Position numbers and translations under genes: made by a program
Assembly (NCBI GenBank): GCA_964635605.1
Contig: CAZWPU010000002.1
Location: 1 to 39,018 of the forward strand
DNA from: an uncultured Bacteroidales bacterium
GTDB taxonomy: Bacteria > Bacteroidota > Bacteroidia > Bacteroidales > UBA12077
Direction: 5' to 3'
Length of the DNA: 39,018 bases
The notes under the pieces: model-generated
Databases searched by the model: none
What the model was told of the DNA's origin: nothing
The model's input: the letters and a program-made list of their open reading frames with translations, nothing else
Shown: piece after piece, positions 1-39,018 of the stretch
Layout of the letters: every line of letters starts with the position of its first letter
How positions within the stretch are numbered: position 1 is the first letter of the stretch

Positions 1-60
1 AGTAATTCCTGTTAGCAGGATAAACACCACTGTTTTAATAAAAATATTTTTTGATCTCAT
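1..60 (-). CDS. 5' end of a hypothetical exported/membrane protein; continues beyond the left window edge
   Basis: The reverse complement of 1-60 reads ATG then MRSKNIFIKTVVFILLTGIT. This has a basic N-terminus followed by a hydrophobic stretch, like a signal peptide or TM segment. Only 20 codons are visible, so no product call is possible. Confidence 0.35.
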   Translation of the reverse strand, partial: MRSKNIFIKTVVFILLTGIT

Positions 61-175
61 CTGTTTTTCCTCTTTTTCTTTATCCAGAAAGCAAATTTAA
101 AGAATTAATGATGCGAAATAAGCATATAGGATAAATATTAACAATTTTTAACGCAAAATAGCCTTTGGCAATAGA

Positions 176-577
176 TTATTCATTAGCACTACTTCTGAGC
201 TGTTTAACCATTTTATGTAAAGCCTTTAATAATTCTTTTTCCATTTCTGCGTAATTTAAGTCTTCGGTTGAGTTATAAATAACCATAAAATAAATACTTT
301 GTTTAAACTCATTTAACGAATTATATATTAGAACCTTATTTTTACGATATATCTCTTTTATTTTTCGTTTTATACGATTTCTTTCCACGGCTTTTTTAAT
401 CTTGCGCTTACTAACACTTATCCCAATTTGTGCACATAATTCAGGATTGAATTGTTTCTCAAATTGCCAGATAATTCGGAAGGGGAAATGATTAAACTGA
501 TTACCTTTTTCAAACAATTGCTGGATTTTATTTTGGCTTTTTAATCTTTCCTTTTTGGAAAATTTCGGGGTTGTCAT
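176..577 (-). CDS. rnpA: Ribonuclease P protein component
   Basis: 133-aa, very K/R-rich small ORF. The N-terminal KKERLK...F..G...FPFRI region and the RNRIKRKIKE stretch are typical of RnpA. Called by family resemblance. Confidence 0.85.
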   Translation of the reverse strand: MTTPKFSKKERLKSQNKIQQLFEKGNQFNHFPFRIIWQFEKQFNPELCAQIGISVSKRKIKKAVERNRIKRKIKEIYRKNKVLIYNSLNEFKQSIYFMVIYNSTEDLNYAEMEKELLKALHKMVKQLRSSANE

Positions 578-635
578 GTATTATCAAATCATTTTTTTTC
601 AAATATAAAGAAATTCAGATTGTTATTAAAACCAT

Positions 636-662
636 AAAAAAGAGGCTTTGGGGAAAGCCTCT
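636..662 (-). terminator. Rho-independent terminator downstream of the hemD-like gene (bidirectional shape)
   Basis: Perfect 9-bp stem AGAGGCTTT (641-649) / AAAGCCTCT (654-662) with a GGGG loop. It is flanked by an A-run (636-640, which is a U-run on the minus strand) and a T-run (663-666). Confidence 0.65.
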
Positions 663-697
663 TTTTATTAATTGGATTATGATCGAAATAATTAATT

Positions 698-1441
698 TTA
701 CTTTTTTTGGTTATTAATAAACTGATCGATAGCCATTGTCATGGATGGGGCGTCTTGTGTTGGTGCTTTTACATTAACTTTTAATCCTGCATCCTTAACC
801 GCTTTGGCTGTTTTAGGCCCAAATGTAGCAATCTGCGTATTGTTTTGTTCAAAATCAGGAAAATTTTCGAGCAACGATTTAATCCCCGACGGGCTGTAAA
901 ATACCAACATATCATAATTAACATCCGATAAATCGGATAAATCAGCACTTACAGTACAATACATGATTGATTTAGTATATTTAATACGGGCTTGTTCTAA
1001 TTTTTTAGGAATTTCCTCTTTATGGGTGTCAGATAAAGGCACTAAAAACTTTTCTTCTTTATGTTTTTTTATATTCCCCATCAAATCACCAAATTTTCCA
1101 TCTCCATAAAAAATCTTTCTTTTACGGTAAACAATATATTTTTGTAAATACAAAGCGGTTGCTTCAGAAATACAAAAATATTTCATGGTGTCCGGAATAG
1201 ACAATCGCATCTCTTCACTGATCCTAAAAAAATGATCTATCGCCGTTCGGCTGGTAAAAATCACCCCCGTATGTGCAAGAATATCAATCCTCGACTGTCT
1301 GAACTCCTTCGCACTAATCCCTTCTACTTTTATAAATGGCCTAAAATCAATTTTAAGATTATTTTTTTCGGCAAGTTCGGAATAAGGGGACTTATCATTT
1401 TTCGGCTCCGGCTGCGATACTAAAATAGTTTTTATTTTCAT
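698..1441 (-). CDS. hemD: Uroporphyrinogen-III synthase (HemD)-family protein
   Basis: 247-aa ORF. Start MKIKTILVSQPEP..., then ...VIFTSRTAIDHFF... and ...LVFYSPSGIKSL..., showing the duplicated HEM4-like half-domains. Sits next to a DUF4271-type membrane protein, as in other Bacteroidota. Confidence 0.75.
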   Translation of the reverse strand: MKIKTILVSQPEPKNDKSPYSELAEKNNLKIDFRPFIKVEGISAKEFRQSRIDILAHTGVIFTSRTAIDHFFRISEEMRLSIPDTMKYFCISEATALYLQKYIVYRKRKIFYGDGKFGDLMGNIKKHKEEKFLVPLSDTHKEEIPKKLEQARIKYTKSIMYCTVSADLSDLSDVNYDMLVFYSPSGIKSLLENFPDFEQNNTQIATFGPKTAKAVKDAGLKVNVKAPTQDAPSMTMAIDQFINNQKK

Positions 1442-1485
1442 GTATTCTAATTTGAATTTGTTGGTTTACAAAACTTGCAAACGCC

Positions 1486-2676
1486 TTAACTAATAAGCGT
1501 TAAAAACATTTTGTAAAGAATCAAAAAAGGCGCAAATTCGAAAGCACAAAGATACAAAATCATATAAAATATTGAAACATTCTTTCGATTTATTATTTGA
1601 AATGACCTTATTAATTGCAAAAGATAAAAAACAAAAAATAGCCCAAACCCTATGTAAACGATAAGATTAAGATAATCGTACGTTAAAAACTGGAGTGCAA
1701 TCACCACAGGAAATAAAAACAATCCCATGTTTTTAGTATATAAATGTACATGATGAAAATATTCGGAAAACACCTGTTGTTTTAAAAATACAAACCCTAT
1801 AAAGCCAGTTGTTATGCCTCGAAAGATATATAACCCTGTTAAAAAGGCAGCAACCATGATATATAATTCATACTCCGGCATATCAACCCATTGTAATTGA
1901 AATATTTTCGATAACTGAACAACGAATAACGAAATATTACTAACAAACAGTAAATTTCCAACAAATGAGGCTCTTTGCATCAGCGAATTTTTATCCCTGT
2001 AAAGCGAATAGGCTTCCTTGTAACTGATTGTAGACTTCAATAATGACAGAAGATATTTTTTATGAAATAATCGCAGCCATCCAAACAAAACAAAACTTAC
2101 CATAAGCAATATCGTAATCCAATCAAATTGTACTTTTATTGCTGTTGGAGAAGGCTTTACATCCTTTTTGTCATTAGTTTCTGTATAGGTTTTTATTTCG
2201 GTAGTTTTTATTGGTGATTCTTCAATAAAAACAAATTTTTTTTCTTTGTCTTGTTTTGGTTTTGTCGATTTAAAATTAAGAAAAATGTTCTGATAAAAAG
2301 GATCGTTTTCTAACCGTTCTCTTACCGGAAAGTTAGCTACTCCGAACTCGCGATAAAGAATCTTAGCTGTATCTGTTTTCGGTTTATATATTTTCTTTTG
2401 CTGGAATTCTATTGCTTCTTGCCTTTGCTGCTCAATTTGCAGGATACGCTCTTCACTTATCCTCAAGATTGAATCAATTTTTTGCTGGTTTAAATCTGTT
2501 TTTGAATTGCTTGTGGTATCTTTTTGTTTTATGGTGTCTATTTCAGACACTTCGTGGATTAACGTATCGCCAGACCTGCTTTTTTTATTAATTATAATAT
2601 CTGAAATGAAAAAAAATTCATTTTCAGCAGAAAAAAAATTAATAATTTGTTTTTCTTCAGGCATAGTGTAATACAT
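1486..2676 (-). CDS. DUF4271-like multi-pass membrane protein
   Basis: 396-aa ORF. The N-terminal ~190 aa are charged, Q/K/E-rich and soluble. About six hydrophobic helices follow (WITILLMVSFVLFGWL..., LLFVSNISLFVV..., IMVAAFLTGLYIF...). The DUF4271 call is by resemblance and by context next to hemD. Confidence 0.55.
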   Translation of the reverse strand: MYYTMPEEKQIINFFSAENEFFFISDIIINKKSRSGDTLIHEVSEIDTIKQKDTTSNSKTDLNQQKIDSILRISEERILQIEQQRQEAIEFQQKKIYKPKTDTAKILYREFGVANFPVRERLENDPFYQNIFLNFKSTKPKQDKEKKFVFIEESPIKTTEIKTYTETNDKKDVKPSPTAIKVQFDWITILLMVSFVLFGWLRLFHKKYLLSLLKSTISYKEAYSLYRDKNSLMQRASFVGNLLFVSNISLFVVQLSKIFQLQWVDMPEYELYIMVAAFLTGLYIFRGITTGFIGFVFLKQQVFSEYFHHVHLYTKNMGLFLFPVVIALQFLTYDYLNLIVYIGFGLFFVFYLLQLIRSFQIINRKNVSIFYMILYLCAFEFAPFLILYKMFLTLIS

Positions 2677-2875
2677 TATAGCAAATCAGCTGCAAAGATA
2701 AAAGGAATTCATAACACCGGCTTAAAAAACACAAAAAAAAATTTCATTACCCGGCATGAGCATCTTTCGAAAAAAAGAGTACCACAGCGAGTCACAATAT
2801 TTTTAACAAAAACCGCCAAAGATAGTAAAAATAGATTTATCAATTGAATGAATTTCAAACACCTACATAAAAAAA

Positions 2876-4681
2876 TCATTGATAAAAATATTCAAACAGG
2901 AGTCTTGCTTTTGCATTTCCTATTTCGCTAGAAATCTCATCCATGCTTGCTGAGCGTAATTTTTTAATGGTTTTAAACTTTTTAAGCAACTGTTCTATCG
3001 TTTTGGGCCCAATACCCGGGATATTTTCTAATTCGCTTTTAATAAAATTGCCCGACCGTTTGTTGCGATGGAATTTAATGCCAAATCGGTGAGCTTCATT
3101 CCTAATATGCTGAATCACTTTTAACGTTTCCGAATTTTTATCCAGATACAGAGGTATGGGATCACCAGGAAAAAAAATCTCTTCGAGCCTTTTGGCTATA
3201 CCTATTATGGAAATGTTCTTTTCAAGCTTTAGCTTTTTTAAGCTTTTTACGGCCGCATTCAGTTGTCCTTTTCCACCATCAATTACAATAAGCTGTGGCA
3301 AACTCTTCTTTTCATCCACCAATCTTTTGTATCGTCGATAAACGACTTCCTCCATTGATGCAAAATCATTAGCACCCTGAACGGTCTTAATATTGTAATG
3401 TCGGTAATCTTTCGTACTGGGTTTAGCATTTTTAAAAACAACACAAGCAGCCACTGGATTGGAACCCTGAATATTTGAATTATCAAAACACTCTATCTGC
3501 GTAGGTAAATCCGGCAAATTTAAATCCTGCTTAATCTTTTGTACCAACCGTTTACCGGAATGCTTTTCTTTTTTCTTTTCCGATTTTTTTTGTTTTTCAA
3601 GCCTATAGTATTTTAAATTTCTTTGGGAAAGCTCAAGCAATGCTTTTTTATCACCGCGTTGAGGTACCGAAAATTTTACATTTTCTAATGGCAAATCTAT
3701 GGGAAAAGGAATAACTATTTCCTTCGCATCACTGCTTAAACGCTTTTTTAGCTCTACTATAGCCATTGTTAACAAATCATCAGCCTTTTCGTCAAGCTTT
3801 TTCTTGAATTCCCCGGTATGTGCTTGCACTATACGCCCTTCAACCACTTTTAAAAAATTAACATACGCCGTGCTTTTATCATCCAGAATTGAAAAAACAT
3901 CTACATTATTTAGCGAAGGGCTAACAATCGTAGATTTGCTTTTGTACTTTTCCAGTATTTCAATCTTTTCTTTAATTAACTGCGCTTCTTCATATTTATA
4001 ATCAGCAGCATATTTGTTCATTAAATCATTTAAATAAGAAATAACCTGATGGATATTCCCTTTTAAAATTTGTTTAATATTTTCAATGGATTGATTGTAA
4101 TCTTCTTCGGATTGTAAACCGATACATGGTGCTTTACAGTTTCCAAGATGGTACTCAAGGCATGGTTTATAATCATTTTTCAAAATCTTTTCGGGTGATA
4201 AATTGAGATTGCAATTTCGGAGCGGGTAAATTTGCCTAATTAAATCAAGCAAAACTTTAACCATATAGGTAGAAGTATATGGCCCAAAATAAATTGACCC
4301 GTCATGAATAATATTACGGGTATAAAAAACACGTGGGAAATTTTCATTTTTAATACAAATCCACGGAAACGATTTGTCGTCTTTAAGCATGGCATTGTAG
4401 CGGGGCCTATATTTTTTTATCAGGTTATTTTCGAGCAACAAAGCATCCGACTCTGTTTCTACAACGATATACTCAATTTTGTCAATTTTACTAACCAGGA
4501 CACCTATTTTATTATTTTCAAAATGTTCTTTTGAAAAATATGAAGAAACCCGCTTTTTTATGTTTTTTGCTTTTCCTACATAAATAATCTCACCGTCTTG
4601 ATTAAAAAATTGGTAAACACCCGGACTATCAGGTAGTACAGGAAGAATTGGCTTAAATTTATCTTTTTGTTTTTTCAGCAT
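2876..4681 (-). CDS. uvrC: Excinuclease ABC subunit C
   Basis: 601 aa. N-terminal GIY-YIG (PGVYQF...GEIIYVGKAKNIKKRVSSYF), UVR domain, RNase H-like endonuclease region and a C-terminal (HhH)2 (IPGIGPKTIEQLLKKF). Confidence 0.95.
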   Translation of the reverse strand: MLKKQKDKFKPILPVLPDSPGVYQFFNQDGEIIYVGKAKNIKKRVSSYFSKEHFENNKIGVLVSKIDKIEYIVVETESDALLLENNLIKKYRPRYNAMLKDDKSFPWICIKNENFPRVFYTRNIIHDGSIYFGPYTSTYMVKVLLDLIRQIYPLRNCNLNLSPEKILKNDYKPCLEYHLGNCKAPCIGLQSEEDYNQSIENIKQILKGNIHQVISYLNDLMNKYAADYKYEEAQLIKEKIEILEKYKSKSTIVSPSLNNVDVFSILDDKSTAYVNFLKVVEGRIVQAHTGEFKKKLDEKADDLLTMAIVELKKRLSSDAKEIVIPFPIDLPLENVKFSVPQRGDKKALLELSQRNLKYYRLEKQKKSEKKKEKHSGKRLVQKIKQDLNLPDLPTQIECFDNSNIQGSNPVAACVVFKNAKPSTKDYRHYNIKTVQGANDFASMEEVVYRRYKRLVDEKKSLPQLIVIDGGKGQLNAAVKSLKKLKLEKNISIIGIAKRLEEIFFPGDPIPLYLDKNSETLKVIQHIRNEAHRFGIKFHRNKRSGNFIKSELENIPGIGPKTIEQLLKKFKTIKKLRSASMDEISSEIGNAKARLLFEYFYQ

Positions 4682-4684
4682 TAT

Positions 4685-6319
4685 TTAAGCATTAAATAAT
4701 GATGTGAATTCAAATTTCGATACATCAAACAATCCTTTATCACCAATCTTCAACTCAGGAATAACCAAAAGCGCCATAAAAGCCATGGTCATAAATGGAG
4801 CATTCAATTTCGAACCAAAAGCCTTCGCTTTTTGGCTTACTTTATCATATTTTTTGGCTACTTGTTCCGCTTCTTCTCTCGACATTAATCCAGCCACATC
4901 CAATGCAAGCATTTCAATATCGTTATTATCACAAGCCACAATTCCTCCTTTGGTATCAATAATTGTATTTATTGCATTTACAATATCATCATCATTGGTG
5001 CCAATGGCTATAATATTATGACTGTCGTGTGCAATGCTTCCTGCAATTGCGCCTTTTTTAAGATTAAAATTTTTAATCAAACCCACAACGGGTTCTACAG
5101 GAGTGTATCGGTTTACTACTACAATTTTTAAAATATCATTATCCACATCGGCAACAATCTTTTGATTTTCGATATTGGCTTTCACCACTTCTTTTCCGGT
5201 AAACAAATCCCCATCTTTAGCAACAATTACATTTACTTTTTCCCCCTTAGCCTTTATAGCAATATCATTGATATTGATTTTTTGTACATTAAAATGGTTC
5301 ACTGTTTTTTCTTTAACTAAAGGAAATTGTGGCTTGCCATTATCAAACACTACACTCCCGTCAATATACGTTTTTTCCACATTAAAATGAACAATGTCCG
5401 ATGTTACAATAAAATCAGCCGGGTCGCCAGTCTGCAACAAGCCAACATTTAACCCATAATGTTTTACCGGATTCACCATTGCTGCACACAAAACATCAAA
5501 AAGATTGCCACCATTTGCAATTGCTCGGGCAACGATTTTGTTGATATGTCCTTTAATTAAATCGTCGGGATGGCAGTCGTCGGTACAAAACATTATTCGT
5601 TCAGGATAAGAATGGATAAGCGGAAAAAGATTGGTAAAATTTTTAGCTGCGCTACCTTCTCGAATCTGAATTTTCATCCCCTGTTTTATTTTTTCTTCCG
5701 CCTCATCCAATGTCGAACATTCATGATCTGTAGAAATTTTTTGTGCTGAATATTTTCTTAGCCCCACGCCACTTAATCCGGGAGCATGTCCATCAACAGG
5801 TTTTCCTGCTTGATGTGCAAATTTAATTTTTTGGAGCACCGCCACATCATCATTAATTACCCCGGGGAAATTCATCATTTCAGCTAAAAAGTAAATGTCT
5901 TCATTCTCCAGAAGCTGTTTCGTTTTCTGAGAATCGATTATCGCTCCAGAGGATTCAAAAGGAGTAGCCGGAACACAAGATGGTGCTCCAAAATAAAATT
6001 TAAAAGGGACCTTTTTGCCGTTTTGAATCATAAAACAAATACCTTCAACACCCATAACATTTGCTATCTCATGAGGATCCGAAACGGTAGCTACAGTACC
6101 ATGCGCAACCGCGATCCGTGCAAAATTAGAAGGAATAAGCATGGAACTTTCGATGTGGACATGCGAATCAATAAATCCGGGAAGAATATATTTCTCATAT
6201 TCTTTCTCAGATTCCTTGATTTTTTCGATTTTGCCATCACAAACAAAAACGTCGGCATTAAAAATTTTTCGTCGAAATAAATCAACCACCTTACCTGATA
6301 CAACAGACCTTTTTTCCAT
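4685..6319 (-). CDS. ade: Adenine deaminase
   Basis: 544 aa. Amidohydrolase metal motif PGFIDSHVHIESSM, DGHAPG and the length and architecture of adenine deaminase. The stop lies 3 nt from the uvrC start. Confidence 0.88.
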   Translation of the reverse strand: MEKRSVVSGKVVDLFRRKIFNADVFVCDGKIEKIKESEKEYEKYILPGFIDSHVHIESSMLIPSNFARIAVAHGTVATVSDPHEIANVMGVEGICFMIQNGKKVPFKFYFGAPSCVPATPFESSGAIIDSQKTKQLLENEDIYFLAEMMNFPGVINDDVAVLQKIKFAHQAGKPVDGHAPGLSGVGLRKYSAQKISTDHECSTLDEAEEKIKQGMKIQIREGSAAKNFTNLFPLIHSYPERIMFCTDDCHPDDLIKGHINKIVARAIANGGNLFDVLCAAMVNPVKHYGLNVGLLQTGDPADFIVTSDIVHFNVEKTYIDGSVVFDNGKPQFPLVKEKTVNHFNVQKININDIAIKAKGEKVNVIVAKDGDLFTGKEVVKANIENQKIVADVDNDILKIVVVNRYTPVEPVVGLIKNFNLKKGAIAGSIAHDSHNIIAIGTNDDDIVNAINTIIDTKGGIVACDNNDIEMLALDVAGLMSREEAEQVAKKYDKVSQKAKAFGSKLNAPFMTMAFMALLVIPELKIGDKGLFDVSKFEFTSLFNA

Positions 6320-6332
6320 ATTATTATTGTTT

Positions 6333-6383
6333 TTGTTCCACGTGGAACAATATCAAAAACAGATCACCAGTTCCACGTGGAAC
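6333..6383. repeat. Two copies of the perfect palindrome GTTCCACGTGGAAC (copy 1 extends to 18 bp: TTGTTCCACGTGGAACAA)
   Basis: Read directly: 6335-6348 (palindromic over 6333-6350) and 6370-6383, with centres 35 bp apart. They fill the 65-bp gap between the mnmG stop (6385) and the ade start (6319). Function unknown: operator pair and/or a 14-bp inter-copy stem. Confidence 0.6.
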
Positions 6384-6384
6384 A

Positions 6385-8259
6385 CTAACGACCCATATAA
6401 ACCAAAAGAACACTCACATCGGAGGGAGAAACACCACTTATTCGGGCTGCCTGCCCGATACTTTTGGGCTGTATCCTCTTAAGTTTTTGTCGAGCCTCGG
6501 TTGATAAGGATAGAATTTTCTCATAATCAAATGTGGCGGGAATCTTAATGTGTTCTAAGCGTTTGAGCTTGTCAGCCATTTGTTGTTCCCGTTCGATGTA
6601 TCCTGAATATTTTATTAAAACCTCGACTGACTCAATAACTTCCTCTTTCCTATTAGCAATTTGTTCTATCTTTTGATTTAATTTATTTATATGTTTCTTA
6701 AGTTGTACGATCGACACTTCTGGGCGTAGTAGAACATTAATTAATTTTCTTTTTTGTTTTAAAGGAGAACTGTTAATTTGTTGTAATAAAGGATTGATCT
6801 CCTCGGGAGAAACACTATAATTTTTGATAAATTCAATCAAATCGTCACGATATTTTATTTTCTCTTTAAGCAAATCAAAACGATACGAAGGGACAAGTCC
6901 TAATCTATATCCTAATTCGGTGAGACGTATATCGGCATTATCCTGTCGTAACAAAATGCGGTACTCTGCTCGTGAAGTAAACATCCTGTATGGTTCATCC
7001 ACTCCTTTTGTTATTAAGTCGTCGATTAATACACCAATATATGCCTGATCACGATTTAAAATAAATTCTGGTTGTTTATTCATTTTTAACACCGCATTTA
7101 TTCCAGCCATCATTCCCTGAGCAGCGGCCTCTTCGTAACCGGTTGTTCCATTGATCTGACCAGCAAAGTAAAGGTTTTCTATATTTTTTGTTTCTAATGT
7201 ATGATTTAACTGGGTAGGTGGATAATAATCGTATTCAATAGCATATCCTGGTCGATAAATTTTGACATTTTCTAATCCAGGTATTTGTTTTAGTGCTTTT
7301 AGTTGTACGTTTAAGGGCAAGGAGGAAGAAAAACCATTGATATAATATTCGTTGGTGTCATACCCTTCGGGTTCTAAAAAAAGCTGGTGTTTATCCTTAT
7401 CAGCAAAAGTTACGATTTTGTCTTCTATGCTAGGACAATATCGTGGTCCAACACCTTCTATTGTTCCATTGTAAAGCGGAGATTCTTCGAATCCGGTTTC
7501 TAAAATGTTGTGAACTCCAGGGTGTGTAAATGTAATGTAGCAGCTTTTTGTGTTTTTAGGCTTTTGCTCATGTGGTAAAAAAGAGAATTGACCTCCTTCT
7601 TCATCACCCTTTTGTTCTTGTAGCTTATAAAAATCTATAGTTCTCCCATCTAATCGTGCTGGTGTACCTGTTTTCATTCTTCCTACTTCGAAACCATATT
7701 TCTCTAGCTGTTCAGAGATACCTTTCGAGGGAGCTTCTCCTGCCCTGCCTCCTTCTGCAGTCATCCTTCCAACGTACATCAAACCATTTAAAAAAGTTCC
7801 ATTAGTAAGAATTACAGACTTGGCATTAAATTGTACGCCAAGTTTTGTTTTAACCCCTTTTACGGTTCCTTCTTTAATAACAAGCTCAGTTACCAAGTCC
7901 TGCCATAAATCAAGATGTTCGATTTGTTCTAAAATTTTTCTCCACTCCATCGTAAAGAACATGCGATCACATTGTGCTCTAGGACTCCACATAGCGGGCC
8001 CCTTGGAACGGTTAAGCATACGAAACTGAATCATGCTTTTATCCGTGACAATGGCGGAATAACCACCCAGTGCATCAATTTCACGTATTATTTGTCCTTT
8101 TGCAATACCTCCCATGGCCGGATTACAGGACATTTGCGCAAACTTGGTCATATCCATTGTAATTAATAATGTTTCTGCACCTAAGTTTGCTGCTGCAGCT
8201 GCTGCTTCGCATCCTGCATGTCCTCCACCAACAACTATTACATCATAAGCTGGCATCAT
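6385..8259 (-). CDS. mnmG: tRNA uridine 5-carboxymethylaminomethyl modification enzyme MnmG (GidA)
   Basis: 624 aa. FAD fold [16 protein letters not shown], ...[14 protein letters not shown]..., and the conserved C-terminal GidA-associated domain. Confidence 0.95.
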
Positions 8260-8291
8260 AATATCTTATCCTAATTAAAATTTGCGGAAAA

Positions 8292-8717
8292 TTATAAAAG
8301 ATTTCTCAATCTATCTAAATATTCATTTTCTTTTTTGCGCATTTCTGATTTTTGCTCTTCTGTTTGATCATCATAGCCAATAAGATGCATAATACCATGA
8401 ATCATTACCCGGCTAAGTTCCTCTTCAAAAGAAACACCAAATCGTAAGGAGTTGTTTTTAACCGTTTCTAAACTGATGAAAATGTCGCCATTAACAATGT
8501 TTCCCTGCACATCATTAAAAGTAATTATATCGGTAAAGTAATTATGAGAAAGGTACTGTTTGTTAAGGTTTAAAAGATACTTATCTGAAGTAAAAATAAA
8601 ATTAATTTCCCCTGGAACATAATTTTCATTTTTTATGGCATTTATAATCCAACTTTTTATGTAGTTTTTATTGGGGAGAGTGAAATCAATATCTTCATTA
8701 AAAAAATGCAGTTCCAT
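8292..8717 (-). CDS. ybeY: rRNA maturation RNase YbeY
   Basis: 141 aa with the zinc motif HGIMHLIGYDD (H-x3-H-x5-H type). Confidence 0.9.
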   Translation of the reverse strand: MELHFFNEDIDFTLPNKNYIKSWIINAIKNENYVPGEINFIFTSDKYLLNLNKQYLSHNYFTDIITFNDVQGNIVNGDIFISLETVKNNSLRFGVSFEEELSRVMIHGIMHLIGYDDQTEEQKSEMRKKENEYLDRLRNLL

Positions 8718-8718
8718 G

Positions 8719-9183
8719 TTATGTTAAATCAAACTGAATCTCAACTTTTTGGCCATTGTTGTGGAAAAAAACATTATCTGCTAGATGACGCATCAGATAA
8801 ACACCACGTCCATGAATATTTTCTATATTTTCTGGAATAGTTGGATCGGGAACTTTCTGATAATTAAATCCGGGGCCTTCGTCTTGAATAAAAATGCAAA
8901 TTTTATCTTCATCAATATTAAATGTAACGGTAACTTTCTTGGTTTCATCTTCTTTATTACCGTGAACTATAGAATTATTAACAGCCTCAACGGTTGCAAT
9001 CAGCATTTTTCCATACACTTCTGAATTAATTTTAGCTTCTTCGGAAACCTCATCAACTAGCTTTTCGATAAGATTTATATTTTCAATTTTAGATTGAATA
9101 GAAATGCTTCTTTCCATTTTTACATTCGTTGTTAGCACATCATATTTAATTAATAAATGACTCAATTTGTTTTGTATACTCAA
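8719..9183 (-). CDS. RsbW/SpoIIAB-like anti-sigma-factor serine kinase (HATPase_c_2) family protein
   Basis: 154 aa. N-box-like EAVNNSIVHGN, G1 box QDEGPGF and G2-like HGRGVYLM. Its stop is 1 nt from the ybeY start. Confidence 0.65.
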   Translation of the reverse strand: MSIQNKLSHLLIKYDVLTTNVKMERSISIQSKIENINLIEKLVDEVSEEAKINSEVYGKMLIATVEAVNNSIVHGNKEDETKKVTVTFNIDEDKICIFIQDEGPGFNYQKVPDPTIPENIENIHGRGVYLMRHLADNVFFHNNGQKVEIQFDLT

Positions 9184-9248
9184 TTATCATTAATAAGTTT
9201 CGTTTTTATAAATAAACTTTAACAAAAATTTAAAATATTAATCAGATT

Positions 9249-10424
9249 TTAATGTTTAGATAACCATTTTTCCGGGTTTAATACTTTTGTTTCTTCATAT
9301 ACTCGTAAATGCAAAATTGAACTTTCTTCATCGTGCTGGTTATAATAAACATCACCAACATGATATCCTTTCGGGATAATGTCTCCTTTACGAACACGAA
9401 CATTAACCAAATTTGAATAAAGGGTTAAAAAATGGCCATGGCGAATGATAATGGCCATATTATTTCCAGGAACAGCAAACACCTGTGTTACCTCACCTTC
9501 GTAAATCGCTCTAACTTTTGAATCTTTTCGGGTACTAATATCAATGCCCTCATTATTAATTTTAATCCCTTTTAAAATAGGATGCTCAATTTCTCCAAAA
9601 GATCTTATTATTATTCCGTTATCAATAGGCCATGTAAGTTTTCCCATAGAATTTCGGAAACCTTCGGAGATAGCTTCTTCAGATGCGCTTAAAGTTGTTA
9701 GTTTTCTTCTTGCTGCTTCGCGGGCTATTATTTCGGCAATTTTCTTTTGTAAATCCTCTCTGATTTTCTCTTTTGTTTTTAGTTCCTTGCGTAATTGATT
9801 TTCTTTTGTTTTTAGCTGGGCAATTTCTCTGTTTTCACGAACTCTTTCATTTCTTAAATGATTTTTTTCCTTCTCTTTATTCGATAATAAATCTAATTTT
9901 TCGTTCTTTTTATCTTTTAACGATTCTATCTCGTATTCAAGGGTTTTTTGTGTGGCAAAAATCAAAGAGGCTTGTTTGCGACGATATTTTGCATATTGTT
10001 CAAAATATTTTATCCGACGATAAGCCTGATTAAAATCGTCTGAGGCAAGAATAAACATTAAACGATCGTAATTATTCCGGTTTTTATATGCAAAATAAAT
10101 CATTTTTGCGTATTCATTCTTCAGTTTATTTAAATCTGATTCTAATTGATTTATTCGTTTATTTTTATCTTCGATGTTTTTATCTAAATGATTATTCTCG
10201 TTGGTAATATCACGAATCAGTTGTTCTCTCAAACTAATTCGTTTTTTTATTATTAAAAGCTTATTTAACCCGGCGGATTTGGATTTTTGGGTTTGTTGCA
10301 ATAACTCGTTGGCGAGTTTAATTTCCTTTTCTGTTTTTTGTTTTCTTTGTTCTAGTTCCTGCCGGGTCTGACTAAAAGAAAATAAAGAAAAAAATAAAAA
10401 ATTGATAAGTAGGAAATATCTCAT
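9249..10424 (-). CDS. EnvC-like coiled-coil protein with a degenerate M23/LytM domain (murein hydrolase activator type)
   Basis: 391 aa. Signal peptide, about 230 aa of K/E/Q-rich coiled coil, then a C-terminal LytM-like domain (NEGIDIS...IIRHGHFLTLYSNL...ILHLRVYE). Confidence 0.8.
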   Translation of the reverse strand: MRYFLLINFLFFSLFSFSQTRQELEQRKQKTEKEIKLANELLQQTQKSKSAGLNKLLIIKKRISLREQLIRDITNENNHLDKNIEDKNKRINQLESDLNKLKNEYAKMIYFAYKNRNNYDRLMFILASDDFNQAYRRIKYFEQYAKYRRKQASLIFATQKTLEYEIESLKDKKNEKLDLLSNKEKEKNHLRNERVRENREIAQLKTKENQLRKELKTKEKIREDLQKKIAEIIAREAARRKLTTLSASEEAISEGFRNSMGKLTWPIDNGIIIRSFGEIEHPILKGIKINNEGIDISTRKDSKVRAIYEGEVTQVFAVPGNNMAIIIRHGHFLTLYSNLVNVRVRKGDIIPKGYHVGDVYYNQHDEESSILHLRVYEETKVLNPEKWLSKH

Positions 10425-10444
10425 AAGTAATTAACTTAAAATTG

Positions 10445-11239
10445 TTAAGGATTAATTCTGTGATACGACGAAGGAACGTTTAGCGTTATAACTACCGGTT
10501 CGAATCGTAAGGCAGAATAATTAATATCTACTTGCAAAGCTTCTTCTCCATTTTGAAAAATAATTGTCGACACATCCATTGGGAAAAATAACTTATCAAA
10601 TTTAGTATAGTTTGAATAATTAATGGAAATTTTCTGAGGTAATTTATGAAAATTTAAACCAACACCACGGATAAAAAATTGTTTATTATCTACTTGATAT
10701 TGAAATGTTAAATTGTTTGTTTCTTTTTGAAAATTATAAACTCCTTGCTCACTTTTATATTGTTTCCCTGGATAATGTACAGATTGAAAATACATTGAGT
10801 TAATATCAATCAAGGCATCTTGTAGAAGTTTATAATCTAAAGGAATATTATACATCGCTGCAATTACAGAATATCTGCCGGCTAAATAATTGCGATTTAT
10901 ACGGTCGATAAACTTTATTGAATCGGGTGTTATTAAGGCCCGGATAATTTCAATACCCAAAGAATTGGAAAGCGAAACGAGTATTGCGCTATCGGGTTTT
11001 ATTTTAAAATTTGCGCGTAACCTGTTGGTTTGTTCATGGGTATTAATTTTAATTTTTGCTCCATTAATAATTATCCCCTTTGCTGTATTACGATTTTTAG
11101 AAATATAATAATCAAGATCATCGGTGGAAATTACTGTTTCATTCTTAATTGTTGTGGATTTTCTACTTATATTGCATCCAGTTAACGCAAGAACAATAAA
11201 TACACAAAAAATAATTCTTAAGTTTTTAATCAAAAACAT
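10445..11239 (-). CDS. DUF4292-like lipoprotein
   Basis: 264 aa with a lipobox (VLALTGC). Conserved position between the TPR protein and the M23 protein. The start overlaps the upstream stop (TAATG). The family call is by resemblance only. Confidence 0.55.
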   Translation of the reverse strand: MFLIKNLRIIFCVFIVLALTGCNISRKSTTIKNETVISTDDLDYYISKNRNTAKGIIINGAKIKINTHEQTNRLRANFKIKPDSAILVSLSNSLGIEIIRALITPDSIKFIDRINRNYLAGRYSVIAAMYNIPLDYKLLQDALIDINSMYFQSVHYPGKQYKSEQGVYNFQKETNNLTFQYQVDNKQFFIRGVGLNFHKLPQKISINYSNYTKFDKLFFPMDVSTIIFQNGEEALQVDINYSALRFEPVVITLNVPSSYHRINP

Positions 11240-12972
11240 TATTTAATTTTGCCTGTTTTAATTTTTAATAATAAATATTTATCAGTGCTACCAAGGTCTC
11301 TGGCTAATTCCCATAATTTTATGGCTTTTTCTTTATTTCCAGTAAAATAGGAAATATCTCCATAATGTTCAACGATTTCGGGGTTTTCATAACCACCTAA
11401 ATCGTAGGCCTTTTGGATATAATAAAGTGCATCTTGATATTTTCTTCGTTTAAATAATATCCAGGCATACGTGTCAAGATAAGTGGAATTGGTTGGTTCG
11501 GCTTCAATCGTTTTACGGCTTAATTCTTCAGCATATTCAAGTTTATCCTCACGTAAAGAAAGGTAATAAGCATAATTATTAAGCACATATAAATCCGCTG
11601 AATCTTTTTTAATAACTAAATCAAAATAATAATCAGATTTGTCATATTCTTTTAATTCATTATACGTTTCACCTAAATACGTATAAAAATCATTTTCTAA
11701 ATTCGGGATGTTTTCCACGTAATTAAGCCCATTTTTTAATATGGCAAGGCTTTCTTTATATTTTTGAATTTGAATGCCGGAAATGCCTTTAAAAAGATAA
11801 AATATAGCGTGTTTAGGAAAACTATCTATAGCAGTACTCGAAACTGTATACAATGAATTAAATTTGCTCTGATAACTATAAATAGATAATAATTGCTCCC
11901 AAACAACGGGATTAACAGAAAATTCATCTACAATATTTCTTAACTCTATTTCAGCTTCTTCCAATTTATTCATTTTTATCAAATAATCAGCATATAAAGT
12001 ATGTGCTTCCTTTTTATCTTTATACACATCTTTCAATAAAAGTAAATGTTCTTCAATCTGTTGAAAATAGATATTTAATTCTTTAGGATTATGTAACATA
12101 GAAATAAAAACCATGGCTTTCGATTGAAAATCAATTTCTTGATTGTATATTACTTTTCGTATATATTTAAAAGCATTGTCATAATCTATCTTTTGGCGGT
12201 AAAAATCAATAACAGACAGTTGGCCTAATGCGTTGGAGCTATCAATTTCAAAAAGCTTTTGATAATTTTCATCAGCTATTGTAAATAAATTATCGTTGGT
12301 ATACATTTCAGCTAAAATCCCATAGTATTGTGGTTGATTGGGATAATGTTTGATTAAACGTTTAATTTCGTCGTAGGCTTTATTTTTTTGGCCTATTTGT
12401 TCATATAGACGCTGTTTTGTTAAAGAAAGTGTTTCATTAATTCCGGTTTTTTGTTCAATTTCATCATATAATTCTATGGCTTTAGAGAATTGATCGGTTT
12501 CACGGTATAACGCAGCTAAATTATAAGGAATTTCTAAATCTTTTTTATTCGTTTCATATAATTTATTATATACGATAATTGCATTATCGTACTGTTGTTC
12601 ATTAATATATAAACGTGCTAATTTTAATTGAAACCATTTATTGTGAGGCTCTGTTTCGGCTGCTTTTTTAGCATATTTTACAGCAGTCTCATTATTTCCA
12701 ATTATTTCATTTATCTGCGCGATTTCAGACATTGCAGCTGCACTTTGAGGATTTATTTCGAGGCTTTGATAAAAAAGTGCTAAAGCAGAATTTAAATCCC
12801 CTAAAAGTTTTTTACGATTGGCTTCGATAAATACATAATAATATTCTAATTCTTCATTATCGTCAAGCTCTTTGGTTATTTTTTTGATATCGGTTTTGGT
12901 TTGTTTTTGAACAGAACACGAAGCAGCAACTACCATCAAAGGAATTATAAATAATAATATTCTCGTTTTCAT
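11239..12972 (-). CDS. Tetratricopeptide-repeat lipoprotein
   Basis: Many TPR-like A/Y/L-patterned 34-aa repeats. I place the start at the ATG at 12972 (MKTRILLFIIPLMVVAASC, a lipoprotein signal). The ORF track allows an upstream ATG at 12996. Confidence 0.8.
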   Translation of the reverse strand: MKTRILLFIIPLMVVAASCSVQKQTKTDIKKITKELDDNEELEYYYVFIEANRKKLLGDLNSALALFYQSLEINPQSAAAMSEIAQINEIIGNNETAVKYAKKAAETEPHNKWFQLKLARLYINEQQYDNAIIVYNKLYETNKKDLEIPYNLAALYRETDQFSKAIELYDEIEQKTGINETLSLTKQRLYEQIGQKNKAYDEIKRLIKHYPNQPQYYGILAEMYTNDNLFTIADENYQKLFEIDSSNALGQLSVIDFYRQKIDYDNAFKYIRKVIYNQEIDFQSKAMVFISMLHNPKELNIYFQQIEEHLLLLKDVYKDKKEAHTLYADYLIKMNKLEEAEIELRNIVDEFSVNPVVWEQLLSIYSYQSKFNSLYTVSSTAIDSFPKHAIFYLFKGISGIQIQKYKESLAILKNGLNYVENIPNLENDFYTYLGETYNELKEYDKSDYYFDLVIKKDSADLYVLNNYAYYLSLREDKLEYAEELSRKTIEAEPTNSTYLDTYAWILFKRRKYQDALYYIQKAYDLGGYENPEIVEHYGDISYFTGNKEKAIKLWELARDLGSTDKYLLLKIKTGKIK

Positions 12973-13072
12973 CAACATAAAATTTAATATATCCACCAGT
13001 TATAAACTAACACAAAAACGGAGTTATAGTTTACAAATTGTACGTTTAACAATTATTAAGAAATAGAACAAA

Positions 13073-13507
13073 CTATTTTACTCCAGTGCTTCCAAAACCT
13101 CCTGCACCTCTATCGGTTTGATTAAGCACTTGAACTTCATTAAATATAGCTTGTTCGTGTTTCGAAATAATCATTTGGCAAATTCTTTCTCCTGGTTCTA
13201 TGGTTACTTTTTCGTTAGATAAGTTGATTAATATTACACCAATTTCACCCCTGTAATCTGCATCAATAGTTCCCGGGCTATTTAATACTGTGAGTCCTTT
13301 TTTTAAGGCCAACCCACTGCGAGGTCTTATTTGGGCTTCAAACCCCACGGGTAACTCAATAAATAAGCCAGTGGGTATTAATTTTCTCTCTAACGGGTTT
13401 AAAGTGTTAGGTTTTTCTAAATTAGCACGCAAATCCAACCCTGCAGAATGATCTGTACTATAGGCCGGAATGGGATTGGTTGATTTGTTAACAATATTAA
13501 TCTTCAT
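13073..13507 (-). CDS. dut: dUTP diphosphatase
   Basis: Motifs [22 protein letters not shown] and GFGSTG. The start at ATG 13507 (MKINIV...) gives 144 aa and overlaps the upstream flippase-like gene by 11 nt. The ORF track's 13555 start adds an unlikely 16-aa leader. Confidence 0.93.
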
Positions 13508-14960
13508 AAATAAATGATTTTTTTTCTTTGATAAAGGCAAATCCTGCAAAAGCAAGAATTAAAATAGAAACACTAATATAATAAATGGTTTGATTATAAA
13601 ATATATCTAAACGACTCATAAAAAATAATCCTAATGCTATAATAACATACAAACTTATTTTTTTAAGTTCATATTTTATGGGATAATACTTGCGGCTAAG
13701 ATAATAGGAAATTATAAGCATTACGATATAACTTGCCAAACTGGCTAATGCTGAACCATAATAGCCAATTCGGGGTATTAAAATAATATTGGCAAAAATT
13801 GTAATAGCTGCGCCAGTTCCTGCAATTAAAACACCAAACTTTGTTCTATCGGTAACTTTATACCAAATAGATAAATTAAATAAAATACCGAACAAAAGCT
13901 TCGCAAAAAGTAAAATAGGAACAACTTTTAAACCTTCCCAAAATTCTTTATTGATAAAGTGTTTTAGAATATCTATATAAAAGTTAACCCCTAAGAAAAT
14001 TAGTAAACCAAAAATGATAAAATAGGTCATTATTTTCCCATACAGTTTTTGAGCATCGAGGCTTTCTGCGCTTTTAAAAAAGAATGGTTCTGCCGCATAC
14101 CGATACATTTGGATAAATAATACCATTAAAATGGAAAGCTTAAAATTGGCTCCATAAATACCCAACTGCTCAACAGGATTTGGATCATTAATTAATTTTG
14201 GGATAAGGAGTTTGTCAATATTGTCATTAAGCATTCCAGCCAAACCAATAAATAAAATAGGGTAAGAATAGTTTAGCAATCGTTTTAAAAGCGAAAAATC
14301 AAAATGTAATTTTACTTTGAAAATTTCGGGAATTAAAATTACAAAAGTCACAGCACTGCTAACAAAATTAGCAATTAACACATATTCCAGGACCAAGTCA
14401 GGATTATAAATATGAGCTAAAAAATTATCTGCTCCTGCCTGATAAAATTTACGGCAAGCATAAAGGTAAAATAAATTTAAAAAGATATTAATGGCAATGC
14501 CTGCAACCTTAATAATCATAAACTTAACAGGCCTTTCATCAATTCGTAGTTTTGCAAAAGGAATAGCATTAATTACATCAAAAGATATGATTAAAATAAA
14601 ATAAATTACAATACGGTAATTATCTATAGCAAAATAATCAACCCATTGCTGTTTAAATATAAGAGATAAAACTAAAAAAATGGAAGTAGTGAAAAATATA
14701 GAATATAAACTTGTTCCAAGTACAGAATTGTATTTTTCCTCCTTTTTACTGGCAAATCGGAAAAAACCGGTTTCTAAACCATAGGTTAATAAAACCAACA
14801 AAATAGCTGTACTACTGTAAATATAGGTTAACTTTCCATAAAAAAATTTTCCTAAAACGAGGGTATGCAGAGGGACTAATAAATAATTTAAAAAACGGGC
14901 AAGCATATTGCTTAATCCGTAAATTAATGTTTGTCCTGCTAATTTTTTTATCTGATTCAA
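13497..14960 (-). CDS. MOP-superfamily polysaccharide/oligosaccharide flippase (Wzx/MurJ-like)
   Basis: 487 aa, about 12-14 predicted TM helices, N-terminus ...[24 protein letters not shown]... typical of polysaccharide biosynthesis (Polysacc_synt) proteins. Confidence 0.75.
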
Positions 14961-14974
14961 TGTTTATAATTTAT

Positions 14975-17269
14975 TTATTCGTAGCCTCGTTTATTAAACA
15001 ACAAATAACCAAAATTAAACACAAAGTAAAACTTCTTATCTTTTTTATCATAATAATTTAAGCTTAAACTTGCTGGCCCAAATAAAGTATGATAAACCAA
15101 TGAAGTGGATGCCATATAATTGATATGTGAAAACTCATTCGCGTATTCCGCTTGTTTGTTTACACCGCTTATAATTTTTCGATAAGGCATCATGGCATAA
15201 AATTCAGCGCGGAAATGAAAATTATCAGAAATTTTAAGAATCGGTTTTACCCCTATGGCCAAATAGTTATGTGCTCTGTAATTTTCCAAAAACATTGTTT
15301 TACTGTGTGGATTGGGTTGAAAAGTATTAGCATTAAGCATTGTTGACGTATAATTACTGAAAAAACTCATATTGGAAAATGATCCCTCAACTAAATAACC
15401 TATATTAAAATACTTTCCAAGGGTGAAATAATGGTCTCTTAAAAATTGTATATTGTACCATTTATGATCCTTTTCAATTTCATTTTCAATTTGTGAGGTC
15501 GATCCGGGAATAAAATTTTCATTTCCTTTAAGATAATTTAAACTTACGATTTGATTTACCCCTTGAGTAGGATATTGTTTGTGGTTGTGATTATTTTTTT
15601 CCAAATTTATTTTAAAATTAAAATAATCAAAATCAGTCACATCATTGGTATCTGCTTTAAAAAATTCCATAGTTTGATAATATTCATCATTAATAGAACC
15701 ATAAGAAAACTGTGCCTTAAATAAAGAATTTGTAGTAACAGGTACTAACATTGATAACTTTAAATTATTTTCATTTTGGATAAGATAAGGTGGACGTACA
15801 TCCTCAAAAAATGGTTCAGAGCTGCTGCTATAAAAATCCCATCGATTCATTGTAAACGAACCAATAAAAGCAACCGGTATTTTGGAAGGAAAATCTGCTC
15901 GTGCTTGAACCATTACAGAACTGTATAACCGACCAAAATAAATATTTGCATAAGCTGAGCGAGAAATTTTACCTAACTGATTATATTGTAAACTTCCAAA
16001 ACCATGATTAATGGAACTGGACGATATATTGGCACCAATTCGCGCAATAAATCTACTCTCTTCACTAACTTTCATCTTTAATCGAAAAAATTCACTTTTT
16101 TTATCGTAAAATGCTTCAGGATAAATAGAAGAAATAGTGCCATCCGCTAAAAGTTTAAAATATGTTTCTTTTAATTCATCAATGGTAAAAACAGAATCAC
16201 GGTGGAAAATGCTTTTTTTCACATAATCTTTTTCTTTGCTGTTTAATCCATCTATCACAACATCTTTAAACAATAATGGTGGAAGTTTTGATTTATACTG
16301 ATCTCTTCTTTGCATTAATTTTATAGTATCTCTGCGAATTGGAATCAACCTTTTAATGCTGTCGATCATTTCATAGGTTTTATCATACCCTTTTTGGATA
16401 ATATTCGCAGCTTTATCAAAATCAAGCAATTTCACATTTACAAATTTCGATTCTATTAAAATACCATTATCAGGAAGATCATAATCGACCTTTTCCATCA
16501 ACATATTTTCTAATTGTACAACTACATTATCGGGTTCGGGTTTAGGAGAATTATCTGCGGTTTTGCTTCCTATAATATAATCTGGAGCATAATCATTTTT
16601 CATCACATCGTATGGAAAATTATTTTTCATTCCGCCATCAAAATATAAAACACGATCTATTTCAATGGGTTTAAAATAAAAGGGGAAGGTCATAGAAGCA
16701 CGTATAGCTGAACCTAAATTACCCTTTCTAAAAATTTTGGCTTTATTATTATAGATATCAGTACCCACACAGCGAAAAGGAACAAATAAACTATCAAAAT
16801 TGTAATTTGCGGCAGCATTCGCCGGGCTAAAAATCTGCATTGCAGCAAAATCCATCTGATGTGTAGGGACTAAATTTGTGGGTAGTTCGGCTTTTGCTGT
16901 AGAATCTTTGATACGGATTTTAATATTTACCATATCAGCAGCAACTGGTGATTTTTTAAAATAATAAACAAAATCCTGCTCAATGTAACCATAGGCCCAA
17001 TTTCGAAATTCAGCAGATAAAACCAACTGTTCCATTTCTTCGGGAGAATAACCAATAGCATATAAACCTCCTACAATAGCACCCATAGAAGTTCCGGCTA
17101 CATAATCAATAGGGATATTGTTTTCTTCTAATGCTTTTATAACACCAATATGTGCTAATCCTTTGGCACCACCTCCACTCAACACCAATCCCACCTTTTT
17201 TTCTTGCGAAAAAGAATAAATATACAGAAAACAAAAAAACAGTATGATGAACAAATTTTTGGTTTTCAT
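14975..17269 (-). CDS. Patatin-like phospholipase fused to a C-terminal Omp85/BamA-like beta-barrel
   Basis: 764 aa. Signal peptide, oxyanion motif GLVLSGGGAKG, nucleophile elbow GTSMGA and catalytic Asp in FDGG. The C-terminal ~350 aa have alternating aromatic/hydrophilic beta-strand patterning. Confidence 0.85.
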   Translation of the reverse strand: MKTKNLFIILFFCFLYIYSFSQEKKVGLVLSGGGAKGLAHIGVIKALEENNIPIDYVAGTSMGAIVGGLYAIGYSPEEMEQLVLSAEFRNWAYGYIEQDFVYYFKKSPVAADMVNIKIRIKDSTAKAELPTNLVPTHQMDFAAMQIFSPANAAANYNFDSLFVPFRCVGTDIYNNKAKIFRKGNLGSAIRASMTFPFYFKPIEIDRVLYFDGGMKNNFPYDVMKNDYAPDYIIGSKTADNSPKPEPDNVVVQLENMLMEKVDYDLPDNGILIESKFVNVKLLDFDKAANIIQKGYDKTYEMIDSIKRLIPIRRDTIKLMQRRDQYKSKLPPLLFKDVVIDGLNSKEKDYVKKSIFHRDSVFTIDELKETYFKLLADGTISSIYPEAFYDKKSEFFRLKMKVSEESRFIARIGANISSSSINHGFGSLQYNQLGKISRSAYANIYFGRLYSSVMVQARADFPSKIPVAFIGSFTMNRWDFYSSSSEPFFEDVRPPYLIQNENNLKLSMLVPVTTNSLFKAQFSYGSINDEYYQTMEFFKADTNDVTDFDYFNFKINLEKNNHNHKQYPTQGVNQIVSLNYLKGNENFIPGSTSQIENEIEKDHKWYNIQFLRDHYFTLGKYFNIGYLVEGSFSNMSFFSNYTSTMLNANTFQPNPHSKTMFLENYRAHNYLAIGVKPILKISDNFHFRAEFYAMMPYRKIISGVNKQAEYANEFSHINYMASTSLVYHTLFGPASLSLNYYDKKDKKFYFVFNFGYLLFNKRGYE

Positions 17270-17300
17270 TATGATTATTTTAATTCTAATGAAATGTTGC

Positions 17301-17308
17301 TATTTTTG
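17301..17308 (+). promoter_or_regulatory. Candidate Bacteroidota sigma-A -7 box (TATTTTTG) for the PPIase/pheS unit
   Basis: Matches the TAnnTTTG consensus, 28 nt upstream of the ATG at 17336. I found no convincing -33 TTTG. Confidence 0.3.
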
Positions 17309-17335
17309 CTATTTAAATTAAAGGACTAAATTACG

Positions 17336-18145
17336 ATGAAAAAAATATTTATAATTATTTTTTCGGTTATTTTATTTTTAAATGGTTGTGATATACCTAT
17401 AAAAAAAGAAAAAAAAGCCGAACTGTATAAAATTGAGACCGAATATGGTGATATGATTTTTAAATTACATGACCAAACCCCGTTGCATAAAAAAAATTTT
17501 AAAAAACTCATAGAACAAAATTATTTTGATGGATTACTTTTTCACCGTGTTATTAAAGATTTTATGATACAGGGTGGAGATCCTGACTCGCGTAATGCAA
17601 AACCCGGAGAAATGCTTGGAAACGGAGGCCCTGGTTATACAATTCCCGCTGAATTTGTGGATACTATTTTTCATAAAAAAGGAGTTATTGCAGCAGCACG
17701 CGAAGGAGATGATGTAAATCCGGAAATGCGCTCGGCAGGATCTCAGTTTTATATTGTACAGGGCAAAGTTTTTAGTGACGAAGATATCAAAAAGGTTGAA
17801 AACCGAATAAACGCCTCGCGATTAAATAAGTTAATTACAAAATATATAAAAGAAGCCGAAGAAAAAGCATACGAAACAGGCGTTACTATCGATTACCAGG
17901 TTATTGTAAGAGAAGCCAGAAAAAAAGCAGAAAAGCAATTTAAAAAAAAAGGTATGTGCAAAATTCCTAAGGATAAACGAAAAATTTATCAAACCATTGG
18001 CGGAACACCTCATCTTGATGGAGCCTACACTGTTTTTGGCGAAGTAATCGAAGGGCTTGAAGTAATCGATAAAATTGCTGCTGTTGAAACCGATGAAAAC
18101 GACCAACCATTGAAAGATATCAAAATGACAATTAAAAAATTATAA
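17336..18145 (+). CDS. Cyclophilin-type peptidyl-prolyl cis-trans isomerase, lipoprotein
   Basis: 269 aa. Lipobox LFLNGC; cyclophilin motifs FHRVIKDFMIQGGDP, GSQFYIV and AYTVFGEVIEGLEVIDKI. Confidence 0.9.
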   Translation: MKKIFIIIFSVILFLNGCDIPIKKEKKAELYKIETEYGDMIFKLHDQTPLHKKNFKKLIEQNYFDGLLFHRVIKDFMIQGGDPDSRNAKPGEMLGNGGPGYTIPAEFVDTIFHKKGVIAAAREGDDVNPEMRSAGSQFYIVQGKVFSDEDIKKVENRINASRLNKLITKYIKEAEEKAYETGVTIDYQVIVREARKKAEKQFKKKGMCKIPKDKRKIYQTIGGTPHLDGAYTVFGEVIEGLEVIDKIAAVETDENDQPLKDIKMTIKKL

Positions 18146-18154
18146 CCTATAAAT

Positions 18155-19177
18155 ATGATGATTGATAAGATTAATAAATATCTTGAAGAAAGCAAATCGT
18201 TTATTGCAGATAACCTCGAAGAGATAGAAGCGTTTCGGATAAAATATCTTGGCAAAAAAGGAATAATTAATGATTTGTTTGCAGAATTCAAAAATGTTCC
18301 ACGTGAAAACAAAAAAGAGGTAGGACAAAAATTAAATGAACTAAAAATTTCGCTACAAGAAAAAATTAATGCGCTTAAAAATGCCCTGGAAGAAAAATCT
18401 TATAGTCATTCGGATATAGATTTAAGCTTACCCGGCGATCCCATCCATATGGGCACCCGTCATCCCTTATCTATTGTACGAAACAAAATTATTGACATTT
18501 TTAAGCGATTAGGATTTACCATTTCCGAAGGGCCTGAAATTGAAGACGATTGGCATGTATTCTCTGCATTAAATTTTCCGGAAGAACATCCTGCCCGGGA
18601 TATGCAGGACACGTTCTTTATTGAAAAAAATCCTGATATTTTATTACGTACACACACTTCCTCCGTTCAGGTTCGCGTGATGGAAAATTCACAACCACCT
18701 ATTCGAACTATTTCGCCTGGCCGCGTTTTTAGAAACGAAGCCATTAGTGCTCGTGCACATTGCATATTTCACCAGGTAGAAGGATTATATATTGATGAAA
18801 ATGTATCGTTTGCCGATCTAAAGCAAACATTACTATATTTTGCTAAAGAGATGTTTGGCGAACAAACCGAAATAAGATTACGACCCTCCTATTTTCCATT
18901 TACCGAGCCCTCGGCAGAAATGGATGTTGCCTGTAATATTTGCCATGGTAAAGGATGTAATGTTTGTAAATACACAGGATGGCTGGAAATTTTAGGCTGC
19001 GGAATGGTAGATCCTAACGTTCTTGAGAGTTGTACTATTGATAGTAAAAAGTATACTGGTTTTGCTTTCGGCATGGGCATTGAGCGAATTGCCATGTTAA
19101 AATACGGAATAAATGATCTTCGCTTGTATTTTGAAAATGGTGTGCGATTTTTAAATCAATTTAAATCGGCGAATTAA
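18155..19177 (+). CDS. pheS: Phenylalanine--tRNA ligase alpha subunit
   Basis: 340 aa. Class II aaRS motifs (HPL..., RTHTSSVQVR, FRNEAISARAH, GFAFGMGIERIAML). Confidence 0.95.
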   Translation: MMIDKINKYLEESKSFIADNLEEIEAFRIKYLGKKGIINDLFAEFKNVPRENKKEVGQKLNELKISLQEKINALKNALEEKSYSHSDIDLSLPGDPIHMGTRHPLSIVRNKIIDIFKRLGFTISEGPEIEDDWHVFSALNFPEEHPARDMQDTFFIEKNPDILLRTHTSSVQVRVMENSQPPIRTISPGRVFRNEAISARAHCIFHQVEGLYIDENVSFADLKQTLLYFAKEMFGEQTEIRLRPSYFPFTEPSAEMDVACNICHGKGCNVCKYTGWLEILGCGMVDPNVLESCTIDSKKYTGFAFGMGIERIAMLKYGINDLRLYFENGVRFLNQFKSAN

Positions 19178-19206
19178 CATTATTCATAAATTTTAAAATA
19201 AACAAA

Positions 19207-19243
19207 AAACCCTGCTCGATTAAAACGGCAGGGTTTCTTTTTT
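19207..19243 (+). terminator. Rho-independent terminator after pheS (bidirectional; also downstream of the convergent OsmC gene)
   Basis: 9-bp perfect stem AAACCCTGC (19207-19215) / GCAGGGTTT (19228-19236) with a 12-nt loop. A T-run follows at 19238-19243 and an A-run precedes it. Confidence 0.75.
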
Positions 19244-19257
19244 ATAATTTTTCTATT

Positions 19258-19680
19258 TTACTTTTCGGTGTTAATCTGTATCTCTGTACTCATTTTTATA
19301 TACTTTCGATAAACAAAACTAACACCACAATATCTCTCTTCCGATAAATTAACCGCTTTATTAATTTTATCTTCAGGCAAATCATTACCCCAAAATTTAT
19401 AAATTATTTTCATCTCATCGTAATGTTTAGGATGCTCGTCGGTATTATTCGCAACCACTTCAACATTAAAGTCATCTAATTCAACACGCATTTTTCTTAA
19501 AATCGAAACAACATCCATTCCGGTACAACCTGCTAAAGCTAATAACATAAGCGGTTTTGGCCTTGGGCCAAGGTCATTACCACCAACAGCATCATCAGCA
19601 TCAACAACTATTTTATGGCCATCTAGTTCGGTCTCAAAGGCCATTCCTTTTTTCCAATTTAAATTTAATGAAGTTTTCAT
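19258..19680 (-). CDS. OsmC/Ohr-family (peroxiredoxin-like) protein
   Basis: 140 aa. Two conserved Cys contexts (LAGCTGMDV and ERYCGV) typical of the OsmC family. Confidence 0.85.
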   Translation of the reverse strand: MKTSLNLNWKKGMAFETELDGHKIVVDADDAVGGNDLGPRPKPLMLLALAGCTGMDVVSILRKMRVELDDFNVEVVANNTDEHPKHYDEMKIIYKFWGNDLPEDKINKAVNLSEERYCGVSFVYRKYIKMSTEIQINTEK

Positions 19681-19862
19681 ATCTTTACATATTTTAATAT
19701 TATACTATTTTTACAAATATACTGTTAAATAATATATTGCAAATTCTTAATATCTAAAACAAAAAAGTTAATTTTGTATTTTAGATTATTGAAAAATAAA
19801 TTAAAAATAGTATTTATTTGCTGATTTTAAAATATATAATACCGATGTAATCTTTTGTAATA

Positions 19863-20570
19863 ATGAAAAATCGCGATCAAATACCATCATGCGAAAACTG
19901 CATTAACAAAATTAATTCTATTTTTAAACATCTTTTACCGGAAGAATTTTTAAAAGTAGAGAAAGAAAAAGTTTGCAATTCATACAAACGCGGAAGTATT
20001 ATTTATCATGAGGGAAGCAGAACGAATGGTTTTTATTGTATAAATTCAGGTATTTTAAAAATCTATAAAACAGGGATTGACGGACGCGAACAGATTATTG
20101 CATTTGCTAAAAAAGGAGATATTATCGGTTACCGTTCTATCTTAAGTAATGAATTAGCCTGCTCGTCGGCAAAAGTGATTGAAGATGCTATATTATGCTT
20201 TATACCTGGCGAAACATTAATAAGCCTGGTAAAAACCAACGGCAATTTTTCCATAGCTATGATGCAACAAACCTGTAAAGAATTAGGCGAGGCAAATTCT
20301 TTTATTACGGATATTGCGCAAAAAACTGTTCGGGAAAGACTTGCTGAAGTACTATTAAACCTAAAAGAAATTTTCGATTTAGATGAAGATCAAATATTAC
20401 AAATTTCATTAACCCGCGAAGAATTAGCAAACATTGTAGGTACGGCAACTGAGTCGGTTATTCGCCTTTTATCCGAATTTAAACAAGATCAATTGATTGA
20501 TTTAAACGGAAGAAAAATTAAAATTCTTGATACCAAACGATTGGAAAAAATATCGAATGCTTTTAATTAA
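19863..20570 (+). CDS. Crp/Fnr-family transcriptional regulator
   Basis: 235 aa. cNMP-binding beta-roll ([14 protein letters not shown]...GREQII) and C-terminal HTH ([23 protein letters not shown]). N-terminal CxxC (SCENC). Confidence 0.85.
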
Positions 20571-21588
20571 ATAGATTTTGCTGATCGCCTCGCTCCTTTA
20601 TCCGGTTTAAATGTTTATACGCAAATTCAGTAGCTTCTCTTCCGCGTGGTGTTCGTTTCAAAAAACCTTCTTTTATTAAAAATGGCTCATAAACTTCTTC
20701 AATAGTACCACTATCTTCTCCAATAGCAGTAGCAATAGTATTAAGTCCAACAGGCCCGCCTCTAAATTTATCAATTATGGTTAATAAAATCTTATTATCC
20801 ATTTCGTCCAATCCATGTTTATCAATATTAAGCGCTTTTAAAGCATATCGTGAAATTTCAATATCTATTTTTCCGTTGCCTTTTACTTGAGCAAAATCAC
20901 GAACTCGTCGCAATAAAGCATTTGCAATTCTAGGGGTTCCGCGCGAACGGGATGAAATTTCATCTGCTGCATTAGCTGCAACATCTACATTTAAAATTTT
21001 AGACGACCGTTTAATAATCTTACTTAAGGTATCATGATCGTAATATTCTAAATGTAAACTAATTCCAAAACGTGCTCGCAACGGACTAGTTAATAATCCT
21101 GAACGTGTAGTTGCACCAATTAAAGTAAAAGGATTGAGATCAATCTGTACACTTCGTGCACTCGGCCCCTTATCAATCATAATGTCAATTTTATAATCTT
21201 CCATTGCAGAATAAAGGTATTCTTCTACCACCGGGCTTAATCGATGAATTTCATCAATAAACAAAACATCACCCTCTTCCAGATTAGTTAATAACCCAGC
21301 TAAATCGCCAGGCTTATCTAAAACCGGGCCTGAGGTTAGTTTTAAATTCACATTTAATTCATTGGCAATAATATTGGCAAGTGTTGTTTTTCCTAATCCC
21401 GGAGGGCCGTGTAATAAAACATGGTCTAATGCTTCGGAACGCATTTTAGCCGCTTGTACAAATACCTGTAAATTTTCTACCACTTTAAACTGCCCTTTAA
21501 AATCATTAAAATTTAAAGGCCTAAGTTTAATTTCAAACTCCCGGTCGCGGTCTAAATAATTTTCTTCCCTTATATTAAATTCGTCCAT
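20563..21588 (-). CDS. ruvB: Holliday junction branch migration DNA helicase RuvB
   Basis: 341 aa. Walker [10 protein letters not shown], Walker B LFIDEIH, sensor and arginine motifs ([15 protein letters not shown]). Confidence 0.95.
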
Positions 21589-21619
21589 GTAAATAAATTT
21601 CTCTACAAATTTAACAAAT

Positions 21620-23182
21620 CTATTGTTCGTTGTAATTTGTAAAATCTATTTTTACTCCATTAATTTTATAAATTTTATCTTCTTTGTATTGCACAACTAA
21701 AAATAATTCTCCCTTTTCATCATATTTGGCCCAGGATTTTACTTTTTGTCCAGTTTCATAATATTGAATTTTTTTAATATTGCCATTTGGATAATAATAT
21801 ACATGTTTTTCATCACGACTTCCCTGTATAAACATACCTTCGTAGGCTAATTCGTCATTCGATTTATAATACCTGTACCATTTCCCGTCTTTGAATCCCA
21901 TAATATATTTTCCGGTTTCGGTCTGGTCACCTATATCATAATTCCAAACACCTTCTTTTTCTCCCTGAATATAATTTCCTTTGGCAATTACTGTCCCTGA
22001 ATCAGAATATTCAATTGATTCACCATCAGGTAAACCGTATATATAAAATTCTTCTTTTCGTTGTTGCCCGTTTTTAAAATACCATTTCCAACTTCCGGAT
22101 AATTTTCCTTTAGAATAGGTACCCGTTTGTTCCACACGTCCATTAGAAAAATAAAAAATCCATTTACCCGTTTTTTTATCATTTTGATAATATCCTTCTG
22201 CTTTTTTGTTTCCTTCGGGATAATAATCAATCCATTGTCCTTGTTTTTTTCCATCTAATTCAATTATTCCTTCACTTATTAATTGATGATAAGCATTATA
22301 TAATTTAGATTGAATAACATTTCCTTTTTTATCAAAATATCGATGAATACCAATAGGTTTCTGATTTAAATAACTACCCTGAAAAATTAAATTTTCATTT
22401 TCATCAAACTTCTCTCTTACATCAATATCGGTAACAAAACTATCCGTTTTTTCAATTAATTCTCCATTTTCATACTGTAAAGCATTTATTAAAAAACCAT
22501 CTTTATTATAAATTTTAAAAACTCCATTCAACTGCCCATTGAAGTATTCTTTTTCTTCTTTTATCGTTCCGTTAGGATAAAAAACTTTCCAAACTCCTGT
22601 TTTTTGGCCCTGCTCATCATACCTGTTAATTTCTTCGTGTAAAATTACTTCATTATTGCGGTAGCGCGTTATTGAAATAATATTGCTATCAATATCAAAT
22701 GTAAAAGCTAAACCATTTTTAACATCATCGATAAAAGAAATTATTATTTTAATTTGACCGTTCCGATAATAATGGTAAGTTTTTCCATTTCTTTGATCAT
22801 TTAAATATAATTCTTTCGATTGAAGATTTATTTTACCATCATCCAAAACAGGATAATAGGTATAAACATATCCGTTTTTTTTTCCCTGTAGATAATTAAT
22901 AATTTTTGAAGTATCGCCGGTATGGTTAAAAAATATCCAGGTACTGTCTAATTTTCCATTTTTCCATTTTCCAATAGAGCGTCTTACACCACTCATATGA
23001 TAAGATTTCCAAATACCTCCTGGTTTTCCATTTATTAAATAACCTTTACTGGCTATTTGCCCGTTACCGTGGAAATATTCTTTATAAATAGTATCTGATT
23101 GTGATTGTGAAAATACAATCTGAACAGAAAAAAATAAACAAAAAATAAAAATTAACTTTTTCACCCTGAAAAATTTAAACAA
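21620..23182 (-). CDS. Exported MORN-variant (YwqK-type) repeat protein
   Basis: 520 aa. Signal peptide, then about 15-18 degenerate ~23-aa repeats of the form G.W..YY.NG......Y..GK..G. Confidence 0.7.
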
Positions 23183-23195
23183 TTTTTAAAGATAT

Positions 23196-23224
23196 AAAAA
23201 AAGCAAGGGAATATAAACCCTGCT
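23196..23224 (-). terminator. Rho-independent terminator after nadA
   Basis: Stem AGCAAGGG (23202-23209) / CCCTGCT (23218-23224): 7 bp with one bulged A and an 8-nt loop. On the minus strand it is followed by a U-run (plus-strand A-run 23196-23201). Confidence 0.6.
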
Positions 23225-23240
23225 TTTCAATCAATATAAC

Positions 23241-24236
23241 CTACAAATTAAATTGTTTCGAAATTTCCAACATCTTATCAATAGATTTTCGGGCTTTATT
23301 CATAATTTTTTCATCTAAAATAACCTCAGGCAGCTCATATTTTAGTGTATTATAAATTTTATCAACGGTAATTAATTTCATAAAATTACAATCATTACAT
23401 CCACAAGTAGAATCTTTTGATGGTGCAACAATATATGTTTTCTCAGGATTTTGTATTTCCATCTGATGTAATATTCCAGATTCCGTAGCCACAATGTACT
23501 CCTTGCTATCATCTGATTTAGTAAATTTCAAAAGTGCCGCTGTGGATCCAATAAAATCAGAAACTATTTGTACTGGTTTTTGACATTCAGGGTGAGAAAT
23601 AATTTTTGCATCAGGATAATGCTTTTTCAAATCTAAAATTCCTTCTAACGAAAACTCTTCATGTACATGACAAGCTCCATCCCAAATAACCATCTCCCGG
23701 CCGGTAACTCTTTGAATATAGCTTCCAAGATTTTTATCTGGTGTAAATATAATTTTTTGTTTTTTTGGTAATGATTCTACAATTTTTAAAGCATTGGTAG
23801 AAGTACAACAAATATCGGTTAATGTTTTAATTTTGGCCGTTGTATTTACATATGAAATCACTAAATGGTCGGGATGTTTTTTTATAAAAACTTCAAATTC
23901 ATCGGCTGGACAAGAATCAGCCAATGAACATCCGGCATTTAAATCAGGTATTAACACTTTTGTTTTAGGCGAGAGAATTTTGGCTGTTTCTGCCATAAAA
24001 TGAACTCCGGCAAATACTATAATATCAGCATCTGTTTTTGCAGCTTTTTGAGATAATGCTAAACTGTCTCCCACAAAATCGGCTAAATCCTGAATATCTG
24101 ATGTTTGGTAATAATGCGCTAAAATAATTGCATTTTTTTCTTTTTTAAGCTTGTTGATCTCATCTAAAATATGGATATTATTTTTAGGTTTTTCATCGAT
24201 AAATCCTTTTTCTAAAATATCTTTTTCAACATTCAT
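23241..24236 (-). CDS. nadA: Quinolinate synthase
   Basis: 331 aa. ILAHYYQ, FMAETAKIL, PDLNAGCSLA, ...ISYVNT..., CHVHEEF and C-terminal TCGCNDCNFMK. Confidence 0.95.
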   Translation of the reverse strand: MNVEKDILEKGFIDEKPKNNIHILDEINKLKKEKNAIILAHYYQTSDIQDLADFVGDSLALSQKAAKTDADIIVFAGVHFMAETAKILSPKTKVLIPDLNAGCSLADSCPADEFEVFIKKHPDHLVISYVNTTAKIKTLTDICCTSTNALKIVESLPKKQKIIFTPDKNLGSYIQRVTGREMVIWDGACHVHEEFSLEGILDLKKHYPDAKIISHPECQKPVQIVSDFIGSTAALLKFTKSDDSKEYIVATESGILHQMEIQNPEKTYIVAPSKDSTCGCNDCNFMKLITVDKIYNTLKYELPEVILDEKIMNKARKSIDKMLEISKQFNL

Positions 24237-24595
24237 AATATATATTATATTTAATTATTTTAAATTTATATCTATATAATAATAATAATATCCTGTTAAT
24301 ATTGTTCTAAAATTTTTAATAATTCACTTGACTTTTATGATATTAAAAAGTTGTTAAACCTGTTTTAACAATGTAAATTAACTTTATTGTATTGATTTTT
24401 AAATTTTTAAAGCTATTATTAACATGTTGTTAATATGGATATATAGTGAAAACTTTTTGAGTAAAAATTAACTTTTATGGTTAAAAAAATGTTTGAAATT
24501 TGTGTGACAAAACTAAAAAAATATTTTTGATAAATCTTTAAAATTTTTATATAGAACACTCTTTTAATATATCAAGTAATAGTTTTTAAAATTTA

Positions 24596-24644
24596 TTGAC
24601 TTTAATTAACATTTACTTAACAATAATTGACAAAGAAATTAACA
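24596..24644 (+). repeat. Five same-orientation TTRAC(A/T) hexamers at 10-12-bp phasing
   Basis: TTGACT 24596, TTAACA 24606, TTAACA 24617, TTGACA 24627 and TTAACA 24639. Start-to-start spacings are 10, 11, 10 and 12 bp. Confidence 0.5.
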
Positions 24645-24814
24645 TTAAGTGAAAATAAGGTAAAGTATTTTAAATTTCTATGATCTAAACTATTTATGTG
24701 TTTTATTAATAGTATATTATTAATTAAAATAGTATATTTTATTATAAATCTTTATTATATAAAATTTTAAAAATTGTTATTTTAAAATATTTATAATAAA
24801 ATAAATATATTGGT

Positions 24815-24822
24815 TAAATTTG
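24815..24822 (+). promoter_or_regulatory. Candidate -7 box (TAAATTTG) for rpiB
   Basis: Matches TAnnTTTG, 37 nt upstream of the ATG at 24859. No clear -33 element, and the AT-rich background makes chance matches likely. Confidence 0.25.
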
Positions 24823-24858
24823 AGTAATGGAAATTAATAAATTATATTTTATTTAATT

Positions 24859-25305
24859 ATGGCTAACAAAAATATTTCATTAGCTATAGCAAGTGACCAT
24901 GCAGGATATAAATTTAAAGAGCAATTAAAAAAATATCTTAAACATAAAGGGTATACAATAAAAGATTTTGGAACCTCTTCGGATGAAAGCACTGATTATC
25001 CTGACTATGCTCACCCTTTAGCATCGGCTGTTGAAAAAGGAGATTATACATTTGGTATTACGCTTTGTGGAAGCGGAAACGGAATTAGTATGACAGCCAA
25101 TAAACACCAGGGTATACGTTCGGCACTTTGTTGGAATAAAGAAATAGCCCAATTTGCCCGTTTACATAATGATGCAAATGTTTGTTCGTTACCGGCACGG
25201 TTTATTTCTTATAATTTAGCAGAGGAAATAGTAAATATATTTTTAAATACTAATTTTGAAGGTGGAAGGCACCAACGAAGAGTTGAAAAAATTCCTACAC
25301 ATTAA
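24859..25305 (+). CDS. rpiB: Ribose-5-phosphate isomerase B
   Basis: 148 aa. IAIASDHAGY, LCGSGNGISMTANK and NVCSLPARF, typical of the RpiB/LacAB family. Confidence 0.9.
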   Translation: MANKNISLAIASDHAGYKFKEQLKKYLKHKGYTIKDFGTSSDESTDYPDYAHPLASAVEKGDYTFGITLCGSGNGISMTANKHQGIRSALCWNKEIAQFARLHNDANVCSLPARFISYNLAEEIVNIFLNTNFEGGRHQRRVEKIPTH

Positions 25306-25317
25306 ATATATTTTGTG

Positions 25318-25761
25318 ATGTTATCAAATACATGTAAATATGCCATACGAGCTGTTATTTATTTATCATTAAATGGCGGCGAAGAAAAAAAAATTGGAAT
25401 AAAAGAAATTTCTAAGGAGCTGGATATTCCAACACCCTTTTTAGGAAAAATTCTACAGACATTGGCTAAAAATAAGCTATTAAGTTCAACCAAAGGACCT
25501 CATGGTGGGTTTGGACTTGCCAAACCATCAAAAGATATTACGTTGTTAAATATTGTAGAAGTAATTGATGGTCTCGATTTTTTCAATACCTGTTTAATTG
25601 GTTTACGAACCTGTAAACCTACTGCTCATGATGATATTCAATGTCCTGTACATCATAAATATGAACCAATAAGTAAACAAATTTACGATTTGTTTAATAA
25701 CGAAACTATTGAAAATTTAAAAATTCAAATTGAAGAATCAGATGGTAAAATAGGATTATAA
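25318..25761 (+). CDS. Rrf2-family transcriptional regulator (probable Fe-S/redox type)
   Basis: N-terminal winged HTH (CKYAIRAVIYLS...ISKELDIPTPFLGKILQTLAKNKLL). C-terminal Cys/His cluster C-x6-C-x9-C-P-V-H-H. ATG at 25318; the ORF track starts at GTG 25315. Confidence 0.85.
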   Translation: MLSNTCKYAIRAVIYLSLNGGEEKKIGIKEISKELDIPTPFLGKILQTLAKNKLLSSTKGPHGGFGLAKPSKDITLLNIVEVIDGLDFFNTCLIGLRTCKPTAHDDIQCPVHHKYEPISKQIYDLFNNETIENLKIQIEESDGKIGL

Positions 25762-26154
25762 AATTTTTAACCACCGAGATTCTTTTATGTATGAATATAA
25801 TAGGATAGCAAAAAAACAGCCGGTTGTGTTTGCCAAAATATCTAAAATTTCTGCTGACCGGGTTTGGGTTAAATAAAATTGAAGCACTTCCATAAGCATT
25901 CCATAGCTAATAACCCAAACAAAAGTAATTAACATATGGTAATATTTTTTTCGTTTATCAGAACGTATAAGCGAGGCAAGGATAGAGAGCGATAATATTA
26001 AATATAATAACATGTGTATAACTTTATCCATATATGGAAAATTTAGAAGAGAAATTTTATTCAGGTTTTCTCCTGATGTTATACTTCCATATAAAATAAA
26101 AAGTGATATAAGTATTGGTTTCCAGTAATTTATTATATTATCTTTTATTTTCAT
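25756..26154 (-). CDS. VanZ-family membrane protein
   Basis: 132 aa, four TM helices, DKVIHMLLY and EVLQFY motifs. The 3' end overlaps the convergent Rrf2 gene by 6 nt. Confidence 0.7.
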   Translation of the reverse strand: MKIKDNIINYWKPILISLFILYGSITSGENLNKISLLNFPYMDKVIHMLLYLILSLSILASLIRSDKRKKYYHMLITFVWVISYGMLMEVLQFYLTQTRSAEILDILANTTGCFFAILLYSYIKESRWLKIL

Positions 26155-26276
26155 ATTTTGTTTTATAAAATAATAAGCGAATATAAAATTAATTTTTGTA
26201 ACTTATAAAACGCTATATTTTATTAATTGCTAAACGAATAATTTAGTTTTTTAATATATAATTAAATTTTGAAGTT

Positions 26277-29200
26277 ATGGACAAAAGAGATGCAATAATA
26301 AAATCATTACTAAAAGATTTAAAAAAAGAAAATATCAATACCTGGTTTGATTTGGGTTTGTTTTTAGACAGAATTAAAGAAAGCCGGGACGTTTCAAAAT
26401 TTAAATTTTCTGGAAGTTATTATAAGGAATTTAAAGAATTCATGTGTAATTCAAACATGGCCTTTTTAACTTTTCAATATGCTATTGATGGTGTTAGTAT
26501 TGAAGTAAAAAAATATACCAAAATTTTCAAGGATAAATATAACACATCAAACATTCATTATATAGCTGGTAAATTTTTCCCGGAATCGAAAAAAATGATA
26601 CCGGAATATGTGAAAAAATTTGAATTAGAGTCCATACAAGGTTTTGATGACTGGAAATTGTATAAAGATTTTTTCTTTACACATTTAGAGCGCGGTAGTA
26701 AAGAATATAATGAATTAATCATTAAATTCTGGAAAGAAACATTACAAATTGTTAAGGAACTGGGGAATTATATTGTATATGAAAATATTCAATTGCTCTA
26801 TTTGATTAATGTTTGTTCAAATCCGGGAAATGTTTCTTTAGCCCTGGCCGTTACTTTACTTTCCGAATATTTAAAAATTCCGGTAATAAATAATAGCCAC
26901 GATTTTTTCTGGGAAGGCGGGAACAAAGAAATTAATAAAAAAGTATATCATTTACCCGATGGACCTCGCGATTTCTTTTTTAAAAATGCACATGTAGGCG
27001 AAATTTTTTCTATTATAGAAATGTTGTATCCGTGGGATTCACGAATATGGATGCATGTTAATATCAATAAACAACAATCCGAACGATTGATTAAAATTAA
27101 CGGAATAAATCCTGCAAATGTAACCGAAATTGGAACTGCCGTTGATACGGATGAATATCAAAATACGACGAAGAGAAAAAAAATCAGCACCTTTTATCAA
27201 TTTGAAAAAATTTTAAGTCGTTACCAAGATACATTGATAAGTTATTCAGTTAAAGATGTATTGGAAAGTAATCTGGTTTCTCCCTATTTTATAAGACCTA
27301 TTTTAATAGGAGCCCGAAAAACGAAACCTTTACCTAAATTTCTAAATGAAAATATTATTTTTTTACAGCCTACACGTATCATTGCACGTAAACGAATTGA
27401 AATAGGATTTAATTTAGTTAAGAAACTTTTTGATGAAGAAGATTTTTATAACCGTTTTAAGGAAACAAAAAATCTTAAGCTTACTCTTTTAATTACCGGC
27501 CCAATTGCTTCAGGACACTTTGAATATTTTAAGCAATTACTGAATCGTTTTCAACAATTATTAAAAAATCTGGAACCCAAAATCCGTAATAAAGTATTTT
27601 TAGCTTTTTTGTTTAGCGAGCTGGATAAAAAAACTTTTAAGGAAAAGTTTGATGATCCGGTAGGAATTCCTGAATTGTATAATATTGCTTCGTTAGTTTT
27701 GCTGCCGAGTAAAACTGAAGGCCGTGGATTGCCCATTATTGAAGCAACTGCTTGCGGAACGCCAATTTTTTGCAGCCGCTATTATCCTGAAAATGTATAT
27801 TCCGAAGTAATTGGAGAGCACCTTCCACATCAGGACAGGCTCAAAGTTATTGAGTTTGATGGAAAAAATATCACTAAAAAGCACACTAAAAAAATTATGG
27901 AAAGTGTATTTTTTCCCCATAAATTTACCCATGTTATTGCACATAATCAGCAAGTTGTTAATAAAAGATATAGCTTAAAATCACTTAAAATAAATTTTGA
28001 TGATATTTGTCAAAAATTTTATTATCAGATAGGTACTAAAAATACTGTATTTAATAAAGCAAAAAAAGCCCTTCAATCTTATCAAAAAATTGTTAATTAT
28101 ACTAATGCCGATTTAGAAGCTATATTAGATATTCAAAATCGTGAATATTTACCGGGTTTTGGACGACTGCGATTTATGATTTTATTAAAATCACTCATTG
28201 ATCCCAGCTATTTTAGGGTTGAAGAGCAATTTTTTCGTGGGAAAGCTTATCAATATGCAAGACAAACTTTGGAAAAAGATGAAGGTGAAATTACTACCAA
28301 AAAGAAACTCCAATTTTTTAATGCTGTAGAAAGTATCTTTTTATATCACACAGGAGAAATGGATATTCAACACGACCATTCGTTGCCTTATCGTCATCGT
28401 AATAAAAATAAGTATCCATACCAGGATTTTACTATACAAGAGTTAAGTGGGTTAATAAATATGCTTTATTATGACATTATTCCCATTCAGGAGAAACCGG
28501 AAATTGATGTAAACGCACATTTTTTTACCGATTTTGATTTGGCTTTATCGCAATTAACTTCAAGTACTTATTTAGGTATTGACGACCGCAAATTTTTAAT
28601 AAAAAAATTGCAATCGAATGTTCCTATTGCCTATTTCCCCGGGAAATATATCCAAAATGAGATTGAATTTTTTGCCTTGCAATCTGTTCGCTCAAGGTTA
28701 GAATTAAAAATTGATGAAGAATTAACAGAAGATATATTGAAAGAATGTTCTGAATACATTTCTCCTGTTTATATCATGGCCAGTACAAAAACAACGATTG
28801 AAAATTATAACCGCGATAGTATTGAAAAGTTTATTTTGGAAGGGAATGATGAAGAATTGAAATTACTTTATCAATATAAAATTCTGCAAGTAGTTAATAT
28901 TGATCAGTGGTGTGTAGGAATCCATTTTAATCAGCTGGGAGAGGAAGGATTAAAAGCACTGCGAAGAGTAAAAGAAGAAAAAGGATTTATTATTTCAAAT
29001 CGTACAGAAGCTGCTGTAATGACTGATATTGTTGATATAGACAGGTTTCATATAGGAAAAATTGAAGACCGTATTACCGAGTCAATTATGGGAATACCGA
29101 TGAATACCGGATTTATTCAGTATGTTCCTGCCGGAATGCGGGTTACATTAGCTTATCCCACGCCTGTTCAAACGGCCAAAGATTTTCATGATTATTTAAA

Positions 29201-30452
29201 AAGTGATGAATTTAATAAAGCCATTAAGAAATTTGGAGAAAAGAAAGTTTTTGAAATTTTACATAAAGATGCAAAGGTCAAATTGTCACCTGTTAAAAAA
29301 GTGATAGGCGATTTGTTGGCTTCGAATGAATCAGCAGATGTGGTTTCTTATGAGTTTGTGAGCGGAGTGTATAAGGATAGACGGCCATGGAACGGGGTAA
29401 TAGCCAAAACCCGCTTGGATAAAGCAAAATGGGAATTCATCATTCGATCATCAGAAAAAACTCAACCGGTAACATCATTTATAAATGATTTTGAAAAAGA
29501 GTATAAGCAACCTGTAAAAATTGCATGGAATGGAGGTTATATTCTTAATCCGGAATTGGTTGGAAAATTAGGATTACCTGAATCCTATATTGGTTCACCC
29601 TTGGGTTTGTTAATAGCAGATGGAAAAGTGTTAAGTGCTCCTTTATTTAATAAGCCTGCATTAGTTTTTACCGATAATGGTGTTGATATCTTTCGGGTAA
29701 ATTGTTCAAAAGGTGTCTGTGTTTCACGTGGAACAGTTTCTCTAGAGTTTTCTCAGGCTCAATACAATAACGAATCGGATAAAGAAAATCCCGCTTTTTT
29801 TGATTTGATGTATGATAAAGAAGAAATTGATGCCCATGGAAAAACATTTGTTCGTTTAGCCGGGAATATTATTAAAGATATAGTGGAAACCAAAGAAAAT
29901 CAGAAAGTTAAAATTATTCCTGTAGGGTTAACACTGGCCTTTCTTCAAGATAAATTTCCTGCCGACTGGAAAATTGGAGATGAGGTTGAATTAAAAATTA
30001 AAGGGTTGGAAAATATTATTCATGCGGTTGAGGCTGGCCCTATGTTGATTGATAATGGAAAAATATGTCTGGATATGGAAATAGAAGGATGGAAAACACA
30101 ACATTCGATTAAAACACAAGCAGCCCGATTAGATTATACCGATATGCGCGGGCCTAAAATTGCCGCAGGAATTGATAATAAAAATAATCTTGTTGTTTTA
30201 GCTATTAACGGACGAATACGTGAGTCGGTTGGTGCTACACACCTTAATATGGCTGAAATTTTACAAAAGTTTAATATCATTAAAGGCATGGGTTTCGATC
30301 CCGGAGGAAGCAGCACGTTGGTAGTTAACGGAGAAACATTAAATATTTCTCCCTATAATAGCCGATACGAAGAAAATGTTTTTTCTCTGCCTCCGCAACC
30401 TAGAGCTGTTTCTAACGTTGTAATGGGATATATACAAAACAAAGAAAAATAA
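26277..30452 (+). CDS. 1,391-aa multidomain protein: GT4-like glycosyltransferase + unassigned central region + phosphodiester glycosidase (NAGPA/DUF2233-like) domain
   Basis: One uninterrupted 4,176-nt ORF. Roughly aa 60-560 form a GT-B/GT4-like module, with E-x7-E EGRGLPIIEA at nt 27717-27743. This module is clearly paralogous to the GT at 34147-35433 (DGVSIEVKKY vs DGVALETEKW; IPVINNSHDFFWEGG vs IPTITHDHDFAWERG). Roughly aa 1075-1391 carry AWNGGY (nt 29523-29540), GPMLIDNGK and FDPGGSSTLVVNG (nt 30297-30314), which are hallmarks of the phosphodiester glycosidase family. No signal peptide or TM helix seen. Confidence 0.85.
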   Translation: MDKRDAIIKSLLKDLKKENINTWFDLGLFLDRIKESRDVSKFKFSGSYYKEFKEFMCNSNMAFLTFQYAIDGVSIEVKKYTKIFKDKYNTSNIHYIAGKFFPESKKMIPEYVKKFELESIQGFDDWKLYKDFFFTHLERGSKEYNELIIKFWKETLQIVKELGNYIVYENIQLLYLINVCSNPGNVSLALAVTLLSEYLKIPVINNSHDFFWEGGNKEINKKVYHLPDGPRDFFFKNAHVGEIFSIIEMLYPWDSRIWMHVNINKQQSERLIKINGINPANVTEIGTAVDTDEYQNTTKRKKISTFYQFEKILSRYQDTLISYSVKDVLESNLVSPYFIRPILIGARKTKPLPKFLNENIIFLQPTRIIARKRIEIGFNLVKKLFDEEDFYNRFKETKNLKLTLLITGPIASGHFEYFKQLLNRFQQLLKNLEPKIRNKVFLAFLFSELDKKTFKEKFDDPVGIPELYNIASLVLLPSKTEGRGLPIIEATACGTPIFCSRYYPENVYSEVIGEHLPHQDRLKVIEFDGKNITKKHTKKIMESVFFPHKFTHVIAHNQQVVNKRYSLKSLKINFDDICQKFYYQIGTKNTVFNKAKKALQSYQKIVNYTNADLEAILDIQNREYLPGFGRLRFMILLKSLIDPSYFRVEEQFFRGKAYQYARQTLEKDEGEITTKKKLQFFNAVESIFLYHTGEMDIQHDHSLPYRHRNKNKYPYQDFTIQELSGLINMLYYDIIPIQEKPEIDVNAHFFTDFDLALSQLTSSTYLGIDDRKFLIKKLQSNVPIAYFPGKYIQNEIEFFALQSVRSRLELKIDEELTEDILKECSEYISPVYIMASTKTTIENYNRDSIEKFILEGNDEELKLLYQYKILQVVNIDQWCVGIHFNQLGEEGLKALRRVKEEKGFIISNRTEAAVMTDIVDIDRFHIGKIEDRITESIMGIPMNTGFIQYVPAGMRVTLAYPTPVQTAKDFHDYLKSDEFNKAIKKFGEKKVFEILHKDAKVKLSPVKKVIGDLLASNESADVVSYEFVSGVYKDRRPWNGVIAKTRLDKAKWEFIIRSSEKTQPVTSFINDFEKEYKQPVKIAWNGGYILNPELVGKLGLPESYIGSPLGLLIADGKVLSAPLFNKPALVFTDNGVDIFRVNCSKGVCVSRGTVSLEFSQAQYNNESDKENPAFFDLMYDKEEIDAHGKTFVRLAGNIIKDIVETKENQKVKIIPVGLTLAFLQDKFPADWKIGDEVELKIKGLENIIHAVEAGPMLIDNGKICLDMEIEGWKTQHSIKTQAARLDYTDMRGPKIAAGIDNKNNLVVLAINGRIRESVGATHLNMAEILQKFNIIKGMGFDPGGSSTLVVNGETLNISPYNSRYEENVFSLPPQPRAVSNVVMGYIQNKEK

Positions 30453-30456
30453 ACAA

Positions 30457-31584
30457 TTGGCAGGTATTTATTTACATATTCCGTTTTGTAAAAGAAAATG
30501 TGCATATTGCGATTTTTTTTCGCTGGCTAATGCAAAACATCAAGACGATTTTGTACAAGCCATTCTTCAGGAGGTTTCGTTGCAGCAACATTACCTGGAT
30601 AATGAACGTGTGCAAACCATTTATTTTGGAGGAGGTACACCTTCATTGCTTTCTATTGGACAGTTGGAAGAAATACTAAATGCTTTGCATAAAAATTTTA
30701 GAATTGATAAAAATATCGATCTAACCCTCGAAGGTAATCCTGAAAATTTAACTCAAACTTTTTTAAGAGATTTAAAATCCCTTGGATTTAATCGGTTAAG
30801 TATTGGAATACAGTCGTTCAACGATGATGATTTAATGTTGATGCGTAGAACACATAATGCAAAAACAGCTGTTAAATCTATTTATAATGCAAAAAATCAA
30901 GGATTTAAGAATATTTCTGTTGATTTAATTTACGGATTACCCAATTTTACACGTGAAAAATGGGAAAAAAATTTAGAGCAAACCTTTCTGTTAGATGTGC
31001 AACATATTTCTGCCTATCATTTAACCATTGAACCCAAAACTCTTTTTAAAAAGTGGTATGATGAAAATAAAATTCATTTACCAAACGAAGAGAAAAGTTT
31101 AGAACAATATCAGCTTTTGGTCGAAAAAACTGCTGCCAACGGATTTTTACATTATGAAATTTCCAATTTTGCCAAAGATGGATTTCTTTCGTTACATAAC
31201 ACCAATTATTGGGTGGGTGTAAAGTACTTAGGATTAGGCCCTTCTGCGCATTCGTATAATTTAACTTCACGACAATGGAATATTTCAAATCTGCACGTAT
31301 ATTTGGCCGAAATATCAAAAGGAAATATACCATTCGAAAGGGAAAATTTGTCGTTACAGGAAAAATATAACGATTTTATTATAACATCTTTTCGAACCAT
31401 GTGGGGATTAAATTTGGAAAAATTTGTTTTAAATTTTGGGTCATCGTATAAAAAATATTTTTTAAAAAAAATTGAAAAATATTTGGATCAAGAATTTTGT
31501 ATACAAAATCATGATCAAATAAAATTATCCGAACAAGGAATGTTTATTTCTGATCATATTATGACTGATTTATTTTTTGAATAA
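30457..31584 (+). CDS. hemW: Radical SAM heme chaperone HemW (HemN-like, oxygen-independent coproporphyrinogen oxidase family)
   Basis: 375 aa. CxxxCxxC motif FCKRKCAYCDFF, GGGTPS, and a HemN_C-like tail. The apparent TTG start lies 4 nt after the upstream stop. Confidence 0.85.
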   Translation: MAGIYLHIPFCKRKCAYCDFFSLANAKHQDDFVQAILQEVSLQQHYLDNERVQTIYFGGGTPSLLSIGQLEEILNALHKNFRIDKNIDLTLEGNPENLTQTFLRDLKSLGFNRLSIGIQSFNDDDLMLMRRTHNAKTAVKSIYNAKNQGFKNISVDLIYGLPNFTREKWEKNLEQTFLLDVQHISAYHLTIEPKTLFKKWYDENKIHLPNEEKSLEQYQLLVEKTAANGFLHYEISNFAKDGFLSLHNTNYWVGVKYLGLGPSAHSYNLTSRQWNISNLHVYLAEISKGNIPFERENLSLQEKYNDFIITSFRTMWGLNLEKFVLNFGSSYKKYFLKKIEKYLDQEFCIQNHDQIKLSEQGMFISDHIMTDLFFE

Positions 31585-31595
31585 AAATATTTTTT

Positions 31596-33758
31596 ATGAT
31601 ATCAACAGGAAAATTGTTTGAAGACCAGGAACCTTTTCGTTTATTATTTGAATTATCGAATGATCCAATTTTAATATTCAAAGATTTTCAGTTTGTAGAT
31701 TGCAATAAGGCAACTTTAACATTATTAGGTTTTTCGTCTAAGAAAGAGTTTGAAACAGCAATAGATGAAGTATTGGCTCCTGAATATCAGCTCGATGGAG
31801 AGAAATCATCCGTTAAAGTGAAAACGATGATGAATAAAGCTTACCAAAAAGGCAATCATCGATTCGAATGGGTACATTTAAATAAAAAGAAAGAAGTGAT
31901 ATATGTTGATGTAACATTAACCCAAATATCTTATCTGGAGCAAAATTATCTTTTTGCTATTTGGCGGGATATGTCCAAACAAAAGAAATATGAAAAAAAT
32001 CTGGAAGAAAGCGAAAAATTGTATAGTACCTTATTTGAACAGGCAGCTGATGGTATTTTGGTTGGGATTAATAAGGGTGAAATTATTGACGCCAATAAAA
32101 GTGCTTGTAAATTAATAGGTTATAATAAAGATGAATTGATAGGAAAAAATATAAAACATTTATTCAGCCCGAAAGAATTAGCAATAAATCCATTGAGGTA
32201 TGATTTAATTAAGAACGGAGATACAATAATAAAGGAGCGTGAAATTGTATGCAAAGACGGGAAAGTTGTTCCTGTAGAAATGAATACGAAGATTTTAGAA
32301 GACGGACGTATGCAGACTTTATTTCGAGACATTTCGGTTCGGAAAATGGCTGAAAAAGCTCTTATTGAAAGTGAAGAGAAATACCGCAATGTATTTAAAT
32401 ATGCTCCGCTTGGGATTTTTCATTACGACCAAAACGGAGTTATTACTGATTGTAATCAGAACTTTATAGATATTATTGGTTCTTCGAAAGAGCAGTTGAT
32501 AGGACTGAATATGCTCAAAGATTTAAATAATCTTGAAATAACTAAAAAAATTGAGCTTTCCTTAAAAACAGGAGAAGGAGTATATGAAAACTGGTACACT
32601 TCGGTAACCGGAAAAAAAACGACCTTTGTAAAAGGCTTATTTAAATGTATATTCGATGAAAATAGAAACTTTATTTCCGGTATTGGGCTCATTGAAGATA
32701 TTACTCAACGTAAAAAAGCAGAGATAGCCCTAATTGAGAGTGAGCAAAAATACCGAATGCTTTTTGAAAATGCCAGCGATTCTATAATGATTATGAACGA
32801 AGATATTTTTGTTGATTGTAATGAAAAAACGTTGGAATTATTTGGATGCTCAAAAAAAGAACTAATAGGGCAGTCTCCTTATAAATTCAGCCCTAAAAAA
32901 CAGCCAGATGGGAGAAGTTCAAAAGAAAAGGCTAGAGAAAAAATAAAGGAAGCAATACAAGGAAAGTCGAAAATTTTTGAATGGGTACACCAAAAAGCTG
33001 ATGGAACAAATTTTTATACCGAAGTAAGTTTAAATGTTTTTGATTTACAAAATAAAAATACGGTACAAGCTATTGTCCGCGATATCTCTGATAGAAAAGA
33101 ATTTGAACAACGAATTTACGAAACAATTATTGAAACAGAAGAACGCGAAAGGCAGCGTTTAGCAAGCGATATACACGACGAAATAGGGCCATTATTATCC
33201 AGTTTGAAAGTGTATATTGAGTCATTAAATCCGAAAGGAGACGCCACAAAACAACAATACATTAAAAGCAAACTTCAGGAATTGATTAAAGAAACGATTG
33301 ATAATGTCCGAGAAGTTTCTAATGCAATCAGCCCATACTTACTAAATAAATATGGAATGGAAGCAGCTATTGAATCTTTTATTAAACAAACAGAAAATAT
33401 TCTTACCATTCATTTTAAATCCAACCTAAAGGATAAAAGGTTTCCGCTCAAAACAGAAATTGTTTTTTTTAGGATTATTAAAGAGCTGATAAATAATACG
33501 CTAAAACATGCCCGGGCTAAAAATATTGGCGTACATTTGCAATATAACAAAGGTGAATTGCTTTTGTGTTATACCGATGATGGAATTGGTTTAGATAAGA
33601 AATATTTATCTTCAGGTAAAACAGAAGGGATGGGATTATTTAATATCATTAACCGGGTTAACTCAATACAAGGAGATTATAAATTTTACGAAATGTCAGA
33701 CGGTTTTAAATTTACATTAACCAAAAAGACACCTTTACTGGAAAGCATAAAAAAATAA
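31596..33758 (+). CDS. Cytoplasmic sensor histidine kinase, 4 x PAS + HisKA_3 + HATPase_c
   Basis: 720 aa with no TM segment. Four PAS-like modules begin at about FRLLFELSNDPILIF, YSTLFEQAADGILVG, YRNVFKYAPLGIFHYD and YRMLFENASDSIMIMN. HisKA_3 H-box ERQRLASDIHDEIGPLL; ATPase N and G boxes (ELINNTLKHA, DDGIGL, GMGLFNI). Confidence 0.9.
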   Translation: MISTGKLFEDQEPFRLLFELSNDPILIFKDFQFVDCNKATLTLLGFSSKKEFETAIDEVLAPEYQLDGEKSSVKVKTMMNKAYQKGNHRFEWVHLNKKKEVIYVDVTLTQISYLEQNYLFAIWRDMSKQKKYEKNLEESEKLYSTLFEQAADGILVGINKGEIIDANKSACKLIGYNKDELIGKNIKHLFSPKELAINPLRYDLIKNGDTIIKEREIVCKDGKVVPVEMNTKILEDGRMQTLFRDISVRKMAEKALIESEEKYRNVFKYAPLGIFHYDQNGVITDCNQNFIDIIGSSKEQLIGLNMLKDLNNLEITKKIELSLKTGEGVYENWYTSVTGKKTTFVKGLFKCIFDENRNFISGIGLIEDITQRKKAEIALIESEQKYRMLFENASDSIMIMNEDIFVDCNEKTLELFGCSKKELIGQSPYKFSPKKQPDGRSSKEKAREKIKEAIQGKSKIFEWVHQKADGTNFYTEVSLNVFDLQNKNTVQAIVRDISDRKEFEQRIYETIIETEERERQRLASDIHDEIGPLLSSLKVYIESLNPKGDATKQQYIKSKLQELIKETIDNVREVSNAISPYLLNKYGMEAAIESFIKQTENILTIHFKSNLKDKRFPLKTEIVFFRIIKELINNTLKHARAKNIGVHLQYNKGELLLCYTDDGIGLDKKYLSSGKTEGMGLFNIINRVNSIQGDYKFYEMSDGFKFTLTKKTPLLESIKK

Positions 33759-33773
33759 TATATTATATTTATT

Positions 33774-34136
33774 ATGACCGTACTCATTGTAGATGATAAT
33801 AAACAATTTTTAGAAGCATTTAAATTTTTTCTACAGGAAAATTTTTCGGATAGAATAGAAGAAATTTTTGAAGTATCGAATGGGCAAGAATGTCTCGATA
33901 TTTTAAAAAGAAATGCAATAGATATTGTTTTTATGGATTTTGAAATGCCTGTAATGAATGGGGTTGAAGCAACCAAAATAATAGTTGATTTATACCGTAA
34001 CTTAAAAGTAGTAGCAGTATCCTTTCATTCTGAGCTTGAAGATATGGAAAAAATGTTAGAAGCAGGAGCCCGTAATTATATTATAAAAGAAGAAATTAGC
34101 CCCGAAGCCGTAGAAAAATGTTTTACAAACATGTAA
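33774..34136 (+). CDS. Stand-alone receiver (REC-only, CheY-like) response regulator
   Basis: 120 aa. Acidic pocket VDDN, phospho-acceptor in FMDFEMPVMNG, conserved S (VAVSF) and K (YIIKE). No output domain. Confidence 0.9.
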   Translation: MTVLIVDDNKQFLEAFKFFLQENFSDRIEEIFEVSNGQECLDILKRNAIDIVFMDFEMPVMNGVEATKIIVDLYRNLKVVAVSFHSELEDMEKMLEAGARNYIIKEEISPEAVEKCFTNM

Positions 34137-34146
34137 AATCAGACGT

Positions 34147-35433
34147 TTATTTTTTTGTTGCCAACGTAATTAATTTTGATAATTTTTCTTCAAGCGTATC
34201 GTAAGAAAAATATTTTTCCCCTAACTGAAAATTATATTCCCCAATTTCTTTATTTAATTGATCATTGTATATTATTTCCTGCATTTTCTTTAGTGCTTTA
34301 TCTGTAATTTGATTATCTTCAAGCATAACCGTTTTAAATCCCTTACTTCCAATATCTGGCCAATATACTGGTTTATAGTTATTAACAAATATTGATTTTT
34401 TGGCTAATACCGCTTCGACAAAAGCATTACCAAAACCCTCATAGGTGCTAAAATAAGTACAAGCCCGAGCGTGTGCATAGGCATCCGATAAGGAATAGCT
34501 TTTATCATTTACCGAGCCAGCAAACCCTTTCGTAGAAAAGCTGTGATAAGCAAAATGTACTTGTTTACTAATTTTAAGTTGATGAATTAAATCTACCAGT
34601 TCCATATAATATTCACTTCCGGCATCATCGGCATAATTGCCGGTAATAATAAGTTTGATTTTTGGATTATTTAATAAATCAATGAGTTTAATTGCCGTTT
34701 CGATACCTTTACGGCGAACAATTCGGGTAATCTGAAATAATAAAATATCATCATCATCAAGGCCTAAATCTTTGCGTAGATCTTTGTTGTTCGCCGTTAT
34801 TTGGCCAAAAGGTTTATCAAAATCCATCACATTAGGAACCACAATGGATTCTCGATTGTATTTTTCTTTTAATGTTTTTTGAGCATGTAGGTTAATTACT
34901 GCATGAAAACTATTTGGTAATTGTAAAGGGAAAGTATCTTTTACAATTTGATTAATTTTTTTGTGCGGAGAAACATATCTGTTGCCTCTTTCCCAGGCAA
35001 AATCATGGTCGTGCGTTATGGTTGGTATCTGTAATTTTTCTACGGCTTTTTTTATGGCTAATCCCATTGAAATGTGGGATGGCAATGCTGATGCATTTTC
35101 TGATATCAATAATTGAATATTATGTGTTTTTACCCAGTCAATAATTTTACGTTCAATAACATTAGCATATAAAAGCAAATGCTCAAGTAACTCATCTTCA
35201 TCGTAATCGGGGTTAAAATAGGCTTTTTTTTGTTCCCAATAACTTTCGGGCGAAAAAAAAGACATTTCCTGAACACGGGTTTCATGTTGACAATCAATTT
35301 TTCTTCCTTCAAACTGACCGGAAATAATAAAAATTTCATGGCCCATACGTTGCAATACTTCAATCCATTTTTCGGTTTCCAAAGCAACACCGTCAACACC
35401 TCCAATACGGCCTATTATGATTCCTATTTTCAT
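34147..35433 (-). CDS. GT4-family (GT-B) glycosyltransferase, paralogue of the N-terminal module of the 1,391-aa protein
   Basis: 428 aa. Gly-rich N-terminus GRIGGVDGVALE, HDHDFAWERG, FQITRIVRRKGIE and E-x7-E EGFGNAFVEA. Confidence 0.85.
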   Translation of the reverse strand: MKIGIIIGRIGGVDGVALETEKWIEVLQRMGHEIFIISGQFEGRKIDCQHETRVQEMSFFSPESYWEQKKAYFNPDYDEDELLEHLLLYANVIERKIIDWVKTHNIQLLISENASALPSHISMGLAIKKAVEKLQIPTITHDHDFAWERGNRYVSPHKKINQIVKDTFPLQLPNSFHAVINLHAQKTLKEKYNRESIVVPNVMDFDKPFGQITANNKDLRKDLGLDDDDILLFQITRIVRRKGIETAIKLIDLLNNPKIKLIITGNYADDAGSEYYMELVDLIHQLKISKQVHFAYHSFSTKGFAGSVNDKSYSLSDAYAHARACTYFSTYEGFGNAFVEAVLAKKSIFVNNYKPVYWPDIGSKGFKTVMLEDNQITDKALKKMQEIIYNDQLNKEIGEYNFQLGEKYFSYDTLEEKLSKLITLATKK

Positions 35434-35481
35434 GGGTTATTGTTTTAATTTTGTATATATGAAAATCTTATAATAATCGTT

Positions 35482-35489
35482 TACATTTG
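35482..35489 (+). promoter_or_regulatory. Candidate -7 box (TACATTTG) for the rhodanese gene
   Basis: Matches TAnnTTTG, 27 nt upstream of the ATG at 35516. A second match (TAATTTTG, 35446-35453) lies further upstream. Confidence 0.3.
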
Positions 35490-35515
35490 TAATTAGCGCA
35501 ATAAAAATACAAGTT

Positions 35516-35947
35516 ATGAAGAAAATTTTTATTTTGTTTATCCTTTTTTTTAATATATTTAATAATTATGCTCAAAATGCGAAAAATAGTTGTTATACCA
35601 ATCTTGATACTGATGAATTTTATATTGCCATAAATACTCAGGAGGTATTTTTAATTGATGTACGATTATTTAGGGAATATAGAAAAAACAGGATAGAAGG
35701 AGCTTTGCTGGCTGCAAATAAAGAATCTCTCATCTCATTATGCGAAAAATTAGACCGCAACACGCCAATTTATCTTTATTGCGAAGATGGAGACCGGAGT
35801 AAAACGGCTGCGGTAATTTTATGGAATGAAATGGGGTTTAAAAACATTTATAATTTAAAGGGAGGGCTTCGTAAATGGACTAAAAATTACCCGTTGGATG
35901 AATCAAAAATTAAAAAAGAGTCTAAGAATTTTTCGTATAATTATTAA
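35516..35947 (+). CDS. Exported rhodanese-domain protein
   Basis: 143 aa. Signal peptide and rhodanese active-site loop CEDGDRS (C-x2-G-x-R-S). Confidence 0.8.
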   Translation: MKKIFILFILFFNIFNNYAQNAKNSCYTNLDTDEFYIAINTQEVFLIDVRLFREYRKNRIEGALLAANKESLISLCEKLDRNTPIYLYCEDGDRSKTAAVILWNEMGFKNIYNLKGGLRKWTKNYPLDESKIKKESKNFSYNY

Positions 35948-35974
35948 AAAATAAAGAAAAAATATATTCCTGCA

Positions 35975-36724
35975 ATGATGAAAACGATCGTTTTATTACA
36001 ACTTATAATTTTGTCTATAACAGCTGTTTATGCCCAGGAAATAGATAACGGCCTTAGCCTTTCGCTGAAAAGCGGAATAACATTTGCCAATATGTATGGC
36101 CCTGATGTTGCTAGCGAAACCTTTTTAAATGGTACAACACCTGAAACTTTTTATGCCAATCATCCGGCAAGTGATCAATTTAAAACGGGTTTCAATTTGG
36201 GTATTATAGCAGATTTCCGCATAAAACGTTTTTTTTCCATAGGGTTAGGAGCAAGTTATATTCAAAAAGGAGCGCAAATAAACGCAACAGAGTCATGGAA
36301 TTCTTCTTTGCCATCGTACGAAAATGTTGAAGGTGAAATTTATTGGAATCAGAATTTTTGGACCCTCGAAATACCTCTAACCCTTTATATTCCCTTCGGG
36401 AATAATGATTTTTATATCCAGGGAGGCTTTTTTAAAGGTTTTTTAATTAATTCAGAAGAGAAAGGCGATATTCGTATTTCCGATAATGATTATGAATATA
36501 CCAGGGACAGAAGGGCGAATGATACCGAACCGGGATTTTTTATTGGGTGTGGTTATTTATATTCGTTTATGAATGGTGGAAATATATTTGCCGAAGTGTT
36601 GTGGAGTAGGAGTATCATTCAATCGCCCGGAAGCGATATGATACCGGATCCTCAATATTATTATAATCAAACGGTGAGTATTAACATCGGCTACAGATAT
36701 TATATCAGTAATAGCAATAAATAA
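35975..36724 (+). CDS. Outer-membrane beta-barrel (porin-family/PorT-like) protein
   Basis: 249 aa. Signal peptide (AVYAQ), alternating aromatic/glycine-rich strand pattern, aromatic-rich C-terminal strand (INIGYRYY). Confidence 0.55.
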   Translation: MMKTIVLLQLIILSITAVYAQEIDNGLSLSLKSGITFANMYGPDVASETFLNGTTPETFYANHPASDQFKTGFNLGIIADFRIKRFFSIGLGASYIQKGAQINATESWNSSLPSYENVEGEIYWNQNFWTLEIPLTLYIPFGNNDFYIQGGFFKGFLINSEEKGDIRISDNDYEYTRDRRANDTEPGFFIGCGYLYSFMNGGNIFAEVLWSRSIIQSPGSDMIPDPQYYYNQTVSINIGYRYYISNSNK

Positions 36725-36739
36725 AAAATGAGCTTTTTA

Positions 36740-37087
36740 CTATTTTTCTGTGTCCGAATTTATTTCTTTTTTATTTTCTGCTTCTTCTTTTTCTCGGGCT
36801 TTTTGGTTTAAGCCGTATTCTTTTTTATAATCGGCTAAAATAGTATTCAATTTCTCCACTTCTTTTTTATGATCCGATAATTTTTTCTTTTGTTTTAAAA
36901 TAGAAGGATAAGAAAAAATAATACCTAAAATAACCCCAATAATAATGGTTACCAGAAGAATTAACGAAAGAGAACCTTTTACCGGATCGCCCCAAAGGAA
37001 ATAGAGAGCAACTTCAGTATCGTTTCTTAAAGCAAAAATAACCAGTATAAGTGCTGATAATAATCCAATAATTAATGATCGTTGCAT
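36740..37087 (-). CDS. LapA/DUF1049-like small membrane protein with a charged coiled-coil tail
   Basis: 115 aa. Two TM helices, then a K/E-rich tail. Lies 12 nt downstream of the hybrid kinase gene. Confidence 0.5.
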   Translation of the reverse strand: MQRSLIIGLLSALILVIFALRNDTEVALYFLWGDPVKGSLSLILLVTIIIGVILGIIFSYPSILKQKKKLSDHKKEVEKLNTILADYKKEYGLNQKAREKEEAENKKEINSDTEK

Positions 37088-37099
37088 GGCCTTGTATTT

Positions 37100-39018
37100 T
37101 TATTTGTAAATGTAGTGATTTATTTTTTCAATCAAAACATCTTTTTTTAATGGTTTGGCTACGTAATCATCACAACCATTTTTAAGGCAAATGTAACAAT
37201 CGTCGTATAATGCATAAGCTGTTTGTGCTATTACCGGAATATCTGGATTAATCGCTTTAATTATTTGAGTTGTTTCCAATCCATCCATTTGTGGGAGATG
37301 GATGTCCATTAGTACTATTTGTATTGTTTGATCTTGTCTTATAATTTCAACAGCTTCTTCTCCTGTTTTTGCTGATAAAACTATTGCTCCGTTTTTTTCT
37401 AATAGTGTACGTAAAAATTCTAAATTATCGGTATTGTCTTCAACCACTAATATTTTAATATTATCCCATTTCTGCAGAATTGCTTTTTTATCATTCATAA
37501 TCAATTTTTCACTATTAACTAAAGAATCATATTTATCAGGAACAGTAAAATAAAATGTTGTTTCGTTATGGGTTGATTCAAACCAAATTTTTCCTCCTAA
37601 CAGTTTCGCGAATCCCTTACAGATAGAAAGGCCCAGGCCGGTTCCTTTATAGGTTTTATTATTTTGGCTTTTGATTTGTCCAAAACGTTTAAAGATAATG
37701 GATGATTTTTCTTCAGGTATTCCAATTCCAGAGTCTGAAACATAAAACCGAAAATAAGGAATTTTATTAATTTTTATCGCTTCGTAACCTACTTTTATAT
37801 ATCCTTTATTGGTAAATTTTAATGCATTATTCAGCAAATTACTTAATATTTGTTTTAACCGGACAATATCGGTATAAATTTGTGGATTATCCTTTTGTTT
37901 ATTAATCGTAAAGCTAATATGTTCTTTATTTAGTCGATGTTGTTCCTGTTTAAATTGAAGGTAGATGTCGTCCATTATGGTATTAAGGCATGCAGAAGAT
38001 TTGTTTATTGAGAGTTGTTCGGCTTCAATTTTTGCAATATCTATAATATCATCAATCAGTTTTAATAATTGTTTCCCGTTGGAATTAATGATTTTAATAT
38101 AGGTTTCTTTTTCTTCGTCGTTAATAAAGGGATCGCGAAGCAGTTCGGCAAAACCTAAAATTCCGTTCATGGGCGTTCTGATTTCGTGCGACATATTGGC
38201 TAAAAAAGCAGATTTAAGCCTGTCGCTTTCTTCGGCTTTTTCCTTAGCTAAGGTTAATTGCTTTAGAAGTTGTTTTTGTTCCGTTATGTCGCTGGCAATT
38301 CCGGCTCTTCTATAAAGCTCTCCTTTTTCATTAAAAACCGGGAAAGTTCGTATCCAAAGCCATCGGATTTCTCCGTCTGGCCGTATTATTCGATGTTGAT
38401 AATAATGTGTTTTTTCTGGATAATTTTGATTTTCTAGTTTTTGACTAATCGCTTCCTCTTTATCCTCAGGATGAATCCATTGTTCATATTCGTTAAAATT
38501 TTCAAAAATATTTTTAGAATTTTCTCCAATAATTTTTTTACAAGCCGGATTCATATAAATAACTTTTTGGTCGAGTGTACGTAGCCAAAAGGCATCGTTT
38601 ATATTATTGGTCAGTTGGTGAAAATTTTTTTCACTCCTTTTAAGTTTTTCAATTAAATTTTTTTGGGCAGAAATATTAACAATTATTCCTCGCAAACCTT
38701 TTATTTTATTGTTTTGAAGAATAGGATTCGAGTATACCAAAACGGGAAATCTTTTTCCTTTTTTGGTAATGGCCATATATTCTATTCCTTTTGAATTTTC
38801 AATTTTATTTTCAAAATTTTTTTTAATATTCTCCCTGGCTCTGAATATATGTTCAGGAGCAATCATTTGTAAAGCATGAAGTCCCTTTTTGAAATCTTCA
38901 GGAGTATATCCAAATATTTCGTATGCTTTTAAGTTTATAAAAGTTAAGTTTCCTTGTATATCTGTTTCATAAACAACTTCGGGCAAAAGAGTAGCTAGGT
39001 CTTTAAACTTTTCTTCGC
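37100..39018 (-). CDS. PAS-containing hybrid sensor histidine kinase/response regulator (5' end outside the window)
   Basis: At least two PAS modules, HisKA H-box FLANMSHEIRTPMNGI, HATPase_c (GTGLGLSICKG) and C-terminal REC (ILVVEDN...VLMDIHLPQMDG...KP). The frame stays open from 38986 to the window edge (EEKFKDLATLLPEV...), so the TTG 'start' in the ORF track is an artefact. Confidence 0.9.
   Translation of the reverse strand, partial: EEKFKDLATLLPEVVYETDIQGNLTFINLKAYEIFGYTPEDFKKGLHALQMIAPEHIFRARENIKKNFENKIENSKGIEYMAITKKGKRFPVLVYSNPILQNNKIKGLRGIIVNISAQKNLIEKLKRSEKNFHQLTNNINDAFWLRTLDQKVIYMNPACKKIIGENSKNIFENFNEYEQWIHPEDKEEAISQKLENQNYPEKTHYYQHRIIRPDGEIRWLWIRTFPVFNEKGELYRRAGIASDITEQKQLLKQLTLAKEKAEESDRLKSAFLANMSHEIRTPMNGILGFAELLRDPFINDEEKETYIKIINSNGKQLLKLIDDIIDIAKIEAEQLSINKSSACLNTIMDDIYLQFKQEQHRLNKEHISFTINKQKDNPQIYTDIVRLKQILSNLLNNALKFTNKGYIKVGYEAIKINKIPYFRFYVSDSGIGIPEEKSSIIFKRFGQIKSQNNKTYKGTGLGLSICKGFAKLLGGKIWFESTHNETTFYFTVPDKYDSLVNSEKLIMNDKKAILQKWDNIKILVVEDNTDNLEFLRTLLEKNGAIVLSAKTGEEAVEIIRQDQTIQIVLMDIHLPQMDGLETTQIIKAINPDIPVIAQTAYALYDDCYICLKNGCDDYVAKPLKKDVLIEKINHYIYK

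What the first reader, a model, noticed from the sequence alone, without database searches (positions are those of the whole stretch)
26277..30452. Leaderless 1,391-aa fusion of a GT4-like glycosyltransferase with a phosphodiester-glycosidase ('uncovering enzyme'-like) domain
Seen in sequence: one continuous ORF carries two modules. The first is a GT-B/GT4-type module with an E-x7-E signature (EGRGLPIIEA). The second is a C-terminal module with NGGY, GPMLIDNGK and DPGGSST motifs, which I recognise as the NAGPA/DUF2233 phosphodiester glycosidase family. Established knowledge: the founding member of that family removes a GlcNAc cap from a GlcNAc-1-P-6-Man phosphodiester. Bacterial members are essentially uncharacterised, and to my knowledge they are usually stand-alone and exported. 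Here the domain has no signal peptide or TM helix and is welded to a sugar-adding enzyme. Inference: this could be a channelled add-then-uncover pathway, analogous to synthase-phosphatase fusions in compatible-solute synthesis. Alternatively it could synthesise and trim a sugar-phosphate polymer in the cytoplasm. I know of no described system with this logic.
Basis: partly seen in the sequence, partly recalled or inferred. Interest (0 to 1): 0.8.

Follow-up and report, generated by a model that had tools for sequence, protein, structure and literature searches.

The report
Conserved cytoplasmic three-domain sugar-phosphate enzyme

Summary
It is not an assembly artefact. More than 120 protein clusters and 397 species genomes encode colinear full-length relatives, including cultured Marinifilum and Ancylomarina.

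The protein has three modules, not two:
- aa ~1-585: a complete GT-B/GT4 glycosyltransferase. Its closest named family is mannosylglucosylglycerate synthase (MggS), far below equivalog score.
- aa ~589-1015: a DUF89/ARMT1 'damage-control phosphatase' fold. This rests on Foldseek, plus a Pfam PF01937 hit above threshold in a distant family member. The catalytic Asp nucleophile is Gly here and in nearly all members examined.
- aa ~1020-1391: a NAGPA-type phosphodiester glycosidase fold. It keeps the catalytic Asp, two Gly, the Ser and the phosphate-binding Arg. The motif reads DPGGS instead of DGGGS, and a GlcNAc-contacting Glu is not conserved.

There is no signal peptide or TM helix. A stand-alone MggS-like GT4 paralogue and hemW are conserved neighbours. 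Distant members are named from Deltaproteobacteria, Myxococcota and Oligoflexia.

I found no published characterisation. The function remains inferred: probably a cytoplasmic enzyme that builds and/or trims a small non-GlcNAc sugar-phosphate conjugate. It is an interesting, uncharacterised new combination of known modules.

The parts
26277..30452 (+). Single 1391-aa ORF (about 161 kDa, pI about 8.6). No signal peptide or TM helix.
   Evidence: Full-length colinear homologues.
26277..28031 (+). Module 1 (aa ~1-585): a complete GT-B fold, GT4-like glycosyltransferase of the MggS-like subgroup. It has a short N-terminal helical extension.
   Evidence: AF2 model, pLDDT 83. Foldseek top hits are retaining GT4 enzymes (BshA, HepE, MshA, GlgM, SPS) at E about 1e-13. 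Pfam PF00534. Best NCBIfam hit is NF041101 MggS, 53.7 bits. Invariant residues: G72, H208-D209, R367, K372, E481, E489.
27717..27743 (+). E-x7-E motif (E481...E489) of the GT4 C-terminal Rossmann domain.
   Evidence: Invariant in 36 of 36 aligned homologues. Kept in distant members except P0194 and P0202.
28044..29321 (+). Module 2 (aa ~589-1015): a DUF89/ARMT1-like fold (helical bundle plus Rossmann-like alpha/beta). The catalytic Asp nucleophile is replaced by Gly (G789 in 'FPGKY'). The domain carries many other invariant polar residues: D700-H701-S702, Y705, R706, R708, D769, D917, H925, R955, Q965.
   Evidence: Foldseek: 2g8l (PH1575, DUF89) E 2.5e-6, TMt 0.61; 1xfi (At2g17340) E 4e-6. Pfam PF01937 hit above the gathering score in distant family member P0186 (E 1.6e-9), with weaker hits in P0171 and P0189. 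No HMMER hit for the window's own domain. Motif alignment.
29334..30449 (+). Module 3 (aa ~1020-1391): a NAGPA/DUF2233-type phosphodiester glycosidase fold.
   Evidence: Pfam PF09992. phmmer and profile hits to Slr0280 (5h3k, 1e-15) and vertebrate NAGPA (6u11, 6pku, 6pki). Foldseek: 5h3k 6.8e-20, 6ozd, 6pkg, 3ohg.
30297..30311 (+). D1341-P-G-G-S1345, the counterpart of the NAGPA 'DGGGS' catalytic and phosphate-binding loop. The first Gly is replaced by Pro.
   Evidence: Aligned with DGGGS of Slr0280 and vertebrate NAGPA. All five residues are invariant in the 36-sequence alignment. The role of DGGGS is taken from PMC13474241.
30457..31584 (+). hemW (radical-SAM heme chaperone family). It starts 4 nt after the stop codon of the large ORF, so it is probably co-transcribed.
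   Evidence: TIGR00539, 298.9 bits. Found in 44 of 50 related loci that have at least 5 kb downstream; in most it starts within about 5-50 nt of the large gene.
34147..35433 (-). Stand-alone 428-aa MggS-like GT4, a paralogue of module 1. It is convergent and a conserved neighbour.
   Evidence: NF041101 over its full length, 224.7 bits (cut-off 640). BLASTP against module 1: E 3e-11 and 7e-10, with a shared HDFxWExGN motif. Present in 42 of 50 loci, 63-96% identical.
31596..34136 (+). PAS histidine kinase plus receiver. In the window's own clade these sit between hemW and the MggS-like GT4. This is context, not a core part.
   Evidence: Found in 18 of the 80 loci. In most other loci hemW is followed directly by the GT4.

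Best explanation
The gene encodes a soluble cytoplasmic enzyme of three modules that acts on a sugar-phosphate conjugate.

Shown:
1. The N-terminal module is a complete GT4-type GT-B glycosyltransferase. It has every residue class needed for NDP-sugar use, and it belongs to the same subgroup as the small-molecule enzyme MggS and the neighbouring stand-alone paralogue.
2. The C-terminal module has the phosphodiester-glycosidase fold. It keeps the catalytic Asp, the glycine loop and the phosphate-binding Arg. It has changed two positions that recognise the N-acetyl group in NAGPA.
3. The middle module descends from DUF89 metal-dependent phosphatases but lacks their Asp nucleophile.

Inferred:
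- The GT module transfers a hexose from an NDP-sugar to a small soluble acceptor.
- The C-terminal module cleaves the anomeric C-O bond of a non-GlcNAc sugar-1-phosphodiester. This releases a sugar and exposes a phosphomonoester.
- The middle module no longer hydrolyses phosphate by the canonical route. It may bind the phosphate-bearing moiety and hold the two catalytic domains in a fixed geometry.

Together with the paralogous GT4 next door, the protein would build and/or trim a cytoplasmic glycoside or sugar-phosphodiester metabolite of the compatible-solute or storage type. The substrate is unknown.
For: Architecture and competence of the catalytic modules:
- Pfam hits.
- AF2 models: pLDDT 83 and 82, pTM 0.80 for each.
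- Foldseek: GT4 enzymes that act on small acceptors (BshA, MshA, GlgM, SPS) for module 1; NAGPA family and DUF89 for the rest.
- Invariant G72, H208/D209, R367/K372 and E481/E489 in the GT module. Invariant T1280, D1341-P-G-G-S1345 and R1376 in module 3. These align to human T227, D286-S290 and R316 (residue roles from PMC13474241).

DUF89 ancestry: PF01937 scores 37.8 bits, above the gathering cut-off of 25, in family member P0186.

Loss of the nucleophile.

Link to small-molecule chemistry: the best NCBIfam hit is MggS, and a paralogous MggS-like GT4 is a conserved neighbour.

Cytoplasmic location.

Strong purifying selection over the whole length: 66% mean column identity, with invariant polar residues in all three modules. 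The family reaches other phyla at 26-32% identity with the same order of modules.
Against: - No substrate, product or phenotype is known.
- Synteny with the MggS-like GT4 and hemW is confined to related Bacteroidota. It could reflect conserved housekeeping gene order rather than shared function.
- Distant members have different neighbours.
- The G-to-P change in the DGGGS loop could inactivate the glycosidase. G287A in human NAGPA disrupts ER exit (PMC13474241).
- A few distant members have lost the NAGPA Asp (P0186, P0189) or the GT motifs (P0194, P0202). The three activities are therefore not obligatorily coupled.
- The role of the middle domain is inferred from conserved residues alone.
Confidence: 0.35

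Rival explanations
1. The GT module adds a sugar, and the NAGPA-like module then removes a capping GlcNAc from a GlcNAc-1-P diester on the same intermediate. This would be analogous to synthase-phosphatase fusions.
For: Both modules look catalytically competent and sit in one chain. The domain order is conserved across phyla.
Against: The positions that contact the N-acetyl group in NAGPA are changed: the G287 backbone amide corresponds to Pro, and E226 corresponds to a variable position (PMC13474241). GT4 enzymes make glycosidic bonds, not sugar-1-phosphodiesters, so the GT module cannot create the bond that the NAGPA module cleaves. No Stealth or GlcNAc-1-P-transferase-type gene is among the annotated neighbours.
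Confidence: 0.12
2. A GT4 enzyme whose two C-terminal modules are non-catalytic. The degenerate DUF89 and NAGPA-like folds would serve as sugar-phosphate sensing, allosteric or oligomerisation domains that regulate the transferase.
For: The DUF89 nucleophile is lost in nearly all members examined. The DGGGS loop reads DPGGS. Some members have lost the NAGPA Asp (P0186, P0189). A complete 955-aa relative lacks the NAGPA module altogether.
Against: D1341, G1343, G1344, S1345, T1280 and R1376 are invariant in the 36-sequence alignment and kept in most distant GT-bearing members examined. That pattern is typical of a working active site. Members without GT motifs (P0194, P0202) keep a canonical DGGGS or DGGSS loop, which suggests the C-terminal module has activity of its own.
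Confidence: 0.2
3. Synthesis, repair or recycling of a lipid- or polymer-linked sugar phosphate at the cytoplasmic face of the membrane. Examples are release of sugar from polyprenyl-phosphate-sugar to recycle the carrier, or trimming of a sugar-phosphate polymer or phosphorylated storage glucan.
For: Sugar-1-P-polyprenol and sugar-1-P repeat polymers are natural sugar-1-phosphodiesters (established knowledge). Many GT4 enzymes act on lipid-linked or polymer acceptors. Foldseek also hits WaaG, PimB', PglA and glycogen synthase. One distant member lies directly after PHA synthase genes, another next to an MscS channel.
Against: There is no TM or amphipathic anchor. No capsule, O-antigen or teichoic-type genes are adjacent; the neighbourhood is housekeeping. 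The closest named GT family acts on a small solute.
Confidence: 0.15
4. An assembly or frameshift artefact that joins separate genes.
For: None found.
Against: Colinear full-length orthologues of 1378-1419 aa occur in more than 100 independent assemblies, including isolate genomes (Marinifilum fragile JCM 15579, Ancylomarina longa) and Mb-scale contigs. The middle region is as conserved as the ends.
Confidence: 0.01

Closest known systems
NAGPA / 'uncovering enzyme' and bacterial DUF2233 proteins (Pfam PF09992; PDB 6pku, 6u11, 3ohg, 5h3k, 6ozd)
   Same: Same fold, with a Pfam hit above threshold. The catalytic Asp, two of the three loop glycines, the Ser, a Thr that contacts the sugar, and the phosphate-binding Arg are all conserved.
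   Different: The protein is cytoplasmic and fused, not exported or stand-alone. The loop reads DPGGS instead of the 'strictly invariant' DGGGS. The counterpart of E226 is variable, so GlcNAc specificity is unlikely. No EGF stalk, propeptide or disulfides.
Mannosylglucosylglycerate synthase MggS (NCBIfam NF041101; Petrotoga and Thermotoga) and GT4 enzymes acting on small acceptors (BshA, MshA, GlgM, SPS)
   Same: GT-B fold, E-x7-E motif, R/K diphosphate-binding pair, and an HDFxWE motif shared with the MggS-like neighbour.
   Different: It scores only 53.7 bits against the 640-bit equivalog cut-off. The module is about 150 aa longer than MggS and is fused to two further modules. Donor and acceptor are unknown.
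DUF89 / ARMT1 'damage-control' metal-dependent phosphatases (Pfam PF01937; PDB 2g8l, 1xfi; S. pombe Duf89, PMC9062747)
   Same: Overall two-subdomain fold (Foldseek E 2.5e-6, TMt 0.61). There is sequence-level homology through distant family members: P0186 has a PF01937 hit at E 1.6e-9.
   Different: The Asp nucleophile and the metal-binding triad are absent. The nucleophile position is G789 and the second Asp position is not conserved. The window's own domain gives no HMMER hit. A different set of invariant residues has evolved.
Synthase-phosphatase fusion enzymes of compatible-solute synthesis (SPS with an SPP-like domain, TPSP, bifunctional MPGS/MPGP)
   Same: A glycosyltransferase fused to a phosphatase-fold domain in a cytoplasmic protein. 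This comparison rests on established knowledge and on PMC3634074, listed.
   Different: The phosphatase fold here is DUF89-type, not HAD, and lacks its nucleophile. A third, glycosidase-type module has no counterpart in those fusions.

Membership tests
GT4-type GT-B glycosyltransferase (Pfam Glycos_transf_1) | Pfam PF00534 score at or above the gathering cut-off | tested here: met
   37.0 bits against 26.4, aa 457-504.
GT4-type GT-B glycosyltransferase (Pfam Glycos_transf_1) | Two-Rossmann GT-B fold | tested here: met
   AF2 model, pLDDT 83. Foldseek E about 1e-13 to BshA, HepE, MshA, GlgM and SPS, TMt up to 0.71.
GT4-type GT-B glycosyltransferase (Pfam Glycos_transf_1) | E-x7-E motif and basic residues for the NDP diphosphate | tested here: met
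   E481, E489, R367 and K372 are invariant in 36 sequences and kept in distant members. The assignment of roles is by analogy.
GT4-type GT-B glycosyltransferase (Pfam Glycos_transf_1) | Retaining glycosyl transfer from an NDP-sugar | not testable with these tools
   Needs an enzyme assay.
Mannosylglucosylglycerate synthase (NCBIfam NF041101 equivalog) | Score at or above the 640-bit equivalog cut-off over the full length | tested here: not met
   53.7 bits, aa 357-571 only. The neighbouring 428-aa GT reaches 224.7 bits over its full length, also below the cut-off.
NAGPA / phosphodiester glycosidase (Pfam PF09992) | Pfam score at or above the gathering cut-off, and the family fold | tested here: met
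   53.8 bits against 25. Foldseek: 5h3k 6.8e-20, vertebrate NAGPA about 1e-11, 3ohg 2.4e-9.
NAGPA / phosphodiester glycosidase (Pfam PF09992) | Catalytic Asp (human D286) and phosphate-binding Arg (human R316) | tested here: met
   D1341 and R1376 are invariant. The D of DPGGS aligns to the D of NAGPA's DGGGS. The 'PR' of P1375-R1376 aligns to the 'CPR' of guinea pig and Xenopus NAGPA. Equating that Arg with human R316 is my inference from the C307-C314 disulfide given in PMC13474241.
NAGPA / phosphodiester glycosidase (Pfam PF09992) | Strictly invariant DGGGS loop | tested here: not met
   The loop is D-P-G-G-S. Pro replaces the Gly whose backbone amide contacts GlcNAc (PMC13474241). Four of five positions are kept.
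NAGPA / phosphodiester glycosidase (Pfam PF09992) | GlcNAc recognition by E226 and T227 | tested here: inconclusive
   In one search the family's 'KTQ' aligns to 'ETQ'/'KTQ' of guinea pig and Xenopus NAGPA. I equate these with human E226-T227, which is an inference. The Thr (T1280) is invariant. The preceding residue (K1279) varies across the family: K, R, I, Q, S, A.
NAGPA / phosphodiester glycosidase (Pfam PF09992) | Hydrolysis of the C1-O bond of a sugar-1-phosphodiester | not testable with these tools
   Needs an enzyme assay.
DUF89 / ARMT1-like phosphatase (Pfam PF01937) | Pfam score at or above the gathering cut-off | tested here: not met
   No PF01937 hit for the window protein or for 26 close relatives, even at E up to 10. 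The criterion is met only by distant family member P0186 (37.8 bits against 25).
DUF89 / ARMT1-like phosphatase (Pfam PF01937) | DUF89 fold (helical subdomain plus Rossmann-like subdomain) | tested here: met
   Foldseek: 2g8l E 2.5e-6, prob 1.00, TMt 0.61-0.62; 1xfi E 4.1e-6. Nothing else outside the NAGPA family scores better than E 0.03.
DUF89 / ARMT1-like phosphatase (Pfam PF01937) | Asp nucleophile, Asn and second Asp forming the metal triad (S. pombe D252, N253, D290) | tested here: not met
   In the MAFFT alignment, the P0186 'FCDGAGE' Asp aligns with G789 ('FPGKY'). The 'ENDIT' Asp aligns with an unconserved position. Residue roles are from PMC9062747. Identifying the P0186 motifs with the DUF89 motifs rests on the Pfam hit coordinates and on my recollection of the DUF89 motif pattern.
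Synthase-phosphatase fusion enzymes (SPS/SPP-like, TPSP) | A glycosyltransferase fused to a catalytically competent phosphatase that acts on its product | tested here: not met
   The phosphatase-fold module lacks its nucleophile. Its fold family is DUF89, not HAD.

The most novel reading that the evidence does not exclude
The family is the core of an undescribed cytoplasmic pathway for a sugar-phosphodiester metabolite. A GT4 module, a phosphate-binding pseudo-phosphatase and a non-GlcNAc 'uncovering' glycosidase would cooperate on one bound intermediate. This would be the first physiological role for a bacterial NAGPA-type domain, and the first intracellular one. It is conserved from Bacteroidota to lineages named as Myxococcota, Oligoflexia and Deltaproteobacteria.
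Probability: 0.2. Interest if true: 0.8.

Novelty: new variant of a known kind. Interest (0 to 1): 0.55.

Why it matters
Bacterial members of the uncovering-enzyme family have solved structures but, as far as I could find, no established physiological substrate. The examples I could check are described as exported or stand-alone.

Here is a large, strongly conserved family of about 400 species-level genomes, with members named from at least three other lineages. In it the NAGPA-type domain is intracellular. It is permanently coupled to a glycosyltransferase and to a phosphatase-derived domain that has lost its nucleophile. The active site appears retuned away from GlcNAc.

Cultured hosts exist (Marinifilum, Ancylomarina), so the substrate question could be addressed experimentally. 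Solving it could reveal a new sugar-phosphate metabolite, such as an osmolyte, storage compound or carrier-recycling intermediate, in abundant marine and sediment Bacteroidales. It could also show what the ancestral chemistry of the uncovering-enzyme fold is.

Tried and rejected
1. Mis-assembly or frameshift: rejected.
2. Direct sequence evidence that the window's middle domain is DUF89: no hit from HMMER profile against PDB sequences or from Pfam scans of 26 members at E up to 10. phmmer of the P0186 middle region against PDB also found nothing. The link rests on Foldseek and on Pfam hits in distant members.
3. The weak hits to ADP-dependent glucokinase, DAGK_acc and YonK were treated as noise.
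4. Anti-phage defence role, prompted by a sub-threshold GT4-conflict hit: there is no PADLOC hit for the large protein or the neighbouring GT, and the locus is vertically inherited housekeeping synteny.
5. Search for a canonical DUF89 gene in the roughly 90 fetched loci, to build a comparison profile: none found.
6. Search for a conserved operon partner in distant clades: none. The only recurring item is a small zinc-ribbon protein downstream in two loci.
7. Promoter and terminator scan: no more sites than in shuffled sequence, so uninformative.
8. Rfam and tRNA scans of the window: nothing.
9. Literature searches for the architecture, for bacterial phosphodiester glycosidases and for Slr0280: no functional study found. 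Das et al. 2013 (PMC3675612) is not held.
10. I could not inspect model coordinates. Pocket geometry and inter-domain contacts were therefore not examined.

Full report
**Observation.** The window carries a single uninterrupted ORF at 26277-30452 on the + strand, with an ATG start and 1391 codons. Pfam confirms a phosphodiester-glycosidase domain (PF09992, aa 1231-1365, 53.8 bits against a cut-off of 25). It also confirms the C-terminal half of a GT4-type glycosyltransferase (PF00534, aa 457-504, 37 bits against 26.4). There is no N-terminal leader and no transmembrane segment. The only hydrophobic 19-mer (aa 186-204) lies in a modelled helix of the glycosyltransferase N-terminal half.

**Not an artefact.** A search of 5.8 billion proteins returned 777 relatives. 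The best 120 clusters are all 1378-1419 aa (plus one partial), 54-92% identical over 99-100% of the query, and all carry both Pfam domains. A scan of one genome per GTDB species found 397 encoding stretches. The 80 shown are colinear over essentially the full length. They come from Bacteroidales, Marinilabiliales, Marinifilaceae, Rikenellaceae and Salinivirgaceae. They include the isolate genomes Marinifilum fragile JCM 15579, Marinifilum sp. RC60d5 and Ancylomarina longa. Mean column identity across 36 members is 66%, and invariant residues are spread along the whole chain.

**Three modules, not two.**

*Module 1 (aa ~1-585).* An AlphaFold2 model of aa 1-620 (pLDDT 83, pTM 0.80) is a complete GT-B fold. 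Its best PDB matches are retaining GT4 enzymes, most of which glycosylate small soluble acceptors: BshA, MshA, GlgM, sucrose-phosphate synthase, and also HepE. These score E about 1e-13.

*Modules 2 and 3 (aa 575-1391).* A second model (pLDDT 82, pTM 0.80) matches two unrelated structure families:
- The NAGPA family: Slr0280 (5h3k) 6.8e-20, BPSS2145 (6ozd), vertebrate NAGPA about 1e-11, and BACOVA_00430 (3ohg).
- The DUF89 family: PH1575 (2g8l) E 2.5e-6, TMt 0.61, and At2g17340 (1xfi) 4e-6.

Nothing else scores better than E 0.03.

**Sequence-level support for DUF89 ancestry.** HMMER finds no DUF89 signal in the window's own middle domain or in 26 close relatives. An exhaustive search of 1.84 billion representatives extended the family to full-length proteins of 1380-1560 aa at only 26-32% identity. 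One of these, P0186, has a PF01937 hit above the gathering score in the equivalent region (E 1.6e-9, 37.8 bits against 25). Two others, P0171 and P0189, have weaker hits. The middle module is therefore a diverged DUF89 homologue, not a chance fold match.

**State of the three active sites.**

*GT module.* G72, H208-D209, R367, K372, E481 and E489 are invariant in 36 sequences. They persist in nearly all distant members. This is consistent with a working NDP-sugar transferase.

*NAGPA-like module.* Profile alignments to vertebrate NAGPA, combined with the residue roles in PMC13474241, give these equivalences:

| Window residue | Human NAGPA | Role in NAGPA | Status here |
|---|---|---|---|
| D1341 | D286 | catalytic | invariant |
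| G1343-G1344-S1345 | G288-G289-S290 | phosphate loop | invariant |
| T1280 | T227 | sugar contact | invariant |
| R1376 | R316 | phosphate | invariant |
| P1342 | G287 | backbone amide contacts GlcNAc | invariant Pro |
| K1279 | E226 | GlcNAc contact | variable |

The machinery for binding a sugar-1-phosphate and cleaving it looks intact. Two features that contact the GlcNAc (at least one of them its N-acetyl group) are not kept. I infer a different sugar specificity; inactivation cannot be excluded. The equivalences to human T227, E226 and R316 are inferred from alignments to guinea pig and Xenopus sequences.

*DUF89-like module.* The DUF89 mechanism uses an Asp nucleophile next to an Asn, plus a second Asp, to bind the metal (S. 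pombe D252, N253, D290; PMC9062747). P0186 has recognisable 'FCDGAGE' and 'ENDIT' motifs inside its Pfam hit. In a MAFFT alignment of 24 family members, the first Asp aligns with G789 of the window protein ('FPGKY') and with Gly in all the other GT-bearing members aligned. The second Asp aligns with an unconserved position. The canonical phosphatase mechanism is therefore absent. The domain nevertheless carries many invariant polar residues: a low-confidence loop D700-H-S-x-x-Y-R-H-R708, then D769, D917, H925 (Arg in distant members), R955 and Q965. So it is under selection for something. Phosphate-ligand binding and scaffolding is my inference, not a result.

**Context.** The window is AT-rich (about 30% GC) Bacteroidota chromosome with housekeeping genes. 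Across the 80 related loci the ancestral order is: nadA(-), rpiB, an Rrf2 regulator, vanZ(-), the large gene, hemW, then a convergent 428-aa GT4.
- hemW starts 4 nt after the large ORF's stop. It is present in 44 of 50 loci that have at least 5 kb downstream, and in most it starts within about 5-50 nt of the large gene.
- The 428-aa GT4 is present in 42 of 50 loci and is 63-96% identical, so it is better conserved than the large gene itself.
- That GT4 matches the mannosylglucosylglycerate-synthase model NF041101 over its full length (224.7 bits, below the 640-bit equivalog cut-off).
- The large protein's GT module also has NF041101 as its best NCBIfam hit (53.7 bits against about 22 for the next).
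- The large protein's GT module aligns directly with the neighbour, including a shared HDFxWExGN motif (BLASTP E 3e-11 and 7e-10).

The locus therefore holds two paralogous MggS-like transferases. In the window's own clade a PAS histidine kinase and a receiver sit between hemW and the GT4.

This synteny is confined to related Bacteroidota and sits in a housekeeping block, so it is suggestive but not proof of shared function. Distant members are named as Deltaproteobacteria, Myxococcota, Oligoflexia and unclassified 'bacterium'. They have unrelated neighbours: PHA synthase genes, guaA, lgt and an MscS channel. PADLOC gives no defence-system hit for the large protein or its GT4 neighbour.

**Family variation.**
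- Two deep-branching 1560-aa members (P0194, P0202) lack the GT motifs but keep a canonical DGGGS or DGGSS loop.
- P0186 and P0189 have lost the NAGPA Asp.
- P0186 is the only aligned member with Asp at the DUF89 nucleophile position.
- A complete 955-aa relative (P0231) has the N-terminal and middle parts but no NAGPA module.

The middle-plus-C-terminal pair is the most persistent unit, and the three modules are not absolutely interdependent.

**Most likely function.** The shown facts are the fold, homology and residue conservation of three modules in one soluble protein. From these I infer a cytoplasmic enzyme that works on a sugar-phosphate conjugate:
- The GT4 module transfers a hexose from an NDP-sugar to a small acceptor. 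Its nearest relatives, by both sequence and structure, do this.
- The NAGPA-like module cleaves the anomeric bond of a non-GlcNAc sugar-1-phosphodiester.
- The former phosphatase domain binds the phosphate-bearing part and fixes the geometry.

My confidence in this mechanism is about 0.35. My confidence in the architecture is above 0.9.

GT4 chemistry cannot create the phosphodiester that NAGPA chemistry cleaves. The GlcNAc-recognition features are altered.

Other rivals are a regulatory role for two dead C-terminal domains (about 0.2) and a role on lipid- or polymer-linked sugar phosphates (about 0.15).

**Comparison with known systems.** The protein works like, and descends from, three known families. 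It passes the membership tests for the GT4 fold and motifs, and for the NAGPA fold and catalytic Asp/Arg. It fails the MggS equivalog threshold, the strict DGGGS motif and the DUF89 catalytic triad (see the membership table). It resembles synthase-phosphatase fusions of compatible-solute synthesis in logic. However, it uses a different phosphatase fold that lacks its nucleophile, and it adds a module those fusions lack.

Full-text searches found no characterisation of this architecture or of any bacterial phosphodiester glycosidase's physiological substrate. Databases label the family only as 'phosphodiester glycosidase family protein' or 'glycosyltransferase'.

**Verdict.** This is a real, conserved and uncharacterised protein family. 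It is a new combination and variant of known modules, not a categorically new entity. Its interest is moderate to high for glycobiology, because it offers a tractable entry to the unknown bacterial role of the uncovering-enzyme fold. The mechanism remains inferred.

Noticed in passing
window 34147-35433 (-): A stand-alone 428-aa MggS-like GT4 (NF041101, 224.7 bits over its full length). It is more conserved across related genomes (63-96% identity) than the large gene itself. It has more than 3,300 homologue clusters, some named 'mannosylglucosylglycerate synthase' by JGI. Its own substrate is unknown.
   Followed up: partly
window 31596-34136 (+): A PAS-rich HisKA_3 histidine kinase and a single-domain receiver lie between hemW and the MggS-like GT4, but only in the window's clade (18 of the 80 loci). 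Other loci have hemW directly followed by the GT4. In three loci (L023, L032, L067) a similar pair lies on the opposite strand.
   Followed up: partly
P0186 (L084:4849-9150) compared with the window protein: There is a reciprocal pattern of active-site decay. P0186 is the only aligned family member that has Asp at the DUF89 nucleophile position ('FCDGAGE'), and it has lost the NAGPA catalytic Asp ('FQSGES'). The window clade shows the opposite pattern. This rests on a single sequence, so it may be coincidence.
   Followed up: no
L081:7856-8380 and L085:7144-7623: In two distant members (one named Deltaproteobacteria) the large gene is followed by a small protein of about 160-175 aa with no recorded Pfam hit. 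The two are 42% identical, and both carry CPxCG-type Cys pairs (zinc-ribbon-like). In L081 the large gene also lies directly after phasin, maoC, phaE and phaC.
   Followed up: partly
L005 (JBKHIH010000040.1, 'Thiohalospira sp.' MAG); L002 and L004 (both from JAWLEM01, bin 20BLK6-1.bin.63): L005 is a contig labelled Gammaproteobacteria. It carries an 85%-identical copy with the same upstream gene order (nadA, rpiB, Rrf2, vanZ) as the Bacteroidota loci, so a binning error is likely. One Bacteroidales MAG holds two syntenic copies (88% and 82% identity), which probably means two strains were binned together.
   Followed up: no
L089:823-1938 (P0181): A 371-aa stand-alone relative of the C-terminal module (34% identity). 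It has no obvious signal peptide, and its loop is degenerate ('NPDGQ'). It lies 10 nt upstream of a GH97 glycoside hydrolase.
   Followed up: no
window 30457-31584 (+): hemW starts with TTG, 4 nt after the stop of the large ORF. It gave a weak PADLOC hit (PDC-M51A, E 9e-9), which is most likely generic radical-SAM similarity.
   Followed up: no

What the first reader, a model, noticed from the sequence alone, without database searches (positions are those of the whole stretch)
26277..35433. Candidate glyco-signalling locus: giant GT fusion - hemW - 4xPAS kinase - REC-only regulator, closed by a convergent GT paralogue
Seen in sequence: four plus-strand genes are separated by only 4, 11 and 15 nt (30452/30457, 31584/31596, 33758/33774), so co-transcription is likely. 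The cluster ends 10 nt from the stop of a convergent 428-aa glycosyltransferase. That protein is an unmistakable paralogue of the fusion's N-terminal module, with several shared blocks: DGV[SA][IL]E..K[YW], NIQLL, IP.I...HDF.WE.G, P/QxTRI..RK.IE and EG.G....EA. Inference: two paralogous GTs bracketing a dedicated cytoplasmic PAS kinase and a single-domain receiver suggest a regulated two-glycosylation pathway. The product could be a di-glycosylated solute or a phosphoglycan. Control would be post-translational, because the regulator has no DNA-binding domain.
Basis: partly seen in the sequence, partly recalled or inferred. Interest (0 to 1): 0.7.

Follow-up and report, generated by a model that had tools for sequence, protein, structure and literature searches.

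The report
Three-domain sugar enzyme; kinase is incidental
The genes are exactly as described, but the sensor kinase and receiver are a recent, lineage-specific insertion into an older conserved gene block, and the real curiosity is the 1391-residue cytoplasmic enzyme, an uncharacterised fusion of a glycosyltransferase, a degenerate phosphatase-like fold and a sugar-phosphodiester glycosidase domain.

Summary
All five ORFs, the 4/11/15/10-nt gaps and the shared sequence blocks of the two glycosyltransferases are present.

- 58 related loci have at least 3 kb of sequence downstream of the giant gene. In 27 of them the order is giant gene, hemW, convergent 428-aa GT, with no kinase.
- The PAS kinase plus receiver sits between hemW and the GT in only 14, all in one clade, and nested lineages in that clade lack it.
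- Orthologous receivers elsewhere belong to a PAS-HisKA_3 kinase / NarL-type regulator / receiver module. That module lies in unrelated contexts.
- nadA and rpiB upstream are conserved as often as the GT, so neighbourhood conservation is weak evidence of function.

The 1391-aa protein has three domains: an MggS-like GT4, a cryptic DUF89-fold domain that probably lacks the canonical Asp-Asn site, and a NAGPA-type domain that keeps its catalytic Asp and Arg. No transmembrane-like hydrophobic segment was found, so it is probably cytoplasmic. It occurs in at least 376 species, and in other phyla it stands alone.

Most likely this is a cytoplasmic sugar-nucleotide or sugar-phosphate enzyme. The MggS-like paralogue may act in the same pathway. 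hemW is a passenger, and the two-component genes are not dedicated to the locus. I found no paper on this architecture.

The parts
26277..30452 (+). Gene for the 1391-aa three-domain protein ('giant'). No transmembrane-like hydrophobic segment was found (signal peptides were not specifically predicted).
   Evidence: ORF. More than 700 full-length homologues and 376 species genomes. Conserved along its whole length. Maximum hydropathy is below the transmembrane range.
26277..28046 (+). Residues 1-590: N-terminal helices plus a GT-B fold GT4 module of the MggS-like subfamily.
   Evidence: Pfam Glycos_transf_1 at 37 bits and NF041101 at 53.7 bits. AF2 model pLDDT 86; best Foldseek matches are HepE, SPS-like, MshA, GlgM and BshA. 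The motifs QPTR..RK and EGRGLPxxE are conserved in distant homologues.
28074..29321 (+). Residues ~600-1015: cryptic DUF89-fold domain. The canonical Asp-Asn loop is probably replaced by Pro-Gly-Lys. It has its own invariant DHSxxYRHRN loop at 700-709.
   Evidence: No Pfam hit. AF2 model pLDDT 85.6. Foldseek matches 2g8l, 1xfi, 2ffj, 8tkz and 7u1x at E 3.5e-7 to 3e-4. A profile of divergent homologues finds 2g8l as the top PDB hit, E 8.5e-4, with a residue alignment. Conservation.
29334..30449 (+). Residues ~1020-1391: NAGPA/DUF2233-type phosphodiester glycosidase domain with a DPGGS loop (1341-1345) and R1376.
   Evidence: PF09992 at 53.8 bits. PDB sequence hits 5h3k at E 2e-11 and vertebrate NAGPA. 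Foldseek 5h3k at E 5e-21. Catalytic residues as defined in PMC13474241 are conserved.
30457..31584 (+). hemW, the radical SAM haem chaperone family; most likely a co-transcribed passenger.
   Evidence: TIGR00539 at 298.9 bits, above the cut-off. The CX3CX2C motif is present. It lies directly downstream of the giant gene in 42 of 58 loci.
31596..33758 (+). Soluble sensor histidine kinase with 4 PAS domains, HisKA_3 and HATPase_c; a lineage-specific insertion.
   Evidence: No transmembrane segment. Present at this position only in the window's clade, with a variable N-terminal part.
33774..34136 (+). Single-domain receiver (REC only) with intact phospho-acceptor residues; inserted together with the kinase.
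   Evidence: 212 orthologues of about 120 aa. Elsewhere it is found with a PAS-HisKA_3 kinase and a NarL-type regulator.
34147..35433 (-). 428-aa MggS-like GT4 ('GT428'), an ancient paralogue of the giant's GT module, in convergent orientation.
   Evidence: NF041101 at 224.7 bits over the full length, below the 640 cut-off. BLASTP against the giant protein. Orthologues are 63-93% identical across the loci.

Best explanation
This is an old, conserved chromosomal block of Bacteroidales-type genomes: nadA< rpiB> rrf2> vanZ< giant> hemW> <GT428. In the window's clade only, a soluble PAS-HisKA_3 kinase and a single-domain receiver were inserted between hemW and GT428. The giant gene encodes a soluble enzyme with no transmembrane-like segment, so probably cytoplasmic. 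It has three domains. (1) A retaining GT4 glycosyltransferase of the MggS-like subfamily with intact donor-binding motifs. (2) A DUF89-fold domain that appears to have lost the canonical Asp-Asn nucleophile/metal site; it more likely binds a phosphorylated ligand, or uses a non-canonical site, than acts as a standard DUF89 phosphatase. (3) A NAGPA-type domain that keeps the Asp and Arg used to break a sugar-1-phosphate glycosidic bond. Inferred mechanism: the protein acts on cytoplasmic sugar nucleotides or sugar-1-phosphate compounds. The GT4 domain transfers a sugar from an NDP-sugar to a small acceptor. The NAGPA-type domain cleaves or transfers a second sugar whose leaving group is a phosphate. 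The MggS-like GT428 may add a further sugar in the same pathway. hemW is a housekeeping passenger. The kinase and receiver belong to a module that relocates among genomes and are not a dedicated regulator of the two GTs. Shown: gene order, domain identities, conservation patterns and the distribution of the kinase/receiver. Inferred: substrates, the order of reactions and any link between the giant protein and GT428.
For: Coordinates and domains. Paralogy. The family is large and conserved over its full length. Synteny: of 58 loci with at least 3 kb downstream, 42 have hemW adjacent, 27 show giant-hemW-<GT428 with no kinase, 14 carry the kinase and receiver, 3 carry a reversed receiver/NarL-regulator/kinase module at a different junction, and 13 have no GT428. 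Upstream, nadA is kept in 48 of 56 loci and rpiB in 47 of 56. In the giant-protein tree the insertion is confined to one clade, and nested lineages lack it. Receiver orthologues lie in unrelated contexts together with a NarL-type regulator. The window's receiver is no closer to the L028/L072 receivers (54-55% identity) than to those unrelated ones (50-59%). The 39-kb window has no NarL-type regulator. Structure. DUF89 homology at sequence level, and the residue mapping: using active-site definitions from PMC9062747. NAGPA catalytic Asp and Arg. None of the five proteins has a transmembrane-like segment. Distant full-length homologues occur in Oligoflexia, Myxococcales and unclassified MAGs; the two whose loci were examined (the Oligoflexia and unclassified ones) stand alone.
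Against: No substrate, product or expression data exist. The adjacency of two members of the same rare GT4 subfamily could reflect real coupling that I understate. A PAS-kinase/receiver module has landed next to the giant gene at two different junctions (window clade; L028/L037/L072), which could hint at a recurrent functional link. The DUF89 residue mapping rests on a weak alignment (per-domain E 0.13) and no superposition was possible. In the alternative register, D769-[D/N]770 would fit the DN motif. Co-occurrence of the giant gene and GT428 across whole genomes was not measured.
Confidence: 0.55

Rival explanations
1. One reading: a dedicated glyco-signalling operon. The PAS kinase senses a cytoplasmic cue and phosphorylates the single-domain receiver. 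The receiver then binds one or both GTs and controls a two-step glycosylation post-translationally.
For: Tight spacing and the same strand for four genes, with no terminator-like site at the junctions. The receiver and kinase have intact catalytic residues. The arrangement is kept in 14 related loci. A homologous module sits beside the giant gene at another junction in L028, L037 and L072.
Against: The kinase and receiver are absent from 27 loci that keep giant-hemW-GT428, and from nested members of the same clade (L039, L013, L023). Orthologous receivers occur with a NarL-type DNA-binding regulator in unrelated contexts: L086, L087 beside MCP and CheW genes, and L088. HisKA_3 kinases normally pair with NarL-type regulators (established knowledge). 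The two giant homologues examined outside the close family, L092 and L093, have no such neighbours.
Confidence: 0.12
2. The giant protein and GT428 are peripheral-membrane enzymes that build a cell-envelope glycoconjugate (LPS core, glycolipid or exopolysaccharide precursor). The NAGPA-type domain trims a sugar-1-phosphate-linked intermediate.
For: Bacterial PF09992 proteins are commonly annotated as exopolysaccharide-related, and one JGI name says so. Many GT4 enzymes act on lipid-linked acceptors (Foldseek matches include PimB' and PglA). The neighbours include the membrane protein VanZ upstream and LapA and an outer-membrane beta-barrel downstream.
Against: The giant protein has no transmembrane-like segment (signal peptides and amphipathic anchors were not specifically tested). 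The best structural matches are mostly GT4s that act on small molecules or sugar phosphates: SPS, MshA, GlgM and BshA. The nearest characterised sequence family is a compatible-solute synthase. No flippase, polymerase or Wzx/Wzy genes are in the conserved block. The envelope-gene neighbours are not retained in L092 and L093.
Confidence: 0.2
3. Pure synteny: the giant gene, hemW and GT428 have unrelated functions and are neighbours only because the whole region is a slowly rearranging block.
For: nadA and rpiB upstream are kept as often (48 of 56 and 47 of 56) as GT428 (45 of 58). GT428 orthologues occur away from the giant gene, and giant genes occur without GT428 nearby (L003, L005, L026, L027, L054, L058, L064, L092, L093).
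Against: The two GTs belong to the same uncommon MggS-like GT4 subfamily and share the HDFxWE motif. That is unlikely for random neighbours, although it reflects a single ancestral event.
Confidence: 0.3

Closest known systems
Mannosylglucosylglycerate synthase MggS (Petrotoga mobilis / Thermotoga maritima; NCBIfam NF041101)
   Same: GT428 aligns end to end with the family model (residues 1-422 to positions 1-431, E 1.8e-66). The giant's GT module has the same best NCBIfam hit. MggS is a cytoplasmic retaining GT4 that adds a second sugar to a small glycoside (PMC3736172).
   Different: The scores (224.7 and 53.7 bits) are far below the 640-bit equivalog cut-off. No gpgS/ggS-type partner gene was seen in the locus. 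Donor and acceptor are unknown. The Rhodopirellula MggS homologue had no detectable activity, so homology alone does not predict the reaction.
NAGPA, the 'uncovering enzyme', and bacterial DUF2233 proteins (PF09992; PDB 6pku, 3ohg, 5h3k Slr0280, 6ozd)
   Same: Same fold and Pfam family. The catalytic Asp lies in a D-x-G-G-S loop, and an invariant Arg lies 35 residues downstream, against 30 in human NAGPA.
   Different: The characterised members are secreted, luminal or exported. This domain has no signal peptide and is fused to cytoplasmic domains. The 'strictly invariant' DGGGS motif is DPGGS here. The substrate cannot be a lysosomal-enzyme glycan.
DUF89 / ARMT1-like metal-dependent damage-control phosphatases (PH1575, At2g17340, YMR027W, S. 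pombe Duf89/Duf8901)
   Same: Same fold (Foldseek E 3.5e-7, TM about 0.6), and weak but top-ranked sequence similarity of the profile to PH1575.
   Different: No PF01937 match. In the only supported alignment, the Asp-Asn nucleophile/metal pair corresponds to Gly789-Lys790. The domain is therefore probably not a canonical DUF89 phosphatase.
Synthase-phosphatase fusions of compatible-solute and disaccharide pathways (sucrose-phosphate synthase with an SPP-like domain, TPS-TPP, GgpPS, fused MpgS/MpgP)
   Same: A retaining GT fused to a phospho-metabolite-binding fold. SPS and SPS-like proteins are among the best structural matches of the GT module.
   Different: Those fusions use HAD-type phosphatases. 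Here the second domain has a DUF89 fold with a doubtful active site, and a third, NAGPA-type, domain has no counterpart in them.
HisKA_3 kinase / NarL-family two-component systems with an extra single-domain receiver
   Same: A HisKA_3 plus HATPase_c core, a PAS sensor array and a stand-alone receiver. Orthologous modules in L028, L072 and L086-L088 contain all three genes.
   Different: In the window's clade the NarL-type regulator is missing from the locus and from the 39-kb window.

Membership tests
GT4 retaining glycosyltransferases (both GTs) | Pfam Glycos_transf_1 match above the gathering score | tested here: met
   Giant protein 37.0 bits and GT428 54.6 bits, against a cut-off of 26.4.
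GT4 retaining glycosyltransferases (giant module) | GT-B fold with two Rossmann domains | tested here: met
   AF2 model pLDDT 86; 425 PDB matches at E<=1e-3, the best of them GT4 enzymes.
GT4 retaining glycosyltransferases (both GTs) | E-x7-E motif and the Arg/Lys that bind the donor diphosphate | tested here: met
   Giant protein: E481-x7-E489 and R367/K372, conserved in homologues down to about 27% identity. GT428: YEGFGNAFVEA and TRIVRRKGIE.
Mannosylglucosylglycerate synthase MggS (NF041101 equivalog) | Score at or above the curated cut-off of 640 bits | tested here: not met
   GT428 scores 224.7 bits and the giant protein 53.7 bits. They are related, not equivalent.
Mannosylglucosylglycerate synthase MggS | Transfers mannose from GDP-mannose to glucosylglycerate | not testable with these tools
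   Needs an enzyme assay. No gpgS/ggS-like gene was seen in the locus.
NAGPA / DUF2233 phosphodiester glycosidase (PF09992) | Pfam match above the cut-off, and the fold | tested here: met
   53.8 bits against 25. Foldseek matches to 5h3k, 6ozd, 6u11, 6pkg and 3ohg at E 5e-21 to 2e-10.
NAGPA / DUF2233 phosphodiester glycosidase | Catalytic Asp in the DGGGS loop and the downstream Arg (human D286, R316) | tested here: inconclusive
   The Asp is aligned and invariant, but the loop reads DPGGS. R1376 is invariant, but its equivalence to R316 rests on spacing, not on an alignment.
NAGPA / DUF2233 phosphodiester glycosidase | Secreted, luminal or exported location (signal peptide) | tested here: not met
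   No hydrophobic N-terminus or transmembrane segment. The domain is C-terminal to cytoplasmic-type domains.
DUF89 / ARMT1-like phosphatases (PF01937) | Pfam family match | tested here: not met
   No PF01937 hit, even at E<=10 on the isolated region.
DUF89 / ARMT1-like phosphatases | DUF89 fold | tested here: met
   Foldseek matches to six DUF89 entries from four organisms at E 3.5e-7 to 3e-4. A profile search finds 2g8l as the top PDB hit at E 8.5e-4.
DUF89 / ARMT1-like phosphatases | Asp-Asn nucleophile/metal pair plus a second metal-binding Asp (PMC9062747) | tested here: inconclusive
   The HMMER alignment places PH1575's T-D-N loop on F787-P788-G789-K790, so the pair would be lost. An alternative register uses invariant D769 followed by D or N. 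No coordinates were available for a superposition.
HemW (TIGR00539) | Score above the cut-off, the CX3CX2C cluster motif and a HemN_C domain | tested here: met
   298.9 bits against 205.4. HemN_C at 40.4 bits. The motif is C11-x3-C15-x2-C18.
Two-component system (kinase + receiver as a cognate pair regulating the adjacent GTs) | Kinase with an H-box and ATPase domain; receiver with the Asp pocket | tested here: met
   HisKA_3 and HATPase_c are present, with SDIHDE as the H-box. The receiver has D7, D8, D54, S83 and K105.
Two-component system (kinase + receiver as a cognate pair regulating the adjacent GTs) | Conserved genomic association with the proposed targets | tested here: not met
   Present in 14 of 58 loci, all in one clade. 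Orthologous modules lie in unrelated contexts.
Two-component system (kinase + receiver as a cognate pair regulating the adjacent GTs) | Phosphotransfer from the kinase to the receiver, and an effect on the GTs | not testable with these tools
   Needs biochemistry or genetics.

The most novel reading that the evidence does not exclude
The 1391-aa protein is a self-contained cytoplasmic enzyme that no one has described. In it, a NAGPA-type domain, known so far only from secreted or luminal proteins, applies its phosphate-leaving-group chemistry to an intracellular sugar-1-phosphate or sugar nucleotide. It would work together with a Leloir GT4 domain and a repurposed DUF89 fold to make, or turn over, an as yet unidentified soluble glycoside. 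The protein is conserved about as strongly as NadA in at least 376 species and is present in other phyla. A separate reading is not excluded but is less likely (about 0.1): that the single-domain receiver directly controls this enzyme.
Probability: 0.3. Interest if true: 0.7.

Novelty: new variant of a known kind. Interest (0 to 1): 0.45.

Why it matters
The 'glyco-signalling' reading would have been a rare case of a single-domain receiver controlling glycosyltransferases. Comparative data argue against it, which saves experimental effort. What remains is a large, deeply conserved enzyme family that databases label only 'phosphodiester glycosidase family protein'. Its middle third is unannotated and is shown here to have a DUF89 fold. 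Its NAGPA-type domain is in the wrong compartment for the known function of that family. Cultured carriers exist (Marinifilum fragile JCM 15579, Ancylomarina longa), so the product is directly testable. It could be a new cytoplasmic glycoside, possibly an osmolyte.

Tried and rejected
- **Promoter scans.** Sigma-70 and Bacteroidetes -7 motif (TAnnTTTG) scans gave counts equal to shuffled controls, so they are uninformative.
- **Terminator scan.** No site at any junction, and the overall count is below the shuffle mean.
- **Rfam on the whole window.** No family at gathering score.
- **PADLOC defence models.** Nothing except a generic radical-SAM match for hemW. The weak Pfam 'GT4-conflict' hit (19.7 bits, below the cut-off of 26) was dismissed.
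- **Pfam on the isolated middle region at E<=10.** Nothing relevant.
- **Synthase-phosphatase model.** I first read I768-D769-[D/N]770 as the DUF89 Asp-Asn motif and favoured a synthase-phosphatase model. A profile alignment to PH1575 places the catalytic loop on Pro-Gly-Lys instead, so I downgraded that model.
- **Recent tandem duplication as the cause of the paralogy.** Rejected. The two GTs share only 27-37% identity in local segments. The giant architecture also occurs in other phyla, and no GT paralogue was visible beside the two distant homologues whose loci were examined.
- **Compositional test for a foreign kinase/receiver insert.** GC is 0.29-0.33, the same as its neighbours.


Full report
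**Observation.**
- 26277-30452 +, 1391 aa.
- 30457-31584 +, 375 aa, TTG start.
- 31596-33758 +, 720 aa.
- 33774-34136 +, 120 aa.
- 34147-35433 -, 428 aa.

The gaps are 4, 11 and 15 nt, and 10 nt separate the two convergent stops.
- The second gene is hemW: TIGR00539 at 298.9 bits against a cut-off of 205.4, with a CX3CX2C motif.
- The third gene is a soluble kinase with four PAS stretches, HisKA_3 and HATPase_c.
- The fourth gene is a receiver-only protein with all phospho-acceptor residues.
- The fifth gene is a GT4.

The paralogy claim is sound. BLASTP gives two collinear segments, E 1e-10 and 2e-9. The listed motif blocks are all in the translations. Both proteins have the same best NCBIfam hit, NF041101 mannosylglucosylglycerate synthase. 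GT428 matches it end to end at 224.7 bits and the giant's module matches at 53.7 bits, both far below the 640-bit equivalog cut-off.

**What the giant protein is.** Pfam sees only a short Glycos_transf_1 stretch and a C-terminal NAGPA domain, leaving about 600 residues unannotated. The protein has more than 700 full-length homologues of about 1390 aa. It is conserved along its whole length, with 68% mean column identity among 12 diverse members. It occurs in 376 GTDB species genomes, nearly all Bacteroidales-type MAGs, plus cultured Marinifilum and Ancylomarina. I modelled it in two pieces.
- **Residues 1-600** (pLDDT 86.1, pTM 0.82) form a GT-B fold. The best PDB matches are HepE, sucrose-phosphate-synthase-like proteins, MshA, GlgM and BshA, which are mostly GT4s that act on small or phosphorylated acceptors.
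- **Residues 585-1391** (pLDDT 85.6, pTM 0.83) contain two folds. The C-terminal part matches Slr0280, BPSS2145, vertebrate NAGPA and BACOVA_00430. The middle part matches six DUF89 structures from four organisms at E 3.5e-7 to 3e-4, and no other fold follows until E>0.03.
- **Independent support for DUF89.** A sequence profile built from divergent homologues of the middle domain alone finds the DUF89 protein PH1575 (2g8l) as the top hit in the whole PDB, E 8.5e-4.

**Are the three domains active?**
- **GT module.** The donor-binding motifs (QPTR..RK and EGRGLPxxE) and the subfamily motif HDFxWE are kept in homologues down to about 27% identity.
- **NAGPA-type domain.** The residues proposed to break the sugar-phosphate bond in human NAGPA are D286, in an invariant DGGGS loop, and R316 (PMC13474241). 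The giant protein has D1341 in an invariant DPGGS loop, aligned to the DGGGS of frog and guinea-pig NAGPA. It also has an invariant R1376 thirty-five residues later.
- **DUF89-fold domain.** This one is doubtful. DUF89 enzymes use an Asp-Asn pair, a second Asp, lid residues and a Lys (PMC9062747). I first took I768-D769-[D in 87, N in 32 of 120 sequences] as that pair. However, the profile alignment to PH1575 puts the catalytic T-D-N loop on F787-P788-G789-K790, and puts the giant's I-D-D on an I-D-D that PH1575 has twenty residues upstream. The order of strands and helices in the model fits this second register. The canonical site is therefore probably lost. The domain keeps its own invariant polar set, including a low-confidence, lid-like loop D700-H-S-x-x-Y-R-H-R-N709. 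That is the kind of Arg/His-rich surface that binds phosphate.
- **Location.** None of the five proteins has a transmembrane-like segment.

**Neighbourhood in relatives.** I fetched 83 distinct loci and searched them with the window's proteins. Among the 58 loci with at least 3 kb downstream of the giant gene:

| Arrangement | Loci (of 58) |
|---|---|
| hemW directly downstream, same strand | 42 |
| giant - hemW - convergent GT428, no kinase | 27 |
| kinase and receiver between hemW and GT428, as in the window | 14 |
| reversed receiver / NarL regulator / PAS-HisKA_3 kinase between giant and hemW (L028, L037, L072) | 3 |
| no GT428 in the flank | 13 |

- On a tree of the giant proteins, the window-type insertion is confined to one clade. 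It is missing from L023 and from the nested L039/L012/L013 group.
- The upstream genes are kept as often as GT428: nadA in 48 of 56 loci and rpiB in 47 of 56. This is a generally stable block, so conservation of order alone says little about function.
- GT428 orthologues of 67% identity also occur far from any giant gene (L089-L091).
- An exhaustive search shows the 1390-aa architecture persists down to 26-34% identity. It occurs in Oligoflexia, Myxococcales and unclassified MAGs.
- In the two distant loci I could read, the giant gene stands alone, with no GT paralogue, hemW, kinase or receiver nearby. L092 shows only about 1.1 kb downstream.

**The kinase and receiver.** The receiver has 212 orthologues of about 120 aa at 50% identity or more. 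In three contexts examined outside the giant locus, the receiver lies within about 8 kb of a multi-PAS HisKA_3 kinase and a NarL-type (REC+GerE) regulator. It is directly adjacent to them only in L088.
- L086: near nucleotide-sugar genes.
- L087: between an MCP gene and a CheW gene.
- L088: beside a GH16 gene.

The window's receiver is as similar to these (50-59%) as to the receivers beside the giant gene in L028 and L072 (54-55%). So this is a module that moves about. In the window's clade it lacks its DNA-binding partner locally, and no NarL-type regulator is in the 39-kb window. The lack of a DNA-binding domain in the adjacent receiver is therefore not good evidence for post-translational control of the GTs. 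The regulator may simply be encoded elsewhere.

**Most likely mechanism.**
- **Shown:** a soluble three-domain protein with no transmembrane-like segment. It has a competent-looking GT4 domain, a competent-looking sugar-1-phosphate glycosidase-type domain and a DUF89 fold without the standard site. It is under strong purifying selection: median 55% identity at a divergence where NadA is 67% and HemW 44%.
- **Inferred:** it handles cytoplasmic sugar nucleotides or sugar-1-phosphate compounds. The GT4 domain glycosylates a small acceptor. The NAGPA-type domain uses a phosphate leaving group to cleave or transfer another sugar. The DUF89 fold binds a phosphorylated ligand or contributes a non-canonical activity. 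GT428, as an MggS-like enzyme, may add a further sugar (PMC3736172). In Petrotoga, MggS adds mannose to glucosylglycerate.
- **hemW:** best read as a housekeeping gene co-transcribed by position.
- **Weak hints of an osmolyte role:** an MscS channel gene is next to the distant homologue in L093, and TrkH and Hsp20 genes are near L005. I give these little weight.

**Comparison with known systems and novelty.** The parts belong to known superfamilies (GT4, DUF89 fold, PF09992, HemW, HisKA_3 two-component systems). The giant protein meets the tested GT4 features and the Pfam and fold criteria for PF09992, but the catalytic-loop test there is inconclusive (DPGGS, with the Arg placed by spacing). 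It fails the MggS equivalog threshold, the PF01937 sequence test and the secreted location typical of NAGPA-type proteins. Full-text searches found no paper on this architecture or on any cytoplasmic GT-NAGPA fusion. I rate it a new variant of a known kind. The 'glyco-signalling locus' as proposed is mostly not supported, and interest comes from the enzyme itself.

**Limits.**
- There are no expression or biochemical data.
- The DUF89 residue mapping rests on a weak alignment, without a superposition.

Noticed in passing
window 24237-24858: A 622-nt intergenic region of about 19% GC lies between divergent nadA and rpiB. Its length is kept in relatives (460-620 nt). It holds 8 of the window's 56 TTAACA/TGTTAA hexamers, several in columns invariant across six genomes. 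It looks like an array of transcription-factor half-sites. No Rfam family matches.
   Followed up: partly
L087 2951-10909: A receiver-only orthologue (50% identity to the window's receiver) sits between an MCP gene and a CheW gene, just downstream of a PAS-HisKA_3 kinase and a NarL-type regulator. This hints that the receiver family may act as a CheY-like adaptor in some genomes.
   Followed up: no
L028 14232-21073; L072 14340-20652: Very large soluble kinases (1720 and 1353 aa) with long PAS arrays, a NarL-type regulator and a receiver-only gene are inserted in reverse orientation between the giant gene and hemW. This is a different junction from the one used in the window's clade.
   Followed up: partly
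P0434, P0389, P0375, P0426 (distant giant homologues): Some distant family members have a degenerate GT site but a canonical DGGGS loop (P0434). Others keep the GT motifs but have lost the DPGGS loop and the Arg (P0389 from Oligoflexia, P0375, P0426). The two activities therefore seem separable in evolution.
   Followed up: no
L093 8916-9731 and 17242-18282; L005 6362-7801 and 14339-14773: A mechanosensitive-channel (MscS) gene lies divergently upstream of a distant giant homologue, with a PHO4 phosphate transporter downstream. In L005, TrkH lies upstream and Hsp20 downstream. These are anecdotal hints of an osmotic or stress context.
   Followed up: no
L010; L007 and L009: A MAG labelled Thiohalospira sp. 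carries this Bacteroidales-type block at 85% identity, which suggests a binning error. One MAG (20BLK6-1.bin.63) carries two versions of the whole locus on separate contigs (88% and 82% identity), which suggests a mixed bin.
   Followed up: no
window 37100-38986 (-) and 36740-37087 (-): A hybrid PAS-HisKA kinase with its own receiver domain lies next to a LapA-domain gene. The pair is syntenic in L001, and in L002 a small receiver gene takes that place.
   Followed up: no
L004 16712-17605; L089 8921-9832; L090 8845-9765: A DUF8429/DUF8428 gene lies next to GT428 orthologues, both where the giant gene is adjacent and where it is not. It may be a more faithful neighbour of GT428 than the giant gene is.
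   Followed up: no
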